This document shows positions 1 to 64,000 of a stretch of DNA of 64,000 nt, in pieces (the stretch's first letter is position 1; every line of letters begins with the position of its first letter). The stretch lies in assembly GCF_006345805.1 (NCBI RefSeq), contig NC_042998.1:135842001-135906000 (forward strand). The letters are read 5' to 3'. The notes under the pieces are model-generated. The model saw nothing but the letters and a program-made list of their open reading frames with translations, ran no database searches and was not told where the DNA came from. This DNA is from Octopus sinensis. Taxonomy: Eukaryota. The position numbers were made by a program, and so were the translations under genes.

Positions 1-13722: not shown

Positions 13723-15470
13723 TTATATACATATATATATATACATGTATATATACATATGTATATGTATGTATACATGTATATGTATATGTATACATGT
13801 GTGTATACATGTACATGTATGTATACATATGTATGTACATATATATGCGTATGCGTGCGCATGTATGTACATATACATACATATATATATACGTGTGCGT
13901 ATGTGTATGCGTATACATACGTATATGTGTGCGTATACATGTGTGTATACATATACGTATATGTATACATATGTGTACATATACGTATGTATGTGCGTGT
14001 ACATATACGTATATGTATACGTATGCATATGTATGTGTGTATGTATATGCGTATGCGTGTGTGTACATATATATATACGTGTACATATGTATACATGTGT
14101 ATGTACATATGTGTGCATATGTATACGTATATATATATACACATATATATATGTGTGTGTGTGTACGTATGTGTATGTGTACGTATGTGTACATATATGT
14201 GTATGTATGCGTATATATGCGTGTACGTGTGTATACGTATACGTGTATGAGTACATATGTATGTACATATGTGTACATATACGTATACGTATATGTACGT
14301 ATACGTGTATGTGCATATGTGTGCATATATGTATGTACATATGTGCATGTACATATGTGTACATATACATATATGTACATACACGTATATACACATATAC
14401 ATATGTGTGCGTGCGCGTATATGCACGTATACGTATATATACATGCACATATATACATGCATGTGTATACATGTGTATGTATACATATACGTATATGTGT
14501 GTGCATACGTATGTATGCATATGTATGTATGCATGTGTATATATGTACATGTGTATACGTGTGTGTACATGTATGTACATATATATATATATATACGTGT
14601 ATATGCATACATGTGTGTACGTGTATGTATGTGTATGCGTATATGTGTACGTATGTGTGTACATGTGTATGTACGTATATATACATATACATATGTGTAC
14701 ATACATATGTATATGTGTACATGTGTATGTACATATGTATACGTACACGTGTGTGTATATATATACGTGTACGTACGTACATGTATGTATACGTGCGTAT
14801 GTACATATACGTATATATGTATATGCGTATGTATATACACACATATATATGTACACACATGTATATATACATGTATGTACACACGTATATATACATATAT
14901 ATATGCACATATGTATATGCATGTGCATATACATGTACACATACGTATGTACATACATATGTATATACATATATATATACATATGTATGTACGTGTGTAT
15001 GTACATGTGTATGTGCATGTGTATATGTGCATATATATATACGTATATATGTGTACATATGTATATGTGCGTATGTGTGTACATGTGTATATACATATAT
15101 ATGTACATATATACATATGTATATACATGTGTGTATATACGTATGTGTATGTGCATATATGTGTATACATATATATATATGCATATGTGTATGTACATGT
15201 GTGTGTATACATATGTATATATATACATGTATATATATGTACGTGTATGCGTGTGCATATGCATATGTATGTGTGTGTGTACATATGTGTGTATGTGTAT
15301 ACGTGTATGTATATGCGTATGTGTACATATATATGTGCATATATATATGTACATATATATATGCATATATATATGTACGTGTATATATGTGTACATATAT
15401 GTATATATACATATATATATATGTACATATATATGTATGTACATGTATATATATGCATATATATATGTAC

Positions 15471-15501
<31 letters not shown>

Positions 15502-15705
15502 CATATATATATATGTACGTATATATATATACATATATATACGTACATATATATATATACATGTATATATATGTATATATACATATATGTATATATATAC
15601 ATACATGTGTATGTATATATACGTACATATATATATATGTATACATATATGTATGTATATATATGTACATACATACGTATATATACATACATATATATAT
15701 TTATA
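13723..15705. repeat. About 2 kb in-phase purine/pyrimidine-alternating array (TA/CA/TG/CG mix)
   Basis: Directly visible. It is the source of the 650-880 aa artefact ORFs. Confidence 0.95.
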
Positions 15706-15901
15706 TACCTTTAGAACAAGAGAACAAGAAACCATGGTGGTCCTTTGGAGGACACATATATATATATATTACATATATATATATATACATATATATATGT
15801 ACATACATATATATATATACATGTATATATATACATATATATATAGATATATACATACATGTATATATATACATACATACATATATATATGTACATACAT
15901 A

Positions 15902-15942
<41 letters not shown>

Positions 15943-15944
15943 AT

Positions 15945-16622
15945 ACCTTTAGAACAAGAGAACAAGAAACCATGGTGGTCCTTTGGAGGACACTTGTCCT
16001 AAGCCACTTTGACTATTGCTCTGAGTTATGGTCACCATCCAGTGTCAAGTTGATCACAGAGCTCGAGGCGATCCAGCGTAGCTACACGAAGAAGATAGCC
16101 TCTATGCAGAATGTAAGCTACTGGGAAAGACTCAAGAGATTAAAACTATATTCCTTGGAGTGTAGGCGGGAAAGATATGCCATAATATACATCTGGAAGA
16201 TCCTGGAGGGACATGTCCTGAACTTTGGCATTGAGAGTTACACAAATGCCAGAACTGGGCGCCACTGCGTGGTGCCTAGGACTCCAAATTTGCCATCAAG
16301 ATGTAGGACAAGATACTGTGATAGCCTGGGCTTCCGAGGCCCACAGCTCATCAATATCCTCCCGAAGAACCTGAGAGACCTGTATGGGGTGGATGCTGAT
16401 GTCTTTAAAATGGAACTGGATCTCTTCCTGTGAGGTGTCCCAGATGAACCAACTTCACGGCCAGAGGTGCAGATGCGGGCAGCTGCATCGAACTCTCTCA
16501 TGCACCAAATGGCAGTTGCTAAAAAGCTTTTGTGAAGTAAAACCAAGTAGCAACCGAAATGGCGGTGCCCCAGCATGGCCACAGCTTATGAGCTGAAACT
16601 AGAATCAATCAATCAATCAATC
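15945..16622 (+). mobile_element. 5'-truncated CR1/L2-group LINE, copy 2 (a different subfamily)
   Basis: [67 protein letters not shown]. In-frame stop at 16431-16433 and an (ATCA)n tail. Confidence 0.9.
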
Positions 16623-16775
16623 ATATATACATATATATATGTATATATACATGTATATATATATATATATGTATATATACATGTATATATATATATGTAT
16701 ATATACATGTACATATATGCATATATATATATGCATATATATATATGCATATATATATATATGCATATATATATA

Positions 16776-16813
<38 letters not shown>

Positions 16814-16885
16814 TATATATATATGCATATATATATATATATATATGCATATATATATATATATATATGCATATATATATATATA

Positions 16886-16925
<40 letters not shown>

Positions 16926-16977
16926 TATATATATATGCATATATATATATGCATATATATATATGCATATATATATA

Positions 16978-17037
<60 letters not shown>
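16623..17037. repeat. (TA)n array punctuated by TGCA/TACA
   Basis: Directly visible. Confidence 0.95.
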
Positions 17038-17473
17038 AACGAAAATTAGAGCATTCAAGTGAAAATAACAAAATTAATAAATTACATATCATTATAGTTT
17101 CATTTATTGCTCACCATTACTGCACAGGAAAAAGATACATACTGCCCACCACTAAACAGAAGAATATAATGGTATAAATGACTTGATAATGCTGATTAAC
17201 CCAAAGTGACCTTCCTCCTTTTGTAATATATGCATAATTAACATAATTACTTTTGTCCCACTTTTAGGACCTACACATTCATTATCTACTTTATATATCT
17301 TATCATTTCATTTCAATGTTACTGTCCTTCATCTTTGTCTTTGAAATGTCAGTCATTCTTTTAATGCACTGGTAGCAATGAAAGAAATAGTGAAGCATGG
17401 GACAAAATGCTTAGCAGAATTTGTTTTTACACTTTGTAAGTTATTTCAAATCCTACCAGGCTGTACAGTTTTA

Positions 17474-17865
17474 TCATCATCATCATCATCGTTTAACGTC
17501 TGTTCTCCATGTTAGCATGTGTTGGACGGTTCGACCGGGGATCTGGGAAACCAGAAGGCTGCACCAGGCTCCAGTCTGATCTGGCAGTGTTTCTACTGTT
17601 GGATGCCCTTCCTAATGCCAACCACTCCGTGAGTGTAGTGGGTGCTTTTTACGTGACACCGGCACAGGTGCCAGGCGAGGCTGGCAACGGCCATCATCGG
17701 ATTGGTGCATTTTACATGCCACCAGCACGGAAGCCAGTCAAGGCAGCGCTGGCATCGGCCACGATTCGGATGGTGCTTTTTATGTGCCACCGGCACGGAA
17801 GCCAGTGTAGGCGGCACTGGCATCGGCCACGTTCAGATGGTGCTTTTTACATGCCACCGGCACGT
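17474..17865 (-). mobile_element. RTE-type 3' end (family C) with internal tandem units of about 65 bp
   Basis: The motif GGTGCTTTTTACGTGCCACCGGCAC recurs at about 17641, 17704, 17772 and 17839. (GAT)n tail on the minus strand. Confidence 0.75.
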
Positions 17866-18378
17866 CTACAAATTCTATACAAAATGCATGGGTCATCCTA
17901 GGGCTATAGTAAAACACATTTGCCCAAGGTAACATGCATTGAAATTAAGCATGAAACCACATGGGTGCAAATTGAACTTCTTAACTACACAACCATACCA
18001 GCACCTATGGTTCTTACTTCAATGGAATGTTTCACATCATTTTGGTGACAATAAAATAAATAACAGTCAAATACCAGTGTCAATGTAATAATTTATTTCC
18101 TGTTTTCAGAAACGTGTGGCCTTGTGCCAGTGTTAGAAATCATTATTAAAGAAAACATTTAAACCTGACTCAAGTTAGAATTGTCATTTTAACAAGATTA
18201 ATCAATAATAAAATGGTATTGCAACAGGTTTTGTGCATTAACATGTCTACACAAGTAGCTAAATTTCAATTCTCACTCAGAAGGAAGGAATAACTGGTGC
18301 TGTAGTGGACATGAAAGTTGACAAGGTAGAGTTGGAAGGAATATACAGACAGACAGACTGATGTGTAAGTAGACAAAC

Positions 18379-18421
<43 letters not shown>

Positions 18422-20979
18422 CAGATAACAGGCTGACAGACAGAGAAGTACAGGAAGATAGAAAGTTTGATAAATAAAGAATTAAATCAATAGATGATTA
18501 GTGGATGGATGGCTGGACAGACAGACGGCCGGCCAAACAGACAGATAAATATGGATAGACATATAGATATTGACGTGTAGTTATACATAGACAAATGGGT
18601 AGGTAAAAGAAAGTAGGCAGATAGAAGAGAAAAAGGTAAAAAGAAAGGTGAATAGAAAGATAGGTACATTTTTTTTTATAGTTAGATAAGTAAACATCCA
18701 GACTGATACACAGACTAATAAACAACCAGATAGATAGATAAATAGCTTCATAAATATATAGATGTAAACATATCTTGGGAATTTTTCAATTATATACATA
18801 CCTACATATGGATACATACATTCACATATACATATATACATACATAAAGATAATATGAACACATATACATTCATATATATACACATGCATACACTCATAT
18901 ATACACATACATCCACATATATACATTTACCAAAACACTCATGATATCTTTCCAATACTTCACAATCAACTTTAACACTATCAACACTGTAAACATCAAA
19001 TCAACTGTTTGTTTTCTGATGCTTGCATCAGTCTACAGATTCTGTCTGGTTATAACAGTTACCACAGCAACAATATGATGGCTTTCTCTGCATCACATAC
19101 ACAATACTTTATTTGCAGATATTTTTCTAGCAACAGATTTATTTGCTGTCATTTCTGCTGCTGTTGTTGTAGTTGTCATTACTTCCTGTCATTTTTGTTA
19201 TTGTTGTTAAGCCCCAGGATAGCTCCAACCGAGCAGATCTATGATCAAGGGCATTTTACCTGAACCATCCTGATTTTTTAGAATTGCATTATCTAATGCA
19301 GTGTTTTACTTAAGTGGGGTCTGAGGAATCCTAGGGTTCAGTGAAAAACTTCTGGAATTCCAGAAACTTGCTCTCTTCCCTTCCACAGTTCCTGGGCAGA
19401 TGGTCTTTGGCAATGATTCATAACACATCATATGTCTAAAATATTACAGCTTGGTGGACTTGATTCTCAACAACAGGTGTATTGGGACAAGTTTTCTAGC
19501 AGTGCATCATTTGTTACTCTCAAATAACATCACTCTATGACTAAGACTGCAGTCTAAATGTTTGATTTTATCTCTTCCTCATAGGAAACTAAATTATTTC
19601 ACTTTTGGACATTTTATATTTATTAATTGCCTATGTAAGCCATCACTAATTTTCTTGGATCTTATTGTTTGCTTTATTAAAAGTTAAAAGTTTGCTGTAG
19701 CCATTCTGTACACAAATGTACTTGCCTCACTCTACTAGGGTGACAATAGGTTCAGGTTTTACTGCTAATTCACTAGTGATACTAATTCACACGGTTTCAC
19801 TGCTAATTCACAAGTATAGGGCCTCTAGTATTTAAAAACCATTTGCTCTAACAACAGAAACATATCCAAATTTGTGAAAACTGTCTTTCCAGTAGATGTA
19901 AATTATTAATAAATATAGAATGTCTCTGATAAAGCATCCAACCTAAATCACTAAGATAACAAGCAACATAATAAACACCATAGAGTGACTTCCACCAGTC
20001 AGTGATGTCAACCGCATATACCTCTGCTGTGAAATGGTTTCCTATTTGTGAATGTATCTCAATATCTTTCAGAAACTGGAAATTAGAAGAAAGTGCTTCT
20101 AATTTGGCACTGAAATTAAAACTAAGACTTGCCAAATAACTCACTTATGTTCCAAACTGCCCACCAACTTATGATAATTCTCTCTAGTTTTGGTACAAGG
20201 CCAGCAATTTTAGTGAATGAGATTTGTTGATTACATCAAATCCATTACCCAACTGGTACATTATGTTATCAACCCCGAACGAATGAAAAGCAAAGTCAAA
20301 TTTTAATTCAGAATGTACAGAGCCAGAAGAAATGCCACTAAACATTTTGAATGACATGCTAACAATTCTGCCAGCTTGAATGATAGCTAACAGACATAAG
20401 GCCACAAATTTGGTAGAGGCTACAGTTGACTACACTGATCCTGCTATTTGACTTGTACTTATTTGATTTAGCCCAGGATAATGAAATGAACAGTCAAACC
20501 AAAAGGTCTGAAGCTCAAAATAGAGACACCACAAGACGTTTTCTCACCTACAAATTGATTATCCCATAATCTTTTATCTTTTACTAGTTTCAGTCATTAG
20601 ACTGTGGCCATACTGGGGCACCTCCTTGAATGGCTTAATCACACAAATCATCAGTCATACTTATTTTTAAGTCTGATATTTATTTTATTAGTCTCTTTTG
20701 CTGAACCTCTAAGTTACAAGGGTATATAAACAAACTAAAACTGATCATCAAGAGACAGTGGGACATGCACAGAGACACAAACACACACATAATAGGCTTC
20801 CACACAGTTTCTGCCAACCAAATTTACTCACAAGACTGATTGACTTAAGGGAGGAGGGGAAGGGGACATAAGTAGAAGACACTTGCCCAAGGTACTATGC
20901 AGTGCGACTGAACCAAAAGCCATGTGGTTGCAAGCTAAGTTTTTTAACCACATAGCTATGCCTGCACCTAAACTACTAC

Positions 20980-21229
20980 TCATCATCATTCATCATTGTT
21001 CGACCATGGTCGAGACAATGGAATTTACCATGCTATGCCAGACTTCACGATCCATCATGGCATTACGGAGGTCCTGTTGCTGGATGCCTGTATCCCTGGA
21101 GATTACATCAGGGAAGGAGAGTGTGCGCCCTCTGGTATTGCGAGTAGATGGCTTCCAGAGGAGAAGAGTGGAAATTACCTCTTTTTCAGCTCTACAACAA
21201 TGTCCAGCAAACTGGACTCTCTTACCTTT

Positions 21230-21232
<3 letters not shown>
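20980..21232 (-). mobile_element. RTE/RTEX-group LINE 3' fragment
   Basis: KRVQFAGHCCRAEKEVISTLLLWKP..RGRTLSFPDVISRDTG..LRNAMMDREVW, then a stop and a (TGA)n tail. Confidence 0.75.
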
Positions 21233-21267
<35 letters not shown>

Positions 21268-21289
21268 ATAATAATAATAATAATAAAAG

Positions 21290-21690
21290 GACCAAATTCT
21301 GAGACATGTCACTTTATACAGATTGGGAGGATAGAGTAAAAAAAGAAAAAGATGTCCAGAGATTATTTTCAAAAGAATATTGTATATGAAAACCAAAAAT
21401 ATCTTCTAATCAACATATCAATTTCAACAAATGACAATATCTGTCTGGGAGAGAAGGAGAAATTATCCACATTTCAAGAAATGGAAAAAGAGATAACCAG
21501 AAATGTGGAGATTGAAAGCAAAAACAATCCCCATCATAATAGTTAACTTGGGAATGATAAAGAAAGAGATGCAAACAAATATCTAAGTGAAACTCTAAGA
21601 ACTATACGCATAAACAACAGAGGGAAAAAAATTTCTGGAGTAGACATTGCACACACATATGTAGAAGAGTTTCAATACACAAGAAAACAC
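21290..21690 (+). mobile_element. Decayed R4/Dong-type restriction-like endonuclease (RLE) region
   Basis: LLINISISTNDNI..EKEKLSTFQEMEKEITR, frameshift, MWRLKAKTIPIIIVNLGMI matches the RLE pattern. Lies next to (TAA)n. Confidence 0.65.
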
Positions 21691-22278
21691 ACACACAGAA
21701 AAAAAAAAAAAGAGCAATAACACTGTGCTTGGTTGTATAGCAAAAGTAAATGTGCAAAAAAAAAAACCTCCTCAATAATAATAATGATGATAATAATAAT
21801 CCTTTCTACTACAGGCACAAGTCCTGAAATTTGAGGGATGTGGGGTTAGTCGATCACACCGACCTCAGTATGTTGACTGGTACTAATTTACTGACCCCAA
21901 AACAATGAAAGGTAAAGTTAGCCTTAGCAAAATTTGAACTCAGAACATAGCAATGGGCGAAATACTGCTATGCATTTTGTCCAGTGTGCTAATGATTCTG
22001 CCAGCTCACTACCTTAATAATAATAATAATAATAATAATGATGATGATAATAATAATCCTTTCTACTATAGGCACATGGCCAGTTTCAGGAAAAGGGATT
22101 ATGTCAATTATATCGACCCCAATGTTCAACTGGAACTTATTTTATTGACCTTGAAAGGGTAAAAGGTAAAGTTGACCTCAGCAGAATTTGAACTCAGAAC
22201 GCAAAGACAGATGAAATGCTGCTCAGCATTTTGCCTGGTGTGCTAACGATTCTGCCAGCTTGCCACCTTAATAATAAT

Positions 22279-22503
22279 GGGTTCAATGGGTTCAATACCA
22301 CCCAATCTGAAAAACCATCTGAAAACCTTAGAGAAACCCTACAATCTAGGTGTATTGCAAAAGTCGACATTACTTGGAGCTGCACGCATATTGCATAAAG
22401 AACTATCTGTCTGAGGTCTTTGTTATGACTTGACAAACAGTACAAACCCACGGTAGATACAATATCTTCAATCAACAACCTCATGATATTGTATACTGTG
22501 CAA
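22279..22503 (+). mobile_element. R4/Dong-type non-LTR element 3' end
   Basis: 22289-22414 translates GSIPPNLKNHLKTLEKPYNLGVLQKSTLLGAARILHKELSV*, matching the LQKxxLLGTAxILRxxL motif. (TAA)n on both sides. Confidence 0.75.
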
Positions 22504-22504
22504 T

Positions 22505-22535
<31 letters not shown>

Positions 22536-22761
22536 AATGATGATGATTTAAAATTTTGGCAGAAGTCTAGTAATTTTGGAGGAAGTGGGATAAATCAATT
22601 CCATCAACCCTAGTACCAGACTGATACCTAATTTAGCGATTCTGAAAGGACAAAAAGCAAAGTCAACCCTGGCAGAATTTGGAGGACTCAGAACATAAAA
22701 TCAGAAGAAATGCTGCTAAGCATTTTTCCTGGCATGGTATCGATTCTACCAGCTCGCTACC

Positions 22762-22799
<38 letters not shown>

Positions 22800-23243
22800 C
22801 TTCTCAATACCACAGATTTGTTTCTCAGTTGTTTGACCATAACTAGTTGAGCATGTCCTTTAGTGGCTGACAATATGTGCATCTCTGATCATGAGCAGAA
22901 GAAGTGGGGGAGCATCAAAGCCATGTGTTGAAAAGAATTCTTTGGGGTTTGGATAATTCACCTTTCGAAACATGAGTGTTTCATTCAATGTCCTTAAACA
23001 ACCCTTATTCAGGGATCTTTTGAGTGGGATGAGTTACCCGACCTGAAGAAAATTCTAACTGGGCCCCCATCTGCAAGGTCATGCACTGTTTATCTTGATA
23101 TGTGATCACCATGTCACATACATATGGTTATGATGCATGTACCTATTGTACCCTTACCAGATGGGTAGTCATGATGGGTATACTGGGCTTCATATATTTT
23201 ACCCCAGTGTCACTTTGATTGCGTGCACTGCTCTCTCACTCGA
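22800..23243 (+). mobile_element. Dispersed copy of the (TAA)n-tailed element triplicated at 1144-2673
   Basis: Collinear similarity to the tandem unit. Ends CACTGCTCTCTCACTC+(AAT)n, as does the stub at 1091-1118. Confidence 0.85.
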
Positions 23244-23297
23244 TAATAATAATGATGATGATGATGATAATAATAATGATGATAACAACAACAAGAA

Positions 23298-23707
23298 AAA
23301 CGTTGATATGTCTCAAGGACTCCTTAAAAGGTAACTTGGTATCAAATTTTTGACATATAACCTGTTTACCACGTATGTGGAAGCTTATGACCAGTGTCTT
23401 GGCAGAAAGTTATATAATCATTTGGAAAGTAACAATCTATTTCCAAAAGAGCAGAAAGGATGCAGGAAACAAAGTAGAGCAACAAAGGATCACTTATTAG
23501 TTAATAAAATGATAATTAGAAATTGTAGTTGCAGATTGATAGGACTGAATGTAGATTACAAAAAAGCATGTGACATGGTAACACACAGCTGGATAAGTAA
23601 AACAATGAGCATGTTTGGAGTGACAGAAAATATGGAGAAAATAGCTAATGAAAGTGTGAAACAGTGGATTACTGAATTGATTGGAGGAAAATGAAAACTT
23701 GGGAAAG

Positions 23708-23710
<3 letters not shown>
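23298..23710 (+). mobile_element. R4/Dong-type reverse transcriptase fragment
   Basis: ITCLPRMWKLMTSVLA, frameshift, YNHLESNNLFPKEQKGCRKQSRATKDHLLVNK..DYKKACDMVTHSWI. Flanked by (TAA)n. Confidence 0.85.
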
Positions 23711-23748
<38 letters not shown>

Positions 23749-23789
23749 CGAAAATACAAAGCTTATCACTTTTATGAAGGGAGATAAAT

Positions 23790-25300
23790 TCTATCACATA
23801 TGTTGAAGGAAATTATGTAAGAGCTGCTGGGTAAACAACATACATTGTTTTCTGGTTTGCAAGCGACCAACCTTGGAGCAGCCAACATACAATTGACCAT
23901 GAGAAAAGCAAGGTTTAATTAAGTGCAAGCCGGTAGATTTCAAAGACTAACCTTGAGCTTTATCAATAGCCATTGCAAAGCAAAGTCACTCTGGGAATTG
24001 TGTTTTTTTTAACTCAAATGGCATGTTTGTTGGTTTGATTGGAGGCTCATCCAGTGATGATGGTAGCTTCTATCACATTAGGTGATAATGTCTTCACAAT
24101 CAACCTTGTCCCATTGCATAATTTAGGTGGATCTAAATTTCTTAGAAGCAATATTAGGACTCCTACCTTCAGTAAAAGTTTATGTGGAGGAGTTCCAAGT
24201 GGCTCAAGGGAATTAAGGAACTCTGTTGGGTAATGGACAGCTTGATTTTCATCAAGGACTGAATCAACTGATTTGTATTCCTTAATGACTGTTGTAATCT
24301 TATTCATTAATTCATGGTTAATCCTTGCTACTTTCTCATTTTCTGGAGCAAGAATTGCCCTTTCACGCAACTATTTATGTGAATTATAATTATTACTTAA
24401 GTCTGGAAATACCTTGTTCTTCAATTCAGCAGGGAAATTCCCCATGATAGCAATATGAGTCAAACTGATATCATCATTCCCATCAAATGGTTCTTTCCCA
24501 TTTCCTAATTGGAGGAGCCAGGTTGAAAACATTGGTCCCCACTTAATAAAGCTTGCATGTTAGTATTGAAGAATTTCTGTACTTTATTCCATAGGTGTGA
24601 AGAATTAATGCATGCTTTTATTTCATCAGATCTTGTTCCTCTTGGAATGACTGGTAATGTCTGTCTGAAGTCTCCTGATAAAACTAATGTAACTCATCCC
24701 ATAGATTTGTTGTTGCCCCTTATGTCCTTCTCTTATAATATTGCTACCAAAGGAGGTCATTTGGAAAGCAGAATTATAAATTCCTAATGTTTTTCAAGAA
24801 GTGCATGCTCCTTAGTGTGTTTCCCAAAAGCAATGCCTTCAAAGTATCTGGGGGTGTACCAAACAACCATTCCTCCACCACAGCATATAGTGGTGGTTTC
24901 TCTTTCCCATTTCTTTCTTTTAAAAAACTGTGCTCTTTTGACATTGCTCCAGTATCAATTTCTCTGTAGAATAATCATGTTTTGGATCATAGTTGAAAGC
25001 TGATCTTTTCCAAGTCCCCTTAAAAGGTGCAACTCTTTTGTCTAACATATTTAGCCTATCTTGATCAAGATGCTTACATCTTTCCTCTGAGGATTGGCAA
25101 AGTCTTGCAGCAACTGTTTGCTCCTGGCTTTTTCTTTGTCTCATCTCTCCTTGACCTATTGTCCCATTGGCAGCTTGTCTTTGTCTTGCATCCTTTAAAC
25201 GTTTTTCTTTTTCCTTCTTTGACTCTTGGCTCCTGCAGATTACATTTTGTTGACGTAATTGTTCAAACCGTTTTACCCATGCTTCTTGTGACTCATTAGC
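23790..25300 (-). mobile_element. Internally deleted, inactive Helitron (N-terminal region joined to a PIF1-like helicase)
   Basis: LSGDFRQTLPVIPRG, RAILAP, EFLNSLEPLGTPPHKLLLKVG..LLRNLDPPKLCNGTRL, FAMAIDKAQG and FSHGQLYVGCS motifs, with stops and frameshifts. Confidence 0.9.
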
Positions 25301-25419
25301 CCTGTGTTCAGCAGCTCTCCTTTGGTCATTTTCAAGTCTTTGCTATCATTGTGTAGGGGGTCTCTAGTGACCTTACTCTGGCTACCTGTACTTGTCCTTG
25401 CTTCACTGTAGAATACTGA

Positions 25420-25830
25420 CCATCTACATCTACACCAGTAGCACACCACTTTCAGTCTCGGTGCTGTGTAGTCTCTGACTATATGAGGACCCCAACACCT
25501 GAAACATGGTCCCATCATTGTTTGCCAAGCTTCTCTCGCTTCATTCTTCTTCCCATTAGTTTCCATTTACCTCTTCATTGTTTTCGTCTCCATCATCATA
25601 CAAACTACATCACGTGTATTGTTCTGAGTCACGATGCGAGTTCGCTCAATCAACTCACTCACCCGCATGGTGTGGATACCTGGTAGCTGCTGCAAACTTA
25701 TTGAGATATGATCAGGAAATCCAGTCACAAAAGTCAACCTCACAACACCTCGGCCAGAGAATGGTCTCTACATGTCGTTGCCTAGTCTAATTGTTGATGG
25801 CATATTTTACCGTGGACAGATTTTTGTTTT
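25420..25830 (-). mobile_element. LTR-retrotransposon gag remnant (Ty3/Gypsy-like)
   Basis: RLTFVTGFPDHISISLQQLPGIHTM..LIERTRI followed by zinc-knuckle-like GPCFRCWGPHIVRDY and VVCYWC. Confidence 0.6.
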
Positions 25831-26319
25831 TCAGCACTACGCAATGAGCCGAAATAGCTTGTGGTGTGAAGGGGAAATTAAGAAAAGAATTGAGACTTTC
25901 TTACTTGTCGATCTGGAGGGAGCATTCTCTTACCCACGTGGACATTCTCTTCTCTTGGTTGTGCACACATGTCTTGCCTTCACAGTGTCCAGTTGCCCTC
26001 TGACCTCTTCCTGTGACTGCTGTGCATGCTCTCTTCAGCACTTCTGTCCTCAGGGACTCCCGACAGGACCTACCCACTCTCCCACTTCCACATTCACCAC
26101 AGCTTCAGCTCAATACCACAGATACCTAAGGATACAGGTAGTGACCTGCTACCTACATAAATCCTACCAGGAATAAGAATGAATCTGAGTCAAATCGGAA
26201 ATAATAATAATGGTTTCATTAAGACACAAGAGCAGCATTTTCTTAAAGGGAGAGAATTGGTCAAAATCCTTGACTCAGTACTTGGTTGATTGGAATTTGC
26301 TTTTTTTTTTGCCAGAGGT

Positions 26320-26760
26320 TCTGCATTGTGTACACAGAAAAGATCTATGGCCATTTTGAGGAAATAGAAATGGAAATCCTCAAATATGTCAAAGCAAGGT
26401 GATTACGACATTTTCCTACATAAACTAAAGGGAGAATAAATTTGCAAGTGTGGTATTATAACTATTGTTAAGAAGAATGTGTACATTTCTTGGAATGCCT
26501 ATTTGATACTAAAATCAAGAAAATGGTGAAGTAGAATATTATACCAATTTGAAGCATGAAATTCTGAAATGTTGCAAAAAACGAAGCTAACATGGTCATA
26601 ATCCTGCTAATCATCACTAGGGTTTTAGGAACTGAACAAAGAATTTGAGAGCAAATGTCAGAAAGTGGATTTTAATCTGGGAAATCTTAATCAATTTACT
26701 TGATTGAACCTGAAATATCCCTGAAAATGCTGAATACAAAATAGAGATATGTACAACATA
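26320..26760 (+). mobile_element. Highly decayed RLE-type non-LTR 3' region
   Basis: Frame-broken pieces FDTKIKK, YTNLKHEILKCCK and VIILLIITRVLGT resemble the RLE domain. Confidence 0.4.
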
Positions 26761-29299
26761 AAAGGACTTTTATAGGAAAAGGGACAAAACTGCTTTTCAC
26801 CCTAGATCATGGGATGTGTCTTGACAGGTTAAAGCATCAATATAGCACAAACAGCAAAACAGTGACAATGGCAGGAACAGCAATGATGACAACTATTATT
26901 GTTATCATTAAGGCAGCAAGGCTGGCAGAATCATCCATCTTTTTAGTTCTGAGTTCAAACTCCACTAAAGTTGATTTTGCTTCACATCCTTTCGGAGTTG
27001 ATAAAATAAGCACCAGTCAAGCAGTGGCGTCAATGTAATCATATTACCCCTTCCTAAACTTGCTGGCCACAAGCCAAAATTTGAAACCATTCTTCTTCTT
27101 CTTCTCCTCCTCCTCCTCATTATTTTATAGAAATAAATGATGTTTGTTTATGTACAATTAAAGTTAAAATGAACAGTAATTCCATGGAGTGTATCAAAAT
27201 CATAAATAATTGGTGTCTTATATAAACAAGAGTTCATCAGATTATTAATGGCTGATAGAAAAAGAATGTTAATTTATATAATTTTAATTGAAAAGAAAAA
27301 AAAACTCAAAATCATTTGAGATTGATGAAGAGAAAGGAGAAGACATTAAAATTTTAGCATCTCTGCAAAATAATGAGTTTTTTATAACCATAAAATCATT
27401 ATTCATCATCAGTAGATCTGACTAGGTTAGGATAGGTTCTGCCCAGGCAATTGACTAACTATCAATGTGCCCTAATGTCCATCTACTTGAGATGGTCTGA
27501 CTAAGGGCTACAGAATAACAACAACTGCTACTACCTCCCCTGTCTCTACATCTTAAGTTAAAGTTATAGTCTAAACATTTTGTGACTACATTTCTGTTGA
27601 AATACACTGCCATTGTTGCAATTAATATAAAAATAACAAAGAATTTAGTAAAATAATTTTGCCATAATTAAACTGGTGTTTGGAACATAATTTACCATGA
27701 AAGGTTTCAATTTAGATTACTTTAAAATATAAAGTATGTATCATAGAATCATGGACAGTCTCAAATAGGTTGGCATCAAAATGGTTAAATTCTTGTCATG
27801 CTAATATCATTTGAATAAGTTTGTTAATTCATGGGTTTTACAATTAGATGCTTTTGGTATAAAATATGAGTGAGGAGTAGAAATAATATGCTACCCAATT
27901 CAACACCAAAAGTAGTGAGTGAACCTCTATACAGTTGTTTGACCTATAACACATAGCAAGCAAATATCCTTCCAATCTCACCCTACCATGTTAAAAATAG
28001 AAAGGCATATTAGATATTGTGGCTTGTGATGCACAACAACTGAAAATAAGATGCAATGGCCTTGGTTGGAAGATTTTTTATCGTATTTCTTCTGCTTGAT
28101 CAGAGCTGACCCAGAGCTAAAGACTAACACCACACTAACACCATCTGATCCTTGGATATTTTAGCTATAGATGGTTGACCCAAAACATTTGACTTAATGC
28201 CACCACCTGTTTCTTGGTTAGTTAGAGTATCAGAGTGCACAACTAGGGACAGGACTAAAAGAACATGAAACTATATTTAACAAGTAGTTAAGTCATTGCA
28301 ATCATATTACCATGAGCAAAAAATAGTAAATCAATCAAGACTATCTCTGCAGTGATGATAAGAAAGTATTAGCTCAAGGTTGGTAGGGATGGCAACTTCA
28401 AAATCCCAATTAATTAAATGTGGTTTAGGCCTTGTGTTATCTCTCCTTTCTGCCTGCAAGATGATTTACATGTTTCTCTTCAAATGATGTAACAATATTC
28501 CTCATTAGAACACACAGCATAAGATTCTGTTAACTGCTATGGTATTAAGTTGCTGAGGTGTGAGGTTTCTCTGGCTTGGATCTTGTGAATATTTATAAAA
28601 GTTGCACAATTTTTAGATTTAGTATTTGTTATTATAGTTGCTTAGTACCAAGTTAACCCTGAGTGAACAGACCTATGATTAAATATGCTCCAGTCATGAC
28701 CAGTTTCAGGAATGGTGCCTCTTAAGACTACGGTATCCAATGTGTCAGATTTAATAGTAACTTACAATAGCAGAATACAAGATCAATAAATTATCTTCTG
28801 TTCTGTTTCACAACTGATTTAGTTAAGATTTTTATCACCTAGCAGCACCTTCTCTACAGACTGAATAAATACACAAATAAACTTGGCAAGATTTGATTTC
28901 AGAATTGTAAATCATCAAATTACATATCAGTTTCCAGTTACTCCAACATCTGATATTGTCTTCTTAAATATTTAATCAGCAGCTAGATCGACCAAAACAA
29001 GTAATGGTCAGAGGTTTAGCTAAAGGCATAGGTGCCACCCTGTTGTAGAACAGAAACTAATCAATGAACTGAGTTGCTGATACTTTATCTACTCAGGCAA
29101 GGTAACTCTTGACTAGAAGACTATATAATCATACACTATGTAGTATAATATGCCAAGTATTACTTACACAAATTCTGTCTACTCTTTCAAATGAAGATTA
29201 ACAAAAACAGAAACCAAACAAAGCAAAATAAAAAAAAACCACTTTCTGGAATTGCCAATATAAAAAGTGAAAGAAATTATTGATAGTGGTTAATCGAAG

Positions 29300-30420
29300 T
29301 AAGCCACTTCAGCTAGCATTTGTTGACCTGGGGAACACCTTTGACAGGGTTCCATGTTATGTAGTCAGGTGGTTGCTGAAGAAACAGGAGGGAGATAAAT
29401 GGGTTATAGCAACCATGCAAGCTATGTACAGGGGTGAAGTCAACAAGGTGGATTAGCAAAGTATATAACAAGGAACTTAGTATGCAGATCAGGATCAATC
29501 AACCACAGCTCAGTTTTCAGCTTTCCATTGTTTATTACAGTCCTCCAAGCTATAGATGTTTAAAATCAGCTTTCCATGGGAATGCTTGAGTACTGACAGG
29601 TTATTTCTTATAGCTGAAACTATGGAATTCCATGGAAGCACAGAATTTCTTCTCTATGAGAGCAAAACTTGGAATTTAAAAGCCTTAAAATAAATTTTAA
29701 AGTTTTAGTGAGGAGAGGAGTCATGATATTGTTGCCATCAGAGCTAGAAATTCTGTGTAGTATACCTAGAGCAAACTAGGGATGCATGAAGGATGTATGT
29801 GGAAGATGCACAGGAGCGGATAATACACATGGAATAGATTCTTTCAAATGTCCAGAAGTCTTTATAGTGGCAGCTGATAGCTTTTGTTGCTTAGATGACT
29901 AGATTAGCACAGGAAATGAGTATATTGAAAGCATGGTAGCTGAAGAAGGAACAGGTTGGAAACAACTTAGGAAGCTATTACCCCTGCTGGTAACAAAGGG
30001 TTTCTCTCTCACAATGAAGGACAAGATTAAATAATCTTTATGTATGAAGTATGATACTACATGGTAGTAAGAACTGGGCCTTGAATGTGACAGATTTTTG
30101 ATGGTTAGAAAGTAACAAAGTGAACATGCTACACTAGATGTGTAATGTTAGTGTACATAAATGATGGGACAGAAATGAGTAGAGAGAAAAGCTGGATTTA
30201 AGGGGAATTAGACTGCTCTACAGTACAGACATGATGCATAATGAGAACGTCAGTTGTATAACAGTACCAGTCATAAATCCAAAAAGAAATGAGACTGGGT
30301 AGTGAAGATTAATCACATGAAGTTGATGACAAAGGAATATATGTTATGATCTGCAATGCTGAAAGAGACCTGCTCTCCTATTTTTAAGCATGGCAAAAAT
30401 GAAAGTTAAAATGATGGGAG
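29300..30420 (+). mobile_element. Decayed RTE-clade LINE (RT domain to 3' end)
   Basis: LAFVDLGNTFDRVP..W..MQAMY; GWKQLRKLLPLLVTKGFSL; MILHGSKNWAL; MCNVSVH; REKLDLRGIR. Ends AAGCATGGCAAAAATGAAAGTTAAAATGATG. Confidence 0.8.
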
Positions 30421-32265
30421 TGATGGAGATTGAGATATGATCTGTCTATATTCAACCCCCCCTACCACCACCACATTATCTTTCTCCCTTTGTTCAATCA
30501 CTACCCCTATGAAATAAAAGATGAATGTCATACCTGTCATATGTAATCCCCTCCTACCATTACTTAGTATCACTACCTTTTCCCCACCATACTGCCTGTC
30601 TAGTGATGCATGGCAAATCTGGCTGTACTCAATCCTCCTGCCATCATCCTTCTTTATAACCAGCCATCAATCTTTTTCTCTCATTAATCTAACATTTATC
30701 ATTCACATCCATTACCCCCCACACTCTCTCACTGTATGATATTGTCAATTATTTTTACTGCTATTCATTACAAGTGTTTTGCTCTTACCATTGCCCATCA
30801 CTTTATAATTATTCATTTCTCTCTCTTTCTCTCTCTCTCACAAACACTTATTAATCCTTTTATCACTTATTGTTGGCAAACATCACATTTATTTGTTTCC
30901 ATTACTCCCTCTTCTCCTGTCATGTCACTCATGCTACTTTCTGATTCAATTTCCTTACCAACAACCAACATGTAGCTGCCTACCACTATATCTCTACTAC
31001 TGCTATTCCCTCTACCACCTTCTCAACATAGTCTTGTTTCTTCTAGTTGCCCTCTTGATAACATTATTTTGAAAGAATGGTGACAACTTACAGTAGAAAG
31101 AACTCTTTGGTTTTAAAACAACAAAGCAACCTCTCTAGTGCTGGTGCCACAATAAAATACCCAGCACACTACATAAAGTGGTTAGCAAATGAATGAAGAC
31201 CGCATAAGGTAGAAAAGGCTCTTTAGTCTTGTTGAGGACAAGGCTTGTTGAGCCTTTTTTGTGCTGGTAGCATGATAAAATAAACTCAGTACACTCTGAA
31301 AAGTGGTTAGTGAGAGGAAAAGTGGCCAGCTATAGAAACCATGTGAAAAATGGAAAGCAAAAATGAGATATGGTCCCCCGACCCATCTAGAAAAACAGTG
31401 AATCTGAGGAGACTCAGACCATAAGAACCCATCTGACCTATGTCAGTATAGAAGGCAGATGAAAAATGGTGATGGTGGTGGTGATGATGATGATGATGAA
31501 TTTCATGTCAACAGTATTGTTGTTTGAGAATTATAATTTTATTGTTCATGAAAATAATTATATTTGCCAACACATTCCAACCCTACAAACATGCTGCCTC
31601 CTCACTCTGCCTTTTCTACTGCAACTATGGTGGTCACTACTCCTCAGAAGTGGATAACTTTGTGTCACCTCAAGCCTTCTTGACCCAATTGTTATTCCTT
31701 CTCTTATTTCCCATATTGTGTCAATCTCCTTCCATGAAAGCCCAGCATGAACCACTTCCATCTCGTCCCTCATCTTCAGAATATCAACTCTCAGAAATTT
31801 TTTTCCCTGATCATGTTTTTCCTGCAGTTATAAATTTGTCAATTTGGCAGATCTCAGAGCACCTGTGAAGACCACGGGCTTAAAGTCTTTTACTAAATTT
31901 GTGCTTCTCAGATTTTTATAGTTCAGTGCTCTTTTTCACAAAATAGTATTTTGCAAACATTTTCACCTCGTGTCTAAATACAAAAAAGATAGCAGATTAT
32001 TTTAATCAAAAGAAGCATATTTTGTACAGCGGTTTACTATTCATATTTTGTAATAGCATCCTATCCAATATGCTCTCCACTTTCACCATTTGTGCAAAAT
32101 AGTACCGCTATATTAAATTTTTATGGAAATTACTAAAGAAAATTGGGATTTATACGACAAAATTATATTAGAACTTGGAACATCATTAGTCCTGATTCAG
32201 TTCAGTGATAACACAATGTCTTATATTCTAATCATAACAAAGATTTTTTGAAAGAAATGCAATAA

Positions 32266-32479
32266 CCCTTTTTGTTAGCATATTACAGTTGAAATACACT
32301 TCCTTTGTTTCAATTAATTTTAAAAATAATGAAAAATCTAATAAAATAACTGTGTCCTCATTAAGTTTGTGCTTGGAATATAAATTAACATGGTGGGAAG
32401 TTTTCATTTAGATTTCTTTAAAGCAAGAAGCTTGTATTGTAGAACCAGTGTGGTTTTGGGCAGGTTGATATCAAAAGGG
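32266..32479. mobile_element. piggyBac-like MITE, family E (second copy at about 27575-27788)
   Basis: ATAA|CCCTTTTTG ... ATCAAAAGGG|TTAA. Confidence 0.7.
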
Positions 32480-32508
32480 TTAAAATATATATATTGTACC
32501 TGGTTTAA

Positions 32509-32722
32509 CCCTTTAGCATTCAAATTATTCTTTCAAATGTAATACTTATCTATTCACATTGTTTTGAATTACATTATCTCACAGCTTTGAGATTTCAATG
32601 ATATGACTGTATATTTTTAGAATAACATTGTAGGGTAGGTGTGAGAGACCAGATCCAGCCAGTTTGAACATAAAACAAGTAGAATATTTTCGCTGGATGT
32701 GGCCAGTTTAAATGCTTAAGGG
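32509..32722. mobile_element. piggyBac-like MITE, family D (others at about 39509-39938 split by a SINE, 51660-51853 and 60280-60485)
   Basis: TTAA|CCCTTTAGCATT ... AATGCTTAAGGG|TTAA: terminal inverted repeats with a TTAA target-site duplication. Confidence 0.85.
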
Positions 32723-33661
32723 TTAAATAATTTTCCCTAAAACAGTCACACCCACCCCTACCTCTAAACACCCAATACCCTTGAGAGCACGTTCTTGACA
32801 TTAGCTTCTTTGTGAGCACAGAACAACCCCAAGGGTATAATAGTGAAGCAACCATTAATCTACACCAAACCAATAAAAATAAAAATGGCAGATTGATAAC
32901 ACATCTGAACTAGTACAAAATGTACATGGAATATGGCAAACACCATGCATTATTAGACAACCTCAGTGAAGTATAACCTTCTCCATACTTGCCAAATCTG
33001 TGGTAGGAGAAGCACAATATTGACATACAATAATGTAGTTTTGGCAGAAAGGAATTAAGTTAGAAGTTTTCCAGCAAAGATCTGGTAAAAATGTTCTGAT
33101 AAATAATTTAAGAGATGAAAGAGAAAAGGTTGAAGAAATAGTCACAAACACAACCATAAAGAACCCTACCCCACAAACTCTTTCTGTTCCTCTTTCTCTT
33201 TCCCATTCTCTCTTCCTCCCTCCTCCTCTCACACACACACACACACACACTTTCTTTCTTCCTTCCATTCTCTGTAATTAAATGAAACAGCTTTAGTCTG
33301 AAACATCATTTATGAAATACATAAAAATTTATATTCGGGGTGTTAAAACAAAAGTGAAGAGAAAAAAAAAATCAAGAAACATCATTTTAATTTATCTCCT
33401 GAGTCATTTTATCTCCACTTAGATCCATACAGATATGAATTTATCCCATCTATCATGATGTTACACAAAATACCTAAAAGAAAAAAATTAGAAATAAAAC
33501 TACGACACACACACACACACACACCTGACTCTTTATACAACATTTCCATTAAACAAGAGTGAAACAGAAGACAGTAATAAATATGTATGTAATATAATCA
33601 CTCACTATTTTTCTCTACAAAAAGAAAAACAAAAAAAAATTATAAAATAAAATGAAAGGAA

Positions 33662-33700
<39 letters not shown>

Positions 33701-34200
33701 TCTGCAAATAGATGTTATCATAGATCATAACTATAATAGACTCACTTTATTGTTGAGCAAAAAGCAAGAACCATTTGTTATTACCTAAAAGAGAACAATC
33801 AACAACTTCACAAAAAAAAAATAAAAGAACTACCACGATGATGACTACAACTACTACTATTGCTACTACCACAACTACTAGAAACATCAGAGATCTATTT
33901 TGGTTCAACAAAACAGTTAGTTTAGTTGGAGAAACTGTTTAGCCAAACTCAGTTACAAAAACAAAAAATTAAAAAAAAATAAAGATAAAAAACAGAAATA
34001 ATTAAAAAAGAGTAAAGAATGAAGAGGAATGCTGTAAATTATAGATTTATTTCAGAATTAAAGAGTTTAGTAAAGTATCATTTCTAAATTCTCTGTATAT
34101 TTCCCTCCTCGGTTTGATTTTACTTCCAGTAACTAATTTATTTGATGTCTGTCATCTATTTAATAAATTTTTACATTACTATTATTACTATTATTATTGT

Positions 34201-34530
34201 GAAGGTGCATGGCTCAGTGGTTAGAGCGTCAAGCTTATGATAGTAAGGTTGTGAATTCAATTCCCAGACCAGGCTGCGTGTTGTGTTCTTGAGCAAAACA
34301 CTTTATTTCACATTGCTCCAGTTCACTCAGCTATAAAAATGAGAGGGTGACGTAACTGGTGCCAAGCTGTATCGGTTTTTGTCTTTCCCTTGGCATGGAG
34401 AGGAGAGGCTGGTATGCATGGGTAAGTGCTGGTCTTCCATAAAAACAACCTGAGGCAACTTTTCATCCAGACTTGGACCCCAGAGGGGAACCTCTCAGGT
34501 GCACCCATGGTCATTCATGACCAACAGAGT
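34201..34530 (+). mobile_element. tRNA-derived SINE, family G (related copy at about 60895-61140)
   Basis: A box TGGCTCAGTGG and B-box-like GAATTCAATTCC, followed by GTGTTCTTGAGCAAAACACTT. Confidence 0.7.
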
Positions 34531-35874
34531 CATACTATTATTATTATTTGTAGCTGAAATGAACTTCAAACTATATCATTATTATTCAATACACTTCTTG
34601 TCTCTATTGTTTTATTTATAAGTTTGTTTCATCATTCCAGCACCCCCATCATCCATTTCCACCACCACCACCTCTCTCTCTCTCTCTCTCTCTCTTTTGT
34701 GACTGTTAAATGTTTAAAAGCGCTGGATTCATAACCTGAAAGTAATCAGTTCAAACATCTGTAAAGACACTTAATTGTATCTTGGCATAATGTTTTCCAA
34801 TGCTTGTCTCAGAAGTTTATAGTAGAGTGTCTGGTGTAAAACAGAGATGGTGGGAGGAGAGGTAAGGAGAGAGAGAGAGAGAGAGACAGACACACAAACA
34901 GACAAAGAGAGGGTGAGAAAAGAGAGAAGACAAAGGAAGGAAGACAGGCATCAGGTTGTTGAAGTCATCATACATTCTAAGAACACAAACCTAATCTATG
35001 TCTACAGAGAAACATGAATGGAAATTTTCATTGTTTATTTTTGCATTTGTTTTTGTATTACACTCTCATTTCCTAAATAAACATAGCTGTTATTTAACCC
35101 TAGACCAATCTCCTCGATGCTCTCTTGTTGGTGGTAAATAAACAAAATAATAATAACAATAATAACAAGAGCACTCAGAGAGCGCAAACCTCTACCAATG
35201 CAACACCAATGTCCTCTCAACAATCAACTGGAGACGATTTTTAAAATGAGAATATCTTAAATAAAATCAACTGCTCTCACAAATGAGAATACAAAAGTGA
35301 ACCCGAGCGCTCTCAAATGGAAAAATAATCCATATACCTTGAGCAGTACCTAATCGATCCTAATGGGAATCATAGAATGTGCAAGCTGATGTGCAGGCTG
35401 TGTTTGTAAGGCTGTGTGTGTGTGTTGTCTGGGTAATGAAAATATTTGCTTGAGTGCGCACATGTTGATAAGTCTTTGGGAGTCACTATGTAAAAGTTTT
35501 GGAAACACTGGCTGGAATGCAACAGGAACTTTGGTAGAGTAACATAACTGAACATAAAAATTATAATTGTAATGAAACGCATACTGTATCATGGTCTTAA
35601 ATTCCGGTCTTCCTTTAGTAATCCTGTTGTTTTAGATCGATGTGTAAAATTTGTGTGTATATATGTAAGTATACTGTAAAGTGTTTAAATGTATGTATAA
35701 TCTCCTAATATAATAATGAGCATAGTCTTTTTATATATTTGTATATATATATATATTTGTGTGTGTATATATATATTAGAAGAAATGAGGTACTCAGAAA
35801 TTCAGATGGTTTTATATTTACAGATATTTATTTGTATATTACATGTTTTTATACATCATATAACTTATATCATA

Positions 35875-35913
35875 TATTAGCGCTTTCATCCATTCTGGTG
35901 GAGTTTTCAAATT
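35875..35913 (-). ncRNA. Hammerhead-like motif, U3:A8 variant, stem I damaged
   Basis: Minus strand: AAU [UUGAAAA] C UCCA CCAGAA UGGA U [GAAA] GCGC UA AUA. Stem III is the palindrome AGCGCU. Confidence 0.55.
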
Positions 35914-35916
35914 CAA

Positions 35917-35953
<37 letters not shown>

Positions 35954-38900
35954 AAATAGACCTAGAGTGAGAGGTGAAGGTAGAGGAGATAAATGGCAAA
36001 GAGACTGTTGTATGAACGAGAAAGAAAGGGGTGATAGATAAATAACAAACCTCACTAGTTCAGGTGGCATGAAGAAAGCACTCACTACACTCTGTAAAGT
36101 GGTTGGCACTAGGAAAGGCATCTAACTATAAAAACCATGCCAAAGATAACACTGGTGCTCAATGCAGCCCAGCAGCTCACTGGTTCATTGTTATAAACCA
36201 TCCCACCCATGCCAGCATGGAAAGCCGATGTTAAATGACGATGATGATGATGATGATGATGGAGGTGATGGGGATGATGTTCTACAATGCTATTCTATCT
36301 TCTTAGACACTTGAATGCGAGGACTTATATAATGAAAATATAATGGACCTCAGCACAGCTGACAACACAGAGGTCTATTCACAACTCAATCCAGGCAAAA
36401 AATTGTTTAAAAATATGCTTAAAGGCACAGTCATGATGATGTGGTTAAGAAGCTTGCTTTGCAATCATGTGGTTTCAGGTTCAACCCCACTGTGAGATAC
36501 CATGAGCAAGTGCTTTCTACTACAGCCCCAGATCAACCAATGTCTTGTGAATTAATTTCGTAGAGAGAAACTATGTGGAAGCCCATTGTGTGTATATTTG
36601 TGCATGTGTATGTGTGTGTGTGGGGTTGTTTCTCCCCCTTCCCCCATACACACACGCACCAAACAAATGGTGTTGGTTTGCTCATGTCTCCACAACTTCT
36701 CAATTGAACAAAAGAGACAGATAGAATAAGTTCCAGGCTTTAAGAAATAAGTAGTGGGAGCAGTCTATTCAAGGTGATGCCCCAACATGGTCACAGTCCT
36801 GTGACTGAAACAAGTAAAAGGTAAAAGACTAAAATATTTGCATCTTGTTTAAATATTTTATTTCTAAGAAAAGCTACAACTTTTCTAAATACCCAGTGCC
36901 CTCACCCTAATAATATGCTTATATCATTCACCTTCTCCTTGTGAGCTCAAAACACTCCCTAGGGGATGCAACAAACCAGGTTAAGAACCATGATTGTTGA
37001 TGAAGTTATACTGAACTCAATAACAGAAAAGAACAGGATGGAGGAGAAGAAAAGGGACAGTAAACTGGTGTGCAAAATTACCTTCTGCAAGGGTTTTTGT
37101 GGGGGTGCAAAACACGGGCAGAGATATTTGTAAAACACCATTCAGTGAAAGGGGACCCTCAACTGCAAAATGTTGAGAAAATGTTGAGAACCACTATGTG
37201 ACTGGAATTGACATCATATCCTAAATTTCAAAATACATTTGCATCCTACTTCATTACATTGTTTCATTCATACATGCCAACAAGGGAGCCTCTCAGAGGT
37301 ACTCAAGCTGCTATAAATAGCAATTAAATCTCCCTTCAAATCATACCCTTCTACTTTAAGCTTTAAGGTACTTGTCTGTAATTTAAGGGACATCTGGCTG
37401 CAATTTTTAGCAGGTAGACTAATCACAGAGTGGCTTCTTCCAATATTCCATATATTTTTGACAGGGCACATTAGATAGTGTTGTCTTAAATAATACATCC
37501 CTTAAAGACTGGGGTGGTCCTGACATAAATGCCTTAGATTATTGGTCGGCATGACCAGAGTTGACCCAGGGCTCAACAACAACAACATTTCATAGCAGTT
37601 CTTATAAACAAAATAATTTAAGGTTGCTCCACAATAAAACATGATTTAAACATGGAAATATTACAAGAAATATCAATGTTATATTCCTTCAAGGATAACA
37701 AGTTATTTGAGATGGGTGATAAATATCTACAAACAGTGGTGGTGGTGGGGGTGACAAATGTAAAATGGAAGCATAAAACATATATGTAATGGAATTCAAA
37801 GAATATTCTTTTCTCCTTCAAACTTCCAGTGAATTATCACGGAAATGGTGCTATATTTTGCTTTTCCTGTTTCTTATGCATGTTATATGATCAGTGAGTA
37901 AGAAACAAACTGCTGCTATCTAGATGAAGGGAAATTAATAAAAAAACAGAATAAAAAAATCCCTACAAATTAGATGTATAAATATAATATGACGATGATT
38001 CAGGAAATTTATTTATTTTTATAAATTCTACATGAATAGGTTAGTGTGTGTGTGTGTGTATGCGTGTGCGTGCATGCATTTCATTTATAGATACAAAAAA
38101 ATATAGTGCAGAATGCAGCCTCTACAAAATGTATTGACTGCCTAGAAATAGCAACCAAATCTCCCTACAATCATACCCAATGACAGTGTAGAAGTAGAAA
38201 AGAAGTAGAAAAAAGACAATGGTTATAGCAGGGGAAACTTTGATCACATAGGGGCTGGCCAAGGGTTAAACAGCCACAACAACAACAAAAACATTAGCAG
38301 TATTGGTCTTAAATATTTTGGAAATAGTTCCCACACTGAAATTTCAGTGGTGGATGGAAAACACAAATATTGCTAATATGTGTCAAATTATCTCATCCAT
38401 GTAATGGCTTTTAGATGATTTGGAGGCAATATCCATCACAGAGAAAAACCACAGTTAGTTAATATATTCCCCCTCTGATCTTATTAAGTTCTGTGAAATA
38501 ATTCACGCAACTTGACATCTCCTCTAGTCAAACCCTCCATTATGAATTTCCAGCATGAAAGATTGGGATATGCCTCATATGCAATTGTGCAGGACTATTG
38601 GCTTCAAGCATTTTGTTAACAAAATATTCTTTTAATTTTCTCTTATTTCAGTCATTGGATTGCAACCATACTGGAACAGCACATTGAAGAGTTTAGTTGA
38701 ACCAATTTTATCAGTCTCTTTTGCTCAACTGCTAAGTTACAGAAATGTAAACAAACCAACATCAGTTGTCAAACAGTGGAGGGACTAACACACACACACA
38801 CACACAAACATGTGCACACAAATACACACATGCACACAAACATACACACACACACACATATGCACACATGATATGCTTCTACAGTGTCCATCTACCAAAT

Positions 38901-41008
38901 TCATTCATAGAGTACTGGTCAATCTGGGGTTGTAGAAGACACTTGCCCAAGGTGTCATGCAGTGGGACTGAACCCAAAACCACATGGTTGCAAACTGAGC
39001 TTCTTAACTACATAGCCATATTTCTATTATAACTTTACTTAAAAACAAATTGAAGAAAAACATATAATGATGTCAGTTATTTGCAATGACAGCTAAAATA
39101 TATAATTTATCAATCCTGATGAGCAGAGGGGAATTAGATATAAAGAAAGTAGAGGAAGAGGTTGTTTCAGAAAGTAATCTGTAAGATCTAAAATGGATTG
39201 ATTACAATCTTTTAAAATATTCATAAAATATTCTTAATGAGATTCATAGCTGCACAAATTCAGATATTTGTATTAATACTGTGGAGCAGAAGATTTCTGA
39301 TAGCAATGTAGACATAGTTACAAGGTGGAGAATTTTGCCTGGCAGCACTTAAGATAAGTGCCTTGTACCAAAGCCTCTAATTCACAAATGTCTTGAGAAT
39401 GAAATTTAGAATATACAAACTGTGAAGACATTTGTCGTGAGAGTGAGAGTGAGAGAGAGAGAGAGAGAGAGAGCATACACAGACTGTAGGTATGATATGG
39501 AAAAGTTTACCCCTTTAGCATTTTACCTGGCCATATCTGACCCAGCTGTTCTATGTTCAACCCGAAAAAAATTTCTACTAAAGGTATAAGGCCTGAAATT
39601 TTGGAGGAAGAGGTAAGACAATTACACTGACCCCAGTACTTAACTGGTACTTAATTTATCAACCCTGAAAGGATGAAAAGCAAAGTCGACCTTAGCAGAA
39701 TTTGAACTCAGAACATAGTGGCAGACGAAATACTGCTAAGCTTTTTGCCCAGCATGCTAACAATTCTGCCAAGCTCACTGCCTTAGATCTAGCCTCTTAT
39801 ACCTGCCCTACAATGTTATTCCAAAAATAAGGAATCATTTTGCTGAAATCTCAATGCTACAAGACAATGCATGATTAATTCAAAACAATGTGAGAAAATA
39901 AGCATTACATTTAACAAAATAATCTGAATGCTAAAATGCCCTTGTTTGTTTTCATTTTGATATTAACATCTTCAACTGACCACTTGCCATTAATATATAA
40001 GCTATATTAGGCAGAATTATTAGCAAGCCAGGCAAAATGCTTACTAGCATTTCCTCTGTTCTTAAGTTCTAAATTCAAATTCTGCCAAGGTCAACTTTGT
40101 CTTTCATCTTTTCAGGTTTGATAGAATAAGTATCAGTTGAGCACTGGAGACAATGTAATCAACTCACTCTCCCCCAAACTGCTGGCCTTGTGCCAAAATT
40201 TGAAATCAGTATACACAAGCCATATAAGGTGGCAAGCTGACAGAATTGTTAGCATGCCAAGTAAAATGCTTAGTGACATTTTGTCCACTTTACGCTCTGA
40301 GTTCAAATTCTACTGAGGTCAACTTTGCCTTTCATTCTTTTAGGATTGACAAAATAAGTACCAGTTGAATTGCTGGTCTTGTGCCAAAATTTGAAATCAA
40401 TATTCAAGCTATATAATTAACATATACGGTAGTCTTTACATGGTTACTTGATTCGCTAAAAATAGCAGTGGAATTCTCTTCTAATTACACCTTACCATTT
40501 CAGAAAAGGAAGGACACACTGGATAATGTTTCCATGGACACAATGTTTGAAAATAAGCTGGAATAGTCATGGCCAAGCAACCACAAGTAGTCTTTTAGCT
40601 ATAAATACTACTTTCACCACCAGCACCATCATTGTTGCCAAACCATGGGTCAATAAGGGAGCCTATGTGTGTTCATCCAACCTGATAGAAATATCAGCTT
40701 AGTTTCTCTCAATTAACACCTTATCAAACTGAAAAAGGAAAGATTTATTGGATAGTGTAGCTGTAGAAACACCAGCTGAAAATAAAATCGGTTTGTTGTT
40801 ATTGGATGGAATGTTTTGATTAGAAGTTGTCCTGATCAGAGGAAGCAGCTGTCCAAATAACAATAACAAATGAAGTTTGCTTCCCAACCACATGCCTCTG
40901 GGTTCAGTCCTATTGTATGGCACCTTGGAAAAGGGTCTTCTGTTATAGCTCTGAGTTGATCAAAGCCCAGTGAGTGGATCTGGTAGATGGAAACTGGAAG
41001 ACTCCTAT

Positions 41009-41055
<47 letters not shown>

Positions 41056-41150
41056 TGAAGTTAAGCACATAAATGTGAAACAAGGTAGAAAAAAGAGTAC
41101 TCAAATATCAGAGGTAGAGTAATATGCTTTATTTAAAAGCAGCAGAAATA

Positions 41151-41205
41151 TAACAAAAGCTGTTACTCAGAGTTTCACATTCCTGTTTGTCGGACAGTTT
41201 TGTTA
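41151..41205 (-). ncRNA. Minimal type I hammerhead, core mutated
   Basis: Minus strand: UAACAAAA CUGU [CCGACAA] ACA GGAA UGU [GAAA] CUC U GAG UA ACAG C UUUUGUUA. All three stems pair, and stem I is 12 bp with one bulge. Confidence 0.7.
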
Positions 41206-41571
41206 AAATGGAACAGAAATAACAATATAATCAAAACTAGTTAAAAGGGATTTGTTTCATTGGTCCTTTCAATTAACGATCTTAAGCATGCAATGAACAA
41301 AATAAGTGAACTCAATATAAATTCATCCTATTGTAAAATCGAAGAAAACCTTAAATCGAAGAGCAGATTCAAAACATATTATAAATAATTATATACGAAA
41401 TATAATTCAATTAATACATTAAACTTAAAATTTTCACGCTGTATTACATAAATATTTTACAACAGTATATATCCATACTAGACCATCTATAATATACATA
41501 TATACATCAAAATACACAGATGCATGCACATAGTTACATACATATACAGACATATATATATGCGTGAATGA

Positions 41572-41608
<37 letters not shown>

Positions 41609-41831
41609 TATGTAGCCTTGTGATAGTTGTAAATGAGCATATTGTTCATTTCCAGTCTTCCATGAAAAATATGTCTGGTTATGGGAAGTATTACCTTGTT
41701 TGAAAACAGGTGAGGGTTGGTAACAGGAAAGGAATCCAGTCATAGAAAACTGGCTCAACAAATCCTGCCTGACCCATGCAAGCATGTAAAAGTGGGTGTT
41801 ATGATGATGATGATGACAACGATGGTGATGG

Positions 41832-42377
<546 letters not shown>

Positions 42378-45300
42378 TACTTGTTTCAGTCATTTGACTT
42401 TGGCCATGCTGGAGCACCACCTTTTAGTTGAGCAAATCAACCCCAGGACTTATTTTTTGTAAGCCTAGTACTTATTCTATCAGTCTCTTTTGTCAAACAG
42501 CTAAGTTACAGTGATGTAAGCACACCAACATCAGCTGTCAAGCGATGGTAGGGGAACAAACACAGACCCACAAATACATACATATCATCATCATTGTTTA
42601 ATGGCCTCTTTGCATGCTGGCATAGGTTGGACGGATACACACGCACACAATAAAAGCTAGAGCAAGTGACTAGCCTACTTATTGTTCTAAAGAAGAAAAA
42701 AAGATGATATTGATGTCGGTGATAATAACACAGTGCAATAGGAATGGTTTCATTACTACAAGATTCCTGACATTATTTCATAGAAAATATTAGGAATTTT
42801 ACTTTTCTTTCAAATAAACAGAAAAAGAAAAGGAAGAGATACAAGTCTTAGAATGCTTCTGTCCAATATTCAGTTTTGCAGCTATACAATTAAGATGGCA
42901 TAACACTGTATCTTAGTAGCAGAGCACCATGCTCTGAGGCTTTGAAATCAATAATAATGACAACCATAATAACAATATCATTTTTTCTTCCTATATGATT
43001 AATTACACACATGCACACTCATATACATTAAAGAACAACAACTATAATAATAATAAAGACTGCAATAACAAGAAAGTTATTAAAAAATATATCATGAAAC
43101 ATCTGCAATTCATTCACAAAGACCTAAAGCTTATTATGAAAATTAGTAGGAAAAAAAAACCTTCAAAAAAACATGGAAACAGAGTGGTGTGGAGGAAGTG
43201 TGCAGAGATTAAGAAGAAAACTATTAGAGAAAATTACTGTTTAGATAAACTGATAAAGTGGAAAGACTGAGAAAACTAATTGAAATTCTGGCAGAAAAAG
43301 GATAAAGCAGTTGGGGTGGAGGAAGTGGCAGAGAGAGGGGAGGAGGGGATTTGTTACGGAAGAAACATATTTTCATAAGAGTTGTAGTTAAAGGTTTTAG
43401 TCAAGAGACATGAAAAGAAAAAAAGAGATGCACTTTCAAATTAAATTAGCAAGTGTATCTATTATTAGTCAGTATGATTAGGACTTTGTGTGTGTGTGTG
43501 TGTTTTGTGACTTCACAAATGTCTAATTAGAAAATGTGACCCTGGGCATTAACTACCAGAAAGATGATAAGATTAGGATGAACAGACTGTTGGGGAGAGT
43601 ATAGAGAGGGGAAAAAGGGTTCATTTGTTGATTTTTTTTTGAGTAAGTCTGATGCAGTTTAAAATGTTAATTGTTCGTTAGTAATTAAATATTAGTTGTG
43701 GTGATAATGGATGCCAGACTAGATTGTTGTTGTTGTAGCTTTTTTAATTATTTTTGTTCAATCAGGAGAGAATGAAGTGCCAATGACCCTTTACAGGACC
43801 ACCAAGAATGATGGGAGAGAAGGAGGAAGGGAAGAAAGTATCCTAAAAAATCTGGCCTAAATATTTGCAACAAAGTGGGGCCCTCTAAAGGTATCCTAAG
43901 TGCCAGGTGGTGGTGGTGGTGGTGGTGGTGATGGTAATGGTGGTGGTGGTGATGTTAAGCTGAGTAAAGGATTAAGTCTTCTACCCAAGTAGGTGACAGC
44001 AGGATTTGAACTCTGAATATACAGATCCAAGACAAATACCACAAAGCATCCAGATGATTTTCTGACAGTTCAACTAATCCATCATCTTGGATTGGTACTT
44101 TTTCACTGACCTTCATCATCATCATCATTTAATGTCTGTTTTCTGTGCTGGCATGGGTTGGATGGTTTGACAGGATGCAATATGCCCAAGGACTGCATCA
44201 AACTCCAATGTCCGTTCAGGCATGGTTTCTATGACTGGCTGCTTTCCTAAAGACAACTACTTTACAACAGTGTGGATGGGTGATTTTTTTTTATGCCACC
44301 TGCACTATTAGGGTCATTGTGTAGCCTGCAGAACTACAAACCCAGGGATGCAGGAGGGGTTCAGTTTTGTGCTAGTGGATAAGTGATTGAACTATGAGAG
44401 GTGGCAGGTAAGGAAGGTTCTTGTTGAAGATCTGCATGGCTACTCACATCTAGTAGAAGGGGAGAGAAAGAATAAATGAATGGTGGGAGCTACAAGAAAT
44501 AATGGCAATGAGATGCCTTGATGGCCCTACAAGCCACAAGAAGAGTTGAATGGATAAAAGGTAAAAGTGATCTCAGCATGATTTGAATTCAGAGCACAGA
44601 CACTCATACCAAATACTGTGAGGAATTCTATCCAATGCATTAACAACTCTACAATATTTGCCACCTGTTTAGCTCCAGGTAAGTCCTTGAGCAGGCCTGT
44701 GATCAAAGACATTCCAACTATGAATAACCCATCTTTTTATTTATACACAAAGCATTTAAGACATTATCCAATATGTTCTTCCTTTGTATTTTAGACAATA
44801 AGATATGATTTGAGAGAGATTTGATTGCTATTTATAACAGAGCAAAGAAAATGTAGAGGCACCCTAATTCCTAAAAAAAAAAACAAAAAAAAAAAAGCTT
44901 AAACTTGAAAGGTGAAGTGTTGTTTGCAAACAAGTAGTTTAATTAGTCAGAAAAATCATAAAAGATAATATTCTTGGTTGTCTGTTTTTACTTAGCTTTA
45001 GCTGTCTGCTTTTAATCTTTCCTGTCTTTCTTGGCCTCAAATATCTGACCCTATCCTTAATTCTCTTTTCTTAGCCTTAGCCATTTGTCTTTGCCAATGC
45101 TTTTCAAAGTGGATGGAATTACTATCATCTTGAGAATTATACAGGTACTGGAGAGAAAGATATTTGTGGGATGATAGATATATCTTTTAATTGTCCTTAT
45201 TTTCAAAATATTTTCTTTTTGGGGTCAATAAAATAAGTACCAGTTGAGCACTGGGGTCAATGTAATCAACTAAATCCCTCTCCTGAAATTGCTGGCCTTG

Positions 45301-46459
45301 TGCCAAAATTTGAAATTAATATTAGAGTTCAAAATGTTCTTTTGACACTACATATCATATTCAGGAAATGGCTTATGTACAAGTAATCTTTAATTGCACA
45401 GATATGGCTGTGTGGTTGAAAAGCTTGCTTTGCAGCCATGTAGTTTCCGGTTCAGTTCCACTGCGTGGCATCTTGGGTAAGTGTCTTCTACCATAACCTC
45501 GGGTTAATCAATACCTTGTGAGTAAATATGGTAGGCGGAAACTGTGGAAGCTCATCATGTGTGTGTGTGTGTGTGTGTGTGAAAGAGAGGGAGAGAGAGA
45601 AAGTGCATGTAAGTTTGTTTTAATCTCTGTAACTTAGCAGTTTAGCAAAAAAAAAAACTGACTGAATAAATACCAGGCTTGGAAAAAATAGAAATAAAAA
45701 ATAAGTACTGGGGCTGATTTGCTTGACTAAAACCCTTCTCGGCAGAACCCCAACATGGCCACAATCCAGTGACAAACAATTAAAAGACATAAGATAAATA
45801 GATATCTGCAAAATTTTTCTTGTGGTGTATTTACTTTGCCTGAACTGGAGCAAGAGGGTGTTGAATATATGTTAGCAAAAGAAAAGAGGTAATGGTTAAA
45901 ACAGTTTGAGAAGCACTTGTTTTAACTTTGTCTATCTGCTTTTGTATTAGCTGTCTGTTCTTAGCCTTAACTGGTCATTGTTGATTAGCTTTAGCAATCT
46001 GTTCTTATAGTTAATTGTTTCTTCTTAGCATTATCATAAACTGCAGTGTGCAAATCAATGTTTTAAGGCTGAACAAATTACTTCCAAACTAGGCCTTGAC
46101 TTATACGACAAAGATAAAAATGCAAACAATTACCACCAAATGATCAATTACTGAAACTGCACTTCTAATAATTGCTGTACACCATTTAACATATCACAAA
46201 CAAGCTGCCACAAATATTTCCAATTAAAACTTGTGTTTGATGAACATATTTAACATATTAACAAAGAAATTAACATCTTGATGTAAGTGGGTAGCCATAT
46301 TATATGTTTTTGACATATTTATAGCCTATTCTCATTTAGGCCTCAGTTTTGGGCTTACCTGATGTAAGTTTGGAGTTTGACCTACATAACATGTAAAGGC
46401 ATGACTCAGACTTTTGAGTTAAAAATCCTGAAGTTGACTTATAAGCCTCAATTTATGTT

Positions 46460-46700
46460 TTAGCCTTAGCTATCCATTTTTGTAACTTAAGCTGATTGTT
46501 TTTAATCTCAGCTATGTGTTCGTCTTAACCTTAACTATCTGCTCTTAATCTTTGTGATCTGTTCTTAATCTTAACTGTCTGTTTTTGGTCATAACTAAGA
46601 TTCCACCATTACTCTTTGTTTTTATTAAGCCTTAACTGTTTCTAGCTTAAGCTATATGTTCTTAGCCTTAGTTCTTTCTTCTTAACCCTAGCTGTCTTTG
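46460..46700. repeat. Degenerate minisatellite of about 20 bp (CTTAGCTGTCTGTTCTTAGC-like); related blocks at about 44980-45090 and 45920-46030
   Basis: Repeated TTAAC/TTAGC..CTGTTCTTA motifs at roughly 20 bp spacing. Confidence 0.6.
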
Positions 46701-47344
46701 AGAATATTCCTGATATTGAAGAAATAAAAGAGAGGATAGTTAAGACAAGTAAGAGAGAGGTAAAACTAAGTATATATCACAGGTAATGTTTATCATCATC
46801 TTCATCATTGTTCAACATCCACTTTTCTATGCTTGCATGGATCAGATGGAATTTGTTGAGGCACATTTTCTATCGCAAATACCTTCCCTGTTGCCAACTT
46901 TTACCAGTTTTCATACAAGGCTATGCTTACCCATGGCAAAACATATTTTTCATGCAAGACTGGAAGTGAACGATATCACTTGTAAGGCAGTGATATTCAT
47001 TTACAATCTTCACATGATGTCAAAACAAGAGCACAAACAAGCAAACACAAATACATACATGACAGGCTCTTTTTAGTTTCCATATTCCAAATCCACTCAC
47101 ACTGTTTCAGTTGGCCTTGAGCTATAGAAGACACTTGCCCAAGGTGCCACACAGTGGGAATGAACCCAAACATACACACACAAACATATAAAGAGACATG
47201 TATGATGGCATTTTACAAGTCTCTGTCATTCACTCACACGGCACTGGACAATCTTTGGCTATAGCAGACAACATCAACTGGCATTGCCCAAACAGTGGGA
47301 CTGAAAATTAACACATATGGTTCTAAAGCAAACGTGTCCATGGC

Positions 47345-47615
47345 TATCTATATCATTATAAAATATATCAACTTTGATATCAGAATTTAGCAGATATAAA
47401 AGTTTGGTACTACCATTAAAACAAAGCAACATTTATATCACCATTAAATATACTAACTCTAGTATAAGCATTAAATACAATAGCTTTGATATCACCATAA
47501 GATATAGCTTCTTTGATAACAACATTAGATATAGTAACTTTGGTATCACAATTAGCTACAGCAACTTTAATATTAAGATTCCATATCATAACTTTGATAT
47601 CAACATCAGATAGCA
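47345..47615. repeat. Degenerate 27-bp minisatellite; second block at about 48540-48695
   Basis: Unit approximates TTTGATATCACCATTAGATATAGCAAC and gives the FDITIRYSN-like periodicity of ORF 47374-47613. Confidence 0.7.
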
Positions 47616-48789
47616 TGAAAATCCCTTCAACTATAGGTACAAGGCCTGAATTTTGGTGGCAGAGGAGAGGCTAGTCAGTTACATCAACCCAGTTGGTACT
47701 TATTTTGTCAACTCTAAAAGGATGAAAGAGAATAAAAATAAAATGAGCTAAAGCAGGTATAGTCAACTTCCATTTTTTAATTTTATTTTTGATAGAGGTT
47801 GAATGAAACATGGCTCATCATAAAGCAGGCTACACTACTAAAAATACAAGGTAATTTTTCATTAGGTGTGCCATTTAGAAAGTCTCACGGGCTGAAGTTT
47901 GCTCATGACTGAGCTAAAGAACTTTTTTTTAAATAAGCTTTCACTCTAAATAAAGATGACATTCATGTTACCCTAAGCATGTAAATTTAGAAATTAATTC
48001 CTAATTTCTTAAAATTATTTCCCCTTTTCTTTGAATTGGTGACAACTGCCACTAGGTGTTTCTTTTCTTTCTCCAACTAAAAGCTAAGTTCACCATCTTT
48101 TAACTTAACTATTCAAATTCATGAATTTGGCTTTTATGAGTTTTCTCCCTTAAATCATTTTTTTTTAAACTTTACAAATTATTCTTGTTAAAAATATTTG
48201 TTATCCTTTTATTCTATATTCACAAATTTATCCCACCATGTAAGTATTCTATACTTATAAAGTCAAAATAGGTTGAAACATATGTCCATAATTGTCTTTT
48301 GTCTGCATACAAAGATCAGACTGTCATTTTTGTAAACATAGAGTAAGCTTAGAAATTAAATTTGAAATACTTTAAATTATCTCCCCTTTTCTTTGAGTTA
48401 CTAACAACTTCCACTAGGTGTTTATTTTCTTTCTCCAACAAATAGGGAAATTTTGGTTAATTAAGAATCTATAAGACACAAAATTCTATACATCATGCTT
48501 TATTTTTGATGTCTTTGTTAGCTGCAGCATTTTTTTTTTTATTATCAGCATAAAATATAACAATTTTTATATCATCATTAAACAGAAATTTCGATATCCA
48601 CATCAAATATTACAATTTTGATATCACCACTTCAACATAGAAAGATTGATATGAGCAATAAATATAGTAACTTTGATATCATTATTAAATATAGTAGAGA
48701 CAAACAGCCCAAATTTTAATTAAATTGCAGACAAATTTCTCCATAAATATAGAAAAATTTTAGCTTAACCCTCAATATCAGAATTGGAA

Positions 48790-49156
48790 ATCTGGAAATG
48801 AAAATTAAAAAAAAAAAAAAAGTTATGACTGGTCTATGGGGTTAGCCAGGGTTTCATGTCTGTAAAGCACTCAGCTTTACAGCTTCTCATCAGGCCCTAA
48901 TGGCCAGTGGCCTATAACCTCTCTTCAAAGTGGAGGGAGAAAAGGCTTTGTGGTTAGTTGTTCAACACACAAACAAAGGAGAAGGGTTAAATGCACAGAT
49001 GTGAAACTCTGGATAACCTCTTAAACCAGCCATAACAATCTTTATCTAAATACGCTACTGTTCTATAACTTTGAGTGTAGATCTCTTTTGGATTTATAAT
49101 TTACTAATAATATTTGCATACATATATGTGTGTATGTGTGTGTGTGTATTTATTAT

Positions 49157-49204
<48 letters not shown>

Positions 49205-49928
49205 TATTATGTGTATGGGTGTATGTTTTTGTGTTTGTCTCCCTTCCAGTGTTTTAGAACCAGTATTGGTTTGTTTACATCTCCATAACATTAACCATGC
49301 AGTTTGGCAAAGCAGACTGATAAAATAAATACTAGACATAATAGCAATAAAAAAAAAAGTACTGAGGTCAATTTTTCTTCAACTAAAACTTTCATTGTGG
49401 TGCCCCAGGATGGCCACAATCCAATCACTGAAGCAAGTAAAAGATAAACAATAGAAAATAATGAAGGAAAAGAAAAAGAAGCCAGGAAAAGAAATGGCAG
49501 TTACATCAATATGGTATTATGAGAGCCATTGGTTCTAAAAATACATAACACAGTTAGTAACATGAACAGTGAGTAGACAGTTGTGTTGAAGATAAAAAAG
49601 AAGGTTCATATTCATACATTTAACTACACCAAACTGAATATTGCTTAGAGGCAATTACATAACAAACTATGATGCTTTGTTCTGTGGAAAGTTCAGTGGA
49701 AACATTTCTTAGAATGACAAGAAATAATGTGAGGATATGTGTGAGTGTATGTTTGTGTGTGTGTGTGTATGCATACTATATATATATGTATATATGTATG
49801 TACGTATGTATGTATAGATACATATTTATATGTATGTGTGTATATGTATGTATATATGTGTATGTATGTATGTATGTATGTATGTATATATAAATAATAC
49901 AAACACACACACACCAAGATAGATAGAT

Positions 49929-49959
<31 letters not shown>

Positions 49960-52900
49960 CAAGGAGGGAGGGAATGAGAACAAGAGAAAAGGACAGTAAG
50001 AAGTAGAAAATGAGAGGGAATCAGCAGACAGATTGTAAGAGATGATATGCACAAATTCACAAGAGTAATGATTCAATGTCTGCAAGAATATGTCCAAGTG
50101 GAACGGGTAATTTCATTTTAGACACTGATATATTGAGAGGTAAATGAATGAGATCTTTTCCAAAATAGATAGTAAAAGTGTTGAAGTATATAGGCAGATC
50201 TATTTATTTCTAAACATGTGAGAATTTCAGTTTGATTCTTTCAGTATATTTCAAAATGAAATATAGCTATAAGTGAGCCAATGTGAGAGTCTCGACAGGG
50301 TTGCTCAAGTTGCTAGAAGTAACAGCTAAACTTCTCTCAAATCACACAATGCATTTTTTTTTAAATAAAGAAGAATACATTGACTAATGAGTTCTTAGAT
50401 GCAGATGTGGCTTGTAGGTGTGGTGAGGAAGTTTGCTTCCCAAACACATGGTTTCAGGTTCAGTCCCACTGTGTGGTACCTTCAACAAGAGTCTTCTACT
50501 TCAGTCCTGGGTCAACCAAAGTCTTATAAGTGGATTTGCTTCCTTACCTTGTCATTGAGTGACAGGTGTAAATGAGTGTCAATGTCATACATAGTGTTAT
50601 TCATCTTCAATATTCAGTGCAAATGTATCTGGTATTGGGGAAATATTACTTTGCTTGGAAACAAGTGATGGTTGGTGACAAGAATGGTAGAAAATCTGAC
50701 TGTAGAAAATTTGCCTCAATAAATTTCATCAGACTCACACAAGCATGGAAAAATTAGCATTGAACTGATGACCATGACCTAGCCTTTTAGCAATGAGATA
50801 ATCAGGGTTAAACAACAACAACAGCATGGATGCGAAAATGCTTGAAATGAAATGATAACTATAAAATGATATAATTAAATATTATATCTAAACATATGGT
50901 AATTCTAAAATATAGACAGAAATTCTATACTGAAGCATGTGGATATATTAAAATATCTAAGGAAGTACTGTAATGAAGGTAATCTAAAATACAGAGAGAA
51001 ATTTTATATCTAAATATGGTGGAGATATGAAAGAGTAGAAGGATGTCTAATATATTGGAATCTGAAAATTTTAAATAAACTTTCCACAGGTAAGAATGCC
51101 TAAACTACAGCCATCATTCGCAAGGAAGTATGACATGGTAACATGTACGATCCTTTTACTTATTGATTCAAGTGTTCATGTAGTCACAAACAAATACAAA
51201 CACCTTCTCAGCCTCACACTCTAGATCCAGCAGAGCATCCAAGTTGTGAGAACTGGAGGGATAGAGGGATGAGGCTGAGTCTTGTCCATTCCATCCATTT
51301 CTATATCCAGGACTATTGTATTCACTGTGTCCTTTCTCTTTTCATCATGATAGGGTGTGATCTGAGGTACATTTGGCTGGTATTTCTAGTAAGTTTGGCA
51401 AGTACATAGGTGCTTCCCACAGTGGTTTGATCAGTTGTATGGTGTAAGAGAGGTGGTTAGGTTAGTAGATGTAATGTGAAGGGACAGAACCTGTTTGGTA
51501 GAAATGTGCAACAATGTAACAACTGAAGATACATACCTTAGCAGTATCTAACCAATGAAGTCTTGGGAAGATGTGGTGCAAATTGATATAATGATATGGG
51601 AAAACATAATTAAGAACAAGTACAAAGATATTATGTGAAGTTGTGATGTGGGCAGAAACAACTCTTTAACATTTAAACCAGCCATATCCAGCCAAAATAT
51701 TCTGCCAGCTTTATATTCAAATGGGTCAGATCTGACCTCTCACACCTATTCTGCAATGTCAGTCTAAAAAATGAACAATCATGTCATCGAAATCTTGAAG
51801 CTACAAGATGATTTATGATTAACTCAAAACAATGTGAATAAATAAGCATTACATGCCCCTCTCCTTTCAAAATTCCTTGTTATGCAAATTATTCAGTAAC
51901 CCTGCCAGTGCTAGTGCCATGTAAACGGCATCCAGTCCACACTGTAAAGTGGTTAGCATTTGGAAGGGCATCCAGCTGTAGAAACCATGCCAAACAGACT
52001 TCACTTGTGCTGGTGCCACGTAAAAAGCACTCGGTCCACTCTACAGGATGGTTGGTGTTAGGAAGGGCATCCAGCCATAAAAACTATGTCAAAAGAGACA
52101 CAGTAGCCTGGGGTAGTCTTCTACCTGGCCAGCTCCCGTCAAACTGTCCAACCCATACCAGCATGGAAGACAGATGTTAAATGATGATGATGATGATACA
52201 TTTGCTGAAGTAAATCTGAATACTAAAGAGTTAAAGATGTTACGGGAAGATGTGGTATACATAGCTACAAAATGTTGAGTCTCACAGATGAGATGACGCT
52301 GTAACAAGAAGAGCGCTTCTATGCTTATATAACTGATCTATCCAACATGGGCACACATACATTGAAATAATGTTGTAATGTATGATAATGGACATGACAG
52401 TGTTTGTTATTAAACTGTGCATTTGATGAAGCCAACAGAGTTTCTACAGTGATTGATCTGTTACATAATGATACGTTTTTCCCTGAGAATTTCACAACTT
52501 AATAACAGTGAAGTAGTCAACATATTTATGTCTGTCTGTCTAGCTGAGAAAGAAACTGTAATAATGTAATATATCTTGCAAGGATTTAATTTATATTACT
52601 ATCTTATCGCAGTCATTGTGGTATATCAGCTTCAGTAACATTTATATAATTGAGTGCACGTTACAGCTACATACACTGATTAAGACCATTTGGCAGTTGC
52701 ACTCTATAATTAATGGCTCTCTTGTAATTCAGTGTCCTGAAAGTTGTTATGTATACAATGATAGAAACAACACTATATATATTCAAGCCTTATCAGTTTT
52801 GACCTGCTAAAAACATGACAAATCTATTGACAAACATTGCACATATTGTCTAATTTGACACCAAAGTTGATTTCTGTTGAGTATGATGAAAGTGTTCCAA

Positions 52901-53690
52901 GAATAGGATAACAACAGAATAGAGTACAGAAGTTAAAGGTGGAGTTAGGGAATCAAAGTAGAGCTATACATTCATCAAGTCATGGCTGTGTGGTCAAAAA
53001 GTTTGCTCATCAACCACATGGTTGCAGGTTCAGTCTCATTGCATAGCACATTGGGCAAGTATCTTCTCCAACAGCCCCAGTCTGACCAAAGCCTTGTGAA
53101 TGTATTTAGTAGACAGAAACTCTCTCTCTCTCTCTCTGTTTACTTTAGTGTTTCCTTGTCTTGAAATCATGTGATAGTTATAGGTAAGTGTCACCACCAA
53201 GAAAATGGTGTCCTTCATTACCAATCTTCTGTGAAAATACGTCTGAGCATGGAGATCTGTTACCTTATTTGGAAACAGGTGAGGGTTGTCTTAATGAATT
53301 CTGCCTGTCCCATGTGAGCATGACAAAATGGAAGGTAAAACAATGATGATAATTTACATGCCATGGGCTGGCAATAAACCTAATGTTTTGAACAAATCAC
53401 ACACATGCACACACACACACACACTTTTCCCCCTTCAATGGAAAGCTTTGTTCGAAATTCTTGCTTCCACAAGACATTTGAAGTGTCTACTGAATGTTCA
53501 TGTTACTAACTGTGTTATGTATTTTTAGAACCATTGGCTCTCATAATACCATATTTATGTAACTGCTATTTCTTTTCCTTCGTTATTTTCTATTGTTTAA
53601 ATCTGAGTGCTTTACGGATGTGAAAAAATGGATAGATCACCACTAATTTTTCTGGGCTCTGGTTTTCATTTACTGTATATTAATTAAATA
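48790..53690 (+). mobile_element. Putative fossil Penelope-like element with inverted terminal repeats, fragmented by later SINE and MITE insertions
   Basis: Inverted arms at 49445-49579 and 53484-53599, with a hammerhead in the left end and half of it at about 53600-53635. A GIY-YIG-like remnant SNIYIIECT..KTIWQLHSIING lies at about 52630-52720 and a weak RT-like EFQFDS..IFQN..IAISEPM at about 50220-50284. Confidence 0.5.
48839..48897 (-). ncRNA. Type I hammerhead, intact core boxes, decayed stems I and III
   Basis: Minus strand: GGGC [CUGAUGA] G AAG CUGUAAAGC UGAGU GCUUUACAG ACA U [GAAA] CCC U GGC UA ACCC. Stem II has a perfect 9-bp helix. Confidence 0.7.
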
Positions 53691-55658
53691 TAGTAATATT
53701 GGTTTCAAATTTTGGCACAAGGTCAGCAACTTGTGCAGGGGGGGGGGAGTTTAAGTCAATCACATCAACCCCCAAGATTCAACTGGTACTTATTCTATCA
53801 ACCCCAAAAGGATGAAAGGCAAAGATGACCTCAGTGGAATTTGAACTCAGAACACTAAATTGGAAGAAATACTGCTAAGCATTTTTTCCAATGTGGCAAC
53901 GATTCTGCCAGCTTAATATGGTAATATTAATTAGTGCAAGGAATAACTTTCATTCCCACCCACTCTTTTAGTAAAAACAAAAAACAAAAACAAAGGTGAT
54001 TTAATTCAGTAGTATATTATTCCTACTGAATGTTTTACACCTGGCATGGATGAAGTTTTGGAGAAAGTATTTTGCAAATGGATGTTCTTACTTAGCCAAC
54101 GCCTGAAACTTGTACTTCTTATTTGTTAGCTGGTTAAACTGACATGTATAAAATAATGTGCTTTACTTAATAAGATAGAATAAATATGCCAGTAGAAAAC
54201 CACAGACTTTGTCTGCACACACTAAGTAATGTCAACACATGGTAGCTACAATACTACCTTGATTATATACTGAAACAAAATAACACTGCTTATTCAAAGT
54301 CAATACAAAATACTATCCATCAAACTTGTCATCCCTAGGGTGTCACAAACAATAAACAACATGAAGTATTTTTATTAGTATTCTCTTTGATTCTGTAATC
54401 AATATTAAGCAGCTAATAGACTTAGGAGGTTATTTGGAATCTATTCAGCACAAACTTACATTATTTATCAAAACCCTATCTAAATATCATTAAAGATATT
54501 TTTAGATAACTTCTACAGTGCCTCTAGCAACCAAGGGATTAAGCATTGATATTAAAATGACAGCACAGCAACAAACTTCAGCTCCAAATATATCAGTTAG
54601 TTATAAAATACATCCTATCTTTTTCTCTGTTCTTCATGCTAAATTTTATATATATATCATGCCATAAATATATCATAGTTCTGTTTAATCCTTTATGGTG
54701 GTTCATGGTTCACTACAATTGTATATTTCTCTTATCTTTCCATAAAAATGTTTCCAACATTTTCTAATCAGATTACAAAGAATTCATTCGTTTTACATCG
54801 ATTTTGAAGATCTTTTTTTTTTCACGTAAGCATGGGTTAGATGAATACATGTTATCAAGGTATTGTTCTTTCAGCCTGATGCCCTTCATGTATGTTTTTC
54901 AAGTAAGAGATGCTTCATTTTAATTGTCTTCGAAAGTGCAAAGCTACCCAACACTATGCTAACCAGGAATTAGTTGTCAATGAAGTCACTACCCATTTCT
55001 CAGAGATTTTTGCAGAGAGGCATCAAATGTTAACATTCCCACAGGCACATACACATGTGTATACATGTGAACACACACACACACACATTCTTTTACCTGT
55101 TTCAGTTATTTGACTGTAGCTATGTTGGAGCACCACCTTAAAGGATTTTAGTGAAAGAAATCAACCCCCAGGACTTATTCTTCAAAAGCCTAGTTCTTAT
55201 TCTATCAGACATTTTTGCTGACCCAATAAGTTACAGGGACATAAACACACAAGCATCGGTTGTCAAGCAATGGCGGTGGTGGACAAATACAGACACAAAC
55301 TCATAAATACATACACACACAAACGTACATACATATGCACACACACACAAAAATACATACACTCACACACGCATGACAGGTTTCTTTCAGTTTCCATCTT
55401 TAAATCTATTCACATAGTGGGACTGAACCCAGAACCATGAAGTTGGGAAGCAAGCTTCTTACCACACAGCGATGCCTTGTGTGCTTTCATGGTGAGTTTA
55501 TGATAAAAACAATCTAATACTAAACTGAATAGTTACATAATGCATTTTGTGGAGTAAAAGTTTATTATACTTTGTACAAGAACAGGGGTGACAATGACTT
55601 TGAAGTTTCAGCTTGATAGCCTTTATATATATATATATATATAATATATATATATATA

Positions 55659-55924
55659 CTGTTGTGTTTGGGGAGAGTCATTTTCTTTTTGTGCCTTATA
55701 ATGTAACACACTCACCGGTAAAATTTCCACTTATTTCATATTTTTATTTTCCTAAAATTTTCGTTGCATCTTGCAACCTTTTCAATAAGAAATAAGTGGA
55801 AATTTTACCAGTGAGTGTGTTACATAATAAGGCACAAAAAGAAAATGGCTCTCCCCAGACAACAGAATATGCTTCAACACATGAACTCATATAAAGAATC
55901 TTGCAAACTAAATCCAAAAACAAA

Positions 55925-55925
<1 letters not shown>
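55659..55925. mobile_element. Fold-back insert in (TA)n: inverted arms of about 78 bp around a hammerhead-like motif
   Basis: 55659-55737 is the reverse complement of 55789-55865 with few mismatches. (TA)n lies on both sides. Confidence 0.8.
55748..55792 (-). ncRNA. Hammerhead-like motif, U3:A8 variant
   Basis: Minus strand: UUUCUUA [UUGAAAA] G GUUGCA AGA UGCAAC [GAAA] AUU U UAGGAAA. Stem I is 7 bp with one GU pair, stem II is 6 bp, and stem III is the palindrome AAUU. Confidence 0.6.
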
Positions 55926-55985
<60 letters not shown>

Positions 55986-56444
55986 TATATATATACACAT
56001 ATATATACACACAAACAGACAACTACCCAGCTAGCTAGATATTTACACACACACACAAACACACACAATGAGCTTTGTACAGTTTAACTTTGCTCTGGCA
56101 TGCTGAAATCTCTAGACATTTATAACAGACTATTTTTGTCAATGTTTAAACTAACAATCTTGTTCATAAGATGACATATGCATCCTTGATAGAAGTAGTG
56201 TTGTTACTTTTTTTTTTGTTTATCCTGTATTTTGTTTTTATTCTTTTATTTGCTTTGGTCATTTTACTACAGCCATGCTGCAGCACTGTCTTAGAGGGTT
56301 TAGTCAAACAATGGATCTCTGTACTTATTTTATACTATAAGTTGCTTTTTGCCATATTGCTAAGTTCTAGGGACAAAGGCAAACCAATACTGATAGTCAA
56401 ACAAAGGAGGTACAACTGCAAAGATGCATACACAAACTCACACA

Positions 56445-56600
56445 TCTAATATATAAATGGCAATTTCTGTCTGTCAGTCTGTCTGTTACTATCTTGCTAT
56501 TTACACCAGTGAACCAATTTTGACGAAACTTTGCATACATATTAAACTAACATCCAGTTCAATTATAGGCTAATTGGAGTTCAATAAAAATCTATAATGG
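56445..56600 (+). mobile_element. Non-autonomous Helitron-like 5' end
   Basis: A|TCTAATATATAAA..(CTGT)n..CCAATTTTGACGAAACTTTGCA pattern. Confidence 0.45.
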
Positions 56601-56973
56601 TTGGGTTATTAGTTGATGAAATAAGAAGGGTGTAAAGAGTGTTAGTGTGAGGGAAATGTAGTGGCACAGTGAGTGTGGCTGATAACAGGGAAGGGAGAAC
56701 AGCATTGTATAAGTGATAAATATGAAGTGGTAGTGGGATAGTAATGTTAATACACTGTATACATACACACGCACACAACTAAATTTTAAAATGCCAAGGA
56801 AGGGAAAGAAACGTGGATGCGAGGAATACGTAGCTTTAAGGAGAGAGGGGATAGGTGGTTTTCTGCTGTCCATCACAAAGAAATACTCACACAGACACAC
56901 ACAAACAAACACATACATACATATATGCATACATACATACATACATACATACATACATACATACATACATACA

Positions 56974-57004
<31 letters not shown>

Positions 57005-57029
57005 GTCTATGTGTGTGTGTTACGTTCGT

Positions 57030-57330
57030 CTCTCACCCTTATGGAGGAGGGAACCTGTGGAAGCGGTAGACCCAGGAAGACACGGGATGAGGTGGTGAAA
57101 CATGATCTTTGAATGTTGGGCCTCACAGAGGCAATGACTAGTGATTGAGGTCTTTGGTGATATGCTGTGAGATCATAGTTATGGCCGATGCCAGTGTTGT
57201 GTAACTGGCACATAAAAATCACCTCTCAAACATTGGGTGATATGCTGTGCTTGAGAAGACCTGTCAAGCCAAGTGAAATTATAGCTGTGTCCAATGCCAG
57301 TACCAATTGACTGGCACCCATGCTGGTTCT
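57030..57330 (+). mobile_element. RTE LINE 3' fragment running into family-C tandem units
   Basis: EGTCGSGRPRKTRDEVVKHDL*MLGLTEAMTSD, followed by GGCCGATGCCAGTG..ACTGGCAC units. Confidence 0.75.
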
Positions 57331-58159
57331 ATAATAGAACCAAGGGTTGATCTCAGAAAGATTGATGCCAAAAGAGTAAAGAATATATATGTTCTTATTT
57401 CTTGGAGTTAAGTATCTTTTAAAATCTGAAACAATAATAACATCTTTTATCTTTTACTTGTTTCAGTCACTGACCTGCAGCCATGTTGGGACACCACCTT
57501 AAAGAGAATAGTTGACAAAATCTGCCCCTTATTTATTTTAACAAATCAATACCCTGTATTTATTTTATCAGTGTCTTTTGCTGAACTGCTAAGTTGCAAG
57601 GACATAATCAAACTAACACCAGTTGTCAAATAGTGCGGATGAAGAAAGACACACACACAAACCAACATGTATGATTAGGCCTCCACACTGATTTTGTCTA
57701 CCAAATTTACCCACAAAGCATCGATTAGCCTGAGGCTATAGCAGAAGACAATAATCTAAAGTGCTGGGCAGCAGGACTAAATCTGAAACCACGTGGTTTT
57801 AAAGCGAGCTTCCTGACCACAAAGCCATTGTTGCATCTGATTAAAAAAAATTTTTTTTAATGGTAGAAATCTTACAAACTAACAGACACAAGGTCAATCT
57901 CATGGTCTGAATCTTTTGAGATGTTAAAATACAGATGTTAAAATGTGACAACAGAAGATAACTGATAGAACTGCAAACCTCATAACAAACTTGATAATCA
58001 GTCAATTTTGATAACTTACAAAAATAATCCATCAACAGGCATTAACGTTTCCATTTCAGCTGAAACATTAGATGTTTCACACACAGCAAAAAAGATTAAT
58101 ATAACCATTAACTGTTCAGACAGAAATGAATTGGAAAATTTTCTGCTTACTAACCTAAT

Positions 58160-58780
58160 ACATCTATATACGTTTATCACTGGTTCATTTATCAGTGAAC
58201 TGGGATAATACAGTACACTCAATTGTGAACCAAGATACACTCGTCACAGACTGATCTGTGATAACACAAGTTGGTAATTGGCCAAAGATTCTGCTTAACC
58301 TGTGAAAGACATGCCCCAGTAACCATCCAATCCACAAAGCTCAGTTACTCAGAATGTACAGCTTATTGGTTTTGTTTACATGACTACAGCAAGATTGTGT
58401 ATTTTTAATGATTCTAATGTACAAAAAAAAAAGAAAAAGAGACAGGTGAGGGAACAACAAGCAAGGTATGGTAGTGGAGAGAGAGAGAAAAACAGTTGGG
58501 ATCCATCAACACACAACTAATGAAAAGAAAAAATATGAAGGGGCCTGATCTTAACATGTGATGCAGATGAGTGTACTCTCTCCAGGTAAAGGTAGAGATG
58601 ATCATGAAAATATTTAATGATGGAAGCTTTGCAGCTGTGAGCCATTGAGTTTAATGTCAATGAGACTACCATCCATTCCATTTGCAAAGTGTGTGGAGAT
58701 GATTCACTTATCACTGATCCATTTATCACTGTTTCCTTGGAACCAAATCCCCATAATAAATGAGGATTAATACCTATTAC
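58160..58780 (+). mobile_element. Decayed Tigger/pogo-like element with an N-terminal HTH remnant
   Basis: About 58565-58690 reads SLQVKVEMI..GSFAAV, frameshift, FNVNETTIHSICK. The end TTATCAC..CTTGGAACCAAATCCCC..ATAAATGAGGA is Tigger-like. Confidence 0.45.
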
Positions 58781-61700
58781 ACACTGAAGATAGATCTTAT
58801 AGCTAGCCATTAGACTAAATGTATTCCTGCTATATATGAGTTAAATGAATTAATCTTTCTAATGAAAAGATTATGGATAATTTTAATGGCTTAGTGAAAT
58901 CATTGGACAGAAGATTTTGTGGCATTTATTTAGGACTCTTCATGGTCTGAGTTCAATCCCATCAAAGCCAATTCTACTTTTCACCCATCTGAGGATCAGT
59001 CAAATAAAGTACTAATAAAATAGGTGGTGTGTATTCAGTTGATTATCTCATGAACATGGTTGTGTGGTTAAGATGTTTACTTCTCAATCTCATGGTTTTG
59101 AGTTCAGTTCCACAATGAGGAATCTTGGGCAAGTGTTTTCTACTATAGGCCAAGATTAACCAAAGCCTTGTGAGTGTTTTTAAAAAATGGAAACTGAAAG
59201 ACGCCCATTATACATACATAATATATATATATATCATCATTATCATTTAATGTCCATGCTGGCATGGATTGAATGTTTTGAGAGGAACCGATGTGCCAGA
59301 GAACAGCATGAAGTTCCAATGGGGAGAGGTTGTGAGTTTTTGTCATGACATAGCACATGAGTTATAAACAACCCTCACCATAGTACAAGCAATGTTGCAA
59401 GTTTTACACTCTTTCATGAAAACATATTTCCCATAGGGAAATATCAACTTGGAAGTTGGTAAGGGGTGACAAAATGAAGGGCATCCAGTCAGAGAAAATT
59501 TGCCTCAATGAATTCCATTAACTCATACAAGCAGGGAAAAGTCGAGGTTAAATGATGATAATGGTGATAACTATTATTTCAATATACAGTGTTATGTCAA
59601 TAGAATATTTTATTTTAAAAACTGGCTGCTGCAAAACAACTACTTTCCACAGAAGAAAGATGCATGTTTTTTTTTCCTATAATTTTTCTTCTTTTCTTTC
59701 TTGGTTCCAGCAGAGATTGTGATGCACTGCAATAAGAATGAAATGACACAGTCTATATCTGCTCTTCATTCAATAGCTGAAACCAAAAATTTGCAGAAGA
59801 ATTATAATACAATGCTGTTGTTCGGTGTCAAATTTGAGCTGATCCAGGAGAGACTGATAATCAAAGAGGTTAAAGATATGACCATACTGTCTTTGTTTAG
59901 AAATAGTGTCATTGTTAGTAGCACTTTTACAGTAACAGGTTTATTAATGAATCTTAGTGGTACAGACACGAGGTATATTGAAACAATCATTACCACCACC
60001 TCCATCATCATCATCATCGTTGTCATCATCATCATCAACACTACCAACATCGTTATCATCACTGTCACCACCACCACCAGTAGTATTGTCGTCATCGTTT
60101 TACACCTATTTTTCTATGCAGAGATGAGTTGTACAGGTTTCACAGCACCTCACCTTTTGTGATACACAGCAACAGTAATGGAAAAATGGCAGTTTTTATT
60201 GCTATATATGTCACTTGAGAAAAAAAGATTTTTTTCTTTTTTACAACTGGATGCCTTTCCTCTCACCAAACCATTTTAACCTTTAAGCATTTAAACTGGC
60301 CATATCTAATCCAAATATTCTGTTTTGTCCTCAAAATGGCCAGATCTGGCTTCTCACATCTACCTTGCAATATCATTCTAAAAATAAACAGTTGCATTAT
60401 TGAAATCTCAAAGCTACATGATTAATTCAAAATAATGTGAATAAATAAGCATTACATTTAACAGTGTAATCTGAAAGCTAAATGGTTAACATACAGATGA
60501 TTATGATATGGAATTATGTGACTCAAAGCACCCACTCTTTAACTTTTTAAAAAATAGTATGGAATACAGTAGGATTTGAAGGGTATTTGGTTGTTATTTC
60601 GAGCAGATCAAGCAATCAGATAGAGATGGAAATACTGCTCATTCAAACTTGTAGGAGCATAAGAAAGAGAAACACTAAAAGTGCTAAAAGTAATTCTCAA
60701 AGAATTCCACTACACTCACTTCAAACCCCATCTCTAAACATTACTCCCTTCACACGCATATAAAACTATCCACCCTCTCTTCCTCTTGATTCATTGTTGA
60801 TATCCTCTCATATGTTCACCTTCTTGTGCCATGAGAGTACACTCTTGACACCCTATCACTACCCTCTGTATTTTCTTCCCAACTATTCTGATGTGGAGAT
60901 GCATGGCTTAGTGGTTAGGGTGTTGGACTCATGATTGTAAAATTGTGGTCTTGATTCCTAGACCGTGTAACGCATTGTATTCTTGATCAAAACAATTTGT
61001 TTTACATTATTCTAGTCCGCTCAACTGGCAAAAGAGAGTCATCCTGCAACAGACCAGCATCTCATCCTGGTGGGGAATACATATGCCATGAAACTGGGAA
61101 ACTGGTTCTTGTGAGTTGGCATGATTTGAGAAGGTAACTTAGCTTTTCTAAACTATTCTGATCCTTATATGATGTTGGGTAACCATGTAGCTCCTCTATA
61201 GCAAGACATCTATGCTTGTCCCTCTATTATACTTTACTTTAGCCTTTCAAATTCTGGCATAAAGCCATTTCCTTCTGGTTGGCACAAAAAAGAGCACCGA
61301 ATACACACTATAAAGTGGTTGGCATTAGAAAGGACATCCAGTTGTAGAAACCATGCCACTAGAGCTCAGTGCAGCCCTGTGGCTAACCAGATCCTGTCAA
61401 ACTGTCCATCCCATAGAAAACGGATCTTAAATGATGACGGTGACAACGATGACGATGAGGAAGAGGGGGAGGAGTATTTCTAAAATAATACATTAGTTTT
61501 TATACCTGGAGAAACTTTGTGTTGAATAGAAATGACTGTAACAAAATAAATGATAGTGGCTGTAGGTACATTCTTGAATTTTATTATGTCAATTGTAAGT
61601 CTACTTCAGAATGAGCGATTTAGGAGTAAGTTTCACAGCAGAAGTAAAGAAAAGGAACTTTTATTTATTTATTCATTTTTTTAAGAGTGAGAAAAGTGAA

Positions 61701-62302
61701 TGACACACTCAAACATGAACAGCTAGACCATTACGGAATCTTAAAATCTAAACACAAGCTATGGTACACATGACTAAACAAATAAAATGATTACAAAGGA
61801 AATGAGGCATGTCAAGTAGACAGAAGGACTATGTTTTATTCTGTGATACATTTATTTATGTAACTTACTCAGAAACTGACTCAAAAATTCACTTTCAACA
61901 AATCTGTGTGTGTGTGTGTGTGTATGTATATGTATATGCACGTGTTTGTGTGCATGCGTGTGTAGCTCTTTTCAAGTGGGTCAAAAATATTTTGCAAGAG
62001 TTTTATCGTTTCTTTTTAAAATAAACAATAAAACATTGAGGTGTTTATGAGTAAGGAAGTAGTGGAAAGTGAGATAAATCTGGAGTACATAAATATGGTG
62101 GGGTGGATTATGGGGTGGAAAAAAAACGTGACAACAATAATGCACAGGAAATGGATCAAAGAGAAAAATAGCAATTATGAAACTTTAAAAGCAATTATTA
62201 AAAGCATAAGGTGCTGGGACGGCTATAAGGGTATGAATGGCTGTGTGGATATGAAAGTCGCTTTGTAACCACATTGTTTTAAGCTCAAACCTAATAGGTG
62301 GC

Positions 62303-62773
62303 TAATGATTTGTAGGTACGCGGTATTTCGTTATGCAACCATGATATACTATAAAGTATATTAAATGCTTTTGTAAGTCAATACCGCAGTAGAAAGCGAT
62401 ATTGACTATAAAAACGTTTAATATACTTTATAGTATACTGTGGTTGTATAATGAAACACTGTGTACCTAAAAGTCATTAGTATTTACATACCAGCTTCCA
62501 GGAATATGTTTAATATGTAAAATTGGTATATCCAATAACTACACCGATATACATAGTGGCTATTTAAGCAATGTGTTCGAGAATGATTAAAGGATTAGAT
62601 GAGTGCTGATGAAGACACCCCCCCCCCCGCGCTCCCAGAAATATGGCATATATGCACCCATTACCCATTTTTCATCTTCCAACTCATTATTTCATCACAC
62701 CTGAAACGTAACAAAAATTAGTGCTGGCTATAATGTCTATAGACTATCTGCAGAGATAAACTTAACAAGTAAT
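62303..62773 (+). mobile_element. 471-bp insertion with a 5' inversion, a decayed hammerhead and a 12-bp TSD, splitting a family-B SINE
   Basis: CTAATAGGTGGC occurs at 62291-62302 and 62774-62785, and the SINE resumes after the second copy. Hairpin at 62302-62480, CTGATGA at 62606 and GAAA at 62638. Confidence 0.8.
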
Positions 62774-62890
62774 CTAATAGGTGGCATTTTGGACGAGTGT
62801 TTTTTATAATAGCTTCAGACTGAACAATGCATTATGAACCAAACTGACAAATGGCAACTGTAGGAGAACCTATCAAACACATGAACACAC

Positions 62891-62928
<38 letters not shown>

Positions 62929-62929
62929 G

Positions 62930-64000
62930 TATTGACTGTCAGTAGAAAGAGTATCCAATACTATATCAGAGGTAAGAATACTTTTATTTAGCCGAATCAG
63001 TCTCCTGCTACTTTGCATTCGCAGACACTACTACTTTGCATTCATAGTGCAAACTAGATAAATGGAAGTCAAAATCACTTTGTAACTTTTGCTAATTAAG
63101 AACAAAATATATGTATGTTAGGAAGGGCATCCAACCACACATAAGGAGGAGGAGGAGGAGGGGAGGGAAGAAGAAGAAGAAGAAGAAGAAGAAGAAGAAG
63201 AAGAAGAAGAAGAAATTTATGAAAACTGATGTGACTCTTCAAAAAGGTAAATAAGCAATAAGAGTGTCTGTCTTCCTTGGGTTCAAAATGGAAAATGAAA
63301 AAATGCAGAAATATAGACATCTAAAATATCAATGAGAATATCCTGCATTCTTTTTTTAGACAAAATGACAATATCAGTTTTTCATAACTGGTTACAAGGG
63401 AAAAGAAAAAAAAGAAAACAAGAAAGGGAACTCAGTCAAACAGTTTTGAGTAAATGTGATGAAATTTGCCTGTCATTTTATTCATTCTTCCAGGGAGTGA
63501 CAAATATATTTGTCCTTACGCATTTTGAGGGCTGAAAGTGCAGTGGTGTCAGAATATTTTCTGAGAATGTGCTCTTTCAAGTGTTCCTCAAAATTACAGC
63601 TATTTGATGTAGAATGTTTGGCAAGTACTATTGAACTACTGCTATTGTGCCTAACGTCAAACCTACACCCACTGGATCTTTTATTTAATTGCTCTGTTGT
63701 GCAACCAATATAAATCAAGTTGTGTTCGATGCATTCCACTGCATACAGCAAATAAGAATCTTTATATGTCCCACCTTCTGTATAAATCTGAACATATGTT
63801 ACAATTTGTGATGGAATTGACTTGACTCATATTGTTGCACAATGAACAGGGCTTACCATTCTTGCAGCTGTTTTTTGGGGTACAGCATTCAGACTCCAAT
63901 GGTAGTTTTCTTGGGGTTAGAGTTAGTGTTTAATAGCTCTAAAATATTTTTATTTGCATCTAAAGGGGTACAATAGGTAGATGAGGAAATATTTGTTTTA
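62930..64000 (-). mobile_element. Penelope-like element 3' part with a GIY-YIG endonuclease remnant; runs off the window edge
   Basis: 63482-63751 reads LLYAVECIEHNLIYIGCTTEQLNKR..VLAKH. Upstream are GKPCSLCNNM (CxxC) and GGTYKDSY, with frameshifts. Confidence 0.8.

Follow-up and report, generated by a model that had tools for sequence, protein, structure and literature searches.

An insertion with an inverted head and a decayed candidate hammerhead in an octopus genome points to an abundant non-coding repeat family

Within a 64,000-nt stretch of Octopus sinensis DNA, referred to here as the window (GC 33%, with microsatellite fields), a dispersed repeat is interrupted by an insert whose first part folds back on itself, raising the question of what kind of element landed there, how its palindrome was made and whether the locus is still active. 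A sequence-only reading had seen in it a solo Penelope-type pseudo-LTR with an inversion. We examined the duplicated target, the copies of the insert in public sequencing contigs, the ribozyme motif and the orthologous loci (features in Table 1).

Table 1. Features of the insert and its target, in positions of the window (TSD, target-site duplication)
Feature	Position	Strand	Remarks
Host SINE (presumed), part before the target	62237..62290	+	alignment with nine window paralogues starts near 62237 and crosses the site
Left TSD, 12 bp	62291..62302	+	exact repeat; shares alignment columns with the right copy
Inverted head	62303..62385	-	reverse copy of unit 62398-62479; begins at the family-wide 3' end
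Inner join	62386..62395	+	2-nt GC microhomology plus the 8-nt 'loop', the first bases of the direct piece; read from family sequence before 62407 and after 62385
Direct piece	62386..62773	+	one unit minus about 18 nt, permuted; closing joints
Right hairpin arm	62396..62479	+	stops at the family-wide end 62479; continues into the tail in other copies
TATA-like TATTTAAG	62561..62568	+	putative; 30 nt upstream of stem I
Broken type I hammerhead	62599..62661	+	motif positions in the window; intact stem II in family contigs
Right TSD, 12 bp	62774..62785	+	exact repeat; up to 4 nt perhaps also the unit's continuation
Host SINE (presumed), part after the target	62786..62875	+	from BLAST against window paralogues

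The target site and the repeat family

The insert (62303-62773, 471 bp) lies between two copies of the 12-mer CTAATAGGTGGC, which agree at 12 of 12 positions (14 of 15 with a leftward extension) and whose chance recurrence we computed as about 3e-5 per kb. When the insert was excised in silico, all nine BLAST matches to other loci in the window spanned the junction ungapped at 61-65% identity, and both TSD copies occupied the same columns in an alignment with six paralogues of the host repeat, so the host repeat was split cleanly at the duplication, much as the sequence-only reading had described it. Its further view that this was a single insertion event with a TSD is supported. We take the host repeat to be a SINE from its resemblance to such elements, and 33 contigs of one public run (X3) diverge from the window upstream of 62237. 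The orthologous contigs differ from the left TSD at 62295 (runs X14 and X15) and 62301 (X15), and the target here is not AT-rich, unlike most flanks of the family. BLAST and nhmmer found no second copy of the insert in the window, neither insert end carries a poly(A) or simple-repeat tail, and ARAGORN, which can miss decayed heads, found no tRNA genes in the window; we rejected the insert as a tRNA-derived SINE for want of a tRNA-like head (with the same caveat about ARAGORN) and of a simple-repeat tail.

The stretch or part of it was contained in 20 of the 24 public runs listed (12 studies, six organisms), and the family was analysed in contigs of four runs aligned at 80% likeness: 2014 from X3, 95 from X7, 2462 from X15 and 1585 from X14. 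The family tables hold the best 40 of 116 letter rows, 12 of 18 indel rows, 12 of 27 between-letter rows, 15 of 236 joints, 24 of 1210 loose ends and 32 of 6640 pieces; the contigs are short and collapse arrays, and none is a complete copy from another locus. Summed depth, which is no copy number, runs from hundreds to about 20,000 over the insert versus 6-15 on the unique flank, and the whole insert is part of one high-copy family. None of the listed runs is recorded as RNA; X7, a run only guessed to be RNA, leaves the unique left flank uncovered, and 0.9 of its aligned contigs continue into other sequence. Family motifs had no match in metagenome, prokaryote and viral collections, as expected of an animal repeat, and a six-frame Pfam search of the insert for a protein remnant gave no relevant match.

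In other copies, the stretch 62770-62777 runs back into 62400-62407. We detected closing joints from 62770 to 62400 with 35 letters between (one X15 contig) and from 62777 to 62407 with 37 letters (one contig each of X15 and X3), and the opposite-strand joint 62385/62768 (one contig each in X3, X7 and X15) is the same closure reached through the left arm. The linker in the closing joints is the sequence found upstream of the right arm in 29-35 contigs per DNA run; closure thus rests on six contigs in all and this shared linker, with arrays themselves not seen. The resulting unit is 406-408 nt in the coordinates of the window copy, or about 410 nt after allowing for its indels, and is non-coding, low in GC and closed head-to-tail within the 150-450-nt range (two joints, six contigs with the opposite-strand equivalent). 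The insert is best read as a nearly complete, permuted monomer of this self-closing unit of about 410 nt, preceded by an inverted head.

The arms of the hairpin proposed by the sequence-only reading were recovered by alignment at 62302-62387 and 62396-62480, around an 8-nt loop, AGTAGAAA, with 14 mismatches and one gap over 86 columns. The 85-bp fold-back has a fold energy of -98.1 kcal/mol on the plus strand (z -19.5; matched by 0 of 200 shuffles), more stable than the -83.4 kcal/mol of the minus strand. From thousands in the arms, depth falls at the palindrome centre (62387) to 8.8 in X3, 48.8 in X15 and 0 in X14 and X7, and contigs linking the right arm to the tail span 62407-62614, 62409-62612 and 62441-62614. 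Because the single linker sequence upstream of the right arm, common to those 29-35 contigs, includes the 'loop', the direct piece starts at 62386 and is joined to the head through a GC microhomology; the 'loop' is the start of the direct copy and no separate element.

The largest class of loose ends in every run falls at 62303 (117, 14, 151 and 126 contigs in X3, X7, X15 and X14), the mirror of 62479. By eye, the loose-end consensus there agrees with the unit's continuation at 15-20 of 29 letters and keeps 0-2 of 10 G/C letters, and in a mixture simulation an agreement of 0.42-0.44 is reproduced when 80-90% of the ends are unrelated AT-rich flanks and the other 10-20% are continuing copies. 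As the mixture consists mostly of unrelated flanks, 62479, within a few nucleotides, is a family-wide end; the right end at 62773 is absent among the best 24 of 1210 loose ends. At least seven joint rows connect the inverted head to the direct part, at about 62480-91, 62560, 62636-58 or 62714-20; some of these rows may come from a single locus, which still gives four or more distinct join points. A head with a fixed start and variable joins was likely built at insertion, the published account for PLEs (Penelope-like elements) as well (PMC3846280, PMC8557442), and an inverted 5' copy running from a fixed 3' end with a variable inner join, as looked for in non-autonomous PLEs, is present in the family.

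The hammerhead motif and known relatives

The TATTTAAG motif and the hammerhead pieces quoted in the sequence-only reading were all found in place: the 5' strand of stem I at 62599-62605, CUGAUGA at 62606-62612, a decayed stem II at 62614-62637, GAAA at 62638-62641 and a palindromic stem III at 62642-62650, with a predicted cut after 62652. The TATTTAAG site shows no variant among the best 40 of 116 letter rows. In the window itself the ribozyme is inconspicuous: the core hammerhead pattern has six matches versus 2.7 expected (six of 100 shuffles reach six), and Rfam gave no match at the gathering score and 20 sub-threshold ones, mostly generic microRNA hairpins and none a hammerhead, so the ribozyme reading rests on family data.

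Rebuilding stem II from other copies, as the sequence-only reading had suggested, succeeded: 35 X15 contigs and 6 X7 contigs (agreement 0.69 and 0.68) carry it intact after 62614, although no intact row occurs among the six listed for each of X3 and X14. In the family, a G-rich and a C-rich strand flank an A-rich loop ahead of GAAA, and by eye we read a 4-bp stem closed by G10.1-C11.1 after one extra A; this consensus was assembled from contig consensus lines and indel tables, with no single intact copy. The palindrome UAUG-N-CAUA forms stem III, with AUA as the cut triplet. Two nucleotides are missing at 62653 or 62655 in many contigs (7+7 in X3, 15+10 in X15, 13+6 in X14), which restores the register of a 7-bp stem I. 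In the window copy the 5' strand of stem II is gone, an additional A stands before GAAA and two additional nucleotides lie beside the cleavage site; the fold of this copy forms no hammerhead. Judged from these sequences, the family has a genuine hammerhead, which is broken in the window copy.

An extra nucleotide after position 9, G10.1-C11.1 and a palindromic stem III are given as marks of PLE hammerheads in part of PMC4209133, and the family hammerhead, including its consensus, shows all four of the marks listed from that part, which upholds the Penelope type proposed for the ribozyme. The likeness extends to CUGAUGA, the single extra nucleotide, the 4-bp stem II, GAAA, the palindromic UAUG-N-CAUA and the AUA cut triplet (same part of PMC4209133). 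Unlike the hammerheads described there, the family motif is read from consensus lines and is a candidate ribozyme.

In the accessible parts of PMC3846280 and PMC8557442, PLE insertions with an inverted pseudo-LTR likewise have an inverted, 5'-truncated head, a fixed 3' end, a TSD of about 10 bp and a partial-tandem unit, and PLE cis sequences alone suffice for movement in trans, a further likeness to the insert family; inverted 5' copies with 8-10-bp TSDs are described there as standard. The 12-bp TSD here fits the range of about 8-15 bp for non-autonomous PLEs, and the family's flanks fit an AT-rich pool. Unlike those insertions, the family has no ORF, and the outer ends of the insert are separated by 294 nt of the unit (or 113 nt in the opposite direction) instead of the usual 30-40-nt tail. 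We rejected the insert as an autonomous PLE: no PLE reverse transcriptase or GIY-YIG ORF occurs in six frames, and the unit closes without room for one.

Animal non-LTR retrozymes, as described in parts of PMC7229834 and bioRxiv 10.64898/2026.07.22.740005, resemble the family in their non-coding, low-GC, closed units of 150-450 nt (350-390 in mussel), type I hammerhead, TSD longer than 4 bp and proposed PLE origin. In the canonical retrozyme hammerhead, stem III has 1-2 bp and loops 1 and 2 make contact, whereas that of the family looks like the PLE variant, with an extra nucleotide 9.1 and a palindromic stem III. Also unlike animal retrozymes, the window copy is broken and shorter than one unit, shuffled sequences fold as well as its direct piece does (z +0.58), and the family is read from contigs. 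The family probably works as a non-autonomous PLE derivative, and it resembles animal retrozymes. Giant squid has 235 hammerhead hits (PMC6962438), and the word 'hammerhead' does not occur in the accessible part of PMC8967140. Among the papers listed on octopus and cephalopod Penelope elements, hammerheads and retrozymes, and on twin priming in Penelope elements, none describes the family, which Repbase, Dfam or the O. vulgaris repeat library may already contain.

How the insert may have been assembled

We consider the family quite probably a non-autonomous hammerhead unit mobilised by Penelope machinery, and give about an even chance to the fuller proposal that the insert is an old copy of this abundant, non-coding unit of about 410 nt, inserted by a PLE-like enzyme that primed both nicks. 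For the insert itself, target-primed reverse transcription by a Penelope enzyme is an inference. Multimeric or circular unit RNA would have been bound in trans by an autonomous Penelope-like protein, whose reverse transcriptase/endonuclease would have made a 12-bp staggered cut and primed cDNA from both nicks. The left nick would have primed at the usual end, 62479, and copied about 83 nt as the inverted head; the right nick would have primed at 62773, some 30 nt further upstream on the template as it repeats, helped by as many as 4 nt of microhomology, to give a copy of 388 nt, after which the two cDNA ends would have joined through GC. A repeating template gives the long cDNA a second copy of the head, hence the palindrome. 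In unit coordinates (62479 = 0, length 407 nt) the head spans -83 to 0 and the long piece extends from -93 to +294 (= -113), which leaves a gap of 28-30 nt on the template (-113 to -83). Such twin priming explains the start at 0, this gap and the right-junction microhomology of up to 4 nt. No autonomous element sharing the unit's sequence was found.

Published work is consistent with parts of this scheme. In vitro, a PLE protein can nick AT-rich DNA and extend each of the two strands (part of PMC11167929), and twin priming leaves a small gap between its two pieces (part of PMC2837659). As in L1 twin priming, described in the same part of PMC2837659, a TSD surrounds two opposed pieces with a small template gap and microhomology at the second primer; unlike L1, the template here repeats, so that the second piece re-copies the first and makes a palindrome, and there is no poly(A).

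The end of the long piece within 10 nt of the head's inner end is unexplained by twin priming alone and is explained by fold-back, the strongest rival, which we regard as rather unlikely. A single primer would have given a 388-nt cDNA from 62773 that folded back through a stem of 2-3 bp closing an 8-nt loop, copied itself and was trimmed at 62479 by the endonuclease. The tight loop with its microhomology favours this, as does the minority letter shared by both arms at 62317/62465; self-priming is moreover the reading of PLE palindromes in part of PMC3846280, and 62773 lies about 160 nt after stem II, to be compared with the Anolis PLE, which initiates at 111-118 nt with a 30-40-nt tail (part of PMC11167929). 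The copy-back would, however, have to stop exactly at 62479, inside the template, and the heads of other copies are joined 80-320 nt from a tight hairpin. Among the 14 arm mismatches (62303-62479), eight can be polarised by family letters (two A>G, two T>C, three C>T and one C>A on the plus strand), and seven of these eight lie in the right arm, which, with small numbers, hints that the arms may not have been identical at the start; the excess may be noise or reflect two distinct template molecules. Six of the 14 look CpG-type, and CpG decay at 62342-62344 was rejected because family letters contradict it. By computation, twin priming and fold-back each leave one coincidence of 5-16%, and we hold the two-primer detail to be little better than even against the self-priming fold-back.

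A circular template would remove that coincidence, and the locus could then be the fossil of reverse transcription once round a circular RNA of about 410 nt, a reading that we hold to be unlikely. The breakpoints 62773, 62386 and 62396-8 all fall within about 30 nt on the closed unit, and the copy spans the ribozyme cut site intact, as if both cDNAs had stalled at the second primer's hybrid on a circle. Against this, the tight hairpin was the reason for choosing this locus, a linear RNA with its end in the same stretch would also serve, and unprocessed RNA is the main substrate of the PLE protein (part of PMC11167929).

A solo pseudo-LTR of an autonomous PLE with a 5' inversion, the identity originally proposed, would account for the PLE-type hammerhead, the TATA-like motif, the inverted head and the TSD, and PLEs make up 6.83% of the O. 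vulgaris genome in 190 consensus families (part of PMC13282606). In other copies, though, the 3' part re-enters the 5' part after 35-37 letters, leaving no room for an ORF, and a coding remnant is absent in six frames. Of the original claim the Penelope-type hammerhead stands; with a unit that closes at about 410 nt, the solo pseudo-LTR is not the best reading, and we consider this origin doubtful. Still less probable is that a LINE (RTE, CR1 or Dong-R4) carried a SINE or retrozyme with a hammerhead to the site through ordinary twin priming. The 12-bp TSD and 5' inversion are LINE marks too (part of PMC2837659), the mobiliser of retrozymes is unproven in the accessible part of PMC7229834, and fragments of LINE reverse transcriptase are present in the window; yet the insert ends have neither a simple-repeat nor a poly(A) tail, there is no tRNA head, the hammerhead has PLE features, and the inverted head recurs from one fixed end.

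The cephalopod lineage is known for heavy A-to-I editing, and every inverted head in the family is potentially a long double-stranded RNA. The stability of the fold, better on the plus strand, could be taken to mean that the hairpin was retained or shaped as an ADAR or Dicer substrate, as had been suggested; we find this suggestion unsupported and the reading highly improbable. G-U-compatible mismatches do occur as described but without significant bias (nine G-U against four A-C, p=0.27), the eight polarised changes show no A>G excess, and across the insert in X3 at least 9 sites have window G for family A against at least 15 with window C for family T. Compensatory changes number 0 among the 14 mismatches, and the divergence looks neutral. 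A separate palindromic MITE landed at the edge of another insert has a negligible chance, despite the TA at each boundary of the 179-bp palindrome, for the palindrome centre is near single-copy and elsewhere the right arm joins the tail directly and follows the unit linker in place of the left arm; this was one of the cases named in advance as fatal to the sequence-only reading, and it fails, and a MITE or foldback DNA transposon was rejected also for lack of an inverted repeat at the right end.

Age, fate and surroundings of the locus

The arms are 16.5% apart (JC 0.186, half of which is 0.093; 95% 0.05-0.16), and on the scale in part of PMC13282606 a JC of 0.09 equals 25 My. If the arms began identical and the Octopus scale applies, the insert would be roughly 14-45 My old. 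Contigs from two other organisms (E and F) run across both junctions, differing by 3.6-6.8%, and represent a filled site. An empty site with a single copy of the target, which the sequence-only reading had hoped to see, did not appear among the best 15 of 236 joints, and the left flank is uncovered in X3. The orthologous contigs have a C run 5 shorter yet the same hammerhead damage, and lesions shared in this way are old. At 62702 an orthologous X15 contig has 16 extra nucleotides and X14 a similar gap total, so that a deletion in the window's lineage is likely. Together, the drift of the arms, the filled site in two other organisms and the broken ribozyme make this copy very likely inert, and the hairpin of this old insertion was likely left over from the insertion process and is not a functional RNA.

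What the locus offers is a lead to a non-coding retroelement family of high abundance with a hammerhead, one that unites retrozyme-sized closed units with Penelope-style inverted heads, features usually described apart. With many copies in several related genomes, mapping of ends and joins could separate fold-back from two-nick priming of PLE inversions and could also test circular RNA as template; the circle reading, if true, would give genomic support to the still hypothetical step in which animal retrozymes use a circRNA template, in an undescribed cephalopod family whose hammerhead is of the PLE type.

Other remnants of mobile elements were detected in the window. A decayed GIY-YIG endonuclease frame lies 700 nt from the insert (63482-63990, minus strand; Pfam PF01541 E 0.0022, below the cut-off; Atlas 0.94-0.95, top matches GIY-YIG), preceded by a Cys-rich stretch in another frame, and the two are likely the remnant of a Neptune-type PLE. 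The frame has no detectable similarity to the unit, and none of 171 candidate homologues among longer proteins passed; it shows that PLE machinery was once present in this genome. A Pif1 helicase 2B domain (24047-24370, minus strand, E 5.6e-16) is presumably a Helitron remnant, and a reverse transcriptase fragment lies at 23335-23694 (RVT_1 E 0.0024, below the cut-off). About 9.5 kb of AT-dinucleotide and related microsatellite (7513-17037) encloses LINE-like coding fragments at 13031-13435, which has no Pfam match, and at about 15700-16430, with one short piece recurring several times. We also observed a near-identical direct repeat, at least as long as listed, at 1139-1225 and 1660-1746 (521 nt apart), and tandem repeats at 17641-17864 (68 nt, 3.4 copies) and 21774-22278 (254 nt, 2 copies).
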